Source: Luteitalea sp. (GTDB lineage Bacteria; Acidobacteriota; Vicinamibacteria; Vicinamibacterales; CAVVIG01). Taken from it: DNA of 64,000 nt. Below, piece by piece: positions 1-64,000 of the stretch. Each line of letters opens with the position of its first letter. Position 1 is the stretch's first letter. The notes below the pieces were generated by a model. It was not told where the DNA came from and searched no databases. It saw only the letters and a program-made list of their open reading frames with translations. Location: the NCBI GenBank assembly GCA_009380045.1, contig WHSN01000001.1, positions 27,753-91,752 on the forward strand, written 5' to 3'. A program made the position numbers and the translations under genes.

Positions 1-1
1 G

Positions 2-1258
2 GGTCCAGCCCCGAACACCAACGAGCGGCTGGTCAGGCCGGCGGCAACCGACGAATCGGATCAGGACATCAGGCGTCAAGTCGTGGTCGACGACTTCGAG
101 GCGCCCGACGCGAAGCTGACGATCCTGCGCCGTGACAAGACGAAGGTGCCGCGCACCTGGTACTTGCACAAGCTGCAGATGCGATCGGTCGGCATACAAG
201 CGGCGATGCCGTTCGAAGCGCTGCTCACGAACGCCGTGCCGCCCGGACAGATCAACACGCGGGGTACGTTCGGTCCCTGGAATCGGCGCAACCCCGGCAT
301 CACGCCGCTCGACGGCACGTTCACGTTCGACAACGCCAATCTCGGGGTCTTCGGCGGCATTTCAGGCATCCTCTCGGCCCACGGTACCTACTCGGGCTCG
401 CTCGCACGCATCGCAGTCGACGGTGAAACCGATACGCCCGATTTCATGGTCACGATCAGCGGTCACCCGCTGCCGCTCAAGACGAAATATCACGCGCTCG
501 TGGACGCGACCACCGGCAATACCACGCTCGATCCGGTGCACGCGACATTCCTGAATACGTCGCTCGTCGCCAAGGGTGGCGTTTACGAGCTCGACGATCG
601 CGACGGACGCGAGGTCCGGCTGGACGTGACGATGGACGATGGACGGCTCGAGGACATCATGCGGATGTCGGTGAAGACGCCGGAGCCGCCGATGATCGGC
701 GTGCTCCATCTCGCGACCAAGCTCATTCTGCCGCCCGGAAAAATCGACGTCATCGAGAAGCTCCAGCTCGATGGGCGGTTCGCGATATTGAAGGGGAGAT
801 TCACCGACCGCGGTGTGCAGGACAAGATCAACAATCTGAGTGGCCTCGCGAGCGGGAAGCAACTGCCGGACGGCAAGGCCGGCATCACCGGGGTCACGTC
901 GGACTTCACCGGTCAGTTCAGTCTCGCGAATGGAGTGCTCAGCCTGCCGATCGTCACCTTCGACGTGCCCGGCGCCATCGTCGAGATGAAGGGCCAGTAC
1001 GGGATGCGGGGCGAGACCATCGACTTCGCCGGAAACCTCTTCATGGACGCCAAGATCTCGGACACTGTGACCGGTTGGAAATCGTTCATCGCCAAGCTCG
1101 CCGATCCGTTGTTCAGGAAGAACGGGAAGACGGTGATTCCGCTGAAAGTGCATGGATCCCGCAGTGCCCCCGAGTTCGGCGTGGATGTGAAGAAGGCTCT
1201 CACGCGCAACACACCCGAGACGCCGGCCGCCGACATCAAGCGCCGAGACACGAAGTAG
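2..1258 (+). CDS. AsmA-family protein, C-terminal portion (5' end lies upstream of window)
   Basis: The frame of ORF 83..1258 stays open back to nt 2, so the gene is truncated by the window edge. The C-terminal region (FTGQFSLANGVLSLPIVTFDVPGAIVEMKGQYGM...IDFAGNLFMDAKIS...IPLKVHGSRSAPEFGVD) looks like the AsmA-like C-terminal domain. Recognised by eye. Confidence 0.55.
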   Translation, partial: GPAPNTNERLVRPAATDESDQDIRRQVVVDDFEAPDAKLTILRRDKTKVPRTWYLHKLQMRSVGIQAAMPFEALLTNAVPPGQINTRGTFGPWNRRNPGITPLDGTFTFDNANLGVFGGISGILSAHGTYSGSLARIAVDGETDTPDFMVTISGHPLPLKTKYHALVDATTGNTTLDPVHATFLNTSLVAKGGVYELDDRDGREVRLDVTMDDGRLEDIMRMSVKTPEPPMIGVLHLATKLILPPGKIDVIEKLQLDGRFAILKGRFTDRGVQDKINNLSGLASGKQLPDGKAGITGVTSDFTGQFSLANGVLSLPIVTFDVPGAIVEMKGQYGMRGETIDFAGNLFMDAKISDTVTGWKSFIAKLADPLFRKNGKTVIPLKVHGSRSAPEFGVDVKKALTRNTPETPAADIKRRDTK

Positions 1259-1403
1259 CCTTGACCCCCAAGTCAGGAGCCCCGAGCTCGAAGCCGGGCG
1301 CTTCGACGTGCCCTCGGCTCGTTGACCAGTCGCCGGGCGGTCGTCCTTCATCAAGACCGGCCGGAGATCTCCGGCGTGCCGTTCGAGGAAGGGTGGTTTC
1401 GGC

Positions 1404-2318
1404 CTGAACGCCAAGTATCCGATCCGATCGGTCGCCCGGATGACCGGGCTGACGATCGACACGCTGCGGGCATGGGAGCGACGCCATGGGGGCGTGAAAC
1501 CGTCGAGGGATCGGCGCGGCCGCCTGTACACCGACGCCGACGTGGCACGGCTCCGGCTGCTGCGCGACGCGGTGGCAATTGGCCACTCCATCGGACGCAT
1601 CGCCCGGCTGGACGACGCCGCGCTCCAGCAGCTCGCGACAACGAACCCGTCGTCTGCGGCGCCGCCAGTTGCGCCACTTCACGGGGCAGTGAGCGCCGCG
1701 GCAATCGCGAGCGCAATCGAGGGCTTCGACCTGCGGCGGGTCGAAGTGCAGCTCGCGCGGGCCGCCGCGCTGCTCAGTCCGACCGAGCTCCTGCGCGACG
1801 TGATCGTGCCAGCGTTGCGGGAAGTCGGGGAGCACTGGCATACCCGTCCGCTCGGCATCGCGCAGGAGCACCTGTTGTCCGGCGCAGTCCGCAACCTTCT
1901 CGGATCCCTGATACGCGTCCACGCCCGGCCGGATGCGACCGGACGCCTGCTCTTCGCGACCCCGTCCGGCGAGCGGCACGAGTTCGGTGCGCTCGGAGGA
2001 GCGCTGGTCGCCAGCAGCAGCGGTCTCGGCGCGATCTATCTCGGCCCCGACATCCCCGCCGCGGACATCGTCGAGATGGCGACGGTGACAAAGAGCGATG
2101 TCGTCGCCCTGGGCGTGACGCTGCGGGAGGACGGGTACGACAACCGCGCGCGAGCCGAGGTGCAGGCGATTGCGACGCGGCTGCCGCGGCACGTCGAGCT
2201 GTGGCTTGGCGGTCCCGCCGCGATAGACGCGTCACCAGCGATTCAGGCGCGCGCGATCACGATCGGCGACTACGATGCGCTCGCCGCCGAGCTCACGCGG
2301 CTGGGTGGACGGTTTTGA
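1404..2318 (+). CDS. MerR-family cobalamin-binding CarH/LitR-like (light-responsive type) transcriptional regulator
   Basis: ORF 1440..2318 has a MerR HTH (TGLTIDTLRAWERRHG...RLYTDADVARLRLL), a W133-x9-E143-H144 motif, and a B12-binding ERH180EFG motif followed by LGAIYLGPDIP...VVALGV. HTH helix 1 (YPIRSVAR) is encoded upstream of ATG 1440. The only candidate start there is CTG 1404, which follows GAGGAAGGGTGG (1385-1396). The start is therefore uncertain (1404 or 1440). Confidence 0.75.
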   Translation: MNAKYPIRSVARMTGLTIDTLRAWERRHGGVKPSRDRRGRLYTDADVARLRLLRDAVAIGHSIGRIARLDDAALQQLATTNPSSAAPPVAPLHGAVSAAAIASAIEGFDLRRVEVQLARAAALLSPTELLRDVIVPALREVGEHWHTRPLGIAQEHLLSGAVRNLLGSLIRVHARPDATGRLLFATPSGERHEFGALGGALVASSSGLGAIYLGPDIPAADIVEMATVTKSDVVALGVTLREDGYDNRARAEVQAIATRLPRHVELWLGGPAAIDASPAIQARAITIGDYDALAAELTRLGGRF

Positions 2319-2886
2319 ACTTCGTCAGCCATGCCCGGGCTTCTTCGTAGTTCGGACACGCCTCGGCGACGAGGGCCCAGAACTTCGGGGAGTGGTCCAT
2401 GCGCTTCAGGTGCATCAGCTCGTGGATCAGCACGTAGTCCCGAACCCAGTCGGGCATGGTGACGAGCCGCCAGTTGAGCGACACGCGTCCGGTGCGCGAG
2501 CACGACCCCCATCGCCAGCGCTGGCTCCGGATCGTGACACGCGAGACGGTCAGGCCGAACTGCGCGGCAAGCTCCAGCAGCCGCGGCGGCAGATCGCGCT
2601 TCGCCTGCGCCCGCAGCGCCGTCACCATCTCCGGCGGCATCACGTTGCGCGGCTGCGCTCGTTCCCGTTCTGCACGTTCGAGCTGCGCCGCGATCCAGGT
2701 CCGCTGCCGCTCGACGAACTCGATCGCCCGGCGCTTCGAGCCGCGGATCGGAATCGTCACCCGCACCACGCCGTCGGCGCTGACACGGACCACGTACCGC
2801 CGCGCCCGGGGGTTACGGACGAAGACCGGGGCGGGGGGCTCCTGCAGGGCGACGTGGGCATCGAAGGCGAAAGCTGGTTGCTTCAT
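2293..2886 (-). CDS. YgjP-like (DUF45/M48-type) zinc metallohydrolase
   Basis: ORF 2293..2976 carries the zinc motif YVLIHELMHLKRMDHSPKFW. The likely start is ATG 2886 (MKQPAFAF), which forms an ATGA overlap with the stop (2883-2885) of the upstream SDR gene. Confidence 0.75.
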   Translation of the reverse strand: MKQPAFAFDAHVALQEPPAPVFVRNPRARRYVVRVSADGVVRVTIPIRGSKRRAIEFVERQRTWIAAQLERAERERAQPRNVMPPEMVTALRAQAKRDLPPRLLELAAQFGLTVSRVTIRSQRWRWGSCSRTGRVSLNWRLVTMPDWVRDYVLIHELMHLKRMDHSPKFWALVAEACPNYEEARAWLTKFKTVHPAA

Positions 2887-3680
2887 GCGGTCCCGATCGC
2901 GCGCGCCGAACGCAGCCACAGACCGCCGTCCACAACCAGGGTCACGCCGGTGATGAACGCCGAGGCGTCGGAACACAGGAAGAGCGCGGCGTTGGCGACC
3001 TCGTCAATCGTCGCCAGACGACCGAGCGGGCAGTCCTTCTCGATCAGCTTCCGTGACGCTTCGGTGGTGAGGCGCCGTACGCCTTCCGTGCCGTCAACCG
3101 GTCCGGGTGCGAGGCCGTTGACGCGAATCCCCGATGGTCCCCATTCCGCCGCCAGCGTGCGGGTGAGCGCGTCCACACCGGCCTTGGCCGCCGACGCGTG
3201 CGCCTGCCCGATCGTGCCGAGAAGCTGCAGCGTGGCGCTGATGTTCAGAATCACCCCGCCGCGCTCCTTCAGGAGCGGATAGGCGGCGCGCGAGACGTTG
3301 AACGTTCCCTTGACATCGATGTCGATCACCGTGCCGAAGCCGTTGGGCGACAGCTGGTCCGCGGGACACACGAAATTACCAGCAGCGCCGTTCACCAGGA
3401 TGTCGAGCCGGCCCAGGGCGCCGGCGGTACTCCGGACAACAGCGTCCACATCGTCGGGCCGCCGCACATCACCAGGCACCGCCACCGACCTGACACCCAG
3501 ACGCTCGATCTCGGCGGCGGTCGGCTCGAGATGTTCGAGGCTGCGGCTCGCAATCGCGACGTCACACCCGGCCGATGCCAGCGCCAGCGCGATGCCGCGG
3601 CAGATGCCGGTACCGCCGCCAGTCACGAGCGCGGCGCGCCCGGTCAGGAGATCGGGGAAGAAATACGGCACCGCCAACAC
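2883..3680 (-). CDS. Short-chain dehydrogenase/reductase (2,4-dienoyl-CoA reductase-like SDR)
   Basis: This is the C-terminal third of ORF 2883..5285. It has the motifs TGRAALVTGGGTGICRGIAL (Rossmann), NGAAGNF and ASAAKAGVDALTR. Candidate starts are GTG 3680, TTG 3677 and GTG 3671 (VLAVPYFFPDLL). The exact start is uncertain. Confidence 0.75.
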   Translation of the reverse strand: MLAVPYFFPDLLTGRAALVTGGGTGICRGIALALASAGCDVAIASRSLEHLEPTAAEIERLGVRSVAVPGDVRRPDDVDAVVRSTAGALGRLDILVNGAAGNFVCPADQLSPNGFGTVIDIDVKGTFNVSRAAYPLLKERGGVILNISATLQLLGTIGQAHASAAKAGVDALTRTLAAEWGPSGIRVNGLAPGPVDGTEGVRRLTTEASRKLIEKDCPLGRLATIDEVANAALFLCSDASAFITGVTLVVDGGLWLRSARAIGTA

Positions 3681-3834
3681 TCTAACCGCAGACGACCGGG
3701 AGATCGCAGCGCTAATCGCTCTTTGTGAAGCCGTGCTCTCGTGGCGATCGTCGGCCGATCCCAAGACATGACCAGGCCGCCGTGCAGGTGCATCCGTCGT
3801 GTTCGTGCGCTCGGTGGCCATCGAATGGTGAGGG

Positions 3835-5285
3835 TCACCACAACCCAAGGAGCTTCCACCACGCGAAGCCGACGTCGTCCACGTGAGGATGTTGATCACG
3901 GACATGACAAAGCCGACACGCCACCAGTCTCGTTGGCTGACGTAGCCCTCGGCAAACACAATCGGCGCCGTGGTCGTGCCGTAGTGCGTCAGGCCGGCGG
4001 TGAGGTTGGCCATGCAGGCCAGCGCATACACGGCCAGCCCGGGCGGCGTGCCGAGGCCGGTGAGCATCACCGCGAAGGGCGGAAACATCGCGACCATGTG
4101 CGCGGTGATGCTGGCAAACGCATAGTGCGCGTAAAAGTAGACCACGACCGTCGCCAGCAGCACCGCCATCCACGGCCAGCCGGTGAACCACGCCCCCACC
4201 CATGTGGCGAACGCCGTGGTCGATCCGCTCCGGTTCAAGGCGTCGCCCAGCGTCAACAGCCCGCCGTACCAGACGAACACGTCCCACGCGTTCCGTTCGG
4301 CGAGCGCCTGGTCCCACTGGAGCACGTCGGTGACGAGCAGGACGGCCAGCCCGGCGAATGCCACGACCGTGACATCGAGCCCGCTCCATTGCGACGACAT
4401 CCAGAGCAGCACGACGCCGCACATCACTCCCAGCACAAGCCGCTCGGACCGGCTGATCGGTCCCATCGCCGTCAGCTGCTGCCGGGCATACGCCGCCGCG
4501 CCAGGCGTCTGCCGGATGTTCGGCGTCAGCATCCGGTAGACGCCATAGGGCACGATCGCCGCTGAAACGAGCCCGGGAACGATGCCGGCCAGGAGCCAGC
4601 TGGTCCAACTGATGTCCACTTGCGCGAACTTTGCCGCCAGGCCCACCGCCAGGACGTTGCTGGCCTGGCCGGTGAGGAACATCGCGCAGGCGACGACGCT
4701 TCCCTGATAGATCGCCACCATCAGGAACTCGCCGAGCCGCTTCGAGGTGAGGCCGGGACGGGAGTCGTAGAGCTCGGCGATATTGCGGGTGATCGGCAGG
4801 ATGATGCTGGCGCCGCGCGCGGTCATCGACGGGATGCCCGACGCCAGCGTGAGGTCGGTCATGACCAGCGAGTACGCGACACCGAGCGAGCTGCCGCCGA
4901 ACCGGCGCACGAACAGCAGCGCGATGCGGCGGGCCAGACCGGTGTCGCGCAACACGCGTGCGGTAATCATCGCCGCCAGCACCAGCCACACCGACGGGGT
5001 CGCGAACCCCGTTAGCGCCTCGGCCATCGTGAGCCCGCCGATCAACACCAACGCCATAAGCGCGATCAGAACCAGCGCGGCGCCCGGCAGCGGCTGCAGC
5101 ATGAGGCCGGCGATCGTGGCGAGAAAGATGGCCGTGATGCGCCAGCCGGCCGGTGCGACGGTCGCGGGGCGCGGCAGCAGATGCGCGATGACCACGTAGA
5201 TCGCGACGAGCGCGATCAGGCAGAGAGTCCGGCGGCGATGAACGGTGAAAATACGACGGTGCACGCTCCCGGACGTTGACAACAC
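3835..5285 (-). pseudogene. DASS/SLC13-family anion:sodium symporter (2-oxoglutarate/malate translocator-like) with an apparent 1-nt frameshift near 3873
   Basis: The first ~470 codons of ORF 2883..5285 are a polytopic DASS-like transporter. The expected C-terminus (VGFAWWKLLGLW, stop at 3835-3837) sits in the frame of ORF 3835..5355. The frames switch at about 3871-3875. This may be a real lesion or a sequence error. Confidence 0.6.
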
Positions 5286-5326
5286 TTGTCCGGCCGAGTG
5301 CGTCCGGGGGCATGAGACGAGAAGAG

Positions 5327-6616
5327 TTATACGCGCTCGGGCTCCTCCGCTTCAAGCGCTTCGACGAAGGGAAGCCCGCCGGTGAGCTCGGCCGCCTGCA
5401 ACATTCGCGGGACGCGATCGATCACCTCGATCTGTGTCACCTCTCTGCCGCCTTCTCCGGCCTGGAGGTCTTTGAACTTGCGGGCCTTGATGAGCACGTT
5501 GCCCTCGAGTGAGCCGACAGCCTGGTTGTAGGCTTCGAGTGTGGACTTCATGCGGCTGCCGAGGGTGTCGAACTTCTCGGCCAGCGTGCAAACCGAGTCG
5601 TACAGATTGCGTCCGAGGTCGCAGATCTTGCGAGCGTTCTCCTCCATGGCCTCCTGCTGCCATCCGTACGCCACCGCGCGTAGCAGCGCGATGAGCGTCG
5701 TCGGGCTCGCGGGGATCACCTGGCGCTCCACCCCGAACTCGATCAGCGACGGATCCTGTTCGAGGGCGGCGCTGAAGAACATTTCTCCAGGGAGGAACAT
5801 CACGACGAACTCGGGAGATGAGGGAATATCGGTGAAATAGGTCTTGGCCCCGAGCTGGCTGAGGTGCGTGCGCACTTGCCGTGCGTGGTCCGACAGCAGT
5901 GTCTGCCGGGTCGCTTCATCGGGCGCCTCGAGTGCCTTGAGATAGGCGTCGAGCGGCACTTTCGCGTCCACGACGACGTGCTTGCCCCCCGGCAGGTTGA
6001 CAATGACGTCGGGCCGCAGGCGGCGATCGTTGCCATTCAACGTCTGCTGCTCGTTGAAGTCGCAGTGCTCGAGCATGCCTGCGAGCTCGACCACCCGCTT
6101 CAATTGGATCTCACCCCAGCGGCCGCGGACCCCAGGGCGCTTCAACGCATCAACCAGGCGACGGGTCTCGGACTGGAGCTCGCGACCGGTGGCGTCGAGC
6201 GACGCCACCCGTTGGAGCAGCGTCGCACCCTCCTGGACGCGGCGGCGTTCGGCGTCCCTGATCTCGCCGTCCACGCGATCGAGGGTGGTCTTCATCGGCG
6301 CGAGCAGATCCTCGATCGCCTGCTTACGGGCGTCGACGTCCGCCGTGGTCTGGCTCCTGGCGGCGCGCAACCGCTCCTCGGCGAGATGGAGGAAGGCTTC
6401 GTTGTTGCTCTTCAGCGCATCGGCGCTGAGCGACTGGAACGCCTCGCGAAAGCGCGACTCCGCATCCTGATACGCCTTGAGCCGTTCGGCATGAACGGCT
6501 CGATCCGTTTCAAGCTCGGTCCGCAGCCGCGCGCGCCCGGGCCGGCTCGCCAGCCACCCCATGAATGCACCGATGGCGAGACCAACAACGAGGACGAGCG
6601 TGAGGGACGGCGACAT
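5327..6616 (-). CDS. rmuC: DNA recombination protein RmuC
   Basis: ORF 5327..6868 has an N-terminal TM helix, a long coiled coil and an RmuC nuclease-like core (GRWGEIQLKRVVELAGM...PDVIVNLPGGKHVVVDAKVPL...FVVMFLPGE). The likely start is ATG 6616 (MSPSLTLVLVVG). Confidence 0.85.
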   Translation of the reverse strand: MSPSLTLVLVVGLAIGAFMGWLASRPGRARLRTELETDRAVHAERLKAYQDAESRFREAFQSLSADALKSNNEAFLHLAEERLRAARSQTTADVDARKQAIEDLLAPMKTTLDRVDGEIRDAERRRVQEGATLLQRVASLDATGRELQSETRRLVDALKRPGVRGRWGEIQLKRVVELAGMLEHCDFNEQQTLNGNDRRLRPDVIVNLPGGKHVVVDAKVPLDAYLKALEAPDEATRQTLLSDHARQVRTHLSQLGAKTYFTDIPSSPEFVVMFLPGEMFFSAALEQDPSLIEFGVERQVIPASPTTLIALLRAVAYGWQQEAMEENARKICDLGRNLYDSVCTLAEKFDTLGSRMKSTLEAYNQAVGSLEGNVLIKARKFKDLQAGEGGREVTQIEVIDRVPRMLQAAELTGGLPFVEALEAEEPERV

Positions 6617-6737
6617 CACAGAAAAGGTTTCACCCGAAAGCACAGGGAGATCACAGAGTGAAGCACGTCCCCTGGCGGGCGCCGCGGGCTCCGTGAGCTC
6701 CGTGGCTGACGCGCCGGTAAGTATTGCACGCGGGTAA

Positions 6738-7406
6738 TCAGCGGGACACCACGAACGGGATCCACGCCTCCGGTAACTGGAGCTCGGCCGCGTGGATCGC
6801 GGACCACTCGGCGCTCGCGTCGGCGGTGACGGCCGCCGCGCTCGCGAACAGGTTTTGAGCGCCGCCAATCAGTCGGTTGGCGGCGCTGACGTCGACTGGG
6901 TCAATCGAGCCGGGCTCGTTGCGCATCCGCAAACGAGCGCCGATCTGCTGCAGGGCGTGCCGGGCGGCGATTTGCGCGTGCCGTCGCCTGTCAACGTGCC
7001 GGGCTGCGCCTGAGCGATCGGCAGCTCGGGCGACAGAGCGCTCCGCCCGCAGACGGGTGAGACGACCACGGTCCACCGCCTCGAGCGGCAGAATCGATTG
7101 AAAACGAGCCTCGGTGGCCGTGTCGAGATCGCCAGCCGCTCGCAATGCCCGATCACGGACAAGCTCCCACCGGTAACAAGCGAAGCAGAGCGCAGGCCGC
7201 GATTGACGGGACGGATTGGCGTCAGCCCCTTCCGCCTCAACCGGGCCCTTCCCTCCCGATTGGCGGGCGCTGGCGGCACCGCGAAGCCGTTCGCGGCAGG
7301 GTGCGCACTGAATCCTGACCTGTCGCCCCTCGAGCTCGCCGCCCGGAAAGGCCAGCCACTCGGAGTCTTCCGTGTGGGGAACGAGCGGCGCCGCCTTCGT
7401 CTGCAT
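6738..7406 (-). CDS. Hypothetical protein with two Cys pairs (CAPC...CFAC)
   Basis: ORF 6738..7406 lies on the same strand directly upstream of rmuC and has GC-rich third codon positions. I recognise no family. Confidence 0.45.
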   Translation of the reverse strand: MQTKAAPLVPHTEDSEWLAFPGGELEGRQVRIQCAPCRERLRGAASARQSGGKGPVEAEGADANPSRQSRPALCFACYRWELVRDRALRAAGDLDTATEARFQSILPLEAVDRGRLTRLRAERSVARAADRSGAARHVDRRRHAQIAARHALQQIGARLRMRNEPGSIDPVDVSAANRLIGGAQNLFASAAAVTADASAEWSAIHAAELQLPEAWIPFVVSR

Positions 7407-7455
7407 GACCCCAGTTTAGGATGGGGGCGTGACAGGCCAGGTCACGCGGCAGGAT

Positions 7456-8499
7456 TTATTTTTTCGCAGCTGCTGCCGACGCCTTCTCTTCCGCTCGGGC
7501 CCCGCCGAGAACGCCGGCGAGGCCGTAGTTGCCTTCGTGACAGGCGTACTCGTAAATGCCGTCCGCACTCTTGACCATGAACAGCTGGGCAGTCCATGGT
7601 CTGGTCCACTCGGTCGGCTGGGTCACCGTGAACTCGTACAGGAGCGTGTCTGGTGCAGTGCGCGTGAAACGCTCGACGAGCCGCATGTCCGCGCTGGATC
7701 CTTCGAGGCTGGTCTCGCGAGCGAAATTGGTCGTGTCCACGACCAGCGTGTCGCCATCCCAGCGGCCGCGTGACACGCCCATTCCCTGGCGGACCTTCCC
7801 GCTTGGACGCCCGTCGAGCGGGATGATGCGAACGTCGTGGACCATCTCGTTGAGTATCGCCACCTGTCCGGCCGCCTGGAAGATCTGCACGTTGTTGTTG
7901 TAGGCGCCAGGAGTCATCGGCGGTCCGGCGTTGAACCCGATGATGCAGCGCTCCGACAGGGGTCGGTCCTCGTGTGAGTCCGCGCGGGGACGTCCCACCT
8001 GGTTGTCGCGCCCCTCCGCCGCGCGGGCGGCCGCTCTCCTCTCGCCCTCCGGTGTTCTCGGGGGCAGCCGGCCATTGGGGGGATCGACGATGAGCGACGT
8101 GCGGTTGGGCCCGACGATCTTGTTGCCCCGGTCGTACCAGAACTCGTTGTAGGGCACCACGCCGCCCGGCGGGTAGTTCACGCCTCCCTTGGCTGGGTCG
8201 ATGAGATCGCGATTCTGCCGCCGGTTCTCGGCCCTCTCGAACTCCGCCGCTTCCTGGTCCGACAGCACCGCTTTGTCTCCGAGCGCGGTCGGCCGCTCCA
8301 ACGGTGTAATCGTTCGAAAATCCCACACACCTTGCAGGTCCGGCTGACCGTCCGCAGTCCGAGGCGGCGTCCAGGTACTGGAAGCCTTCGACTTCGGGAC
8401 AGCAGACGCGGTCTGGGCTGCGATCACCGCCGCGCCCAGTGACACCATCGCACCGACGGCCGCTAGAGTGCCGGCTACCGCTAGACATCGACGCTGCAT
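7456..8499 (-). CDS. Secreted hypothetical protein downstream of the TonB-dependent receptor
   Basis: ORF 7456..8601. The likely start is ATG 8499 (MQRRCLAVAGTLAAVGAMVSLGAAVIAAQTASA, a signal peptide). I recognise no domain. Confidence 0.6.
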   Translation of the reverse strand: MQRRCLAVAGTLAAVGAMVSLGAAVIAAQTASAVPKSKASSTWTPPRTADGQPDLQGVWDFRTITPLERPTALGDKAVLSDQEAAEFERAENRRQNRDLIDPAKGGVNYPPGGVVPYNEFWYDRGNKIVGPNRTSLIVDPPNGRLPPRTPEGERRAAARAAEGRDNQVGRPRADSHEDRPLSERCIIGFNAGPPMTPGAYNNNVQIFQAAGQVAILNEMVHDVRIIPLDGRPSGKVRQGMGVSRGRWDGDTLVVDTTNFARETSLEGSSADMRLVERFTRTAPDTLLYEFTVTQPTEWTRPWTAQLFMVKSADGIYEYACHEGNYGLAGVLGGARAEEKASAAAAKK

Positions 8500-8734
8500 T
8501 TCCAACCTCCTCTTTCGGATGGTCGCGCTCAGTGGCCGTCGGCCTCCGCCCCAATCCAGTATACGACCTCGTTCTACGAAGCGGGGCTCTGAGGACTGCA
8601 CCTGTCAGACAGTGAGCTGGCGGCTGACCTGGCAGACGCCCGTTGAGCACATGCGCCTGTGTCGTCGCCTCCAGCCGGCATTCTGCGGACCGGATCTGCC
8701 CGCCTGGCAGAGCGGCCGCGCCAGCTGCCCTTCG

Positions 8735-11668
8735 TCAGAACGTGAGTTGGCCGCTGAACTGGAGCAGACGCCCTTCGAGGATCTGCGTGGGTCTTGCCCA
8801 CCGTTCCCCGTACGTGTTGACGACGCCCAGGATGGAGCTGGCGTTCAGCACGTTGTAGGCGTCGAAATTCGCCTGGAGGCGCGCCGTCGAACCCACCCTG
8901 AAGATCTTTGTCAGTCGCAGGTCGACTTGCGTGCGCCGGTCTTCGAACCGCGTCTGGGGTGTCCTCAACGGAACCGTTGCGGTGGCGGTGCACACTGCCC
9001 GGTTGCCACACGCCGCCAGGTTACGGCCCAACGACCGGGCGATCTCGGCGGTGGACACGGCATAATCCGCCCCAATGGACGGCCCTGACACGTTCTGAAA
9101 CACTCCGGCAATCACCAGATCGCCCGGCAACGGGTAGCTCCCATTCAGCTTGAGATCGGTCAGCGCCTTGAACGGCGTGACGACACGGCAGTTCAAGAGC
9201 TGCTGCGGCGAGTCGATCACAAAGCAGTTGTCGTTCACCGAGCGGCCGGTGTCGAGCCCTCCGGCAAGCCGCAGGCCCGAGGCGAACCGCGCGTTGAAGC
9301 TGACGTTGAAAAAGTCCGATGACTGCTTCCACTCCCCGTAGTGCGATGCCTGCGTGACGACGTTGTCGACCTGACCGAACCGGTTCGGGTTGATGTCGTA
9401 GAGGCCGCAGACCTGATAGCCGCCGCCGTCGGGTAGTCGCGCATCGACCGGCGCGCTGACACAGTACGGATCGTAGTCCGCGGGAGTGACCGCCAGGTTG
9501 TCGGTCACCGACAGGTTGCGTCGCCAGTTTCGGTAGTAGCCTCCGGCCACCGACACTCCAGGACGGAGCTCCTGTTGAACTTCCGCGGCGACGTCCCACA
9601 GGTAGTCGCGGACGGCGAAGCCGCGAAGCACATCTTCGGCGTACCGAGTCGCCCGCGGGTTGTTCTGCCCGAAGTTGCTGTCCGAAATCGTTCCGCACTC
9701 TCCGTTGGCGACGAAGTTCCTCAAATCGCAGTCCGGGATGTAATTCCGGTTGACGTCGCTCCACGTGCGCGTCACGCTGCTCACCGACGTGTTGATCGGG
9801 TTCGCCAGCTGGGCGATGTTCGTCCCGGTCTTGCCCACATACCGCCCCCAGGACATTTTCAGCGCAGTTCGGCCGTTGCCGAAGAGATCGTATGACGCGC
9901 CAGCCCGCGGGCTCAGGTCCCACCAGCAAGGGAGGCAATCCACTCGATCGAGGTGACGCTCGGCCAGGAACTGAGTGGCCGGCAAAGGCTGTTCAGGCAC
10001 GTAGGCACGGAGGTAATCGAACCGCACGCCATAGTTCAACGTCAGGCGCTTGAGGGTCCATTGATCCTGCGCGTAGAGCCCGAGATCCGGCATCAGGCTC
10101 TGCTCCTGGACCCACGGTGTGGCCCACTGGGTCAGACTCGACGGCAGGCCGTTCAAGAACGTGTAGTTCACATCACCATGGACGATTTGCTGGGTCGTCT
10201 GAGGCGCTTCCTCCGTCTGCAGGCCCACTTTGAATGCATGGGAGCCGGTGATATAGGACACGGAGAACCGCTGGGCATAGCGGCTGGTGTTGTTGATGGT
10301 CCGGTAGCGGACCGCCGCGTTGTAGCGGAAGTTGGTGGATAGCTCCAAGGTCGAAATGTCGGTGGTCCGCACCTCGGTGTCTTCGTACGGCAGCGGGAAC
10401 GTCGGCCAGTGATTGATGTGCCACGACGCGCCAGCCTCGATCAGGAGCCGCTGGGTCACGGGCGAGCTCCAGGTGACCTGGTACAGCCCCATCGGCCAGA
10501 AGTCGAACCCCTCAATCGTCTCAGGCGCATTCTCCAGTGAAGGCTGAAAGCCGCCGCTCACGTTGTGCTGCGTGTCGGTGAAGACACTCACCTTGTTCTT
10601 CGCCGAGGCTTGCCACGTCAAGCGGGCGCCGTGGGCCCACAGCTGCTCCTTGCGGTACGCCGGGCGATCCAGGTCCGGCTCGTAGAATCCCGTACCCTGA
10701 ATCCTGTTCCAGAACGAGCCTGCCCACTGATTGTTGGTGCCGGTGTACCGGCTCGTGGCGAAGAACCACAGCCGGTTCCTCTTGATCGGACCGCCCAGGC
10801 TCGCCGATCCGTCGTAGGCATTCAGGACTTTGTTCACGGTGGTCAGACCGCGGGAGCGCAGCTCGTCGCTCAAGTTGTCGCTCATCAGGCTGTCGTTGGT
10901 GTACAGCCCGAAGGAGCTGAACCTGAACGTGTTGCCCCCCTCTTTCGGAATGACGTTGGACCTGAAGCCCGCGACGTTGCTTTCGGCCGAGGCACCGCCG
11001 GTTTCGAGCGTCATTTCTTCGACGTTCGCCCCGGCGACGATGTAGCTGACCGCTCCGTCACCCGCGTTCGTGTTGAGGATCGACATGCCGTCAAAGAGCA
11101 CCTTCCCCCCGACCTTGCCGTGGTAGCTGTTGAGGTTGCCCGCAGAACTGTAGACGCCGAGCGAGGCCGAGCCGACACCAGACGATCCGGTGAGTCCAGG
11201 GGTGATGGCGAGAAACGTGCTGCCGACGGCCTTGGTGCTGGTCGGCAACAGGTCGAGAACCTCGGCGGATACGGTCTGCTGCTGCCGCACGTTCTGCGTG
11301 TCGACCAGCGGGGCCGCCCCGCTCACGGTGATTGTCTCCTCGAGGGACCCGACCTGCAGATCCGCGTTCACCGTCGCCGTGAACCCAGCGGTCAGTTGGA
11401 TACCCTCCCGTTTGACGGTGTTGAAGCCGGTCAACGCGAACGTGACGACATAGGCGCCGGGCCGTAGACCGACGATGTTGTACCGGCCTTCGCCGTCCGT
11501 CACGACCGTGCGGGTCTTTTCGATGAGAGCGGGGCTGGCCGCCTCCACCATGACGCCCGGCAGCACCGCGCCAGACGTGTCTCTGACTGCGCCGGCAATC
11601 CCGCTTTCCTGCTGCGCCATCGCAGCTGGCGCCGCCAGCAGCAGATATGCCAGGGCCGTCACTCTCAT
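8735..11668 (-). CDS. TonB-dependent receptor with N-terminal carboxypeptidase-regulatory-like domain
   Basis: ORF 8735..11692 has a signal peptide (MRVTALAYLLLAAPAAMAQQ), a CarboxypepD_reg-like segment (GIAGAVRDTSGAVLPGVMVEA...GRYNIVGLRPGAYVVTF) and a long beta-barrel ending in ...LLQFSGQLTF. The start is 11668 or 11692. Confidence 0.85.
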   Translation of the reverse strand: MRVTALAYLLLAAPAAMAQQESGIAGAVRDTSGAVLPGVMVEAASPALIEKTRTVVTDGEGRYNIVGLRPGAYVVTFALTGFNTVKREGIQLTAGFTATVNADLQVGSLEETITVSGAAPLVDTQNVRQQQTVSAEVLDLLPTSTKAVGSTFLAITPGLTGSSGVGSASLGVYSSAGNLNSYHGKVGGKVLFDGMSILNTNAGDGAVSYIVAGANVEEMTLETGGASAESNVAGFRSNVIPKEGGNTFRFSSFGLYTNDSLMSDNLSDELRSRGLTTVNKVLNAYDGSASLGGPIKRNRLWFFATSRYTGTNNQWAGSFWNRIQGTGFYEPDLDRPAYRKEQLWAHGARLTWQASAKNKVSVFTDTQHNVSGGFQPSLENAPETIEGFDFWPMGLYQVTWSSPVTQRLLIEAGASWHINHWPTFPLPYEDTEVRTTDISTLELSTNFRYNAAVRYRTINNTSRYAQRFSVSYITGSHAFKVGLQTEEAPQTTQQIVHGDVNYTFLNGLPSSLTQWATPWVQEQSLMPDLGLYAQDQWTLKRLTLNYGVRFDYLRAYVPEQPLPATQFLAERHLDRVDCLPCWWDLSPRAGASYDLFGNGRTALKMSWGRYVGKTGTNIAQLANPINTSVSSVTRTWSDVNRNYIPDCDLRNFVANGECGTISDSNFGQNNPRATRYAEDVLRGFAVRDYLWDVAAEVQQELRPGVSVAGGYYRNWRRNLSVTDNLAVTPADYDPYCVSAPVDARLPDGGGYQVCGLYDINPNRFGQVDNVVTQASHYGEWKQSSDFFNVSFNARFASGLRLAGGLDTGRSVNDNCFVIDSPQQLLNCRVVTPFKALTDLKLNGSYPLPGDLVIAGVFQNVSGPSIGADYAVSTAEIARSLGRNLAACGNRAVCTATATVPLRTPQTRFEDRRTQVDLRLTKIFRVGSTARLQANFDAYNVLNASSILGVVNTYGERWARPTQILEGRLLQFSGQLTF

Positions 11669-11897
11669 CGCTGCGCTGTGTGCGGGCAACATAACGTCCT
11701 CCCTGAAGTAATCTCAAAGTCGTGACTTCGAGCTCTCACAGCGCCCGACGAGACTGCGCCAGAAGCTGCCGGACGGCATCAACCGAAAGCGCATGCGAGG
11801 ATGGACGTGGAGCGACGCCGGCTCGTTCCGGATAGCGGGCCCCACCTCCCGCGGTCAGGATTCGGTTGTGGTACTCGATCGTTGCAGCTTTGTCAAC

Positions 11898-11959
11898 GGC
11901 ATCGACACGGCATCGACACGCCTTCGCGCGTGAACGGCGTGTTGACGATCATCGACAAC
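11898..11959 (+). promoter_or_regulatory. Candidate operator: 11-nt direct repeat plus 19-bp near-palindrome upstream of the CoA-transferase gene
   Basis: GGCATCGACAC occurs twice in perfect tandem (11898-11919). GTTGACGATCATCGACAAC (11941-11959) pairs at 8 of 9 positions. CATCGACA occurs three times. The palindrome ends 38 nt upstream of ATG 11998. Confidence 0.35.
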
Positions 11960-11997
11960 GCGCCGCCGAAAGGTTTCGCAGGAAGTCAGGAGCGGTC

Positions 11998-13182
11998 ATG
12001 CCACCACTTGATGGATTGAAAGTCGTCGACCTGACGCGGGTTCTCGCCGGCCCGTTCTGCGCCATGCTCCTCGGCGACATGGGCGCGGACGTCATCAAAG
12101 TGGAGGAGCCGACCGACGGCGACGATGCGCGGATGTGGGGGCCCTTCGTCGGCGCGTGGAGCGCGTACTTTCTCGGGGTGAATCGGAGCAAGCGGAGTCT
12201 CGCGCTGGATCTGAAGACGCCGTTCGGCGTGAAAGTGCTGCGGACGCTGTTGATGCAAGCCGATGTGCTCATCGAGAACTTCAAACCCGGCAGCCTGGAC
12301 AACCTGGGGTTCGGATTCGAGGCCGTCCACGCGATGAACCGCCGGCTGGTCTATTGTTCGATCAGCGGGTATGGCCGTACCGGACCGCGGCGTCACCTCA
12401 CCGGGTACGACCCGGTCGTCCAGGCCGAGTCGGGGTTCATGGACATCACCGGCACAGCCGATGGTCCTCCGGTTCGGACCGGCGTCGCCACCACCGACTA
12501 CATGGCCGGGTTGTATGCCCTGAGCGGCATCCTGCTGGCGCTCCGCGATCGCGACCGCACCGGCGAGGGACAGCAGGTTGACATCGCGCTGTTCGACTCG
12601 ATCCTGTCCATGCTGTCGATGCCAGCCGGCATCGTCCAGGCAACCGGGCAGACGCCGAAGCGGATGGGCAACGACCACTCGTCGATCGCGCCCTACGAAG
12701 TGCTGAATGCCAGTGACGGCATGCTGATGATCGCGGCGGCAAACGGACGGTTGTGGACCAGGTTGTGCGAGGCGGTCGATGCGTCGCATCTCGCCACCGA
12801 CCCGCGGTTTGCGACCAACAGTGGCCGGGTGAAGAACCGGGCGGAGCTCAAGCAGGCGCTCGAGCAGGCGTTCGCGCCATTCACCGTCGCCGCGCTGCTC
12901 GAACGGTTGCAGCGCCACGGCGTGCCCAGCGGACGGGTGCGCACCGTGCCGGAGGCGCTCGCCGATCCGCAGGTCGGCGCGCGACAGATGCTCATCGCGT
13001 TCGGCGATTCCGAGCTCGGCGACTTCAAGGTGCTGGGGAACCCAATCAAGCTGTCGCGCAACCCCGCAAACCTGTCCCGCCAGCCACCGAAGCTCGGGGA
13101 ACACACACAGGCGATCCTCGAGGAGCTCGGCATCACCGACAACGGCGTCGTGGGACAGACCCGGCCGGAGGACACGAACTGA
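11998..13182 (+). CDS. CaiB/BaiF family (class III) CoA-transferase
   Basis: ORF 11866..13182. The start is ATG 11998 after AGGAGCGG (MPPLDGLKVVDLTRVLAGPFCAMLLGDMGADVIKVEEP), which is the typical family N-terminus. Confidence 0.85.
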   Translation: MPPLDGLKVVDLTRVLAGPFCAMLLGDMGADVIKVEEPTDGDDARMWGPFVGAWSAYFLGVNRSKRSLALDLKTPFGVKVLRTLLMQADVLIENFKPGSLDNLGFGFEAVHAMNRRLVYCSISGYGRTGPRRHLTGYDPVVQAESGFMDITGTADGPPVRTGVATTDYMAGLYALSGILLALRDRDRTGEGQQVDIALFDSILSMLSMPAGIVQATGQTPKRMGNDHSSIAPYEVLNASDGMLMIAAANGRLWTRLCEAVDASHLATDPRFATNSGRVKNRAELKQALEQAFAPFTVAALLERLQRHGVPSGRVRTVPEALADPQVGARQMLIAFGDSELGDFKVLGNPIKLSRNPANLSRQPPKLGEHTQAILEELGITDNGVVGQTRPEDTN

Positions 13183-13233
13183 TCTGAGGGCAACCGCAGC
13201 GGTTGTCGTGCCGGGCGAACGACGTGGATCCCC

Positions 13234-13737
13234 TCAGACTCGGCGGGCGGCGTCGATGAAGCGCACCAGGTTGCCGGCGGATGCGAGAAAGCGTTCGAAG
13301 TCCGAGAAGGTGAGCACCAGCGTGGCGGTGTTGATGTTGGGGTGAAACGAGATCCGCAGATGCAAACGGAGGTCCCGGTCGAGGTACAGGCGCACGTGCT
13401 GGTCGATGTCATGAACCAGGCCGAAGGGAGATACCGAGCCCGGCGTCACCCCGAGATACTTTTTCAGACGCTCAGGAGACGCAAAGCTCAGTTTCCCGTC
13501 TCCGATCTGATCGGCAACCGCCCGCAGGTCCGCGCGCTTGGTGTGCGCCAGGATCACCAGGTAGTGCCTGCTCCCTTTCTGGTTGCGGAGAAACAGGTTC
13601 TTGCAATGCGTCGCGTCGATGCCCTGCCAGTGCTCCTCTCCTTCTTCGGCGGTTGCAATTGGCGGGTGCTCGTAACGCTCGAACCCGATGCCAAGCTCGG
13701 TCAGTCGCGCGAGGACCCGCTCTTCCGGGAGAGTCAT
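13234..13737 (-). CDS. ProX/YbaK-type aminoacyl-tRNA editing (deacylase) domain protein
   Basis: ORF 13234..13815. The start is ATG 13737 (MTLPEERVLARLTELGIGFERYEHPP...HCKNLFLRN...VSPFGL). Confidence 0.8.
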   Translation of the reverse strand: MTLPEERVLARLTELGIGFERYEHPPIATAEEGEEHWQGIDATHCKNLFLRNQKGSRHYLVILAHTKRADLRAVADQIGDGKLSFASPERLKKYLGVTPGSVSPFGLVHDIDQHVRLYLDRDLRLHLRISFHPNINTATLVLTFSDFERFLASAGNLVRFIDAARRV

Positions 13738-13816
13738 GAGACCGATTATAGAAGTGCCCGGGTCGCACGACGTGCGCCGCTCGCGTGAGCGCATCAGCGC
13801 CTGGTAGCCCCGCACG

Positions 13817-14689
13817 TCAGCGCCAGGAAAAGAAATAGATCGTCATCGTCCAGGCGACCGCGGTCACGAAGCCTCGGACGACTCGACCACTGAAACGGCG
13901 AGCCAGCGACGCGCCGGCATAGCCGCCGGCGATGCCGCCGGCCACCATCAGCATGCCAGGCCCCCAGGCGACGGTGCCGCTGACGATGAACTCCGCGAGC
14001 GCGACGCCGTTGATCGCCACAGCGAGCACCGACTTGACGCCGTTCATCTCGTGCATGTTGGTCATGCCGGCGATCGCGAGCGACGCCAGCATCATGATCC
14101 CGATGCCCCCGCCAAAATAGCCGCCGTAGGTGGCAATCGCGAGTTGCATGGGGAGAGACCACAGAGGCGGAGGGTGCGGGCCGGGGGATGCGGCATCCGG
14201 CGTGCCTGGCGCCGGGGCCGCCGTGCCGGGCGCGGGGTGCGGATCGCGCGATCCGGGTGGCGGAGCACTGGTCGCGCCAGTCGTGGCGCGGCGCGGTGCG
14301 GGAGCGACTCGGCCCAGGGTCCGCAGGCGCGCGGTGAAGGGCGTCCCGAACGTGAAGGTCACGGCAGCGAGCAGCATGAGCCAGGGCAGGAGTCGCAGAA
14401 AACTGGCGTCCGACGTCCTCACCAGCAGCAGCCCGCCCAGGAACCCGCCAATCAGACTGACCCCGCCGAGCCTCATCAGCCAGTGGCGTGCAACGGCGGC
14501 CTCGCGCCGATAGGCCACAGCGCTTGCCAACGACCCGGGCCACAGCGCCAACGTCGTCGTCGCGTTCGCCGCCACTGGCGGGACACCGGCAAAAAGCAGC
14601 GCTGGCAGCACGATGAACGATCCGCCGCCGGCCACCGCGTTCAATGCGCCGCCGACAAACGCGGCAACGACCAGAAACAGGGACGTCAC
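13817..14689 (-). CDS. TSUP (TauE/SafE) family anion exporter with Pro-rich central insertion
   Basis: ORF 13817..14689 shows the two TSUP half-repeats (GALNAVAGGGSFIVLPALLF... and YGGYFGGGIGIMML...), separated by a roughly 50-aa Pro/Ala/Gly-rich loop. Confidence 0.8.
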   Translation of the reverse strand: MTSLFLVVAAFVGGALNAVAGGGSFIVLPALLFAGVPPVAANATTTLALWPGSLASAVAYRREAAVARHWLMRLGGVSLIGGFLGGLLLVRTSDASFLRLLPWLMLLAAVTFTFGTPFTARLRTLGRVAPAPRRATTGATSAPPPGSRDPHPAPGTAAPAPGTPDAASPGPHPPPLWSLPMQLAIATYGGYFGGGIGIMMLASLAIAGMTNMHEMNGVKSVLAVAINGVALAEFIVSGTVAWGPGMLMVAGGIAGGYAGASLARRFSGRVVRGFVTAVAWTMTIYFFSWR

Positions 14690-14947
14690 AGCGGGACCAC
14701 CGACCGGAGTCCCTTCACATCCGCTCCTCTATTCCGGCAGCGACTTGCGACCGACGCCGTAGGAAGCTCGAGAGGTCTACTTGGAGCCAAGCTGTTGTGG
14801 TGTCACCCTGGATTCCGGAGCGCGGCGCCGGATGGCAAGGCGCGACGACCGAGCCTACACCGGAAGCGTGTGAGCACGTGAGAGAAGCCCCTTTGCGAGG
14901 ACGCTCGGGCAGCGCCGCCGCCCGATCCCGAACGGCGCGAGCCGGCG

Positions 14948-17900
14948 CTACTCGCGTTTCCGCCGCACGCTCTTGACCACCACGTAGAGCACCGGAATGA
15001 AGGCCAGATTCAGGAACGTCGACAGGACCATCCCCCCGGCGACCGTCGTGCCGACGGAATGACGAGCCTCCTGACCGGCGCCGCTGGCGAAGACCAGCGG
15101 CATCACGCCGAGAATGAACGCGAGCGAGGTCATGAGGATCGGCCGCAGACGGATGCGCGCGGCCTCGATGGCCGCGTCCACGACGCTCATCCCCCGGCCC
15201 CGCAGCTGTTCGGCGAACTCGACGACGAGAATGCCGTTCTTGGCCGAGAGGCCAATCAGCATGACGAGGCCGATCTGGCAGTAGACGTCGTTGATCAGCC
15301 CTCGGCTCCACTGGGCGACGAGCGCCCCGAGGATGGCGAGCGGCACCGACAGCAGGATGATGAAGGGCAGCGTGAGGCTCTCGTACTGCCCGGCAAGCGT
15401 CAGGTAGACGAGCAGCAAGCCGAGCCCGAAGATCGCCAGCGACTGCTGGCCGGCCCGCAGCTCCTCGAGCGACAGGCCCGACCACGAGAAGGTCATGCCT
15501 TGCGGCAGCGTCGCGCTCGACAGCTGCTCCATCGCCTGGAGCGCCTGGCCGGAGCTGAAACCGGGAGCGGCCGATCCGATGATCTCGGCCGACCGAAACA
15601 GGTTGTAGTGCATGATCGTCTTCGGCGCCGTCGTCTCGGTCACCTCGACGAGGTTGCTGAGCGGCATCATCCGTCCGTCCGCTGTCCGCACCGACAACCG
15701 TTCGATGTCCTGAGGCGCGGCGCGGAACTGCTGGTCGGCTTGCACGTAGACGCGGTACGACCGGTTGTTGAAGTCGAAGTCGTTGACGTAGGCCGAGCCG
15801 AGCAGCACCTGCATCGTCCCGGTGATGTTGAGCAGCGACATGCCCAGGGTCTTGACCTGCTCGCGATCGATCTTCACCGCCAGCTGCGGGTCGTTGGCGG
15901 TGAACTGCGTGAACAGCCCGGCGAGCCCCGGCGTTTGATTGCCGCGGGCGATGATCTGGTTCGCCGCGGTCTCGAGGTTCGTAATCGGCCCGCCGCTCTG
16001 ATCGAGCAGCTCGTAGGTGAAGCCGCCGAACTGGCTCAGCCCGGCGATCGCGGGCGGCAGGAACGGAATCACCGTCGCGCCGGCGATCTGGCTGAAGGCG
16101 CCGAACATCCGCCTGACCAGCGCCGGCGCCGACTGTTCCGGACGGCCCCGTTCCTCGAACGGTTTCAGGCTCAAGAACAGGATGCCCTGGTTGGGGGCGG
16201 TGCCGGTGAAGCCGAATCCGCCGGCCGCGAAGACGCGATCGGTCTCCGGGATCTTCCGTATCGCATCCTCGACCTGCCTGACGATGTCCATCGTGTAGTC
16301 GAGCGACGCCCCCTGCGGCCCCTGGATCAGCACCATCACGTAGCCCTGATCCGCCTCGGGCACGAAGCCGGTGGGCACGCTTCGATACACCCAGTAGGTC
16401 GCACCCAGCAGAGCGACGAATACCAGCGCGACGACCAGCCGCGCCCGGATCAGCACCCGGAGCGCCGATACCAGCATCGACGTTCCGCCGTCGATGACGC
16501 GGTTGACGGCGCGGAAAAACATGCCTTTGGGCCTGGCGGCCTTGCCCAGAAGCAGTCCCGCCAGTGCCGGCGTCAGCGTCAGGGCGTTGAAGGCGGAGAT
16601 CGCCATCGAGAAGGCGATGGTGAGCGCAAACTGCTGATAGAGCCGCCCGGTGGTGCCCGGAAAAAAGGCGACCGGCACGAAGACCGCCCCGAGGACGAGC
16701 GCCGTCGCAATGACGGCGCCGGTCACCTCCGCCATCGCCGCCGATGCCGCCTGGCGCGCCGTCCGGTGGTAGTCGTGAATATGCCGCTCGATGTTCTCGA
16801 TGACGACAATCGCATCGTCGACCACGAGGCCGGTCGCGAGCGTGACGCCGAAGAGCGTCAGCGTGTTAATCGAGAAGCCGAACAGCTTGACGAAGGCAAA
16901 CGTCCCGATCAGCGACACCGGAATCGTGATCGCGGGAATCAGCGTCGTCCGCCAGTTCTGCAGGAAGAGGAACATGACCAGGACGACCAGGGCGATCGCT
17001 TCGAGCAGCGTCGTGATCACCTCGCGGATCGATTCGGCGACCACGGTGGTGGTGTCGAACGCGATTTCGACCTTCAGCCCGGGCGGATAGCGACGCGAGA
17101 GCCGTTCGAGGGTCGCCTGCACGTCACGAAACACCTGCAGGGAGTTCGCGGTCGGAAGCTGCAGGACACCGAAGCCGATCGCGTCCCGTCCGTTGTAGCG
17201 CGCGGATTGGGAATAGCTCTCGGCGCCGAGCTCGGTGCGGCCGACGTCGCGGACGCGGACCAGCCCGCCGTCGGGCATCCGTTTCACGATGATGTCGTCG
17301 AACTGTGAAGGCTCGACGAGCCGGCCTTCGGCGCGGACGCTGATCTGATAGCTCTGGCCGCTCCGCTGTGGCGGCGCGCCGACCTGCCCGGCCGCGACCT
17401 GGACGTTCTGCTCGCGCAGCGATGACACCACCTCGTCCGCGGTGACACCGCGACCGGTCAGCCGGTTCGGATCGAGCCAGAGACGCATCGCGTAGCGCCG
17501 CTCGCCGAAGACGAAGATGTCGCCGACGCCGGGCACCCGTTTCAGCTCGTCACGGATGAACCGATCGACGTAGTTGCTGACGAAGGCGATGTCGTACTCG
17601 TCGTTCTCGGCGAACGCTCCCGCCGCGAGCACGAAGTTGCTCGACACCCTGGTCACCGAAATGCCGACGGCGTTCACTTCGTTTGGCAGCCGTCCGGTCA
17701 CCTGTGATATCCGGTTCTGCACGTCGACGGCCGCGATATCCAGGCTTCGAGCGAGGTTGAAGGTGACGGTGATCGTGCAGGTGCCGTCGCTGCCGCTCGA
17801 CGACGTCATGTACTGCATGCCCTCGATGCCGTTGAGCGCCTGCTCGAGAGGGTTGGTCACGGCGGTCTCGACCGTTTGCGCGTCGGCGCCGTTGTAGAAC

Positions 17901-18043
17901 GCGATCACCTGCACCTGTGGCGGGGCGAGCTCTGGAAACTGCGCGATCGGCAGCGTCGGAATCGCCGTCGCGCCGGCCAGGATGATGACCAGCGAGCACA
18001 CGCTGGCGAGGATGGGGCGGCGGATGAAGGTGTCTACAAACAC
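14948..18043 (-). CDS. RND (HAE1/AcrB-like) efflux transporter permease
   Basis: ORF 14948..18043 encodes 1031 aa with a typical AcrB-family N-terminus (FVDTFIRRPILASVCSLVIILAG) and a 12-TM architecture. The start codon is GTG. Confidence 0.95.
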   Translation of the reverse strand: MFVDTFIRRPILASVCSLVIILAGATAIPTLPIAQFPELAPPQVQVIAFYNGADAQTVETAVTNPLEQALNGIEGMQYMTSSSGSDGTCTITVTFNLARSLDIAAVDVQNRISQVTGRLPNEVNAVGISVTRVSSNFVLAAGAFAENDEYDIAFVSNYVDRFIRDELKRVPGVGDIFVFGERRYAMRLWLDPNRLTGRGVTADEVVSSLREQNVQVAAGQVGAPPQRSGQSYQISVRAEGRLVEPSQFDDIIVKRMPDGGLVRVRDVGRTELGAESYSQSARYNGRDAIGFGVLQLPTANSLQVFRDVQATLERLSRRYPPGLKVEIAFDTTTVVAESIREVITTLLEAIALVVLVMFLFLQNWRTTLIPAITIPVSLIGTFAFVKLFGFSINTLTLFGVTLATGLVVDDAIVVIENIERHIHDYHRTARQAASAAMAEVTGAVIATALVLGAVFVPVAFFPGTTGRLYQQFALTIAFSMAISAFNALTLTPALAGLLLGKAARPKGMFFRAVNRVIDGGTSMLVSALRVLIRARLVVALVFVALLGATYWVYRSVPTGFVPEADQGYVMVLIQGPQGASLDYTMDIVRQVEDAIRKIPETDRVFAAGGFGFTGTAPNQGILFLSLKPFEERGRPEQSAPALVRRMFGAFSQIAGATVIPFLPPAIAGLSQFGGFTYELLDQSGGPITNLETAANQIIARGNQTPGLAGLFTQFTANDPQLAVKIDREQVKTLGMSLLNITGTMQVLLGSAYVNDFDFNNRSYRVYVQADQQFRAAPQDIERLSVRTADGRMMPLSNLVEVTETTAPKTIMHYNLFRSAEIIGSAAPGFSSGQALQAMEQLSSATLPQGMTFSWSGLSLEELRAGQQSLAIFGLGLLLVYLTLAGQYESLTLPFIILLSVPLAILGALVAQWSRGLINDVYCQIGLVMLIGLSAKNGILVVEFAEQLRGRGMSVVDAAIEAARIRLRPILMTSLAFILGVMPLVFASGAGQEARHSVGTTVAGGMVLSTFLNLAFIPVLYVVVKSVRRKRE

Positions 18044-18054
18044 AGGGAATGGGT

Positions 18055-18099
18055 ATCTGCGATCTGCGATGAGGCGATCTGTGATCCGGCGATGTGCGG
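18055..18099. repeat. Tandem 7-8-nt repeat array (ATCTGCG-like, ~6 units)
   Basis: Read directly: ATCTGCG ATCTGCG ATGAGGCG ATCTGTG ATCCGGCG ATGTGCGG. It lies in the spacer between the MFP stop (18152) and the RND permease start (18043). Confidence 0.8.
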
Positions 18100-18106
18100 C
18101 CCGGTC

Positions 18107-18150
18107 AACGGCAATGTGGTGAACGGCAATCTGGCCAACGGCGTTCGGCG
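18107..18150. repeat. Tandem 15-nt repeat (AACGGCAATNTGGNN, 3 units)
   Basis: Read directly: AACGGCAATGTGGTG AACGGCAATCTGGCC AACGGCGTTCGGCG, directly after the MFP stop codon on the minus strand. Confidence 0.8.
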
Positions 18151-18151
18151 A

Positions 18152-19255
18152 TCAGGGCGCTGGCGCGATTGGGACGCCATCGGCCAGCCGCTGCGCCCCG
18201 GCCACGACAATGCGATCGCCTGCCGCCAGGCCATCCAGCACCGTATAGCTGTCGCCGACGATCGGGCCGACCTTGATGGCGCGCTGCTTCGCGACCAGAC
18301 CGGGCGAGCCATCGGCGCCGGCGCTCTCCGCGGCGACGAAGGCAAAATGCTGCCCGTTGATGCGCACGACGGCGGTCACCGGCACCACCAGCCCCTCTCC
18401 CTTCTTCCAGACGATGCGCGCCCGGACGTACTGCGAAGCGCGCAGGGCGCCGGTGGGGTTCGGCACCAGGCCCTTCACCAGTACCGACTGCGTCTGCTCG
18501 TCGGCGCTCGGGGAGATGAAGCTGACGGCAGTCGTCGCGATCGTCTCCGATCCATCGCTGTTCAAGATCCGGATCGGCAACCCGATCTCGAGAGCGGCGG
18601 CGCGCTCGATCGGCACCTGCACGTAGACCTCGAGCGACGCGTTCTGATCGATCGTGGTGAGCACCGTCTGCGGCGACACCTGGTTACCGACCCGCACCGG
18701 CACGTCGCCGACCACCCCTGCGGTGGGCGACGTGATGGTGAAGTACTGCAACTGCACCTGTTGCTGCTGAACCTGGGCACTCAGGGACTGCAGGCGTCCC
18801 TCGGCGGCGCTCAGGCCGGTTTCGGCCGCCTCGAGCTCCTGGCGGCTGACCGCGCCGGCCCGGAACAGCTCCTCGGCGCGCTGGTGCTGCTGCTTCGCGA
18901 ATTCGACGTCGGCCTCGCGCGCCGACCGGTCGGCTTCCTGGCTGGTCACGGCCGCCTGCTGACGCTCGGGGTCGATCTGCATCAGACGCGCCCCGCGGGC
19001 GACGCGGTCGCCAGATTTCACGAAGATTTGGGTGATCTGGCCGTCAATCTGCGGTTGAACCGCCGTGGATCGCATCGACTTCACGGTCGCGACATACTCG
19101 CTGGCGTCTTCGATCGCCGTCGTGTGTGCGGTTTCGAGCTGAACGGCCGCCGGAGGAAACGCGGCCGGCCCGGCCGGACCGGCCGGGGCACGGTTGCAGG
19201 CGGGACCAAGGAACGCGACGCCGAGCGCGGCTAGCGCCGCGTGTCTGAGATTCAT
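18152..19255 (-). CDS. RND efflux periplasmic adaptor (MFP) lipoprotein
   Basis: ORF 18152..19255 has a lipobox (FLGPAC), a coiled-coil hairpin and barrel-sandwich/beta-barrel motifs typical of AcrA/HlyD-family adaptors. Confidence 0.9.
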   Translation of the reverse strand: MNLRHAALAALGVAFLGPACNRAPAGPAGPAAFPPAAVQLETAHTTAIEDASEYVATVKSMRSTAVQPQIDGQITQIFVKSGDRVARGARLMQIDPERQQAAVTSQEADRSAREADVEFAKQQHQRAEELFRAGAVSRQELEAAETGLSAAEGRLQSLSAQVQQQQVQLQYFTITSPTAGVVGDVPVRVGNQVSPQTVLTTIDQNASLEVYVQVPIERAAALEIGLPIRILNSDGSETIATTAVSFISPSADEQTQSVLVKGLVPNPTGALRASQYVRARIVWKKGEGLVVPVTAVVRINGQHFAFVAAESAGADGSPGLVAKQRAIKVGPIVGDSYTVLDGLAAGDRIVVAGAQRLADGVPIAPAP

Positions 19256-19320
19256 ACGGATGTTCTTAGTGTAATCGATGCAGTTCAGGAGACCGGTCGA
19301 ACGCCCTTACAATTCGATCC

Positions 19321-20322
19321 GTGCCGAGGAACGCCGAAGTCATTCGTCAGTGGACGATCCTGCGTGAGATCGAGCGGGAGCGCGGCGCCGGGGTGACGAT
19401 TGACGAACTGGCGGCGCGGTGTGAGGTCACGACGCGGACGATCCGCCGCGATCTGCAGGCGCTCGAAGAAGCCGGCTTTCCCGTCTACGACGATCGTTCG
19501 CGCGACGACGGCAAGACGCGGTGGACGATGAACGGGCAGGCGTTCAAGGGCCTGGCCGCAGGATTGACGCTGTCCGAGCTGTGCGCGCTGCATTTCAGCC
19601 GCACGCTGCTCGAATCGCTCGCCGGCACGCCGTTTCGCGACGAGCTCGAGAGCGCGTTCGAGAAGCTCGGCTCGGCGCTCACACCGCACATGCGGCATTT
19701 CCTGGATCAATTGCCCCGGGTGATCGCGTCGAAGCCAGATCCGATGCGGCGCCGGCCCGGAGCGGATCCACCCCGGCAGCAGCAGACGGTGGCGCGTGCG
19801 CTCGAGGCCACGCTCCATCACCGGCAGGCCACCCTCACCTACTTCTCGAAGTCGAGCGACCGCACCAAGAGCTACCTGACGCATCCCTACCGCCTCGCGT
19901 ACGCACAGGGTGGGCTGTATCTCCTGGCGTTCGTGCCGGAGTACGGGGAGGTACGGACCTTCGCGGTCGAACGGATCGAGGACATCTCCCTGCTCGAGGA
20001 GCGCTTCACACCGATCGAGGAGCTGCCGGACACGGCATTTCCCCACTCGCTCGGCGTCCACTCCGGCCCCCCCGAGCCGATCGAGATCGAGTTCCAGGCC
20101 GCGGTCGCCGACTATGTGAAGGCGAGGGAATGGCACCAGACGCAGGTGGTGCGGGAGCGGCCGGATGGCAGCGTGGTGATGACGCTCGACGTGTGTCTGG
20201 ATCGGGCGCTGCGCAGCTGGATCCTCAGCTTCGGTCCCTTCGCGCGCGTCGTCGCGCCGCCGTCGTTCGCACGCGAAATCGCGGCGCAGTTCGAGGAAGC
20301 CCGGGCCCGCTACGCTCCTTGA
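19321..20322 (+). CDS. WYL-domain transcriptional regulator (YafY-like HTH-WYL-WCX)
   Basis: ORF 19321..20322 has an N-terminal DeoR-like HTH (VTIDELAARCEVTTRTIRRDLQALEEAGFPV) and a WYL region (THPYRLAYAQGGLYLLAFVPEYGEVRTFAVERI). It is divergent from the RND operon, with a 65-bp spacer. Confidence 0.8.
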   Translation: MPRNAEVIRQWTILREIERERGAGVTIDELAARCEVTTRTIRRDLQALEEAGFPVYDDRSRDDGKTRWTMNGQAFKGLAAGLTLSELCALHFSRTLLESLAGTPFRDELESAFEKLGSALTPHMRHFLDQLPRVIASKPDPMRRRPGADPPRQQQTVARALEATLHHRQATLTYFSKSSDRTKSYLTHPYRLAYAQGGLYLLAFVPEYGEVRTFAVERIEDISLLEERFTPIEELPDTAFPHSLGVHSGPPEPIEIEFQAAVADYVKAREWHQTQVVRERPDGSVVMTLDVCLDRALRSWILSFGPFARVVAPPSFAREIAAQFEEARARYAP

Positions 20323-20399
20323 CGGGTCTGGACCTGGTTTGGCTCGCCCTGCGGAACAACGAACGCCGGGCGGACCTCATCAGGTCCACCACGCTCGGA

Positions 20400-20882
20400 T
20401 CAAGGGATCGTCGACCCGGCGTCGTAGATCGCCTTCCACGTGCCGTCGGCCTGCTTCTTCCACACCGTGACATACTGCCCATGACGTTCGGTCGTCTTGC
20501 CGTCGGCGCCCTTGGAGCGGAACACCGACCGCCCGATCGTGTATCCCAGGTCGCCTGCGCCGATGATCTCACCCTTGGTGGGCGCCCACGTCAGGGTCGG
20601 TCCGTCGGGAGAGAAGAAAGCGGCCCACTCCTGCATGATCGCGTCGCGCCCGTGAAGCTCGTTCGGGGTGCCGCCGCCGAAGGTCGCGGTCTCGGCAATC
20701 AGCGACAGGAACCTCTCACGGTTTCTGTCCGCAACCGACTGGGCAAAATCGGCGTCGGCTTTCACGATCTGCGCGACCGGACCCTGCAAATCCAGCCCCT
20801 GCGAACGGCTGGTCGACGCGAACAGCACGACGAACAGCACTCCGGTCATGAACGATTTCCACATGGACATCGCTTTCCTCAT
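20400..20882 (-). CDS. Secreted NTF2-superfamily (DUF4440/SnoaL-like) protein
   Basis: ORF 20400..20882 has a signal peptide and ends in an ...HGQYVTVWKKQADGTWKAIYD motif typical of DUF4440. Confidence 0.65.
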   Translation of the reverse strand: MRKAMSMWKSFMTGVLFVVLFASTSRSQGLDLQGPVAQIVKADADFAQSVADRNRERFLSLIAETATFGGGTPNELHGRDAIMQEWAAFFSPDGPTLTWAPTKGEIIGAGDLGYTIGRSVFRSKGADGKTTERHGQYVTVWKKQADGTWKAIYDAGSTIP

Positions 20883-20920
20883 GCCTTCTTGGTCAGTAGA
20901 CGATAATTCGTTACGAGGGA

Positions 20921-22846
20921 GTGACAGTGAAAATCAAGGGGCTCGGTGGCGCGGAGCGCAGCCGTGGGGCACGGCCCGCGCCAGGGGCGCAGGGGTCGGG
21001 GCAACCGGGCGACGCGCCAACGAAGATCACCGCCGGGGCGCTCGAGGAAGCGCGAGCGCTGGTCTGGGTTCATCGCAAGCGTCTCGCCGTCGGCCTGACG
21101 CTGATGGTGGTGAGCCGCCTCGCCGGCCTGGTCCTGCCGACATCAACCAAGTACCTGATGGACGACGTCATCGGCCAGCAGCACTGGGAGCTGCTGCCAA
21201 AGCTCGCAATGGCCGTCGGTGCGGCGACGATCGTGGAGTCGGTCACGTCGTTCTCCCTGTCGCAGGTGCTCGGGGTGGCGGCGCAGCGGGCGATTACCGA
21301 AATGAGAAAAGACGTGGAAGCCCACGTGATGCGGCTGCCGATCCGCTACTTCGACTCCACGAAGACCGGCGTGCTGATCTCCCGCATCATGACCGATGCC
21401 GAAGGAATCCGGAACCTGGTTGGCACCGGGTTGGTGCAGCTGGTCGGCTCGCTCCTGACGGCGGTCCTGGCGTTGGCCGTCCTCCTCTACCTGAACTGGA
21501 AGCTCACCGGGATCACCATCGTGGTGCTCGGGACGTTTGCCATCGGCATGACCACGGCGTTCAAGCGCCTGCGGCCGCTGTTTCGCGAGCGCGGCCAGAT
21601 CAACGCCGAAGTGACCGGGCGGCTGTCCGAGTCGCTGAGCGGCGTGCGGATAGTCAAGGCCTACACGGCGGAGAAGCGCGAAGAGCTGGTCTTCGCCAGG
21701 GGAGCGCACCGGATTTTCCGGAACGTCGCCAAGTCCCTCACTGGGGTGTCGAGCGTCTCGGCGTTTTCGACGCTGGTCCTCGGCGCGATCGGCATCGCCA
21801 TGATGCTCGTCGGTGGCTCGTCGATCCGCGCCGGGGAGATGACCATCGGCGACTTCGTGATGTACCTCACCTTCACCGCGCTGATCACGCTGCCGGTGAT
21901 TCAGCTCGCCAACATCGGCACGCAGATGACCGAAGCCTTCGCCGGGCTGGACCGCATCCGCGAGATCCGCCGGATGCCGACCGAAGACGACGAGGATGCG
22001 AATCTCGCCGAGATGGCAGACGTGGACGGCGCGGTCGAGTTCGAGGACGTCAGCTTCGAGTACAACGAAAATGCGCCGGTCCTCAAACACGTGACCTTCC
22101 GTGCGCCCGCCGGCTCCACGACGGCGCTGGTCGGTTCGAGCGGCTCTGGCAAGAGCACGCTCATCAGTCTGGTGATGGCATTCAACCGACCGCTGTCCGG
22201 GCGGGTGATGGTCGACGGACGCGATCTCACCACCGTGCGCCTGCGCGACTTCCGTAAGCATCTCGGCGTCGTCCTGCAGGACAACTTCCTGTTCGACGGC
22301 TCGATTGCCGAGAACATCGCCTTCGCCAGACCTCATGCCAGCCGCGACGAGATCGTGGCGGTGAGCCGCATCGCCCACTGCGACGAGTTCATCCAGGAGT
22401 TCGAGAAGGGCTACGACACGATCGTCGGCGAGCGCGGCGTCCGGTTGTCCGGCGGGCAGCGGCAACGGGTGGCGATTGCACGCGCCATCCTCGCGGATCC
22501 GCGCATTCTGATCCTCGACGAAGCGACCTCCAGTCTCGACAGTGAGAGCGAAGCGCTGATCCAGGACGGGTTGCGTTCGCTCAGGCAGGGACGAACGACG
22601 TTCGTGATCGCGCACCGCCTGTCGACGATTCGCAGCGCCGACCAGATTCTGGTGCTGGAGCATGGCGAGATCGTCGAGCGCGGCACCCACGAAGCGCTTC
22701 TCGCGGCCGGCGGCCGCTACCGGCAGCTGCACGACAAGCAGTACCGATTCGAGAAGGACCGATTCATCAATCCGGGTGAAGACTTCACGCCGGAGCCCGA
22801 GCCCGCGGTCCCGGGCGGGCCGCCGCGCGGGTCGAACGCGATATAG
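20921..22846 (+). CDS. ABC exporter, fused permease/ATPase (MsbA/MdlB-like)
   Basis: ORF 20921..22846 starts at GTG after GAGGGA. It has six TM helices followed by Walker A (GSSGSGKST), the ABC signature (LSGGQRQR) and Walker B (ILILDEATS). Confidence 0.9.
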   Translation: MTVKIKGLGGAERSRGARPAPGAQGSGQPGDAPTKITAGALEEARALVWVHRKRLAVGLTLMVVSRLAGLVLPTSTKYLMDDVIGQQHWELLPKLAMAVGAATIVESVTSFSLSQVLGVAAQRAITEMRKDVEAHVMRLPIRYFDSTKTGVLISRIMTDAEGIRNLVGTGLVQLVGSLLTAVLALAVLLYLNWKLTGITIVVLGTFAIGMTTAFKRLRPLFRERGQINAEVTGRLSESLSGVRIVKAYTAEKREELVFARGAHRIFRNVAKSLTGVSSVSAFSTLVLGAIGIAMMLVGGSSIRAGEMTIGDFVMYLTFTALITLPVIQLANIGTQMTEAFAGLDRIREIRRMPTEDDEDANLAEMADVDGAVEFEDVSFEYNENAPVLKHVTFRAPAGSTTALVGSSGSGKSTLISLVMAFNRPLSGRVMVDGRDLTTVRLRDFRKHLGVVLQDNFLFDGSIAENIAFARPHASRDEIVAVSRIAHCDEFIQEFEKGYDTIVGERGVRLSGGQRQRVAIARAILADPRILILDEATSSLDSESEALIQDGLRSLRQGRTTFVIAHRLSTIRSADQILVLEHGEIVERGTHEALLAAGGRYRQLHDKQYRFEKDRFINPGEDFTPEPEPAVPGGPPRGSNAI

Positions 22847-22914
22847 TGACCCGGCTGAAATAGTCTCGAACCGCGAGACGTCGGTTAGCTGGCCGCGAAC
22901 GTCAACCTACGCTC

Positions 22915-24315
22915 ATGCCGGAGGTCCTTTTCGTGTCGAAGCGCCACACCGTGCTCCTGCTCCTGGCTCTCGTGATCGAGAGCAGTCCCGGCCGATACGC
23001 GCGGGCGGCGTCGACGCCCGCGTGGCTCGAGCCGTACCGTGGGCCCGCGGCACGCCTGGTTCAAGAAGCGATGGGCGATGCCTTCGCCTGGCAAAGGCTC
23101 GCCACCCTCACCGATTCGGTCGGCCACCGGCTCAGTGGCTCGCCGGAGCTCGAGCGCGCCATCGAGTGGGCAGTCGCCGAGATGAAGCGCGACGGCCTCG
23201 AGAACGTCCACACCGAGCCGGTGATGGTGCCGAAGTGGGTTCGTGGCCGCGAGAGCGCGATGATCGTTCAGCCCGTGGGCCATAGGATCGCGATGCTCGG
23301 CCTGGGCGACAGTGTTGGGACGCCTCCGAACGGCATCCAGGCGGAGATCCTGGTCGTCCGCAGCTTCGACGAGCTGGAGGCGAACGCGTCGAAGGCGCAA
23401 GGGCGGATCGTCGTCTACAACACGCCGTTCACCGAATACGGCCTCACCCGCGTCTATCGATCGAGCGGCGCGTCGCGGGCGGCGCGACACGGCGCTGTGG
23501 CGGCGCTCGTTCGCGCGGTCGGCCCGGCCGGGTTGCGGCTGCCCCATACCGGCGGGCTGAACTACACGGAGAACGCGCCGCAGATTCCAGCGGCGGCGAT
23601 CGCCAGCGAAGATGCGGATCGCCTCCAGCGGATGCACGACCGGGGCGACAGGGTCGTCGTGCGTCTGCAGATGGACGCGCACTTCGCTGGTGACGTGCTC
23701 TCGGCGAACGTGGTCGGCGAGCTCCGCGGCCGCGAAAAACCGGAGGAAGTGGTCGTCATCGGCGGACATCTCGACAGTTGGGACGTCGGCGCCGGCGCGA
23801 GCGACGATGGCGGTGGGTGTGTCGCCACGTGGGAAGCCGTCCGGCTGATGAAGAAGCTCGGCCTTCGACCCAGACGGACGGTCCGGGTCGTGCTGTGGAC
23901 GAATGAAGAAAACGGCGGCCGTGGCGGCCGGGCCTATCGCGACGCGCACATCGACGAGCTACCCAACCACGTGATGATGCTCGAAGCCGACTCGGGCCTG
24001 TTCCAGCCGGTCTCCTTCGGCATCACCGCGAACGCGCGCGCACAGGCGACCGTTACGGAAATCGCCGGGCTGCTCAGCGGCATCGCAGCGGACACAGTGG
24101 CGCAGGGTGGCGGAGGAGCAGACATCGAGCCAAGTGTCCGGGCAGGCCGGATACCCAGCCTGTCGTACGATGGCACTGGCGATTACTTCCTGATCCATCA
24201 TACGGAAGCGGATACGATCGACAAGATCGCTCCGGCGGACGTCTCCCGCGCCGCCGCGGCCATCGCGGTCATGACCTACGTCGTCGCCGACATGCCGGTG
24301 AGGCTGGGCCGGTGA
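22915..24315 (+). CDS. M28-family secreted aminopeptidase
   Basis: ORF 22915..24315 has a signal peptide, a PA-like insert and an M28 core (VVIGGHLDSWDVGAGASDDGGG...WTNEENGGRG). Confidence 0.8.
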   Translation: MPEVLFVSKRHTVLLLLALVIESSPGRYARAASTPAWLEPYRGPAARLVQEAMGDAFAWQRLATLTDSVGHRLSGSPELERAIEWAVAEMKRDGLENVHTEPVMVPKWVRGRESAMIVQPVGHRIAMLGLGDSVGTPPNGIQAEILVVRSFDELEANASKAQGRIVVYNTPFTEYGLTRVYRSSGASRAARHGAVAALVRAVGPAGLRLPHTGGLNYTENAPQIPAAAIASEDADRLQRMHDRGDRVVVRLQMDAHFAGDVLSANVVGELRGREKPEEVVVIGGHLDSWDVGAGASDDGGGCVATWEAVRLMKKLGLRPRRTVRVVLWTNEENGGRGGRAYRDAHIDELPNHVMMLEADSGLFQPVSFGITANARAQATVTEIAGLLSGIAADTVAQGGGGADIEPSVRAGRIPSLSYDGTGDYFLIHHTEADTIDKIAPADVSRAAAAIAVMTYVVADMPVRLGR

Positions 24316-24318
24316 GGT

Positions 24319-24400
24319 GGGAGTTGGGAAACTAGGAATTAGGAATTAGGAATTGGGAATTGGGAATTGGGAATTGGGAGTAGGAATTGGGATCGGGAGT
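24319..24400. repeat. Heptamer tandem array RGGAATT (~12 units)
   Basis: Read directly: AGGAATT x3 (24334-24354) and GGGAATT x3 (24355-24375), flanked by degenerate units (GGGAGTT, GGGAAACT; GGGAGT, AGGAATT, GGGATC, GGGAGT). It starts 3 nt after the M28 stop and ends 44 nt before the dsbA-like ATG. Confidence 0.9.
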
Positions 24401-24444
24401 GTGCGACTGACGACCGCTGCCGGCAGGTGACGAAGGGCATTCCT

Positions 24445-25473
24445 ATGAAAAAAAAATGGGTGGCTGTGGCGCTTTGGGGCCTGGCGGCCTGCTCGACGGC
24501 GGCGCAGCCGGCGAAGCAGCCGGCGCCGGACGACACCGTGGCGACGGTCGGCACCACGGCAATCACTCTGAGCCAGGTTGACGAACGGGCTCTCCGGCGG
24601 CCGGTCGGCGCTTTCGGAAACGCTCGCCTGGGCCAGGCGCTCTACCTGGCACGCCTGGCGGCGCTCGACGATCTGGTCGGCAACGAGCTGATGGACCAGG
24701 AAGCGACGAAACGCGGCGTCGAGCGCGCTCAGTTGGTCGAGACCGAAATCGCCAGTCTGGTCACGACGCCGACCGACGCTGACATCAACACCTGGTATCA
24801 GGCCAATCCGGCGCGGGTACAAGGCGCGACGCTGGATCAGGTCCGCGTCCCGATTCGCAACATGCTGATCGAAGAGCGGATGGATGTGGCGCGCGAGAAG
24901 TTCCTGGTCACGCTCAAGGCAAGGACCCCGGTCTCGATCTCGCTCGAACCCCCGCGGCAGAAGGTCGCCGATGCCGGTCATGCGTCGAAGGGGCCCGACA
25001 CCGCCCCGATCGTGATGGTGGAGTTTTCCGACTACCAGTGTCCGTTCTGTCAGCGCGCGAATCCCACGGTCGAGCAGGTGTTGAAGACGTACGGCGACAA
25101 GATCCGGTTCGTGTATCGGCACTATCCGCTGGCGAACCATCCGGACGCCCGGCCCGCGGCGGAAGCGGCGGCATGCGCCCAGGAGCAGGACAAGTTCTGG
25201 CCTTACCACGATCAGCTGTTCGCCAATGTGTCCCGGTTGTCAGCACAGGATCTGAAGGACCATGCGAGCGCCGCCGGCCTCGACAGCGTGCAGTTCGCCT
25301 CGTGTGTGGACAGCCGCCGGTTCAAGAGTCGCGTCGACGCGGACGTGGCCGAGGCCGAGGAAGCAGGCGTGACGGGAACACCCGCGTTCTTCATCAATGG
25401 TCGGCCGCTCGAAGGAGCCCAGCCGTTCGAGGCGTTCCAACGGATCATCGACGAGGAACTCGAGAGGAAGTAG
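24445..25473 (+). CDS. DsbA-like thioredoxin-domain lipoprotein
   Basis: In ORF 24367..25473 the start is ATG 24445 (MKKKWVAVALWGLAAC, a lipobox). It has a CPFC active site (EFSDYQCPFCQRANP) and a Thioredoxin_4-like C-terminus. Confidence 0.8.
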   Translation: MKKKWVAVALWGLAACSTAAQPAKQPAPDDTVATVGTTAITLSQVDERALRRPVGAFGNARLGQALYLARLAALDDLVGNELMDQEATKRGVERAQLVETEIASLVTTPTDADINTWYQANPARVQGATLDQVRVPIRNMLIEERMDVAREKFLVTLKARTPVSISLEPPRQKVADAGHASKGPDTAPIVMVEFSDYQCPFCQRANPTVEQVLKTYGDKIRFVYRHYPLANHPDARPAAEAAACAQEQDKFWPYHDQLFANVSRLSAQDLKDHASAAGLDSVQFASCVDSRRFKSRVDADVAEAEEAGVTGTPAFFINGRPLEGAQPFEAFQRIIDEELERK

Positions 25474-25519
25474 CCCTCCAGCATCATCGCGTCGCGAGAC
25501 GAGGTCTGCGCTTCGCCCG

Positions 25520-26281
25520 TTACCGCCTGGATCTGCCCGAGGTGCCGACGGCACCCAGGCTCCGATTGAGATCCTGTGCCGCCTTCAAATGCCCCTCCAG
25601 CGTCGGGAGCAGCGCTACGGCCCAGGCCTTCAGCTCGGCATCCTTGCCGCCCTGTGATTCGTCGCGGAAGTTGGCGATGCCCTTCTCGTGGCCGGCAACA
25701 AGCTCCTGCATGTAGGCGCGGTCGAACGCGTCACCGGCAAGTTTCGCAAGACGATCGCGCGCCGCCTCGTGCGTAGCGTCCAGATCGGCAGGGATCGTCA
25801 TGTTCTTCCGCTCGGCCAGAGATTTCAGCTCGGCGTTCGCCTTCCCGTGATCGGTCACCATGCGCTGCCCCAGCTGCTTCACGCGAGCGTTCGAGGCCTT
25901 CTGGACCGCGAGCTTGCCCAATTCGACTTCGGCCATCCCGGCCGCGGCAGCGTTGACGACGAAGGCGTGATCGGCGTTCGATTCGCCCGGCGTGCTAATC
26001 TCAGCCTTCGCATCTGGGCGGCGATCCTGTGGTTCGCCCGACTCACCAGGAGGTCCGATCGGTAGGTTCGGCTGGGATCCGGTGGTTGAGCCGTCTTCAA
26101 CTTTCGGACCTGGCCGTGAGCCATCCTGGTCGGTGGCGCCGCCAGTCGGCGGCCGTTGGGTTGCACCTGTCGGGCCAGATGTTCCGCCGCTCTGCCCTGG
26201 CGTGCCGCCTCCGGTTTGGGCCAGCAGCGGCGTTCCCGCGAGGGCGAACACTGCAAGTCCACGGATCAGCATCATCCTCAT
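25520..26281 (-). CDS. DUF4142-domain secreted protein with Gly/Pro-rich linker
   Basis: This is the C-terminal 253 codons of ORF 25520..27169. The start is ATG 26281 (MRMMLIRGLAVFALAG). DUF4142-like motifs are present (FVVNAAAAGMAEVELGKLA...MVTDHGKANAELK...FDRAYMQELVAGHEK). Confidence 0.7.
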   Translation of the reverse strand: MRMMLIRGLAVFALAGTPLLAQTGGGTPGQSGGTSGPTGATQRPPTGGATDQDGSRPGPKVEDGSTTGSQPNLPIGPPGESGEPQDRRPDAKAEISTPGESNADHAFVVNAAAAGMAEVELGKLAVQKASNARVKQLGQRMVTDHGKANAELKSLAERKNMTIPADLDATHEAARDRLAKLAGDAFDRAYMQELVAGHEKGIANFRDESQGGKDAELKAWAVALLPTLEGHLKAAQDLNRSLGAVGTSGRSRR

Positions 26282-26320
26282 GCGAGCCTCCTGACATCGG
26301 AGTAAGCCGCAAACACAGTG

Positions 26321-26362
26321 CCAGACGCCTGTCAGCCGTAGACAGACGTCCGTCAGCCGTAG
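26321..26362 (-). repeat. 21-nt tandem duplication containing the rhomboid gene's last codons plus stop
   Basis: Minus strand: CTACGGCTGACGGACGTCTGT / CTACGGCTGACAGGCGTCTGG (18/21 identical). Both TGA codons are in frame with the rhomboid CDS. Confidence 0.85.
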
Positions 26363-27213
26363 AGCGGAAGGCCCCTGATGAATGAGAGGACGATGGAGAT
26401 GAACGTGAGCAGGAGGCACGCGAGGGCTATGAGCGCGTGATCGCCCCGTTCTCGCGTGAGCGGCTTGAAGAAGGACGACATGGCGTACCCGCCGATGAAC
26501 CCGCCGGCGTGAGCGAAGTTGTCGATGCCGGGCATGAAGAGCCCGAACAGGAACAACATCAGCGCCCACTGCTTGGCCTGTCCATGGATGAGGCTGCTGC
26601 CGCTCATGCGGCCGTAGTGCACCAGCGCGCCAAGCAGGCCGAAGATCGAGGCCGATGCCCCGACCGTGAGACTGGCGCCGCGGAGAAAAGGGATTGCCGG
26701 AAGATACTCCCCCGCCACCGAGCTGAGGAGAAACCCGCAGGCCCCCGACACGACGTAGATGATGATCGTCCGGGCGGGTCCGATCACGTCTGCGGTCGCG
26801 GGGCCGATGTCGCGCACCCACATCATGTTGAACAGGATGTGCAGCAGGCTGCCGTGCAGCCAGCTTGCGCTCAGAAGCGTCCACCAGCTCCCGAGTGAGA
26901 ACACCGGGTAGGCGCCGCTGGCGCCGAAGCGCAGCAGCGCTGTTCCGCTCGGCGACAGGAAGTTGAAGCCGCCGCCGACGATTTGCATCTCGCTGCCTGA
27001 TGCGAGCAGCGTGAAGGCGTACAGCAGCGTGGACGCGCCGATCACCAGCGGGACGAACCCGAGGTCCGAACCGAGCTGCCTCAGGAGCGGGGCGAATCCC
27101 CAGAGACTGGGGTTGCTGCGGCCGCACATGTAGCACTTGTCGTCCTTGACGCCGACGAGCGAACCGCACGACGGACAGACGACGGAGCCGGAGGTGCGCC
27201 GCTGGAACGCCAT
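26353..27213 (-). CDS. Rhomboid-family intramembrane serine protease with N-terminal zinc ribbon
   Basis: ORF 26353..27213 has CPSCG...CYMCG, then WWTLLSASWLHGSLLHILFNM and the catalytic GASASIFG. Its start ATG (27211-27213) shares one base with the typA stop. Confidence 0.8.
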   Translation of the reverse strand: MAFQRRTSGSVVCPSCGSLVGVKDDKCYMCGRSNPSLWGFAPLLRQLGSDLGFVPLVIGASTLLYAFTLLASGSEMQIVGGGFNFLSPSGTALLRFGASGAYPVFSLGSWWTLLSASWLHGSLLHILFNMMWVRDIGPATADVIGPARTIIIYVVSGACGFLLSSVAGEYLPAIPFLRGASLTVGASASIFGLLGALVHYGRMSGSSLIHGQAKQWALMLFLFGLFMPGIDNFAHAGGFIGGYAMSSFFKPLTRERGDHALIALACLLLTFISIVLSFIRGLPLYG

Positions 27214-29027
27214 CAGTCCTGCTTCTTCGGGCGCATGTTCGCCGGCAGAACCCGCTTTCGCAGCCGGATGCTCGACGGCGTCACTTCCACCAGCTCGTCG
27301 TCGTTGATGAACTCGATCGCCTGCTCGAGCCCGAGCTTGCGCGGGGGAATGAGCCGGATCGCTTCGTCCGCGGAGGAGGCGCGCATGTTCGTCTGCTTCT
27401 TTTCCTTGGTGACGTTCACGTCCATGTCGCTGGCGCGGGCGTTCTCGCCGACGATCATGCCCTCGTAGACGACAGTGGCCGGGTCGATGAAGATCTCGCC
27501 GCGCTCCTGCAGGTTGAAGATCGCATACGAGGTCGTGACGCCCTGGCGATCGGCCACCAGCGCACCGTTGGCGCGCGACGGGATCGCCCCGTGCCAGGGC
27601 TCCCAGGTCGAGAAGATGTGGTTCATGATACCGGTCCCCCGGGTATCGGTCATGAATTGCGAGCGGAACCCGATCAGCCCGCGGGCCGGAATCCTGAACT
27701 CCAGCCGCACCCGTCCGCTGCCGTTGTTCACCATCTTGGTCATCACGCCCTTGCGCTCGCCGACCTGCGCAATCACGATGCCCTGGTGATCTTCGGGCAC
27801 GTCGATCACCAGCTCCTCGACCGGCTCGACGATCTGGCCGTCAATCCGCTTGGTGACGATGTCGGGCCGCGAGACCTGAAGCTCGAACCCTTCGCGACGC
27901 ATCATCTCGATGAGTATCGACAGCTGGAGCTCACCGCGGCCGATGATGCGTACCTGCTCCGGCGAGTCGGTCGGCTCCAGGCGGATCGAGACGTTGCCCA
28001 GCAGCTCCTTGTCCAATCGGTCGCGAATCTGGCGCGACGTCACGTACTGGCCATCGCGTCCCGCCATCGGCGAGGTGTTGACGCCGAACACCATCGAGAC
28101 GGTCGGCTCGTCGATCGCGATCGGCGGAATCGGCACCTGGTGCTCGACGTCGGCGATCGTCTCGCCGATCGTGATGTCCTCGATGCCGGCAAGGCAGACA
28201 ATGTCGCCGGCGGCCGCCTCCTGGATGTCGACGCGCCTCAGGCCATCGAAGGCGTAGAGCTTGGTCACCTTCGTGTGCTGGACCGCGGCGTCCAGCTTGC
28301 AGACCGCGACCGGGTCGCCGATGCGGACCCGGCCGTTGAAGATTCGACCGATGGCGATGCGGCCGACGTAGTCGCTCGAATCGAGGTTGGCGACCAGAAT
28401 CTGCAGCGGCGCATCGGGGTTGCCGCGCGGCGGCGGCACGTGCTCGACCACGGCGTCGAACAGCGGCCGCAGGTCCTCGCCGGGGATGGCGAGATCGCGG
28501 GTCGCTGTCCCCTGCCGGGCGTTGGTATAGAGGACCGGGAAATCGAGCTGTTCCTCGCTCGCGTCGAGGTCGATGAACAGGTCGTAGACCTCGTTCAGCA
28601 CTTCCTGCGTGCGCGCGTCGGCGCGATCGATCTTGTTGATCACCACAATCGGAGTCAGCCGCCGCTCGAGCGCCTTCCGGAGGACGAACCGCGTCTGCGG
28701 CAGCGGACCTTCGGACGCGTCCACCAGCAGCATCACGCCGTCGACCATCGACAGCGTGCGTTCGACCTCACCGCCGAAATCGGCGTGGCCCGGCGTGTCG
28801 ACGATGTTGATCAGGAGATCCTTGTAGTGCACCGCGGTGTTCTTCGCGAGAATCGTGATGCCGCGCTCCCGCTCGAGGTCGGTGTTGTCCATGGCGCGTT
28901 CAGCCACCCGCTCGTTGGTGCGGAAGGTGCCGCTCTGGTGCAGCAACGCATCGACCAGAGTCGTCTTTCCATGGTCAACGTGCGCGATGATCGCGACATT
29001 ACGGCGGAGAGGATTGGCGACGCGCAT
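27213..29027 (-). CDS. typA: Translational GTPase TypA/BipA
   Basis: In ORF 27213..29339 the start is ATG 29027 after GAGGAG ([29 protein letters not shown]). The full-length protein has BipA-like domain order. Confidence 0.95.
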
Positions 29028-29148
29028 CTCCTCAGTATACCGACTGCGGCGGCAGCCGGGCTTCGACGTCGTTCCGCCGTGGCGAGCGGGGTTCGTTTCT
29101 CCGAAGCCACCGATCGGGGGGCGTGTCGTTTTGATGGCACAATACGAC

Positions 29149-29382
29149 ATGCCCCTTTTCGAGTACGCGTGCCGCAGTTGTGGCAACCATTTCGAGTACC
29201 TGACGCGCGAAGGTCTGTCGCCAAGCTGTCCCTCGTGCGCCAGCGCGGAGCTCGACAAGCAGATGTCCGTCTTCGCGGTCAGCACCCCTGCAGCGTCGGC
29301 GCCGCGCTCCAGCGCCCCGTCGCCCGGGGCGTGCGGCATGTGCGGCGACCCGCGAGGCCCGGGCTCCTGCTCGACGAACTAG
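29149..29382 (+). CDS. FmdB-family zinc-ribbon putative regulatory protein
   Basis: This is the tail of ORF 28837..29382. The start is ATG 29149 ([18 protein letters not shown]...CPSCAS...), the typical CxxC_CxxC_SSSS family pattern. Confidence 0.75.
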
Positions 29383-29527
29383 TCTCGAATCGGGGCACCT
29401 TCTGGTCCACGTTGGCACCCGACAGGCGAACCGCGCCCTCGTGACCGCCGCCTGGCGGATGTCGTTTCGGATCCAGACCTTTCGTTCGCGATGTCCATCT
29501 TGGTATGACCGCTGCGCAAGCAGGCCG

Positions 29528-30679
29528 CTACCCGACGGCGGAAACGTTCTCGTCGGAAGCGCAAGGGCGCGGCCGACGACGCAGATCGACGATGGCGCTG
29601 CAGCCGACCGCCAGCAGGACGGCGTCGCGTGCGACGACACCCGGAGCCCACATCCGCACCCGGTACATGATCGTCATGAGCACGGCCAACAGGACGAGCC
29701 CGGCAGAACGCCGGTGCCCTTGAACCCACGCGACGGCGGCGCCCGGCAGAAGCCACCCGAGAAACTGCGGCGACAGAAGAGGAGACAGCAGCAGCAGCCC
29801 CACCACCCCGGCGAGCCACCCGGCGCCGATCGCGTTCCGCACCGCGCCTGCCCGGAGCGCCGCCACCGCGAAACACATCCCCGCGGCCAACATCGCCACC
29901 GCTGTTGCCTCGCTGATCGATCCAATTCGCAGCGCACCCGATTCAAGCCGTACTGCGGCAGGGTCTGTCAGCAGCAGCAGGCTGCCGACGATCGTTTCGA
30001 TGTGCCAGCCGCGTGCGGCGCGGAACGTGAGGACCTGGACGAAGCCGTCATCCCCAGCGATCACCCACCACCACACGACCGTCACCAGCGCCAGGATGCC
30101 GAAGATGGCGATCGTCCATCGGCGACCTGGCTTGCGCGCCATCAGCAGCACCGCAAACGGCAGCGGCCAGACCTTGATCGCCGTGCCGGCGGCGATGGCG
30201 ACGGCTGCTGTGCGCGGGCGGTACTGCTGCCAGGCCGCGACAGCGGTCGTCGTCAGCGCGACCGACCAGAGGTCAACGCGAAAGAACAGGAGCGTCAGGA
30301 TGGGCACCGCGGCGACGGCGTAGAAGAGCGCCGCCTTGACACCCCATGCCCACGCCAGCATCCCGATGATCACCGCGTCGGAGACGGCATTGGTCAGGAT
30401 GAGCAGTGCGCGGAACGACTCCGGCCGTGACGCGATCGCGCCGACCAGCTCGAAAAGCGCGACGGTGCCAGGCGGGTATTCAACAGGATAATCTCGATAC
30501 GGCAGGCCGAGGCTGCGGGTGATATCCCAGAACCGATCGAAGTCGCCCGAGTGTCGGGCAACGGTCCGCGTCGCGTTCAGCGCGATGGCGGCGTGCAAGA
30601 GCGCCAGAGCGGTCAGAAGCCGGATCGGACGAGTGGCAGCCGGGCCACCTAGTTGCTCGCGCATCGACGCCCATCCCAC
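29528..30679 (-). CDS. Polytopic membrane protein, DUF2029/GT-C glycosyltransferase-like
   Basis: ORF 29528..30679 has multiple TM helices and an N-proximal LPYRDYPVEYPPG motif reminiscent of GT87/DUF2029 mannosyltransferase-like proteins. The assignment is tentative. Confidence 0.5.
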   Translation of the reverse strand: MGWASMREQLGGPAATRPIRLLTALALLHAAIALNATRTVARHSGDFDRFWDITRSLGLPYRDYPVEYPPGTVALFELVGAIASRPESFRALLILTNAVSDAVIIGMLAWAWGVKAALFYAVAAVPILTLLFFRVDLWSVALTTTAVAAWQQYRPRTAAVAIAAGTAIKVWPLPFAVLLMARKPGRRWTIAIFGILALVTVVWWWVIAGDDGFVQVLTFRAARGWHIETIVGSLLLLTDPAAVRLESGALRIGSISEATAVAMLAAGMCFAVAALRAGAVRNAIGAGWLAGVVGLLLLSPLLSPQFLGWLLPGAAVAWVQGHRRSAGLVLLAVLMTIMYRVRMWAPGVVARDAVLLAVGCSAIVDLRRRPRPCASDENVSAVG

Positions 30680-30700
30680 CGCCCACCGATCACGCCCTGG

Positions 30701-32437
30701 CTACCTCTCAGCCATCAGCTGCGCCGCGGTCGTGAATCGCGGCTCGATGTCGACCGGCACATCGGCAAGGCGGTCGAGCGCCTTCTGCACCTCGGGCCGG
30801 ACGACACCAAGGCGATCGCCGAGCGCCTTCGCCTTCGTGTAGTCCCCCTCGGCCTGCATGGTCATGATGTCGCGGGTGAGGCCGACCACCCCGTCCCTGA
30901 TCTTGTTCTCGTCAACGGCAAACGTACCGTCCGGCTTGACCACGAATCCGCCCTGGTCGAGCAGGTAATTGAGCTGCACCGCGATGCCCTTGCCGTGCGC
31001 TTCGTTGATGCCGAACCGGATCGAGCGGAAACACGATGCGAGAAATGTCGTATAGAGCGTGTCCTGCATCGACCGGGGCACGACCCCCTTGTCGATGAGA
31101 TACTGCAGCGCATGAAGCCCGGAGATATCGGCCTTCGCCTCCTCGAGGAAGCTGGACGCGTCCTGCATCTCTTTCCGCACTGTCGTCTCGCGGCCGTTGA
31201 CGACGATGTTGTGCGGGCCGAGGCCGTGCATCATCTCGTGCATCACGATGTGGGTGAAGAAGGCGTCGAACGCCAGGCGGCCCTGGTCGGCGACCGACAG
31301 CACGACTTTGGAAATCGGCACCAGGGTCACGGCGAACTTCGCGTCCTGCACGTTCTTCAGCATCACCCGCTTCGCGCCCTTCTCGCGGATGACCCGCTCG
31401 TCATTCGGCAGGTTGAACGCCGCCGTCTGCACGCCGCGGTTGGCGTCGCCCGCGGCGTAAATCTCGTTGACGACGACCAACGGCGCCAGGGCGCCGATCT
31501 TCGGGTTCCGGTGCTTCGGATCGATCGGCAACCGGTTTTCGATGTCCTGCAGCTCGCCGCTGAACTTCTGAAGCTTCGCGCTCTCCACCTCGTCGAGAAT
31601 CGTGATGAACGACTCGAATGCCGCCTTGTAGTTGAAGAACTCGTCCTCGTACACCTCGTAGGGGCCGATCGTCGGCTCGATCGCGCCCCTCACTTCCATC
31701 CAGGCCACGTCGCTGTCGTAGTAGTCGTTCGACAGGAACGCATCGGCGCGGCTGGTGAGGTACGCCGTGAGTGTCGGCTCGGTCGCCAGCGCCGCGGCTT
31801 CGCGCAAGAGCGCCGCCGCTCGCATCAGCTCGTTCTGATACTCGACGTTGTATGGAACGACGGAAAATGCCCCGGTCGCATCGCGGCGGATCACGCTGAA
31901 GAACCCGCTGGCGCGGGCACGCGCCGCCGCCGGCAGCTTCTGCATCCAGCTCTCGAGCTCCACTCGGGTCGCGCCTTCAGGGTAGAAATTGCCGCCCGCC
32001 GGCTTCGGCGGCGCGCCGGCCACGAAGGGTTGGTTGTGGTCGAGCCTATCCCACGGGCCTTTGTTGATCAGAAAGTAGTGCAGGCGGGCGCGCCCCTCGG
32101 GCGTGTCGTCGCGCACCAGATCGAGCAGCATCGCTTCGTTTCCCGACCAGACCTGCCGCAGAAACAGAGCGTCCACGATCTGCGACGCCTCGATCAGCTT
32201 GGCGAGCACCCGGCGGTCGCTCGGCGCCAGCCTGGACAGATCGGCGCCGACATCGGTCGGCGCATAGCGCGCCGCCTTGCGCTGCAGGTCGGCGTGCGCC
32301 GGTGAAGCGGCCGGCGGCGGGTTCGTCTGGGCTCCTGCACCGGCCACGGGAACCTCCTCGGTCCGGCACGCGGCCAGCAAGAAAGCGGCAGCAAGAATGC
32401 TGCAGGCCACAGCGGTTCTGTATGGGTATGTCATCAT
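30701..32437 (-). CDS. DPP-III-like (M49-related) zinc peptidase lipoprotein
   Basis: In ORF 30701..32518 the likely start is ATG 32437 (MMTYPYRTAVACSILAAAFLLAAC). Motifs are HIVMHEMMHGLGPH and LEEAKADISGL (HExxxH...EExxAD). Confidence 0.65.
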   Translation of the reverse strand: MMTYPYRTAVACSILAAAFLLAACRTEEVPVAGAGAQTNPPPAASPAHADLQRKAARYAPTDVGADLSRLAPSDRRVLAKLIEASQIVDALFLRQVWSGNEAMLLDLVRDDTPEGRARLHYFLINKGPWDRLDHNQPFVAGAPPKPAGGNFYPEGATRVELESWMQKLPAAARARASGFFSVIRRDATGAFSVVPYNVEYQNELMRAAALLREAAALATEPTLTAYLTSRADAFLSNDYYDSDVAWMEVRGAIEPTIGPYEVYEDEFFNYKAAFESFITILDEVESAKLQKFSGELQDIENRLPIDPKHRNPKIGALAPLVVVNEIYAAGDANRGVQTAAFNLPNDERVIREKGAKRVMLKNVQDAKFAVTLVPISKVVLSVADQGRLAFDAFFTHIVMHEMMHGLGPHNIVVNGRETTVRKEMQDASSFLEEAKADISGLHALQYLIDKGVVPRSMQDTLYTTFLASCFRSIRFGINEAHGKGIAVQLNYLLDQGGFVVKPDGTFAVDENKIRDGVVGLTRDIMTMQAEGDYTKAKALGDRLGVVRPEVQKALDRLADVPVDIEPRFTTAAQLMAER

Positions 32438-32480
32438 GAGCCTGATTGTCGTTTCTAAGTCTACAGCTTGGAGGGCCATC

Positions 32481-33650
32481 GTGAGACGAGTGGCAGCATT
32501 CCTGTTCGTGACGATCATCGGGGCATCCGTGACCGTGATGTTCGCTCAGCAGCGCGGCGGCGGGCTCGGTGCGCCGGTCCCGCCGTCGGGAGCCACGGTC
32601 CAACTCGGTCAGCTGAAGCTTCCCGCCGGGTTCTCGATTGCGGTATACGCGGACAACGTGGCGGGTGCGCGGTCGATGGCGCTCGGGCCGGACGGCACCG
32701 TGTTCGTCGGCACGCAGCGCGGCAACGTGTTCGCGGTGGTGGACCGCAACGGCGACCACCGTTCCGACGAGGTCATCACGATCGCTTCGGACCTGACCCA
32801 GCCCAACGGAGTCGCATTCAGGGACGGGGCGCTGTATGTGGCCGAGATCAGCAGGATCACGCGATACGACGGTGCGCTCGATTTCACCAAGCAACCGGCC
32901 GGCGCGGCGGCGGCGCTGAAAACGACCGTCGTGACAGACAAGCTGCCGACCGATCGGCCGCACGGGTGGAAGTACTTGGGCTTTGGACCCGACGGCCTGC
33001 TCTACACCCAGATCGGCGCGCCGGGCAATCTGGTCGACCGCGGCGATCCCTACGCCACGATCGTCCGGATGAAGCCGGACGGCTCGGCCTTCGAGATCTT
33101 CGCGCGCGGCGTTCGCAACTCGGTCGGCCTGGCCTGGCATCCCGATACGCGCGAGCTGTGGTTCACCGACAACGGCCGCGACATGCTGGGCGACGAGGTC
33201 CCGAACGACGAGCTGAACGTCGCCGCGAAGCCGGGGATGCACTTCGGCTACCCGTATTGCCACGAAGGGACGATCCTCGATCCCGAATTCGGCAAGGGCA
33301 AATCGTGCGCGGACTACGCTCCGCCCGCCGCCAAGCTGGGACCGCACGTCGCCGCGCTGGGCCTCAAGTTCTACTCGGGGTCGATGTTCCCGGCCGAGTA
33401 CCGGAAGCAGCTCTTCATCGTGAATCACGGCTCGTGGAACCGCTCCGCCCAGGTGTCGCACACCGGATACCGGGTGATGCTCGCGAAGCTGCAGAACAAC
33501 ACGGTCGTCAGCTACGAGCCATTTGTCGAGGGATGGCTGCAGGGTGGCCGTCAGGCCTGGGGACGGCCGGTCGATCTGCTGGAGCTGCCCGACGGCTCGC
33601 TGCTGGTGTCGGACGACCGGGCCAGCGTGCTCTACCGGATCACGTCCTAG
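32481..33650 (+). CDS. PQQ-dependent sugar (sorbosone/glucose) dehydrogenase family beta-propeller
   Basis: In ORF 32277..33650 the proposed start is GTG 32481, 5 nt after GGAGGG (32470-32475), which gives a signal/TM segment. Motifs include PNGVAF, WFTDNGRDMLGDEVPNDELN and GMHFGYPYCH. Confidence 0.8.
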   Translation: MRRVAAFLFVTIIGASVTVMFAQQRGGGLGAPVPPSGATVQLGQLKLPAGFSIAVYADNVAGARSMALGPDGTVFVGTQRGNVFAVVDRNGDHRSDEVITIASDLTQPNGVAFRDGALYVAEISRITRYDGALDFTKQPAGAAAALKTTVVTDKLPTDRPHGWKYLGFGPDGLLYTQIGAPGNLVDRGDPYATIVRMKPDGSAFEIFARGVRNSVGLAWHPDTRELWFTDNGRDMLGDEVPNDELNVAAKPGMHFGYPYCHEGTILDPEFGKGKSCADYAPPAAKLGPHVAALGLKFYSGSMFPAEYRKQLFIVNHGSWNRSAQVSHTGYRVMLAKLQNNTVVSYEPFVEGWLQGGRQAWGRPVDLLELPDGSLLVSDDRASVLYRITS

Positions 33651-33686
33651 ACCAGCGCGCTTTTCGATCTGCCGTAGCAGTCCTTC

Positions 33687-33757
33687 ATCACGAAGGAACA
33701 CGAAGTTCTTTGCCAAGACAACTTCGTGATCCTCGTGGTCCTTCGGGGCCTCGTGAT
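33687..33757. repeat. Inverted arrays of a 9-10-nt unit (CACGAAG / CTTCGTG) including a 9-bp perfect hairpin
   Basis: The left array is ATCACGAAGG AACACGAAGT (33687-33706). The right array is CTTCGTGAT CCTCGTGGT CCTTCGGGG CCTCGTGAT (33722-33757). The perfect stem is CACGAAGTT (33699-33707) / AACTTCGTG (33720-33728) with a 12-nt loop. It lies in a convergent intergenic spacer. Confidence 0.85.
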
Positions 33758-33787
33758 ACGCGCAATTGAAATCGGCACCAGCGCCAA

Positions 33788-33817
33788 GGGGATCAGAGGT
33801 CGGGGGATCTCAGGGTC
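33788..33817. repeat. Tandem 14-16-nt repeat GGGGATCNNAGGGTC (2 units)
   Basis: Read directly: GGGGATCAGAGGTC / GGGGGATCTCAGGGTC. It ends 3 nt before the algH-like stop (33821). Confidence 0.7.
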
Positions 33818-33820
33818 GGT

Positions 33821-34375
33821 TCAATGGACTCCTCTCGACATTTGCAGGTTCGCGGGGTCGGCGCCGAGGCGGCGTATCGCCATCTCCCACATTCGATCGG
33901 CCGGCGTCTGGAAAATGAGGGCGGGGTCCACGTCGCTCATGAGCCACGCGGACCCTTCGAGCTCAGCCTCGAGCTGCCCGGGGCCCCATCCGGAGTAGCC
34001 GACCATCAGCCTGGCATCGGCGGGCGGATCGGGTTCGAGCAGGCGCCGCAAGAGACCCGGCGACGTCGTCAGCACCAGCCCTTCGGCGATCGGCATGCCG
34101 TCAACTTTCCCGGCCTGCACGATGTCGCCGCCGGCAAGCATCCAGCTCCGCTCCGGCTCCACCGGCCCGCCCACCCACAGGTTCAGCTCACGATCGGTGG
34201 AGACTGGCGGATCCAGGTTCACAACCACCCGGCCGCTGGTGGTGAGCGGGCGGTTCACCACCAGTCCGAATGCCCCTTCTTCGCTGTGCCTGCACAACAG
34301 GACGACGGTGCGGCTGAAATTCGGGTCCATCAACTGGGGCATGGACAAGAGGAATGCCGGCGCAAGTGACGTCAT
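33821..34375 (-). CDS. YqgE/AlgH family (UPF0301) protein
   Basis: In ORF 33821..34588 the start is ATG 34375 (MTSLAPAFLLSMPQLMDPNFSRTVVLLCRHSEEGAFGLVVNRP). Confidence 0.85.
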   Translation of the reverse strand: MTSLAPAFLLSMPQLMDPNFSRTVVLLCRHSEEGAFGLVVNRPLTTSGRVVVNLDPPVSTDRELNLWVGGPVEPERSWMLAGGDIVQAGKVDGMPIAEGLVLTTSPGLLRRLLEPDPPADARLMVGYSGWGPGQLEAELEGSAWLMSDVDPALIFQTPADRMWEMAIRRLGADPANLQMSRGVH

Positions 34376-34630
34376 CTCCCAAGCCTCGCAGCTACATTCC
34401 GCGAATCGTCGATGAATCGCTCGGTCTCGCGCAGGTCGCAGGCTCGGCAGCCACGTGCGGTCTCGCGAACAGACGCGAGCGTCGGGCTGGGTTTCGCGCG
34501 GGCGACAGAACGACCACGAGGACGCTTCGGCATATGAAAGCCAACGGCTCGGCGAACGCCAGTCGCCGGCGCCGGACTGACGATCCACGACTCCTGCCGG
34601 CTGACGCCCGCCAACCGGTGCGGGACCTGA

Positions 34631-35575
34631 TCAGGTCCGTTCTTGCACGTTCTGGCTGGCGACCTGCATATTGCGTCGCAGGCCGGCGATCTTCGCACGC
34701 TTCATGGCGCTCCCCTTGAGCGCGACCTGCAAGTCGTCGTCCGGCATCTGCAAGAGATCGACCAGCCGGCGGTTGTCCCAGGCCGGACGCGGCTGCCAGG
34801 CCGGATCGTCAGTGGTGGGCGCCACCGCATTCCAGGGGCAGACCTCCTGGCAGATATCGCAGCCGTAGACATGCGAGCCGATACCGGCACGAAGCGCCTC
34901 GGGAATCTCACCCCGATGCTCGATCGTGAGATACGAGATGCAGCGGTTCGAGTCGAGCACGCCGGGCGCCACCAGCGCCTTCGTCGGGCAGGCCTCGAGG
35001 CAGAGCGTGCAGGTGCCGCACTGGTCGAACGCCGGCGCATCGAGGTCGAGCGCCAGGCTGCAGATGATCTCGGCGAGGAAAATCCATGAGCCCAACTCAG
35101 GGCTGATGACGCAGGTGTTCTTCCCGATCCAGCCGATGCCGGCGTGCTGCGCGTAGACACGTTCCTGGACCGGTCCGGTGTCGACGTAGGCGAGCGCTTC
35201 GAACGGCTCGTCGGACCGCTCGCGCATCCACGAAACGAGGGACGCCAGACGCTGCCCGAGCACGGTGTGGTAATCGTCTCCCCACGAATACCTGGCAATG
35301 TGGCCGCGGTCCGGGTCGGCGCACTCGGTCGAGTACGGCCGTTCGGTGTTGTAAAGGGTGGCGGTGACGATCACCGTTTTCGCGGATGGCAGGAGGTGAC
35401 GCACATCCGCGCGGGTGTCGGCGGTGCGGGAGAGGTAGGCCATGGAGCCGGCGTAGCCACGTGCCAGCCACTCAGGGTAAAACCTGAGCTCGGGGTGCTC
35501 CGACGCCGGCGCGATCCCGCAGGCGTCGAACCCGAGCGCTTTCGCGCGTTGCCTGATATCAGCGGCCGTGACCAT
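34631..35575 (-). CDS. queG: tRNA epoxyqueuosine(34) reductase QueG
   Basis: ORF 34631..35575 shows full-length similarity to QueG, including the 4Fe-4S ferredoxin motifs (CGTCTLCLEACP, CDICQEVCPWN). Confidence 0.9.
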   Translation of the reverse strand: MVTAADIRQRAKALGFDACGIAPASEHPELRFYPEWLARGYAGSMAYLSRTADTRADVRHLLPSAKTVIVTATLYNTERPYSTECADPDRGHIARYSWGDDYHTVLGQRLASLVSWMRERSDEPFEALAYVDTGPVQERVYAQHAGIGWIGKNTCVISPELGSWIFLAEIICSLALDLDAPAFDQCGTCTLCLEACPTKALVAPGVLDSNRCISYLTIEHRGEIPEALRAGIGSHVYGCDICQEVCPWNAVAPTTDDPAWQPRPAWDNRRLVDLLQMPDDDLQVALKGSAMKRAKIAGLRRNMQVASQNVQERT

Positions 35576-35686
35576 GAAACGAAGCTGAATGCAGAGAGCG
35601 TCGAGATCCGAGCGCCTGACCTACTCCGTGCCCGCTGCCGCTGCCGACTTCCGGCCGCCGCCGGCTGTCCGTCACCCGAGCTTCGG

Positions 35687-38443
<2,757 letters not shown>

Positions 38444-38749
38444 CGGAACCTCTAATCCATCGTACTACAACCGGGCACACTCCTTGCCACGGGCTCAGTG
38501 GCGTACCGCGAAACCCAGGGCGAAAAGGACGAAGCCATGCGTAACGACGCAAGACCGATGGGCGAGTCGAGCCCGGCGTCCCCGATCGGCGGCGACCAGT
38601 CACCTCTACCGAGTGAGAGCCCAGACAGCCGAGAGCCGCTGAAACACGATCGGCAGCCACAGATCGTCAACGACCAGCCTGGAAGCCGCCAGCCGCACGG
38701 CACCGGTGATTCAGTGACGCCCCCCGGACGACGCGATCAGACCGCCGGG

Positions 38750-39415
38750 CTAAAACCTGACGAAGAACGACGCGCTCAGCGAAGGCACGATGCGCGTGTC
38801 TTCATCGAGCGCAACCCCGTTTCTCGAGAATTGCGCGCGGGCGTCGGCCCGAATGCCTGACGCCTTCACCAGTCCACGCCGCAGGGAGAAGGGGACACGA
38901 AATCCTCCGCCGACATAGTACGTCTGTCCGGTCTCGACCAACCCGTGGCCGTCGTGGAGCTGTCGCAGGTAGCCCAGCCCTCCAGCGGCGAACGGCGCCA
39001 ACCGTCCGAAGCTCCATCGCGCGAGCTGCGCCGTGATCCCGCCCTCGAACGTGTACTCGGTGATCCTGTCCGTGAGAGTCACGTCGGAGATCCCCTCAAC
39101 GTCCGAGGTGATTCGCGTCTGCAGTTCCGGGCGCGAGTACGAGAACGCCCCCTCCATCTGGAGCACAGAGGTGAGCCGAGCGCCGACTCGCGCTTCAACC
39201 CGGGTGGCCGGCTCGAGCCGGGTATCGCTGTCGAAGAGCGTGAACCGCCCGTTTGCCAACGATGTCTCGGTCGCGGAGACGCGCGGGTAAGACGTGCCGC
39301 CGAGCCACCGGACGCCGCCGCCGACCTCAACGCGCCCTTCACCAGTCTGCGCAGCCGCGGCGACCTCGAACAGCAGCCAGACAGCGAGCATCACCGGCGT
39401 CACCCGGCGCCCCAT
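38750..39415 (-). CDS. Predicted outer-membrane beta-barrel protein
   Basis: This is the C-terminal 221 codons of ORF 38750..39961. The start is ATG 39415 (MGRRVTPVMLAVWLLFEVAAAAQ). It has alternating beta-strand-like segments and a terminal ...SASFFVRF. The start shares one base with the stop of the upstream matrixin gene. Confidence 0.55.
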   Translation of the reverse strand: MGRRVTPVMLAVWLLFEVAAAAQTGEGRVEVGGGVRWLGGTSYPRVSATETSLANGRFTLFDSDTRLEPATRVEARVGARLTSVLQMEGAFSYSRPELQTRITSDVEGISDVTLTDRITEYTFEGGITAQLARWSFGRLAPFAAGGLGYLRQLHDGHGLVETGQTYYVGGGFRVPFSLRRGLVKASGIRADARAQFSRNGVALDEDTRIVPSLSASFFVRF

Positions 39416-40443
39416 CACTTTCCTGCCACCTCCACCTCGATGGCGCCGCTGTCGGCGCCTCGCGGCACTATGACGAGCTGTTCGTAGTACTTCGAGCGGA
39501 AATTCAGATCCACCGGATCGACGTTGTCGAAGAAGCTGTCCGTGTCGGCATCGTCGATCGGCTCGACGCGGATCGCGTGCGGACCGGGACGGAGGCCGGC
39601 AATCGAAAACTGGCCGTCCGCGCGGAGGCTGAAGTTCCCGACTAGCTCGCCTTTCGCGATATCGAACGCGACGATGTGCGCGCCAAAGACGCCGGCGCCA
39701 CTCTTGGTGATGCGCCCCGACACGCTGCCGGTGTCGTCGTTGAACCCGCCGTCCGGATACAGGTCGGAGATGCCCGCGACATCGTCCGGCCGCAGCAGGC
39801 GGCCGGACACGTCGTTGGTGCCCAGCGCAATCGGGAACATCACCGCTTCGGCCGCGAGCACGCGGCGGCCGCTGGCGCCGACCTCCGTTTCGCCGATTGC
39901 GGAATGACCGAGCCCGCTCAGGTGGCCGATCTCGTGCACGGCAATGGTCTCGAGATCCCACCGGTTCCGTTCGCCTCCGGCCGCCACCGACCAGGCGAAG
40001 GCGGAGTTGAAGAAGATGTCAGCCTCCAGCAATTCGCCGGTGAGGCCGTCGATCAGGAAGCTGGTGGACGCCAGCACGCGATCGAGCTCAGGCACGCTCT
40101 GAAAGCCGAGAGTGGTGCGACCGTCGTCTTCGCCCGGCTGGTTCGAGGTGAACCCGGCGAAGTCGTAGGTGATGGCGGCCGTCGGTACACCCTGCCAGGT
40201 GGCAAAGGCGCGGGCGGCGGCGCCCTGAAGGTCGGTCGCGCTGACGCCGGGCACGCCGCGGTTGGTGACGAAATACCGCACCGGAAACCTCAGCCATCTC
40301 GCCGTCACGGAACGGCTGCCGATCTCGAACCCGAATTTCAGGTATGCGAGCGCCGGATGCGCCGGCAGCAGCACGAGGAGAACGGTCAGCAGGACGGCGA
40401 TCCGCCTGCGCGCGGCGATCGAGCGCTCGCCGTAAACGGTCAT
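39415..40443 (-). CDS. Matrixin (M10) family secreted zinc metalloprotease with C-terminal CarboxypepD_reg-like domain
   Basis: ORF 39415..40443 has a signal peptide, the zinc site AVHEIGHLSGLGHS with a Met-turn (AVMFP), and a C-terminal GSVSGRITKSGAGVFGAHIVAF...GLRPGPHAIRVEP segment. Confidence 0.75.
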   Translation of the reverse strand: MTVYGERSIAARRRIAVLLTVLLVLLPAHPALAYLKFGFEIGSRSVTARWLRFPVRYFVTNRGVPGVSATDLQGAAARAFATWQGVPTAAITYDFAGFTSNQPGEDDGRTTLGFQSVPELDRVLASTSFLIDGLTGELLEADIFFNSAFAWSVAAGGERNRWDLETIAVHEIGHLSGLGHSAIGETEVGASGRRVLAAEAVMFPIALGTNDVSGRLLRPDDVAGISDLYPDGGFNDDTGSVSGRITKSGAGVFGAHIVAFDIAKGELVGNFSLRADGQFSIAGLRPGPHAIRVEPIDDADTDSFFDNVDPVDLNFRSKYYEQLVIVPRGADSGAIEVEVAGK

Positions 40444-40976
40444 CGGGCACCCGCCGCGAGCGCACGAACCTCACGCTCGAAGTCGGCCAGCGGCGCCGCA
40501 CGCCGTGTGGCGCTGCCGCGCACGACCGGACCGGAAGACGGCAGCATCGGCGGCGGAGACACCGTCCAGGTCCGGCTCGCGTCCATCGTGACCCGGAACA
40601 CGCCCTGGCCGAGGCCGAGCACGAACGGAATGCCGGGGCCGCGAGCGCCCAGGAACACGATGACCCGCTGACCTGGCGTAAACTGCGGCGCCCCGACGAC
40701 GATGTTGCGGTAGCGGCCCAGGGAGCCTCCGGGGATGCGGAACTGCAGCGTCTCGCCGAACCCGCCTTTCAAATACGCCTCGGTCTCGAGCGTCACGATC
40801 GTCTCGATGGTGCGGCGATCGTCGGTCCACCGGCCGTCCACCGACACGACCACGCCTCGAGCGATCGCGCGCGCGTCGCGGGCGAGCTCGCCGACGTCAG
40901 CGGGAATGAGAACAGTGGCCCGTGGGCTTGCGGCGACCGACAGCGCCAGGAACAGACTCAGGATGATGCTGCGCAT
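40440..40976 (-). CDS. Secreted hypothetical protein
   Basis: ORF 40440..40976 has a signal peptide (MRSIILSLFLALSVAA). It overlaps the lpxB 3' end and has an ATGA overlap with the matrixin start. I recognise no family. Confidence 0.5.
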   Translation of the reverse strand: MRSIILSLFLALSVAASPRATVLIPADVGELARDARAIARGVVVSVDGRWTDDRRTIETIVTLETEAYLKGGFGETLQFRIPGGSLGRYRNIVVGAPQFTPGQRVIVFLGARGPGIPFVLGLGQGVFRVTMDASRTWTVSPPPMLPSSGPVVRGSATRRAAPLADFEREVRALAAGAR

Positions 40977-42130
40977 GATTCTCCTGCGACTTGCAAAATG
41001 ACCTCCGCCGCGCGCCGGCTGGCGCCCGGCCCTCCGAGTCGAGCTCGTACCCGTTTGAGCCCCTCACGAATTCGAGCCGCGCGGCCCGCATCAGTCAGCA
41101 TCGACAGACCTTCCGCCGCGACCGCTTCGGGCGTGAAGGCATCTTGAATGAGCTCCGGCACGACGCGTTCGCCGGCAATGAGGTTCACCATCGCGAAGGT
41201 GTCCACCTTGACGAGCGGACGGCCGAGCCGATAGGTGAGCGGTGACAGACGGTAGACCACCACCATCGGCGTATCGTGGAGCGCCGTCTGCACCGTCGCC
41301 GTGCCCGAGGCGACCAGCGCGAGATCGGCAGAGGCGAGGACGGCGTCCGACTCTCCTTCGACGATGATCGAGAAGGCGGGAGGGCTGGCGGAATCCGACA
41401 GCCGCCTCGCTCCCTCGAACAACCGGTCGTCGAGATTCGGCGCGCGCGCGAACACGAACTGCGCCCGCGGCAGGCGGCCTCTGACGAGACGCGCCGCGGC
41501 AACGAGATCCGGCAGAATGCGGCGCACTTCGTTCGGCCGGCTGCCGGGAAGCACGGCGACCGTCGGCGCTTCGGGCGCCAGTCCGAGCCGGGTGAGAAAG
41601 GGCGCGCGCGGCGAGGAAGGGCGAGCGAGATCCACGAGTGGGTGACCGACGAACTCGACCGGCACGCCGCTGTCCCGGTAGATCGCTTCTTCGAACGGAA
41701 AGATCACCACGACGCGGTCGGCAATCCTGCGGATCGTCTTGATCCGGCCGCTCCGCCACGCCCAGATCTGCGGAGCGATGTAGTAGACGATCGGGATCCC
41801 CAGGCGCTTGATCCGGCGCGCCAGGGGGAAGTTGAAATCCGGAAAGTCGATCACCACCAGGGCGTCCGGCCGGTGGTCGCGCGCGGCGTCGACCATTCGG
41901 CGAAGCGTTCTCAGCGACTGCGGCACCTTCGCGATTGCCTCGGTGAGACCGGTCACCGCGAGGCCGCGGAAGTCGGCGATCAGGCGGCCGCCGGCGGCGG
42001 CGAACTGCGGTCCGCCCAGGCCGGAGACCTCGATGCCGGGCGCGAGCGATCGCAGCTCGCACGTGAGCGCCCCGGCGTACAGATCGCCAGACGGCTCGCC
42101 GCACGACAGAAGCAGCCGCCGGACCGTCAA
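40958..42130 (-). CDS. lpxB: Lipid-A-disaccharide synthase
   Basis: ORF 40958..42130 begins with a TTG start (TTGA overlap with the upstream M16 stop). The N-terminus LLLSCGEPSGDLYAGAL and the rest are LpxB-like. Confidence 0.9.
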   Translation of the reverse strand: MTVRRLLLSCGEPSGDLYAGALTCELRSLAPGIEVSGLGGPQFAAAGGRLIADFRGLAVTGLTEAIAKVPQSLRTLRRMVDAARDHRPDALVVIDFPDFNFPLARRIKRLGIPIVYYIAPQIWAWRSGRIKTIRRIADRVVVIFPFEEAIYRDSGVPVEFVGHPLVDLARPSSPRAPFLTRLGLAPEAPTVAVLPGSRPNEVRRILPDLVAAARLVRGRLPRAQFVFARAPNLDDRLFEGARRLSDSASPPAFSIIVEGESDAVLASADLALVASGTATVQTALHDTPMVVVYRLSPLTYRLGRPLVKVDTFAMVNLIAGERVVPELIQDAFTPEAVAAEGLSMLTDAGRAARIREGLKRVRARLGGPGASRRAAEVILQVAGESCAASS

Positions 42131-44400
42131 GAGGTCGGGCGGGTGAAGAGCGTCGAGCTGATCGGCGTGTTCACCGCGAACTCGGTGACGCGGCGTTCGA
42201 GCACCTGCCGGCCGCCGACCCGCAGCTTCGCCGTGAACGCGACCTGCAGCCCCTCGACCGCCTTGTAGTCGCTGAAGAGCTCCTCGACCAGCGGCTGACC
42301 GGCGCCTCCAGCCACATAGGTCTGTTTGGCCACCAGGCTGGTGTCCGGATCCAAGTACATCACCATCGGGTCGAGATCGCTGCCCGACAGCTCGATGGCG
42401 TGGTGCACCTTGCCGGTGTCGTCCTTGACATCGGGGAGCGCTCGAACCCGGACCCGCCCGTCGGCCGCCGCCAGCAGCACGGCGATGGTGTCGCGCCGCA
42501 GCCCCGACTGCAGGTCCCGGATCATGCGATCCGGCACATCGTGAATCCCGTTGGGATCCTTCACCCAGGCGCTCGTGCCGTCGTACACCTGCACGATCGC
42601 CACCTCCGCAGCCCTGGTCTCGACCCGGACGCGGTCGGGATAGGCGAGATAGGTCACGGTTTCGGCGGTGGTCGTCTGTCCATCTGGTCCGGTGCTGTCG
42701 GCGCGTGTTTTCGCCGTGATGCTCTTGATGCCGCGCAACCGCTCGAGCCCGCCCTTGGCGGCCACGATCCTGTCGAGGAGCGCGCGGGCGGTCTCCCCTT
42801 CGGCCGCCGTGATCGACGGCCGGATGGTCGATTGCGCGTCACCACGCTGATACCCGACGGGAACGCCGGACCCTACAGTCGCAGCACCAGGCCGGCCCGC
42901 CCGGATGGTCCCACCCGGGACGCCGCCGCCACCGGCGACTCGGCCGGGCCGTTTGAAGTCGACCGCCATCACGTCGAGCTCCGTCATCTCGACGACTTCG
43001 AACGTGTTGAAGCCGACGCCGCGGAGTTGCGATGTGAACGACGCGGCGTTCCCCACCAGCACGATCGACAGACGGTCGGGACGGAGAAAGAAGCGCGCGA
43101 CACGCTCGATGTCGTCGGGCCGCACCGCATTCACCCGCTCGCGGAACGACTCGAGCTGCTCGACCGGCAGACCGTAGAACAGCACGTTCAGCACCTGGGT
43201 GGCAATCGCGTCAGGCGTCTCGATCGTGAGCGGGAAACTTCCGGTGAGGTAGGCCTTGGCATCGCCGAGCTCCCGCTCGCTGACGCGTTCGCGCTGCAAC
43301 CGCCAGAACTGGTCAACGATGAGCCGCAGGACTTCTCCGGTCGCCTCCGACCGGGTATTGGTGGACGCCTCGAAATCGCCGCTGTCGAGGAGCGTGTCCA
43401 TGTCGGCCTTGGCGCCGTAGGTGAGACCGCGTTCGGTGCGGAGCACCTGGTGCAGGCGATTCGCGCCCTCGCCGCCGAGGATGCGCAGGGCCAGATTGAG
43501 CGCCATGTAATCGGGGTTGCTGCGGCTCGCGCCGAGGTGCCCGACGCGGATCTCGGTCTGCACCGCGTCCGGCTTGTTCACCACGACCACGCGACGGGTC
43601 GGCTCGGGCGGCGCGGCGAACGTCGGCCGCGGCACGTCCCGCCGCTGCCAGTCGCCAAACACCTTGCGGACGCCGTCGAAGGCCTCTTCCGCGGTGACGT
43701 CCCCGACAATCGCAAGGATGGCGTTGTTCGGCACGAAATACTGCTGGTGATAGCTCAGCAGATCCTCCCGCGAAATCGCGGCCAGCGTCGCCGGGGTGCC
43801 GCTCTGGAGCGTGCCGTACGGATGGAACCCGTACACCAGCCGGTCGAACACGGCATTGGCGACAAACTCCGGATCCTCGAAGCTCACCTGCAGGCCCGAC
43901 AGCGCCTGCTGGCGCTGGCGCTCGATCTCGTCCACCGAGAACGCCGGATGACGTGCCATGTCCGACAGCATACGCATGCCGGTCTCGAAGCTGTCTTTCA
44001 TGACCACGATATTGACGAACGTCAGATCGGTGCCGGCCCCGGCGCCCATCACGCCGCCCATGAAGTCGATCGCATCGTTCATCTCGCCGGCCGACTTGGT
44101 CGTCGTGCCCTGGTCGAGCAGCGACGCCGCCAGGGTGGCGAGGCCGGCCTTGTCCTTCGGGTCGAAGGCGGCGCCGGCTCGAACCAGCATGCGCATGCTG
44201 ACCACCGGCTGCTCGTGATGCAGCACCGCCATCACCTGCAAGCCGTTCTCGAGCGTGCGGATCTCGTACGGCGGAAACTTCACCTCGCGCGCCGGGAGGG
44301 GGCGGGGCGGGCCCTCCGATGGCCAGGGGCGGACCGGGGCCTGCGCCAGCAGCGGTGCCAGACCGAGGGTCAGGCCGATCGACAAGAGCAGCTTCTTCAT
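42127..44400 (-). CDS. M16-family (pitrilysin-like) peptidase subunit lacking HxxEH, with ~270-aa C-terminal extension
   Basis: ORF 42127..44400 has a signal peptide and two M16 halves. The HxxEH position reads GLATLAASLLDQG. An extra C-terminal domain follows residue ~480. Confidence 0.8.
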   Translation of the reverse strand: MKKLLLSIGLTLGLAPLLAQAPVRPWPSEGPPRPLPAREVKFPPYEIRTLENGLQVMAVLHHEQPVVSMRMLVRAGAAFDPKDKAGLATLAASLLDQGTTTKSAGEMNDAIDFMGGVMGAGAGTDLTFVNIVVMKDSFETGMRMLSDMARHPAFSVDEIERQRQQALSGLQVSFEDPEFVANAVFDRLVYGFHPYGTLQSGTPATLAAISREDLLSYHQQYFVPNNAILAIVGDVTAEEAFDGVRKVFGDWQRRDVPRPTFAAPPEPTRRVVVVNKPDAVQTEIRVGHLGASRSNPDYMALNLALRILGGEGANRLHQVLRTERGLTYGAKADMDTLLDSGDFEASTNTRSEATGEVLRLIVDQFWRLQRERVSERELGDAKAYLTGSFPLTIETPDAIATQVLNVLFYGLPVEQLESFRERVNAVRPDDIERVARFFLRPDRLSIVLVGNAASFTSQLRGVGFNTFEVVEMTELDVMAVDFKRPGRVAGGGGVPGGTIRAGRPGAATVGSGVPVGYQRGDAQSTIRPSITAAEGETARALLDRIVAAKGGLERLRGIKSITAKTRADSTGPDGQTTTAETVTYLAYPDRVRVETRAAEVAIVQVYDGTSAWVKDPNGIHDVPDRMIRDLQSGLRRDTIAVLLAAADGRVRVRALPDVKDDTGKVHHAIELSGSDLDPMVMYLDPDTSLVAKQTYVAGGAGQPLVEELFSDYKAVEGLQVAFTAKLRVGGRQVLERRVTEFAVNTPISSTLFTRPTS

Positions 44401-45761
44401 CGGCCGCTTGCCTCCGCGCTCGGGCGCCCCGACGGCATCACCGTGATGACGAGGCGATTCTCGGACGTGAAATAGGTGCGCGCGACGCGCTGCACATCCG
44501 CGGCGCTGATGTTCTGGAAGATCTCGAACTCGCCGTCGGCGGTGGCGATGTCGTTGTGAATCACCACCGCGTGGGCGAGGTGCGTCGCCTTCTGCTGATT
44601 CGACTCGCGTTGCAGGATGTAGTCGCGGGCGAACTGATTCTTGGTCCGCTGGAGCTCGTGCTCGGTGATCGGTTCCGCCTTCAGCCGATCGAGCTCGGCG
44701 ATCAGCTCCTTCACCGCGTCGTCGGGTGCCTTCCCCGGCTGCACGATCGCCACCGCGTAGAAGAGATTCGGATGCTCGATCAGGTTCGCGCCGCCGAACG
44801 CCGCGACGGCAAGCTGCTTGTCGTAGACCAGCTTCTGGTAGATCCGCGAGCTCTGACCATCCGACAGCACCTTCGACGCGATGTGGAGAGGATAGGAATC
44901 GGGATGCCCGTCGTGCGTCACGTGGTGCGCGACCACGACGGCCGGGAGCGGCCAGGGAGCCTCGACGGTGACCCGCCGCTCCTTCACCTGCTGCGGCTCT
45001 TTCGGAATGTCCCGCGGCACCGGTTGCTCGGCCTTGGGCACCCGGCCGAAGTACTGGGTGACGAGCTGTTTCGCCTGCGCGATCTCGAAATCGCCCACCA
45101 GCACCAGCGTCGCATTCTCGGGCACGTAGTAGGTCTGAAAGAACTCGCGCACATCCTCGATCGACGCTGCCTCGAGATCGGCCATGCTGCCGATGGTCGA
45201 GTGCTTGTAGGGATGGGTCGTGAATGCGTTCTCGTAGATGATCTCGTTCAGGCGGCCGTACGGCTGGTTGTCGACCCGCATCCGGCGCTCTTCCTTGACC
45301 ACCTCACGCTCGTTGACGAACGTGTCGTTGTCGATGCGCAGTGTCGCCATGCGGTCGGCCTCGAGCCACAGCATCAACGGCAGGAACTGGGCCGGCGCCG
45401 TCTCCCAGAACACCGTTTCGTCGTCGGTCGTGTAGGCGTTGCTCTGACCGCCGACCGAGGCGATCACCGAGGTGTGCTCCTCCGGCGACACGTTCTTCGA
45501 GCCCTTGAACATCATGTGCTCGAAGAGATGGGCGAAGCCGGTGCGCCCGGTCTTCTCGTTCTTCGAGCCGACGTGGTACCAGAGCTGGAGATGCGTGATC
45601 GGGGTGGAGTGATCTTCTGAGAGGACGACGGTGAGGCCGTTGGGCAGCGTCATCATCTCGTACTGCAGCTTCGGCGGCCGGACGGCGGCCGAAGCGGTGA
45701 AGGTCGTCGCCGCGACGAGCAGCGCCGCAAGGAGCGGACGAGCATACCTGGCAGTCATCAT
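44397..45761 (-). CDS. M16-family zinc peptidase (active-site HxxEH present)
   Basis: In ORF 44397..45866 the start is ATG 45761 (MMTARYARPLLAALLVAATTF). The motif is GFAHLFEHMMFKGS. There is an ATGA overlap with the downstream M16 partner. Confidence 0.85.
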   Translation of the reverse strand: MMTARYARPLLAALLVAATTFTASAAVRPPKLQYEMMTLPNGLTVVLSEDHSTPITHLQLWYHVGSKNEKTGRTGFAHLFEHMMFKGSKNVSPEEHTSVIASVGGQSNAYTTDDETVFWETAPAQFLPLMLWLEADRMATLRIDNDTFVNEREVVKEERRMRVDNQPYGRLNEIIYENAFTTHPYKHSTIGSMADLEAASIEDVREFFQTYYVPENATLVLVGDFEIAQAKQLVTQYFGRVPKAEQPVPRDIPKEPQQVKERRVTVEAPWPLPAVVVAHHVTHDGHPDSYPLHIASKVLSDGQSSRIYQKLVYDKQLAVAAFGGANLIEHPNLFYAVAIVQPGKAPDDAVKELIAELDRLKAEPITEHELQRTKNQFARDYILQRESNQQKATHLAHAVVIHNDIATADGEFEIFQNISAADVQRVARTYFTSENRLVITVMPSGRPSAEASGR

Positions 45762-45908
45762 CCGATTATCCCTCCAAACCGCGCGACAACCTTTCACCCA
45801 CCGGAAACATGTCGCTCGAGCCCGCGGCAGCCACGGCCCGACGACAGCACAGGACGGAATCCTCAAGTTTTACATCGGGTCGCGCTGTTTTTCGTGGTGA
45901 ATTTACCG

Positions 45909-46715
45909 CTAGTGTCCGACCAGCCTGAAGCCGGCAAAGGCCCAGCGGCGCGCCGTGCGATCCAGAGGGTCGGCATCGACGACACGCTCGTAGCCGGCGA
46001 ACAGATCGAAGCCGCCGCGCGCGCCGTGCAGGCGAACGCCGGCCTCGACGCGGCCGCCATCCTGGCGGTCGCGCCCGGCGATCGTCTTGTCAATCAGGTA
46101 GGTTTCGGCCACACCCCGGCCGTAGACCGACGCCCGGCCGTTCAGCGATCGCCGCACCGAGACCTCGGCGACGCCAATCCAGTCGTAGTCCATGAACGAG
46201 CGCGCAATCACCTTCCGCGCGTCGCCGCGCAGATCGATCGTCGTGCGCCCGGTCGCGAACCGGCGCATCACGCGCGGACCGAGCGAGTTCTCCGCCACGG
46301 GGTTGCGTTTGAACCGATCGCCGAGGTGACGCGACACGTGGTTGAGCACGGCGTAGATCTCGGTCTTCCCCAAGCGCACAGACCCCGCCGCCTCGAGCAG
46401 GTAGTTGCTCTGGTACGGATCGAAGGGCCGGAACTCGTGGCCGAGCAGCGCCTGATAGTCGACGAGAAACGTCGCCCGGCCGACGACGTAGTCGACCAGA
46501 TCGAAGTCCCCTCCCCAGTGCGTATCGATCGAGAAGCGCTGATCTTCATGGCTGAGACCGGCAGCCGTCAGGTGAAAATCGAACCGCGACATGAACTCAG
46601 GCGCCAGCGGCGGATCCGGCAGCGGCTGCTGGGCGACGGCGACGGGGACGAGAGCGAAAATCAGGCAGGCTGCAAGCGCCACGCGCCCAGCTATTTTTCC
46701 GATGCGGTCTGGCAT
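45909..46715 (-). CDS. Secreted hypothetical protein, possibly outer-membrane beta-barrel
   Basis: ORF 45909..46715 has a signal peptide ([22 protein letters not shown]). I recognise no family. It lies between lpxD and the M16 pair. Confidence 0.5.
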
Positions 46716-47746
46716 GCGTGCAGCTTCTCCTCGAGTTCCGCGATGTGCTGCTCGAGCTCGGTCATCCGTTTGCGGAGCGCGGGCAGCGCGCGGAAGATCG
46801 CGGAGGACTTCAGCCAGTCGCGGTGCGGAATCGCCGGATACCCCGACACGTACGAACCGGCGTCCACCGAGTTCGGGATGCCGGTCTGCGCCGTGGCGAT
46901 GGTCCCCTGGCCAAGATGGACGTGGTTCGCCACCCCAACCTGCCCAGCCAGAATCACGTCGTCTTCGATCACGCAGCTGCCGGCGACGCCAACCTGGGCG
47001 GCGAGCAGCACGCGGCGGCCAACCCGGACGCCGTGGGCGATCTGCACCAGGTTGTCGATCTTCGTGCCGGCGCCGATCCGGGTCTCACCAACCGCCGGCC
47101 GGTCGATGGTGGTGTTGGCGCCGATCTCGACGTCGTCTTCGATGATCACCGCGGCTCGCTGGGGGATCTTCAGGTGCGTGCCGTCGGGCTGCCGGGCAAA
47201 ACCGAATCCCTCGCTCCCGAGCACCGCGCCGTCCTGCAGAATCACCCGGTTGCCGATCACCACGCCGTCGCGGATCGACACCTGCGATCGGACGATGCAG
47301 TCGGCGCCGATCCTGACGCCCGGCCCGATCGTCACGTTCGGATAGACGATCGTGCGGGCGCCAATCGTCGCTCCCGCGCCAATGGTGACGAAGGCGCCGA
47401 TCGACACGTCGGGACCGAGCCCGACGTCGGAGGCAATGGCGCTCGCGGCATCGACGCCTCGCGGCGCCGGCGGCGCGGCTGTCAGCAGGCCGACCGCCTG
47501 GGCGAACGCCACATACGGGCTGGCGGCGCGCAGCAGCGCCGGTCCGCCGGGCGCTCCCTGGATCGCGTCTGACACGATCACGGCGGACGCGCGCGTGGCG
47601 GCGAGCTTCGCCACGTACTTTTCGTGCGCGATGAACGTCAGGTCTCCCGGCTGGGCCTGCTCGATCCCCGCGACGCGCGCGATCTCGATGTCGCCGTCGC
47701 CTTCGAGGCGGCAGTGCAGCCGGTCTGCGACCTGGTGAAGTTTCAA
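46691..47746 (-). CDS. lpxD: UDP-3-O-acylglucosamine N-acyltransferase
   Basis: This is the C-terminal 351 codons of ORF 46691..48544. The proposed start is TTG 47746 ((M)[21 protein letters not shown]). It has left-handed beta-helix hexapeptide repeats and a coiled-coil tail. Confidence 0.85.
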
Positions 47747-47784
47747 GAAAGTGGGCCTGCCTGAGCGTTCGAACCGCGAGTATA

Positions 47785-48456
47785 TCAGGCAGTGACGCGC
47801 CGGAAGAAGGCGGTGAGCCGAGGCAGATTCAGTCGCGAGGCGATCTCGGCGACCAGCGGCGCGCGCGCGGCATCCGGCACGTCGACGAGCGATCCGAGCT
47901 CCCCGAGATTGGCATCCGACTCGAGCGTCCACACGATCTGCTGGGCGCCCTGCCGCGCTCCGCGCCACGAGTTCAGGTGGCCGACGACGCGGAAGAGGAG
48001 GTAGTAGGCGATGACGTTCGGGCCCGGGACGAAGAAAAGTATCCCCGACGCGAGGAAGAGCACCAGGTCCACGATCAACCATTTGCCGTGATGGCGCTGG
48101 GCGCGGGCAAGCGACTGGTCGAGGACGCTGCGCGCCCCGGCGGCGGCCATCGTGGACGGAAATCGCATCGTCGCCCCGGTCTCTTTCCGGAGCGACCACA
48201 GCGTGCGCTGCTCCGCGATCGACTCCGCCAGTCTGCAAATCACCGAATCGCGCCAGCGCGCGAAGCGGCCGTGCGTTCCGCCGTCGTGCGGCGCCCTGCG
48301 CGCGGCGTCGACGAGCGCGTGCCATTGCACCTGGGCCGAGTGCGCCCACCGCTTGAACCGGCCCGCGTGGTCGTCGGGGACCGACGCCGGCTCTTCCGGG
48401 GCCTCGGAATAGAGCTCGTATCGACCCTGTCCTGCCGGAACCAGGAACACCGTCAT
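47785..48456 (-). CDS. Hypothetical membrane protein
   Basis: In ORF 47785..48534 the likely start is ATG 48456 ([16 protein letters not shown]), an ATGA overlap with the upstream nuclease stop. It has a two-TM hairpin ([34 protein letters not shown]). Confidence 0.5.
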
Positions 48457-49352
48457 CGGCCGCGCGGCGCGCGCACCTTCTGGATCGGACGCGCCTCCTG
48501 AATGGAGACCTTCGGCTTGCCGGCCTGATCCCACGCACCGACAATCAGACCGGCGGTCGCGCTGATCGACTCGGAGAGCCGCCGCTCGAGGATCGGTTGC
48601 ACGCCGACGAAAAACCGCTCGAAATATTCGTCGTCGTAGGTGTCCTTCCCGGCGACCGCGTCGCGGTCGGCCTCGAGGAGCATGTCGACCAGCTGATAGC
48701 TCTCGAGCAGCACCGCGAACGACGCGTCCCGAGGGTTCGTCATCGCCGTCGGGGCCGCGGGATTCAGGCGCAGCCGCGGCTCGAAGCGCTCGATCAGATC
48801 GCGCTCGAAGCGGGCGTGGATCCCGTGATTGCCGGTATCGGCGCCGTCGTAGTTGACGGTGGCGTGCAGCGGCTGATGCGCATCCTGCAGGTAGTGGGAG
48901 GCGACGGCCGAGAACAGCACGACATTGGTGACGGTGTAAGGCTGGTCGCGGCTGAAGCCTTCGAAGGCCCGCACCAGATTGCCGAACATCTCCGCTTCAC
49001 GCCAGGGGAGAAGGCCGTATCGTTTCAGGGTGGCGTCGCCGAACTTCTCCAGCGCGGCGCCGTACTCCCGCGGCAGCTCCTTGAAGGGAAACTTGCCGTA
49101 CTCGGAGACCCCGAAGTCGACGAAGTGGTTCGGGTTCTCCTCCCACCCGATGACGCGCCACTGGTCCGGATCGATCACCCGCACGACCAGCTCGTCGCGG
49201 AAGCGCTCGAAGAACGGCTTGATCTGCGGCGGCAGGAGGTCGATCGCCCGCCGCATGATCAGCCGGTGCCCGACCGATCCCCACGCGAACGCGTTATGGG
49301 GCAGACACGTGAGCGCCACCAGCGCACCAACCCCGATCAGCGTCTTTCGCAT
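48453..49352 (-). CDS. S1/P1-type zinc-dependent nuclease family protein
   Basis: ORF 48453..49352 has a signal peptide followed by a mature N-terminus WGSVGH, plus [12 protein letters not shown]. Both are signature S1/P1 nuclease zinc ligand motifs. Confidence 0.75.
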
Positions 49353-49370
49353 GCTGTTATATTAATTTGA

Positions 49371-50507
49371 TTGGACAATCTGACGCACAGTCTCTTCGGG
49401 CTCACCCTCGGACGTACGTCGATGGGTCGGGCTGGAAGCGGCACCACGCTGACGCTGCTCCTCGCTTCGAACGCTCCTGACATCGACATCGTGACGACCG
49501 CGGGCGGCGCGCTCAGCTACCTGGAGTGGCATCGAGGGCCCACCCACGGTCCGCTCGGTGTGCTGGCGCTCGGAGTGGTCGCGGCGTCGATCGCCTGGTG
49601 CGGAACGCGACTCTGGCGCGCGGCGTCCACGGATCGATCCGCCGAGCCCCCCGCCGACCCGCCTGCCTCGTTCCCGGCGCTCTGGGCGGTTGCGACCGTC
49701 GGCGTGATGTGCCACATCCTGATGGACCTGCCGACCTCCTATGGGACGAGGCCGCTCAGCCCCTTCGACTGGCGCTGGTTCGCCCACGACTGGATGCCGA
49801 TCGTCGATATCTACCTGCTGATCGCGCTCGCGGCGGGTTTGTTGATCGGCCGCCGCTCGATGGCCGCGGGCCGCCGCCTCGCCGCTCTCGCGCTGCTGTT
49901 CATGGCGCTCAACTACGGCGTTCGCGCGACGGCGCACCATCAAGCCGTCGCGCACGGGCCGCGGCTGTTCGGGCCGCTGCTGCCAGAGCGGTGCGACGAT
50001 GCCGCGGAACGCTCGCGTGGCTGGATCGATCGCTGGCCGCTGCACCGCGACGCTTTGGCGGCGCCGGTGCCCGACGACGAGCGGGAGCGGTCGGCGAAGC
50101 GCTGTCTGGCCGAGATTGCCGCGATTCCCGATTTCGTGTCGCCGTTCCGTTGGCGTGTCATCGCGGATTTGTCGAATGCCTACGAAATGCGGACCATCAA
50201 CCTGCTCGCGCTCCCCGATCCCTCCGAGGCCGATTGGCGCCTCGCGGTGCGGCATCCCAATCAATGGACGCCGGCGGTGGCCGCGGCCGCGCAAACCCGG
50301 GTCGGCACGGTGTTCCTCGGCTTCTCACGTTTTCCATCGGTGCGATCGGTGGTCGGCGGCAGCGGTGACGCGACGGTCGTGTGGAACGACATCCGCTTCG
50401 CGATCGGCCGGGTCACCGACTCGCGGCGCGAGCGGCCGAACTTCTTCACCGCCACGGTACGGCTCGACCGCGACGGCGGCGTGGTCGAGGAAAAGCTTGG
50501 TCCTTGA
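49371..50507 (+). CDS. YdjM/DUF457-like membrane-bound metal-dependent hydrolase with C-terminal extension
   Basis: ORF 49371..50507 starts at TTG with an N-terminus (M)DNLTHSLFGLTLG...EWHRGPTHGPLG typical of the family. The C-terminal ~180 aa are uncharacterised. Confidence 0.7.
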   Translation: MDNLTHSLFGLTLGRTSMGRAGSGTTLTLLLASNAPDIDIVTTAGGALSYLEWHRGPTHGPLGVLALGVVAASIAWCGTRLWRAASTDRSAEPPADPPASFPALWAVATVGVMCHILMDLPTSYGTRPLSPFDWRWFAHDWMPIVDIYLLIALAAGLLIGRRSMAAGRRLAALALLFMALNYGVRATAHHQAVAHGPRLFGPLLPERCDDAAERSRGWIDRWPLHRDALAAPVPDDERERSAKRCLAEIAAIPDFVSPFRWRVIADLSNAYEMRTINLLALPDPSEADWRLAVRHPNQWTPAVAAAAQTRVGTVFLGFSRFPSVRSVVGGSGDATVVWNDIRFAIGRVTDSRRERPNFFTATVRLDRDGGVVEEKLGP

Positions 50508-51387
50508 CGCCCTCGCGCCAACGACCCATCCTGCCGCTCATCGGCGCCCACATGTCCGTGGCGGGCGGCCTGCCCCGCGCCGTCGAGCGCGCAGTCGTCC
50601 ATCGCTGCGACGCCCTCCAGATCTTCACCAAGAATGCGAGCCAATGGCGAGGCCGGCTGCTTCCGCCGGAGGAGATTCGCGAGTTCCGGGCGCGTGTTAA
50701 GGCCGCGCGCCTTGGCGCGGTCCTCTCCCACGCCAGCTACCTGATTAACCTGGCGACGGCGGACGCGGCGCTCCTCCGTCAGTCGATGGAGGCCATGGGT
50801 GATGAGATCGACCGCGCCGAGGCCCTGGGTCTGATGGGGGTGGTCCTGCATCCTGGTTGCTACACGGCAGGCTCGGCAACCGAGGGGCTGCGGATCGTCG
50901 CCGACGCCCTGCAGGAGCTGCTGCACGCGCGGCGGCGCGGACGGACGCTGGTACTGCTCGAACACACCGCCGGCCAGGGAACTGCGCTCGGCGCCAGCTT
51001 CGAGCAGCTGGCGACGATCATCCGGCTGATGAAGGGGCATCGCCGCGTCGGCGTATGCCTCGACACCTGTCACCTGCTCGCGTCCGGCTACGACTTCCGC
51101 TCGCCCGGTGGATATGAGAGCACGTGCACGGCGTTCGGCGCCCTCGTCGGCTTCGAGCGGCTGAAGGCGTTCCACCGCTCGGGAGCCGGGTCGATCGCCA
51201 CGCGCACATCGGCGAGGGATTCCTCGGGATCGAGCCCTTCCGGCGATTGGTGAACGATCGCCGCTTCAGCGGGCTGCCGATGCTGCTCGAAACCCCAAAG
51301 GCGGCAGGAAAGGCGACAGGAACAATCGAGGTCGACCCGCTCGATGACAAGAACCTCAACACCCTGCGGTCGCTGATCGCGCGGTAA
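50504..51387 (+). pseudogene. nfo: Endonuclease IV (nfo) disrupted by a short deletion/frameshift at ~51176
   Basis: The N-terminal ~224 codons are in the frame of ORF 50381..51253 (LIGAHMSVAGGL...LLEHTAGQG...VCLDTCHLLASGYD...ERLKAFH). The C-terminus is in the frame of ORF 51124..51387 (LGSRVDRHAHIGEGFLG...LLETPK). The two frames are joined by only 2 nt where the HLNDSK-type segment is expected. Confidence 0.7.
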
Positions 51388-51425
51388 CTGCCGGCACGAC
51401 GGTCGTACCGGCGGCCGCCGCGGCC

Positions 51426-51998
51426 CTACGGCATCTTTGTCGGCACGGTGGGGAGACCCGCCTCACCAAAGACCTCCGCCTCGAACTTCCAGAGCGTCGT
51501 TGACCCGTGCGCCCAGGCGTCTGGCGACAGACCTGCCTTCTGGCAGGTCTGCTCGACGAACGTGCGGCAGTCCCAGCCGCGCTCAACGGCCACCTGCGGG
51601 AGCAGGAGGCCTCGACGCAACCCCAGTTCAACGGCGAGGCCGTGGCGGCCAACCTCCATCTGGTCAAGGCCCACGATGGGCTCGAGCGGTCCCAACACCG
51701 ACAGTTCGATCTCGATGTCGGACAGCTCGGCTGGCGCGACCGCCGGGAAGCGGGGGTCTGCGCTGCAGGCAGCGACGGCGCACTGCGCGACCACCTGCGC
51801 CAGCGGCCGGTCCGGCTCGACATAACCGATGCAGCCGCGAAGATGACCCTGCTTGTGCAGCGTGACGAATGCCCCCGCCCTCCGCGACAGCTCGCCGGCC
51901 ACCACCGACGGTTCCGCCGGCGGCTGGCCGTGAACCTGCGCCCACACCGACGCGCGCGCGAGGCGAAGCAGCGCCAGGCGCTCGGCTGCGCTAATCAT
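51426..51998 (-). CDS. AMMECR1-domain protein (AmmeMemoRadiSam system protein A-like)
   Basis: In ORF 51426..52118 the start is ATG 51998 (MISAAERLALLRLARASV...GAFVTLHKQGHLRGCIGY). It overlaps the upstream Memo-like gene by 8 nt. Confidence 0.8.
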   Translation of the reverse strand: MISAAERLALLRLARASVWAQVHGQPPAEPSVVAGELSRRAGAFVTLHKQGHLRGCIGYVEPDRPLAQVVAQCAVAACSADPRFPAVAPAELSDIEIELSVLGPLEPIVGLDQMEVGRHGLAVELGLRRGLLLPQVAVERGWDCRTFVEQTCQKAGLSPDAWAHGSTTLWKFEAEVFGEAGLPTVPTKMP

Positions 51999-52854
51999 CG
52001 GCCGCGTCCCTGATGCCGAACGCCGCCGCAAGGTAGCCAACCACCGCCGACTTGTCTCCCGACACGTCTCCCGAATCGCCGTACTTGAGCACCACCGCGT
52101 CGCGGGCGCCGAGGGCACGCGCGGCGCACATCACGGCCACGGCCGGTCCGCCTCCGCAGGCGTGCTCGGGACATGCGGCCAGCGCGCGTTGCAGACCCTC
52201 GGGGTTGAACTGGCGCACGTGGTCGATGACAACGGCATCGAGCGCTGCCGCCCGGTTCGCGTCCTGGTAGTGCGACAAGTCGGTGCTCGCCACGATCACG
52301 GCGCGCTTGTCGCGGAGCACCACGGCGAGCGCGTCGGCCAGCGCTGTCGCCGTGGCCGCGGTCTGCCACCCCATGACCAGCGGCAGGATCCTCGCACGCG
52401 GCAGAAGACGACGGACGAAGGGCAGCTGCATCTCGAGGGAATGTTCGCGCGCATGCGCGGCGTCGTGCTCGCGGATCGTCGCCGATGCGCGCATCATCGC
52501 GGTCGCGCTCTCTTCATCGATCTCCGCGATCCCGAGCGGCGAGTCGAAGCCGCCACGCCGATACACCGCCACGCCGTCGAACCCGACAAAGTGTGACGGC
52601 CCGGCGAGAACCACGAGGTCCACGTCCCGGTGGCGCAGCTGACGATACGCATAGGCCGCGACCCCCCCGGAGTAGGTGAGACCAGCATGGGGAGCGATCA
52701 GGGCCACGAGCCGTGCCAGGTCGGGCGGACCGTCTAGAGCAGCCGCGAGATGATCGTCGATCGCAGCCTCGAGCGCCTGCCGCGTCCCCGGATACCAGGT
52801 TCCAGCTACGGCGGCTTTACGAACCGGAGCCACTCTCTTGTGATGATGTAGCAT
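51991..52854 (-). CDS. Memo-like protein (AmmeMemoRadiSam system protein B-like)
   Basis: In ORF 51991..53094 the start is ATG 52854 (MLHHHKRVAPVRKAAVAGTWYPG...IAPHAGLTYSG...EHSLEMQLPF...STDLSHY). Confidence 0.8.
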   Translation of the reverse strand: MLHHHKRVAPVRKAAVAGTWYPGTRQALEAAIDDHLAAALDGPPDLARLVALIAPHAGLTYSGGVAAYAYRQLRHRDVDLVVLAGPSHFVGFDGVAVYRRGGFDSPLGIAEIDEESATAMMRASATIREHDAAHAREHSLEMQLPFVRRLLPRARILPLVMGWQTAATATALADALAVVLRDKRAVIVASTDLSHYQDANRAAALDAVVIDHVRQFNPEGLQRALAACPEHACGGGPAVAVMCAARALGARDAVVLKYGDSGDVSGDKSAVVGYLAAAFGIRDAADD

Positions 52855-52859
52855 TTGCC

Positions 52860-53159
52860 ATGCCCGTTGGATTCTCACGTTCGGAAGTGCAAGCCATCGC
52901 CGCGCTCGCCAACCTGGAGCTCGACGAATCCGAGCTCGACCTGTTTGCCCGCCAACTCGGCGAGGTCCTCGACTACGCGACCCAGGTCCAGAACATCGAC
53001 ACGACAGGAGTGCCGCCGACCGCCAGCCTCGGGGTTCGACACGAAGCTGACCGCGCCGACCTCGTGCAGCCGTCGCTCGATCGCGATCTTGCATTGAGCA
53101 ACGCTCCCGACGCCAGCCTTGAGGCTGGCCTGTTCAAGGTGCCCCGGGTCATCGGATGA
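52860..53159 (+). CDS. gatC: Asp/Glu-tRNA amidotransferase subunit C
   Basis: This is the tail of ORF 52713..53159. The start is ATG 52860 (MPVGFSRSEVQAIAALANLELDESELDLFARQLGEVLDY). It has an ATGA overlap with gatA. Confidence 0.85.
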   Translation: MPVGFSRSEVQAIAALANLELDESELDLFARQLGEVLDYATQVQNIDTTGVPPTASLGVRHEADRADLVQPSLDRDLALSNAPDASLEAGLFKVPRVIG

Positions 53160-54610
53160 ACCGGCTCGGCACCGTCCGCGAAATCCGCGACGCGTTCCGA
53201 CGCGGCGAGCGGTCGGCAGTCGACGTCTGCACGGAGGCGCTCAGCTGCATCGCCATGCGCGATCCCGAGCTGCACGCGTTCAACACCATCACCGGTGAAC
53301 AGGCACTCGCCCGGGCAGCGGCCATCGACAGCGACCGCGCCCGCTGGATCGATCGCCCGCTCGCCGGCGTTCCGGTCGCGCTCAAAGACAACCTGTGCAC
53401 CCGAGGCGTGCGCACCACCGCCTCGTCGCGGATCCTCGAACACTTCGTCCCGCCGTTCGACGCCACCGCGGTCGCCCGCCTCGAGTCGGCCGGCGCGGTA
53501 ATCGTCGGCAAGACCAACTGCGACGAGTTCGCGATGGGTTCGTCCAACGAGAATTCAGCGTTCGGCCCGGCCCGCAATCCCTGGGCGCCGGACCGGATTC
53601 CGGGCGGGTCGAGTGGTGGGTCGGCAGTCGCCGTTGCATCGGGAATGACTCCACTGGCACTGGGATCCGACACCGGCGGCTCGATCCGTCAGCCGGCGGC
53701 GTTGTGCGGAATCGTCGGCCTCAAGCCGACGTATGGCCGAGTCTCGCGCTACGGCCTGCTCGCGTTCGCCTCCTCGCTCGATCAAATCGGTCCGCTGGCT
53801 CGCACCGTGGAGGACGTGGCGATCGCCCTGACCGTGATCGCCGGCGCTGACCCCGCCGATGCGACGACCGCGGCGGAACCGGTGCCCGACTTTTCGGCCG
53901 GCCTGAGCAGCCATGCTCGCGGCATGCGGGTCGGCGTGCCCCAGACGCTCGTGGATCAAGGTGTTGACGGCGAGGTGACCGCAGCCTACCGCGCCGCCCT
54001 CGACGTGCTCCGTGACCGCGGCGCAACACTGATCGACATCGACCTGCCGTACGCAGGCGCCGCGATTCCGGTCTACTACCTGATCGCCACCGCCGAGGCG
54101 AGCTCGAACCTGGCGCGCTACGACGGTGTGCGATATGGGTTCAGGGATCGAGGAACCGACGGCGACTCGACCCACCGCCGCGACCTGGACCTGAAGACGA
54201 TGTACGCCCGGACGCGAGCCAGGGGCTTCGGGCCAGAAGTGAAGCGACGAATCATGCTCGGCACTTACGTGCTGAGCGCCGGCTACTACGATGCCTACTA
54301 CCTCAAGGCGCAACAGGTGCGCACGCTCATCCGGCGAGACTACGAGCGCGCCTTCGAACAGGTCGAGGTGGTCGCGATGCCGACCAGCCCCACGCCTGCC
54401 TTCAAGATCGGCGAGCGCGTGTCCGACCCGCTGCAGATGTATCTCGCCGATGTGTTCACGGTCAGCGCCAATCTCGCAGGCCTGCCGGCGGTGAGCGTGC
54501 CGTGCGGCTTCACCGGTAACGGCCTGCCGATCGGCCTGCAGCTGACCGGCCGCACGTTCGAGGAGCTGACGATGCTCCGGATCGCCCACGCCTACGAGCA
54601 GGGGAAATGA
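53156..54610 (+). CDS. gatA: Asp/Glu-tRNA amidotransferase subunit A
   Basis: ORF 53156..54610 carries the amidase signature (GGSSGGSAVAVASG...GSDTGGSIRQPA). Confidence 0.95.
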   Translation: MNRLGTVREIRDAFRRGERSAVDVCTEALSCIAMRDPELHAFNTITGEQALARAAAIDSDRARWIDRPLAGVPVALKDNLCTRGVRTTASSRILEHFVPPFDATAVARLESAGAVIVGKTNCDEFAMGSSNENSAFGPARNPWAPDRIPGGSSGGSAVAVASGMTPLALGSDTGGSIRQPAALCGIVGLKPTYGRVSRYGLLAFASSLDQIGPLARTVEDVAIALTVIAGADPADATTAAEPVPDFSAGLSSHARGMRVGVPQTLVDQGVDGEVTAAYRAALDVLRDRGATLIDIDLPYAGAAIPVYYLIATAEASSNLARYDGVRYGFRDRGTDGDSTHRRDLDLKTMYARTRARGFGPEVKRRIMLGTYVLSAGYYDAYYLKAQQVRTLIRRDYERAFEQVEVVAMPTSPTPAFKIGERVSDPLQMYLADVFTVSANLAGLPAVSVPCGFTGNGLPIGLQLTGRTFEELTMLRIAHAYEQGK

Positions 54611-54621
54611 CGATACACATA

Positions 54622-54786
54622 AATTTCAGGATTTCAGGATCTCGGATTTCACGACGCCGGGCGCGATTCCTCGTTCGCAGATTCGCACGTCGCCTCCTCC
54701 CTGCGAATTTACGGGCGAGTTTCCAACCTTCAAATCCGAATCCCAAAATCCAATCCCAAATCCTGAAATCCTGAAATCCTGAAATT
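54622..54786. repeat. Paired inverted octamer arrays (ATTTCAGG / CCTGAAAT) giving a perfect 19-bp inverted repeat 127 nt apart
   Basis: The left arm AATTTCAGGATTTCAGGAT (54622-54640) is the exact reverse complement of ATCCTGAAATCCTGAAATT (54768-54786). Degenerate units extend the arrays to 54653 on the left and from 54731 on the right. Confidence 0.9.
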
Positions 54787-55810
54787 GTCCTGCCACCCCC
54801 TGCCCCTTGACTGGCCGTCGTATGGCGACGAGAAGCTCCTCGAGGTGCGCATGTGCGATCTCGGGCTGACCCTCGCCGGCACCGCCGTCGAGCAGCGGAT
54901 CGCGCGCGTCGATGCCGAGCTCGTCGCGCGCGGCCTGGTGCGCCCTCACTACTGGCTGTCGGACGAGTGGTTCACGCCGGACGGGGTGCCTGGCGTCGCG
55001 GTGCCGTTCTACTTGGCCCACCTCCGGCTCGAGAAGCTCGAGCTGGCGCAGATGCTCGAGGTGGAAGGCGGCGACGAGGACACGTGCCTCAAGATCCTCC
55101 GCCACGAGGCGGGCCATGCGACCGACAACGCCTACCAGCTTCGCCGGCGGCCCACCCGCCGGCAGCTGTTCGGCAACCCGAACACCCCATACCCCGAATA
55201 CTACACGCCAAAACCCTACAGCAAGAGCTTCGTGCAGCACCTGGATCACTGGTACGCGCAAAGCCATCCCGACGAGGACTTCGCGGAAACCTTCGCAGTG
55301 TGGCTCGACCCGCAGTCCACATGGCCGAGCCGCTATGGTGGGTGGCCGGCGCTGCGCAAGCTTGAGTACATGGATCGCCTGATGCGTGCCGTGGCGCGCG
55401 TCCAACCCAGGATCACCATCGAGACCGAGCTCGATCCGCTGTCCGAGCTCACCAAGACGCTCGGCGAACACTACAACCAGAAGCGCGCGCATTACGGTCT
55501 CGACCATCCCGACTTCTATGAAAGCGACCTGAGGAACCTGTTCTCGGACGCGCCTGAGTATGCGAAGCGCCCCTCGGCGGCGCGTTACATCAGCCGCATC
55601 CGCAAAGAGGTCCGCACCACCGTCGCCAGCTTCACCGACAGCTACCAGTACACAATCGACCAGCTGATCGAGAAGCTCCTCCGCCGCTGCCGCGAGCTGA
55701 ACCTGCGGCTGACCGAATCCGAGGAAGCGACGAAAATCGACTTCATGGTCTTCCTGACGGTGCAGACGATGAACTACTTGCACAGCGGCCGGCATCGCGT
55801 CGCGCTATGA
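54785..55810 (+). CDS. Putative zinc-binding metallopeptidase (Peptidase_Mx-like)
   Basis: ORF 54785..55810 begins at TTG inside a repeat arm, so the start is uncertain. The HExxH motif is LKILRHEAGHATDN, followed by a downstream DEDFAETFA. Confidence 0.65.
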   Translation: MSCHPLPLDWPSYGDEKLLEVRMCDLGLTLAGTAVEQRIARVDAELVARGLVRPHYWLSDEWFTPDGVPGVAVPFYLAHLRLEKLELAQMLEVEGGDEDTCLKILRHEAGHATDNAYQLRRRPTRRQLFGNPNTPYPEYYTPKPYSKSFVQHLDHWYAQSHPDEDFAETFAVWLDPQSTWPSRYGGWPALRKLEYMDRLMRAVARVQPRITIETELDPLSELTKTLGEHYNQKRAHYGLDHPDFYESDLRNLFSDAPEYAKRPSAARYISRIRKEVRTTVASFTDSYQYTIDQLIEKLLRRCRELNLRLTESEEATKIDFMVFLTVQTMNYLHSGRHRVAL

Positions 55811-56838
55811 GTGCCGGCAAGCTCCGTATTCTCGCGCTCGTCCACCGGCACCTCATTCCACCGGACAGCATCCCCGAGGGCACCGACCTCGTCGCCGCTC
55901 CGTGGCGCACGGAGTACGACGTCATCTCCACGCTGCGGTCGCTCGGCCACGAAGTGCGCCCGCTCGGCGTCCACGACGATCTCGGCGACATCCGCCGCAC
56001 CGCGGAGGAGTGGAAGCCGCACGTCGCCTTCAACCTTCTCGAAGGGTTCGACGACGTGACGATCTTCGATCAGAACGTCGTCAGCCACCTGGAGCTGTTG
56101 AAGCTGCCCTATACCGGGTGCAATCCACGCGGGCTCCTCCTCGCCCGCGACAAGTCGCTGTCGAAGAAGCTGCTCACCTATCACCGGATTGCGGTGCCTG
56201 AATTCGACGTCTTCCGGATCGGCCGTCCGGTCCGGCGCCCGAAGCGCTTGCCGTACCCGCTGATGGTGAAGTCGCTGACGCAGGAGGCCTCGGTCGGCAT
56301 CTCGCAGGCGTCGGTGGTTGACAGCGATGAAAAGCTCAAGGAGCGCGTCGCCTTCATCCACGAAAGCATCCGGACCGCGGCCATCGCCGAGCGCTATGTC
56401 GAGGGCCGCGAGCTCTATGTCGGCGTCCTCGGCAACCAGATGCTGCAGTCGCTGCCGGTGTGGGAGCTGTTCTTCTCGAACATGCCGGAAGGCGCCAGAC
56501 GGATTGCGACCGATCGGGTGAAATGGAGCGTCAAGTACCAGAATAAATACGGGATCGAAAGCGGCCTCGCCAGGGATTTGAGCGACCCTGTGGCCGAGCG
56601 GATCCAACACGTCTGCAAGCGCGCGTATCGCGCCCTCGAGTTGAGCGGTTACGCGCGGATCGACCTGCGGCTCGATGAAACGGGCAACGTGTGGGTGATC
56701 GAAGCGAACCCGAACCCGCAGATCGCCAGGGGCGAGGACTTCGCCGCCTCGGCCGAGAAAGTCGGGCTCAGCTACGAGTCACTGCTGCAGCGGATTGTGA
56801 ACCTGGGGATGCGGTGGCAACCGGAGAGCTTTGCGTAG
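55807..56838 (+). CDS. ATP-grasp enzyme, D-alanine--D-alanine ligase-like family
   Basis: ORF 55807..56838 has an ATGA overlap with the metallopeptidase. ATP-grasp motifs are present (DKSLSKKLL, YPLMVKSLTQEASVGIS, ERYVEGRELYVGVLG, ARIDLRLDETGNVWVIEANPNP). It ends in tandem stops TAG TAG. Confidence 0.8.
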   Translation: MSAGKLRILALVHRHLIPPDSIPEGTDLVAAPWRTEYDVISTLRSLGHEVRPLGVHDDLGDIRRTAEEWKPHVAFNLLEGFDDVTIFDQNVVSHLELLKLPYTGCNPRGLLLARDKSLSKKLLTYHRIAVPEFDVFRIGRPVRRPKRLPYPLMVKSLTQEASVGISQASVVDSDEKLKERVAFIHESIRTAAIAERYVEGRELYVGVLGNQMLQSLPVWELFFSNMPEGARRIATDRVKWSVKYQNKYGIESGLARDLSDPVAERIQHVCKRAYRALELSGYARIDLRLDETGNVWVIEANPNPQIARGEDFAASAEKVGLSYESLLQRIVNLGMRWQPESFA

Positions 56839-56855
56839 TAGATGGCTTGCCCGCC

Positions 56856-56885
56856 CTACTTCCGGGCCGCTTACTTCCGGGCAGC
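56856..56885 (-). repeat. 15-nt tandem duplication containing a gene's last codons plus stop
   Basis: Minus strand: GCT GCC CGG AAG TAA / GCG GCC CGG AAG TAG. The second copy is in frame (A A R K stop / A A R K stop). Confidence 0.85.
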
Positions 56886-57137
56886 TGCCGCCTCGAGCAG
56901 CTCGGGCGAACGGAGTTGATCGGCCGGGCCGCGCGGGGCGCCAGGCGTGAGATACACCATCGACTTGTGCGTGATGGTTTCGTCCAGGCTCTTCACGACC
57001 GCTCCGTTGCCGGCCGTCTTCACCAGCTTGGTGAGGCCGAACAACATGCAGAACCCGATGAACAGCGCCAACACGAACACGCTGCTCGAGAGCAGCCCCT
57101 CGAGGGCCCCGAGCGCGATTTGCAGCGCATCACTCAT
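56871..57137 (-). CDS. Small hypothetical membrane protein
   Basis: In ORF 56871..57158 the likely start is ATG 57137 (MSDALQIALGALEGLLSSSVFVLALFIGFCMLFGL), an ATGA overlap with the upstream rpoZ-like stop. Confidence 0.4.
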   Translation of the reverse strand: MSDALQIALGALEGLLSSSVFVLALFIGFCMLFGLTKLVKTAGNGAVVKSLDETITHKSMVYLTPGAPRGPADQLRSPELLEAAAARK

Positions 57138-57418
57138 TGCTGTCCCTCTGCATGCCAACTCCCCTGGTCCGGCACCTGATAGGTGACCAGGCCCCGCCGC
57201 ACTTCTTCCATCGCCGCTCGTTCGGGCTTGATCGGCGCCGCGCCCCTCGCATCGGTCTCGAACCGCCGCCGTGCGCCCCGCCGCAGTTGCTTCGCCCGCA
57301 GTGCGGCGACGTCGACGAACAGGAACCGGCTCGAAATCGGCGGCAGCGGGTCGGCCGGCAGCGCCGGAGCGTCTTGAATGTCGGGAGCGGCGTCGAGGGA
57401 ACGATTGGCTTCTTCCAT
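57134..57418 (-). CDS. rpoZ: Probable RNA polymerase omega subunit
   Basis: In ORF 57134..57460 the start is ATG 57418 (MEEANRS...). The core SRFLFVDVAALRAKQLRRGA...KPERAAMEEVRRGLV resembles the omega consensus (RF.LV..AA.RA.QL). The assignment is moderately confident. Confidence 0.55.
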   Translation of the reverse strand: MEEANRSLDAAPDIQDAPALPADPLPPISSRFLFVDVAALRAKQLRRGARRRFETDARGAAPIKPERAAMEEVRRGLVTYQVPDQGSWHAEGQQ

Positions 57419-57443
57419 GGACGGTTCTCCAACAGTAGCACGT

Positions 57444-57513
57444 GCCCCATTGGGGCGCATAGGGCGGGCACGGCCGGGGCCAGGCGGGTGGGCCTTCCGG
57501 GCCCGCCCTGGCC
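57444..57513 (-). terminator. GC-rich hairpins downstream of hsp20 (possible terminator, no U-tract)
   Basis: GCCCCATTGGGGC (57444-57456) forms a 5-bp stem. GGCCAGGCGGGTGGGCC-TTCC-GGGCCCGCCCTGGCC (57478-57513) is an imperfect long stem. Both lie between the hsp20 stop (57563) and the rpoZ-like start (57418). Confidence 0.3.
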
Positions 57514-57562
57514 TGTCCCGACCCGCCCGACCCCGACTCGGCCTGGCGCGTCCTCCCGAGGC

Positions 57563-57952
57563 TTACGCCGCGATGTCGACCCTGATCTGACGAGGCTTGG
57601 CCTCCTCGCGCAGCGGCAGCCGCACGGTGAGCACGCCGTTCTTGTACTCGGCGGCAACCTTCCCGGTGTCGACCGTCTGGGGCAGCGAGAACGAGCGGGT
57701 GAACGTGCCATAGCGCCGTTCGACGTGATGGAACTGCTCCTCCTTCACCTCGTTCGAGAACTTTTTCTCGCCCTTCACCGTGAGCACGAAGTTGTCGATG
57801 TTGATGTCGATGTCTTCGCGCGACATGTCGGGAAGTTCCGCCTTCAGCACCAGTTCGTGGTCACCGTTCTGGTAGATGTCGACCGGCGGCATCCACGAGC
57901 TGGCCGTTGCGAAACCGAAGTCACGAAATGGATCCCAGCGAACAATCGTCAT
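57563..57952 (-). CDS. Hsp20/alpha-crystallin small heat-shock protein
   Basis: ORF 57563..57952 has an alpha-crystallin domain (VDIYQNGDHELVLKAELPDMSREDIDINI...FTRSFSLPQTVD...AEYKNGVLTVRLP). Confidence 0.9.
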   Translation of the reverse strand: MTIVRWDPFRDFGFATASSWMPPVDIYQNGDHELVLKAELPDMSREDIDINIDNFVLTVKGEKKFSNEVKEEQFHHVERRYGTFTRSFSLPQTVDTGKVAAEYKNGVLTVRLPLREEAKPRQIRVDIAA

Positions 57953-57963
57953 ATATGTCCTCC

Positions 57964-59862
<1,899 letters not shown>

Positions 59863-59880
59863 CGAGATTGATTCCTCTGT

Positions 59881-59970
59881 TCTGGCCGTTGGCGTTCTGG
59901 CCGTTGGTCATCCGTTCCCGCCGCTGGCCATGGGTTCCGGCCGTTTGGCCATCCGCTTCGGCGTTTACCG
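59881..59970. repeat. Degenerate tandem 15-21-nt repeats in the dnaK leader
   Basis: On the plus strand: TCTGGCCGTTGGCGT / TCTGGCCGTTGGTCA (13/15 identical), then about 20-nt units each ending in GGCCA. On the minus strand, the repeat units carry ATG triplets at 59952, 59931 and 59911. Confidence 0.75.
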
Positions 59971-59976
59971 CTGTGG

Positions 59977-60056
59977 TTGAAGTGAAGATACAAGATATAT
60001 GAGTGCTAGTAAAGCATTTTATCTTAGTGTTTAAACATCATGCATCGATGTTTAGC
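59977..60056. promoter_or_regulatory. AT-rich divergent control region between dnaK and hsp20
   Basis: A sharp local drop in GC is visible by eye. On the minus strand there is a possible TTTACT-17 nt-TATCTT promoter enclosing CTAGCACTC, an 8/9 match to one CIRCE half-site. There are also AAGATA/TATCTT inverted hexamers. Confidence 0.4.
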
Positions 60057-60233
60057 TGGACCATTCAACTTGCCTGCTGCCGCTGACCGTATGTGTTGTG
60101 AACGCAGGGGCTGACGCCCTTACCTGCCGTGGAGCCTAGATAGTTAGTCTGGCGGACTCGATGGCCCTGCGACGGCTCAGCGCCGGGCTGGCCCATCGCC
60201 ACGTGCGCATCGCGACCCGCCTTGTGAGATCAT

Positions 60234-60701
60234 TTGCTGATGCGGTCGAGAATCCAGGCAATCGTCCTCCCGTCAGAAGCTGGTGAGTTCGGCGATGAAG
60301 TGCACCGGATTTTCACCGAGCTCGGCCGGGCATCGGGCGAAGGTCTCACCGGTGAGTGTTCACCTGCCGTTGACATCTACGAGACCGATAACGCCGTTGA
60401 GATCACCATGGACCTGCCGGATGTCGATCGCGACTCGGTTCGCATCGTCGCCAAGGGGCAGACGATCGTCATCGCAGGGGAGAAAGCGCCCCGCCGGGGC
60501 CGGGGGGACTCGACCTTTCACCTGGTCGAGCGCGGTTACGGACGATTCGCTCGCGTCGTGCGCCTCACCTCCGCCTGCGATACCGGCCGTGCGCACGCGA
60601 CCCTAGTCAACGGCGAGCTGCGTGTCACGCTGCCCAGAATCTCGGAGCAGCGCGGCCGGACCCTCCGGATTGCGCTCGCAGACGGGCAGCCCGTCGCGTG
60701 A
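60234..60701 (+). CDS. Hsp20/alpha-crystallin small heat-shock protein
   Basis: ORF 60234..60701 may start at TTG 60234 or ATG 60240. It has an alpha-crystallin domain (AVDIYETDNAVEITMDLPDVDRDSVRIVAKG...FARVVRLTS...ATLVNGELRVTLP). Confidence 0.8.
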   Translation: MLMRSRIQAIVLPSEAGEFGDEVHRIFTELGRASGEGLTGECSPAVDIYETDNAVEITMDLPDVDRDSVRIVAKGQTIVIAGEKAPRRGRGDSTFHLVERGYGRFARVVRLTSACDTGRAHATLVNGELRVTLPRISEQRGRTLRIALADGQPVA

Positions 60702-61528
60702 TCCGCCTTCTCTTCATCGGCGACATCGTCGGCAAGCCTGGCCGTGAGCTGGTCAGGCGCGGACTCGCGTCGCTCGTCGACTATCACCAGATCGATCTGG
60801 TGATTGCCAACGCGGAGAACTCGGCCGCGGGCTTCGGCATCACGCGCGAGATCGGCGATCAACTGCTCGAATGGGGCGTTGACGTGATGACCTCGGGCAA
60901 CCACATCTGGGACAAGCGCGAGGCGATCGACTACATCGGCGCCGAGTCCCGGCTGCTGCGCCCGGCGAACTTTCCCGCCGGGGTGCCCGGCAACGGCAGC
61001 TACCTGGCGCGAACGAAACACGGCGCCTCGGTCGGCGTCGTCAACATCATGGGCCGCGTGTTCATGCTGAACATCGACGATCCGTTCGCCGTCGCGCTCC
61101 GTGAAATCGAGGCCATGCGCCAGCGCGCGCGTGTCATCTTCGTCGACTTCCACGCCGAGGCCACCTCGGAGAAGATGGCCATGGGGTGGCATCTGGACGG
61201 CAAGGTGACCGCGGTCGTCGGCACCCATACACACGTCCAGACGGCAGACGAGCGCATCCTTCCGAAGGGCACGGCGTACCTGACGGATGTGGGCATGACC
61301 GGTCCGCACGATTCGGTGATCGGCGTCGACATCCAAGCGGCGTTGGGGCGCTTCCTCACCGGCATGCCGGCACGGTTTGAAACCGCCACCGACAACCCGC
61401 GGCTGAACGCCGTCATCGTCGAAGCCGACGAGAAGAGCGGTCTCGCGCTCGATATCGAGCGGGTCAGCTACAGCCTCGACGAGCTCGTCGAGCTGCCGCG
61501 TCCGAGCGGCCAGCATGCGACCAACTGA
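60698..61528 (+). CDS. YmdB-like metallophosphoesterase (2',3'-cyclic-nucleotide phosphodiesterase family, TIGR00282-type)
   Basis: ORF 60698..61528 starts at GTG overlapping the hsp20 stop. The N-terminus is (M)IRLLFIGDIVGKPGR...VIANAENSAAGFGIT...TSGNHIWDK. Confidence 0.85.
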   Translation: MIRLLFIGDIVGKPGRELVRRGLASLVDYHQIDLVIANAENSAAGFGITREIGDQLLEWGVDVMTSGNHIWDKREAIDYIGAESRLLRPANFPAGVPGNGSYLARTKHGASVGVVNIMGRVFMLNIDDPFAVALREIEAMRQRARVIFVDFHAEATSEKMAMGWHLDGKVTAVVGTHTHVQTADERILPKGTAYLTDVGMTGPHDSVIGVDIQAALGRFLTGMPARFETATDNPRLNAVIVEADEKSGLALDIERVSYSLDELVELPRPSGQHATN

Positions 61529-61534
61529 AGGCTG

Positions 61535-63067
61535 ATGAGCGATCTCTTCGACTTGCCGTTCGAGGAGGAGGACGAGGACCTGGTCGTTGGTCCGTCGCCG
61601 CCGGTCGACGATGCTCGATCGTCGGTCGATGGTCCCGCGGCGGTGGCCGACCGGCCCGAGCCGCCGGTCGCCAGCCGATCGGCCGCTGACACTCCACCAC
61701 CTCGAGTCCCGCTGCCCCGACCTCCCGGAGCCGCGCGCCGTGTGCTCTCGGTGACTGAGCTTACCGTCGGCATCCGCGATCATCTCGAGGAGCGATTTTT
61801 CGAGGTCTGGGTCGAGGGTGAGCTGTCGAACTGTCGCCCGTGGAACACCGGCCACCTGTTCTTCACGCTCAAGGATGCTTCGTCGCAAGTGCGCGGGTTC
61901 ATGTTCAAGTCGGCGCTGCGCTACCTGAAGTTCAAGCCGGTGGACGGCTTGCGGGTGATCGCGCGCGGGAAGATCTCGGTCTACGAGCCGAAAGGCGAAT
62001 ATCAGATCGTCTGCGAGCACATGGAGCCGCACGGGCTCGGCGCGCTGCAACTCGCCTTCGATCAGCTCAAGAAGCGGCTCCAGGCCGAAGGGCTCTTCGA
62101 CTGGGCCCGCAAGCGGCCGCTTCCAGCCCTGCCACGGCGGATCGGGATCGTCACTTCTCTCGACGGAGCGGCAATCCGGGACATCATCAAGGTTCTGGGG
62201 CGTCGATACCGGAATGCCCACCTCGTGATCCGTCCGGCGCGTGTACAAGGCGACGGTGCGTCGGCCGAGATCGCCCGTGCCCTCAGGGCGATCGCGCGGG
62301 TGCCGGGGGTCGATGTCATCATTGTCGGCCGCGGCGGCGGATCCGTCGAGGACCTCTGGGCGTTCAACGACGAGGGCGTCGCTCGTGCGATCGCGGGGGC
62401 GCCGGTGCCGGTGATCTCGGCGGTTGGACACGAGAGCGACGTCACCATCGCCGATTTCGTGGCCGATCGCCGCGCGCCGACCCCCTCCGCTGCCGCCGAA
62501 ATCGTGGTTGCGGCCAAGGATGACTTCTGCGGACGGATCGACAGGCTGCAGGATCGTCTCCGCGCCGCGGCGCGAGGGCAGATCCAGGAGCTGAGCCGCC
62601 GGACGCATGTGCTCTCGGGGCGTCCCGCGCTCGGCGGCTTCCCTGCGCGCGTCGCGATGCGCGGCCGTCATGCGTCCGAATTGTCCCATGCGCTGGCGCG
62701 GCTGATCCGCGAGTCGCTGTCGTCGCGCGAACGAAGCCTTCTGCAGATTCGGTGGCGCCTCGAAGGCTGCGCCCTGGACCGACGCCTCGACGGGATCCGT
62801 TCACGCCTGGTCAGCGCCGACGGCAGGCTCCGCGCGGCAGCCGTGCGGCGCCATCACGATGCGGACGCGCAGCTGCGCGGCTGCGCGAGTCGTCTCGATG
62901 CGCTCAGCCCGCTGGCGGTCCTCGCCCGCGGCTACGCGGTGGCGTGGAACGAGGATCGCACCCGCGTGCTGCGGCACGCGTCCGGCGTCGCGCCCGGCGA
63001 CCGGGTCCTCGTCACGCTGGCGGACGGCGAGCTGGACTGCGACGTGCGCGACATCAAAGGGCGGTAG
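61535..63067 (+). CDS. xseA: Exodeoxyribonuclease VII large subunit
   Basis: In ORF 61535..63067 the conserved core starts at about residue 68 (LSVTELTVGIRDHLEERFFEVWVEGELSN). ATG 61535 gives a ~67-aa acidic/Pro-rich extension, and GTG 61742 is an alternative start. Confidence 0.9.
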   Translation: MSDLFDLPFEEEDEDLVVGPSPPVDDARSSVDGPAAVADRPEPPVASRSAADTPPPRVPLPRPPGAARRVLSVTELTVGIRDHLEERFFEVWVEGELSNCRPWNTGHLFFTLKDASSQVRGFMFKSALRYLKFKPVDGLRVIARGKISVYEPKGEYQIVCEHMEPHGLGALQLAFDQLKKRLQAEGLFDWARKRPLPALPRRIGIVTSLDGAAIRDIIKVLGRRYRNAHLVIRPARVQGDGASAEIARALRAIARVPGVDVIIVGRGGGSVEDLWAFNDEGVARAIAGAPVPVISAVGHESDVTIADFVADRRAPTPSAAAEIVVAAKDDFCGRIDRLQDRLRAAARGQIQELSRRTHVLSGRPALGGFPARVAMRGRHASELSHALARLIRESLSSRERSLLQIRWRLEGCALDRRLDGIRSRLVSADGRLRAAAVRRHHDADAQLRGCASRLDALSPLAVLARGYAVAWNEDRTRVLRHASGVAPGDRVLVTLADGELDCDVRDIKGR

Positions 63068-63109
63068 ACTAGGCGTGTGCTGGCGGTTGCCCTGAGACGC
63101 TTCTGACCG

Positions 63110-63352
63110 ATGGCCGACACTTCCATCAAGGATTTCGAGGGGGCGATCGCCGAGCTCGAAGGGATCGTCAAGAAGCTCGAGGAAGGCGACCTGCCGCTGG
63201 AACAGTCGCTCGGCCTGTACGAACGGGGCGTGCAGCTCTCGCGTTTCTGCCACGCCCGGTTGGAAGAGGCGGAACGGCGGATCGAGATCCTGACCGACCG
63301 TGGTGAGTTGAAGCCGGCGCCCGCCTCGCTCATCACCGATCCCGAACGCTGA
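63110..63352 (+). CDS. xseB: Exodeoxyribonuclease VII small subunit
   Basis: ORF 63110..63352 (FEGAIAELEGIVKKLEEGDLPLEQSLGLYERGVQLSRFCHARLEEAERRIEIL). Confidence 0.9.
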   Translation: MADTSIKDFEGAIAELEGIVKKLEEGDLPLEQSLGLYERGVQLSRFCHARLEEAERRIEILTDRGELKPAPASLITDPER

Positions 63353-63357
63353 CGCTC

Positions 63358-64000
63358 GTGGCTCGCGGCGACTCTCTGAGCGCGTTTCTCCAGGATGCAC
63401 GGGCGCGTGTCGACCGCGCACTGGACCAATATCTGCCGAAGCCGCCGGCCTGTCCGGCGCTGGTCGGCGATGCGATGCGGTACAGCCTCCACGCGGGGGG
63501 CAAGCGGCTGAGGCCGATCCTCGTCCTCGCGGCGGCGCATGCGGTATCGCTGAAGCTCGATCGCGGCGGGCCCGCCCGGGCAGCCGACAACACCGACCGC
63601 GGCGCCGATGCGCTCGCGCTGCCGGCCGCGTGTGCGGTCGAGTTCCTTCATACCTATTCGCTGATTCACGACGATTTGCCGGCCATGGACAACGACACGA
63701 TGCGGCGCGGCCGACCCACCCTTCACGTCGTCTACGGCGACGGCATCGCCATTCTCGCGGGTGACGCCCTTCAAGCGGAGGCGTTCGCGCTGCTGGCTCG
63801 CGAGCCCGCCTCCGATCGCCCGTTCATCGCCGCCCGCAAGCTTCACGCCTTGCGCGTGATCGCGGAGGCGGCGGGAGCCGTCGGCATGGTGGGAGGACAG
63901 GTGCTCGATCTGCAGGCGGCCGGGCAGGCGCCAGGGCACGCCCTGACGCTCGATGGCGACGCTCTCCAGTCGATGCACCAGCGCAAGACCGGCGCCCTGA
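63358..64000 (+). CDS. ispA: Polyprenyl (farnesyl/geranylgeranyl) diphosphate synthase, 3' end beyond window
   Basis: An open frame runs from GTG 63358 to the window end and is not in the ORF track because it has no stop. It carries GGKRLRPIL and the first DDxxD motif (LIHDDLPAMDNDTMRRGRPT). xseA-xseB-ispA is the classical gene order. Confidence 0.85.
   Translation, partial: MARGDSLSAFLQDARARVDRALDQYLPKPPACPALVGDAMRYSLHAGGKRLRPILVLAAAHAVSLKLDRGGPARAADNTDRGADALALPAACAVEFLHTYSLIHDDLPAMDNDTMRRGRPTLHVVYGDGIAILAGDALQAEAFALLAREPASDRPFIAARKLHALRVIAEAAGAVGMVGGQVLDLQAAGQAPGHALTLDGDALQSMHQRKTGAL

Follow-up and report, generated by a model that had tools for sequence, protein, structure and literature searches.

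Genes at the gatA/peptidase junction

The window, by which we mean the whole stretch of 64,000 nucleotides analysed here, carries on its plus strand a gatA gene of the amidase family (53156-54610; 484 aa), whose orthologues contain the PF01425 domain and which ends with the TGA stop codon at 54608-54610. It is followed on the same strand by a gene for a Peptidase_Mx protein (PF15887), read from TTG 54785 to 55810 (341 aa), and by a gene for a D-Ala-D-Ala-ligase-like ATP-grasp protein (55807-56838; PF07478 or PF02655 in the orthologues), which overlaps the peptidase gene by an ATGA sequence. Between gatA and the peptidase gene lies a palindrome of approximately 165 bp, which is called the element in the following.

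The start of the peptidase gene coincides with the right edge of the element, the first base of TTG 54785 being the final base of the last octamer. In the peptidase frame, the nearest upstream stop codon is TGA 54764-54766, and this TTG is the only ATG, GTG or TTG codon before the conserved Trp codon at 54812. The initial annotation had taken it as the sole in-frame start, which is correct for these three codons but does not hold for CTG, which occurs in frame at 54779 and 54800. No Shine-Dalgarno-like sequence was found upstream of the TTG. The homologues of the peptidase (336-352 aa) have the N-terminal motif (D/E)W-x-S-x-x-D-E/D-K/Q-LL-x-V-R-M-C-D-L in common, which reads DWPSYGDEKLLEVRMCDL in the window, and because this conserved motif is encoded there, translation should begin upstream of 54809. 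Read from TTG 54785, the protein starts with MSCHPLPLDW, compared to MVDAxPE...W or MTIEPEW in the relatives. The public record contains the downstream protein, identical in sequence, as GEU82_00340 (P0001, 319 aa) from a MAG of Luteitalea sp. (Acidobacteriota, Vicinamibacterales); NCBI gives ATG 54851 as its start. This leaves out 22 codons, and the last 14 codons before the annotated start (DWPSYGDEKLLEVR) agree with the conserved N-terminus of the family. On the basis of the sequence, the public annotation appears to mis-start the peptidase gene, which may serve as a warning for annotators. ATG 54851 might also act as an internal start; it is preceded by GAGG, which is itself encoded by the conserved LEVR codons.

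Structure of the element

The outermost parts of the element form an exact inverted repeat of 19 nt, with positions 54622-54640 being the reverse complement of 54768-54786 and the arms lying 127 nt apart. It is built of octamer arrays with the units ATTTCAGG and CCTGAAAT. The left arm (54622-54653, plus strand) consists of an A followed by ATTTCAGG, ATTTCAGG, ATCTCGG and ATTTCACG, its outer 19 nt representing the exact arm of the inverted repeat. The right arm begins with an inner part of degenerate 6-7-nt units of the types AAATCC and AATCCC (54731-54761, plus strand; complements GGATTT and GGGATT), which are mostly unpaired in the minimum-energy fold, and ends with an outer part of three CCTGAAAT units plus a T (54762-54786, plus strand). 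The last octamer base and this T pair with A54623 and A54622. The core between the arms (54654-54730) is richer in G+C and contains an imperfect hairpin of its own (54670-54687 with 54702-54719; 18 nt, 78%). When extended, the inverted repeat comprises 22 nt at 95% complementarity, and an alternative register of 26 nt at 92% (54623-54648 with 54752-54777) is present in addition to further registers of 12-13 nt. The initial annotation had described octamer arrays at 54623-54653 and 54762-54785, degenerate units from 54731 onwards, an exact 19-bp inverted repeat with a separation of 127 nt and a stem able to slip between registers. The arrays read as described, the inverted repeat held when recomputed, and the alternative registers are those just listed; the distance between the gatA stop and position 54623 had been given as 13 nt and is actually 12 nt.

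The element is real and statistically exceptional. Its arrays show a period of 8 with 3.8 and 3.5 copies, plus period-7 units. A 16-mer consisting of two units has five matches with up to three mismatches in the window, all of them inside the element, versus 0.10 expected, which excludes a chance origin of the octamer arrays. A search of the 64 kb for inverted repeats whose arms are separate, share an exact seed of 12 nt and lie no more than 400 nt apart detected no second case, and BLAST searches of the window and the orthologous loci revealed no second copy of the element. The G+C content of the element is 0.47-0.57, compared to approximately 0.68 in its surroundings.

Folded as RNA, the region 54605-54800 yields -59.4 kcal/mol (z -4.74). 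The stem has a length of 19-29 bp as RNA, its base is located 11 nt past the gatA stop, and it includes the first two bases of TTG 54785, which are paired, together with the whole stretch preceding them, with the sequence located 12 nt past the gatA stop. As single-stranded DNA, the same region folds with -32.9 kcal/mol (z -4.18). There was no match to Rfam 15 up to E = 10 in 54300-55100 and none at the gathering score across the window. A terminator scan gave nothing within 54611-54786, and no promoter-like sites were found in 54300-55100. Assignments to attC sites or CRISPR were rejected by inspection, as their defining end motifs and spacing are absent, and the same applies to REP or REPIN sequences, as neither end of the element carries a GTAG or CGTC tag.

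The gatA/peptidase junction in related bacteria

Most of the relatives examined (Vicinamibacterales) lack the element at the orthologous junction. The gatA and peptidase genes overlap by 28 nt, with no spacer between them, in L001 (83% peptidase identity), L002-L004 (80%) and L006 (85%), and the long MV(D/E)... N-terminus accompanying this overlap is the commonest type among 36 peptidase homologues. In L133 (81% peptidase identity), the two genes overlap by ATGA, and the peptidase gene begins with ATGACGATCGAGCCAGAGTGG (MTIEPEW). The window contains a relic of an ancestral ATGA stop/start together with the first three peptidase codons, ATGACGATA, at 54607-54615 on the plus strand (ATG ACG ATA, coding for MTI), and the relic start at 54607 heads an orphan ORF of 55 codons (54607-54774; MTIHINFRISG...), which runs into the arrays. 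When both junctions are compared, GAATGACGATCGAGCCAGAGTGG of L133 stands opposite AAATGACGATACACATAA of the window, then the palindrome follows, and AAATGACGAT of the window matches GAATGACGAT of L133. The C-terminus encoded by gatA is AYEQGK* in the window versus AYEHETEWSTRHPSL* or similar in the relatives. As judged from these sequences, the palindrome lies within the former N-terminal coding region of the peptidase gene, which leaves the TTG at its right edge as the only canonical start. The boundaries of the insertion are inexact because the flanks are too diverged from those of the relatives, with about 8 nt to the left and about 23 nt to the right of the palindrome being devoid of a counterpart.

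Two further relatives have a spacer at this junction. The closest one (P0002; 88% peptidase identity) has a gatA-peptidase spacer of 59 nt, and L132 (83% peptidase identity) has an array palindrome of 102 nt with the unit ATTGCAGG / CCTGCAAT, its spacer running from TGA through ATTGCACAACGGCAGGATGGGGGGATTGCAGG...CCTGCAATGCGGCAATCCTGCAATGCGCG to ATG. The L132 unit differs from that of the window at one position, which is changed in both arms. The pairwise identities of the three genes are star-like, and the palindromes of the window and L132 may go back to one insertion or to two. Because the peptidase gene is the third in a tight gatC-gatA-peptidase-ATP-grasp string of the relatives, overlapping gatA, the site of the element is an internal operon junction and not the start of an operon, as initially assumed. 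The overlap with the start codon follows from the position of the element and does not speak for a switch that evolved for this purpose.

Elements with the same ends in soil metagenomes

Metagenomes were scanned for a pattern of two ATTTCAGG units and two CCTGAAAT units separated by 100-130 nt (ATTTCAGGx2-N100-130-CCTGAAATx2). It matched six soil-metagenome contigs (L126-L131; G+C 0.60-0.63), which represent five further loci. An element of the ATTTCAGG type, of which the 64 kb contain a single copy and which is missing from most orthologous junctions, is present at five other loci. The ends AATTTCAGG...CCTGAAATT are identical at the window locus and these five others, and all 11 of the 11 readable ends stop in one phase, with an A at position -1. 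Only the array parts of the family members can be aligned, the cores being unrelated. The core of the element is not similar to those of the other family members, and short-word BLAST against the rest of the window and the junctions of the relatives yielded nothing above chance. Each of the family members folds as a long hairpin (z -4 to -11). Because the pattern demanded perfect unit pairs at a distance of 100-130 nt, the picture of arrays that are perfect outside and degenerate inside is partly a matter of ascertainment, and this arrangement is missing in L090 and in the left arm of L127.

The family members are located 0-4 nt from stop codons, compared to 12 nt after the gatA stop for the element of the window, which touches the next start. 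At L126/L128, the element abuts the TAA stop of the upstream gene; at L127, 2 nt separate it from the next ATG; and at L131, the element lies 4 nt from the glmU stop on one side and 14 nt from the glmS start on the other. L126 and L128 represent one locus: their flanks and core are identical, but the left units number four and seven, respectively. A contig with a glmU gene 91% identical to that of L131 (L135) contains an array of ATTCAGA 7-mers at the glmU junction and ends inside this array, and P0123 has a glmU-glmS spacer of 106 nt. The first three units of L129 and L130 are the same, including the variant AATTGAGG. The arms of L127 are imperfect, with ATTTCAGG opposite CCTTAAAT, and the units of L131 diverge independently. 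A comparison of the flanks of the six loci revealed no consistent target-site duplication, a CTTG direct repeat being present at L130 only; the palindromic AATT at both ends of the element is indistinguishable from the inverted repeat itself.

Two additional observations were made on these contigs. L126 (2702-2781) and L128 (8462-8546) carry a second array palindrome with the unit AGGCTTT directly after another stop codon, which differs in unit number and sequence between these otherwise near-identical contigs. In L131, an extra inverted unit (ATTTCAAGGATC) is located outside the right arm (1134-1150, minus strand). It contributes, 8 nt before the ATG of glmS, an AAGGA that resembles a ribosome-binding sequence, which suggests that G-rich units may double as Shine-Dalgarno sequences.

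A wider class of short-unit arrays

A scan of a genome collection with the 16-mer ATTTCAGGATTTCAGG yielded about 15 real arrays among the 119 matches listed, most of the listed matches being chance hits within genes, e.g., in codons of a VFQDFR motif. A viral scan gave one match, which was judged to be a chance hit in a coding sequence. The real arrays among the matches listed come from Acidobacteriota (L011, L099 and L125), from three loci of one high-G+C MAG (L034, L084 and L090), from Prosthecobacter (L096), from Marinobacter (L026) and from a member of the Bacteroidia, where the array is located between tRNA genes (L012). The units of L012 are GGATTTCA on the left and AAATCC(C/G)AAAATCCC on the right, resembling the inner right arm of the window. 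This contig contains four array hairpins with four units (2690-2765, 2850-2945, 5376-5457 and 5912-5979), two of them in consecutive tRNA spacers, and because of these four different units, the array class is bound to neither one unit nor one phylum.

In all retrieved DNA, a TRF-based search revealed 14 inverted array pairs, whose units are of many kinds. Of the pairs outside the selection by the search pattern, eight have the G-rich array first and two show the opposite order. Units other than that of the window occur in inverted array pairs at L126/L128 (AGGCTTT), L012 (several) and L034 (a 9-mer), as well as at L011, L090 and L125. The arrays of this class can follow terminal genes, and they also occupy the spacers of convergent genes and of tRNA genes. 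In L123 (4935-5040), which belongs to a rumen Bacteroidia MAG, an array of ATTTCAAG and ATTTCAGG runs into TTTGGGGTTTTGGGG, a ciliate-telomere-like string.

Comparison with known repeat systems

The only directly relevant literature that we found on inverted tandem arrays or repeats of Acidobacteria is a study of GGGAATC heptamer arrays in Xanthomonas (Rehm et al. 2015, PMC4692102). These occur at about 186 sites, which are approximately 90% intergenic and on average 28 nt away from the nearest ORF, and 70-75 cases represent convergent inverted pairs able to form stem-loops. They are mostly transcribed, their positions are conserved between species at variable length and sequence, and a function was not found (PMC4692102). 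Also covered in this study are the STRR described by Mazel et al. 1990, which in Nostoc have the unit GGGGA(C/T)T; few of them are paired there as inverted repeats, and some are located between operon genes such as pecE-pecF (PMC4692102).

Like the Xanthomonas arrays, the element is composed of head-to-tail units of 7-8 nt near the end of an ORF, which form two convergent arrays able to pair; its family lies between housekeeping genes and varies in length or sequence at the same locus (L126 vs. L128, L131 vs. L135 and the window vs. L132). It differs in its octamer unit, in its host phylum Acidobacteriota, in its conserved outer ends (AATTTCAGG) and in its location inside a former coding overlap, and because its units carry GG only, no G-quadruplex is possible. 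With STRR, the element shares intergenic tandem units rich in G, A and T, and the AATCCC/AAATCC units of its inner right arm resemble the complement AATCCCC, whereas unit and host phylum differ. The element fits the kind represented by the Xanthomonas arrays and STRR in all tested features except the potential for G-quadruplexes, and adds fixed ends and an octamer unit to it.

Other repeat families are less similar. Correia/NEMIS elements of Neisseria and ERIC of enterobacteria measure 100-170 bp, have inverted ends, lie between genes and are co-transcribed with them. Correia hairpins are RNase III substrates, and the elements duplicate a TA target. The members of both families share their sequence over the whole length, whereas the family described here has only the ends in common, has tandem arrays as arms and shows no target duplication. 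REPs are single palindromes of 20-40 bp with GTAG or CGTC tags, which are tied to RAYT transposases. The element resembles REP, BIME and REPIN sequences as an extragenic palindrome present at several loci, often just after stop codons, but it lacks the tags, its arms are arrays, and no RAYT gene was seen.

Origin of the element

We assign a probability of roughly 0.55 to the reading that the element is a copy of an intergenic "repeat-array palindrome" class that arose or landed at the junction as selfish or mutational DNA and not as an evolved regulator. In such a class, a core that is self-complementary and specific to its locus would be flanked by two arrays of a 6-9-nt unit in convergent orientation, and the copy of the window would belong to the ATTTCAGG subfamily found in soil bacteria. 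It would have arisen or landed in the lineage of the window inside the stop-start junction of gatA and the peptidase gene, thereby cutting off the old start codon from the latter. The units of the arrays would be gained and lost by replication slippage, and variant units would spread along the arrays, while the likeness of the arms may be kept by template switching within the palindrome, by selection for pairing or by both. In favour of this reading are the lack of the element at most orthologous junctions, the family with common ends, the rapid turnover of units, the arrays with other units in the same contigs, in other phyla and in three more spacers of the window, the precedent of Xanthomonas, the long hairpins of all family members and the negative Rfam, promoter and terminator searches. 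The reading is challenged by the presence of only one ATTTCAGG-type copy in 64 kb and by the fixed terminal phase with an A at -1, which is not predicted by independent slippage at each locus and points to copying between loci, as expected for a mobile element.

Accordingly, the element may alternatively be a MITE that transposed into the gatA/peptidase junction, its octamer arrays serving as terminal or subterminal binding sites of a transposase encoded elsewhere. We regard this as possible, albeit with distinctly less confidence. Apart from the termini AATTTCAGGATTTCAGG...CCTGAAATCCTGAAATT, which are identical at six unrelated loci and stop in one phase, it would account for the three units shared by L129 and L130, including AATTGAGG, for sizes of 133-165 bp and for the occurrence of both filled and empty states of the junction among the relatives; moreover, L011, L034 and L096 carry the same terminus among the genome-scan matches listed. 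However, the CTTG at L130 is the only sign of a target-site duplication, the cores are unrelated between copies, unlike those of ordinary MITE families, and neighbouring array palindromes of the same contigs use quite different units. In addition, copies at orthologous sites have altered their unit and period (L132 and L135), no transposase gene was noticed beside any copy, and we know of no partner transposase for these ends.

It is rather unlikely that the element is a selected cis-acting RNA, which would hide the peptidase start, aid re-initiation from the gatA stop or provide an RNase III site separating the gatCA message from that of the peptidase and ATP-grasp genes. The initial annotation had already proposed that the stem hides the initiation region, and this is borne out as far as the strong fold is concerned, whose base lies 11 nt past the gatA stop and which pairs two bases of the TTG. 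Further points in favour are that the element stands in place of an ancestral overlap, which had provided coupling, that the one unit position distinguishing L132 from the window is changed in both arms and that family members are located between operon cistrons. On the other side, the structure is absent in most relatives with the same operon, which does not fit a dedicated switch, the arms of other members are not kept perfectly complementary (ATTTCAGG vs. CCTTAAAT in L127; L131), and arrays of the same class follow terminal genes or lie between convergent genes and between tRNA genes. Overall, a regulatory reading of the element is only partly supported.

We give little credence to the idea that the convergent arrays are scars of templated repeat addition, and not of ordinary transposition or slippage. 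The same G-rich unit of 7-8 nt would have been added to the two 3' ends of a break or an element, which were then joined across a locus-specific filler; the enzyme might be a primase-polymerase, a reverse transcriptase or a hitherto undescribed transposase. If true, this would explain why the G-rich array tends to be 5' on each strand, why one end phase (AATTTCAGG) is fixed at unrelated loci, why the cores are unrelated yet self-complementary and why units of the type G2-4 A1-2 T1-3 occur in Acidobacteriota, Bacteroidota, Xanthomonas and cyanobacteria.

An action of the element as DNA, either as a phased protein-binding array or as a cruciform, is very unlikely. The octamers are perfectly repeated, their G2-4 A1-2 T1-3 composition recurs across phyla, and the single-stranded DNA folds stably (z -4.2), but a period of 8 bp does not keep in phase with the turns of the DNA helix, and the units differ widely between loci of one contig. 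To our knowledge, there is no candidate protein binding such arrays. A spacer of 127 nt between the arms makes the extrusion of a cruciform from duplex DNA kinetically unfavourable, so a cruciform, which the initial annotation had considered, is unlikely on general grounds. Finally, an intrinsic terminator of gatCA, as also considered in the initial annotation, with a promoter of the peptidase operon downstream is highly improbable: a stable hairpin does start 12 nt past the gatA stop, but the sequence after the A+T-rich stem (AAAUUGUCCUGCC) contains no U run, the "loop" measures 127 nt, the terminator scan was empty in the element and no promoter-like site was found in 54300-55100, the start codon of the peptidase gene lies within the stem, and the genes overlap in relatives.

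Consequences for the peptidase gene

Returning to the preferred reading of the element as a copy of the array class, it most likely represents tolerated selfish or mutational DNA at this locus. The translational coupling of gatA and the peptidase gene by their overlap has likely been lost, and the peptidase gene likely depends on a weak TTG start without a ribosome-binding sequence, which is buried in a stem of 19-29 bp. Because of this buried start and the lost coupling, the peptidase and ATP-grasp genes are probably expressed at a lower level, or in a way that relies on ribosomes arriving at the gatA stop or on cleavage of the stem. Ribosomes ending at this stop, 11 nt before the stem, could open the stem and then re-initiate, or a double-strand-specific RNase could cut it.

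Intergenic arrays of short units have been known since 1990 from cyanobacteria and since 2015 from Xanthomonas, without a mechanism or function. The locus extends this knowledge by a subfamily of soil Acidobacteriota with octamer units and fixed ends, by evidence for the class in Bacteroidota and, from one labelled contig, in Verrucomicrobiota, and by the empty, short and long states of one gene junction among relatives. It also represents a case of an array element splitting two overlapping genes and forcing the use of a new start codon. With these alleles and the split genes at hand, the origin and cost of such arrays become testable by comparing alleles.

Further arrays in the window

Including the element, the window has four array-filled spacers, the others being located at 18044-18151, 24316-24444 and 59879-59955. 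The spacer at 24316-24444 extends from the stop of an M28-peptidase gene (24315) to the ATG of a gene for a DsbA-like lipoprotein (24445) and consists wholly of GGGAATT/TAGGAAT heptamers in one orientation, with about nine copies. The GGGAATT array at 24320-24392 differs by one base from the GGGAATC unit of Xanthomonas, being far nearer to it than the octamer of the element, and its GGG runs suffice for a G-quadruplex. A single inverted unit (ATTCCTA) overlaps ATG 24445, and there is no hairpin fold (z -0.6). The spacer at 18044-18151 separates two minus-strand genes (18152-19255 and 14948-18043) and contains ATCTGCG 7-mers (18055-18098) and GGTCAACGGCAATCT 15-mers (18103-18142). At 59879-59955, three copies of a unit of 15-20 nt (GCCAACGGCCAGAAC, dnaK strand) closely precede dnaK, which starts at 59862 on the minus strand. 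They have a CAACGGC motif in common with the arrays at 18.1 kb. Beyond these units, the divergent region between dnaK and hsp20 contains an A+T-rich stretch at 59985-60060.
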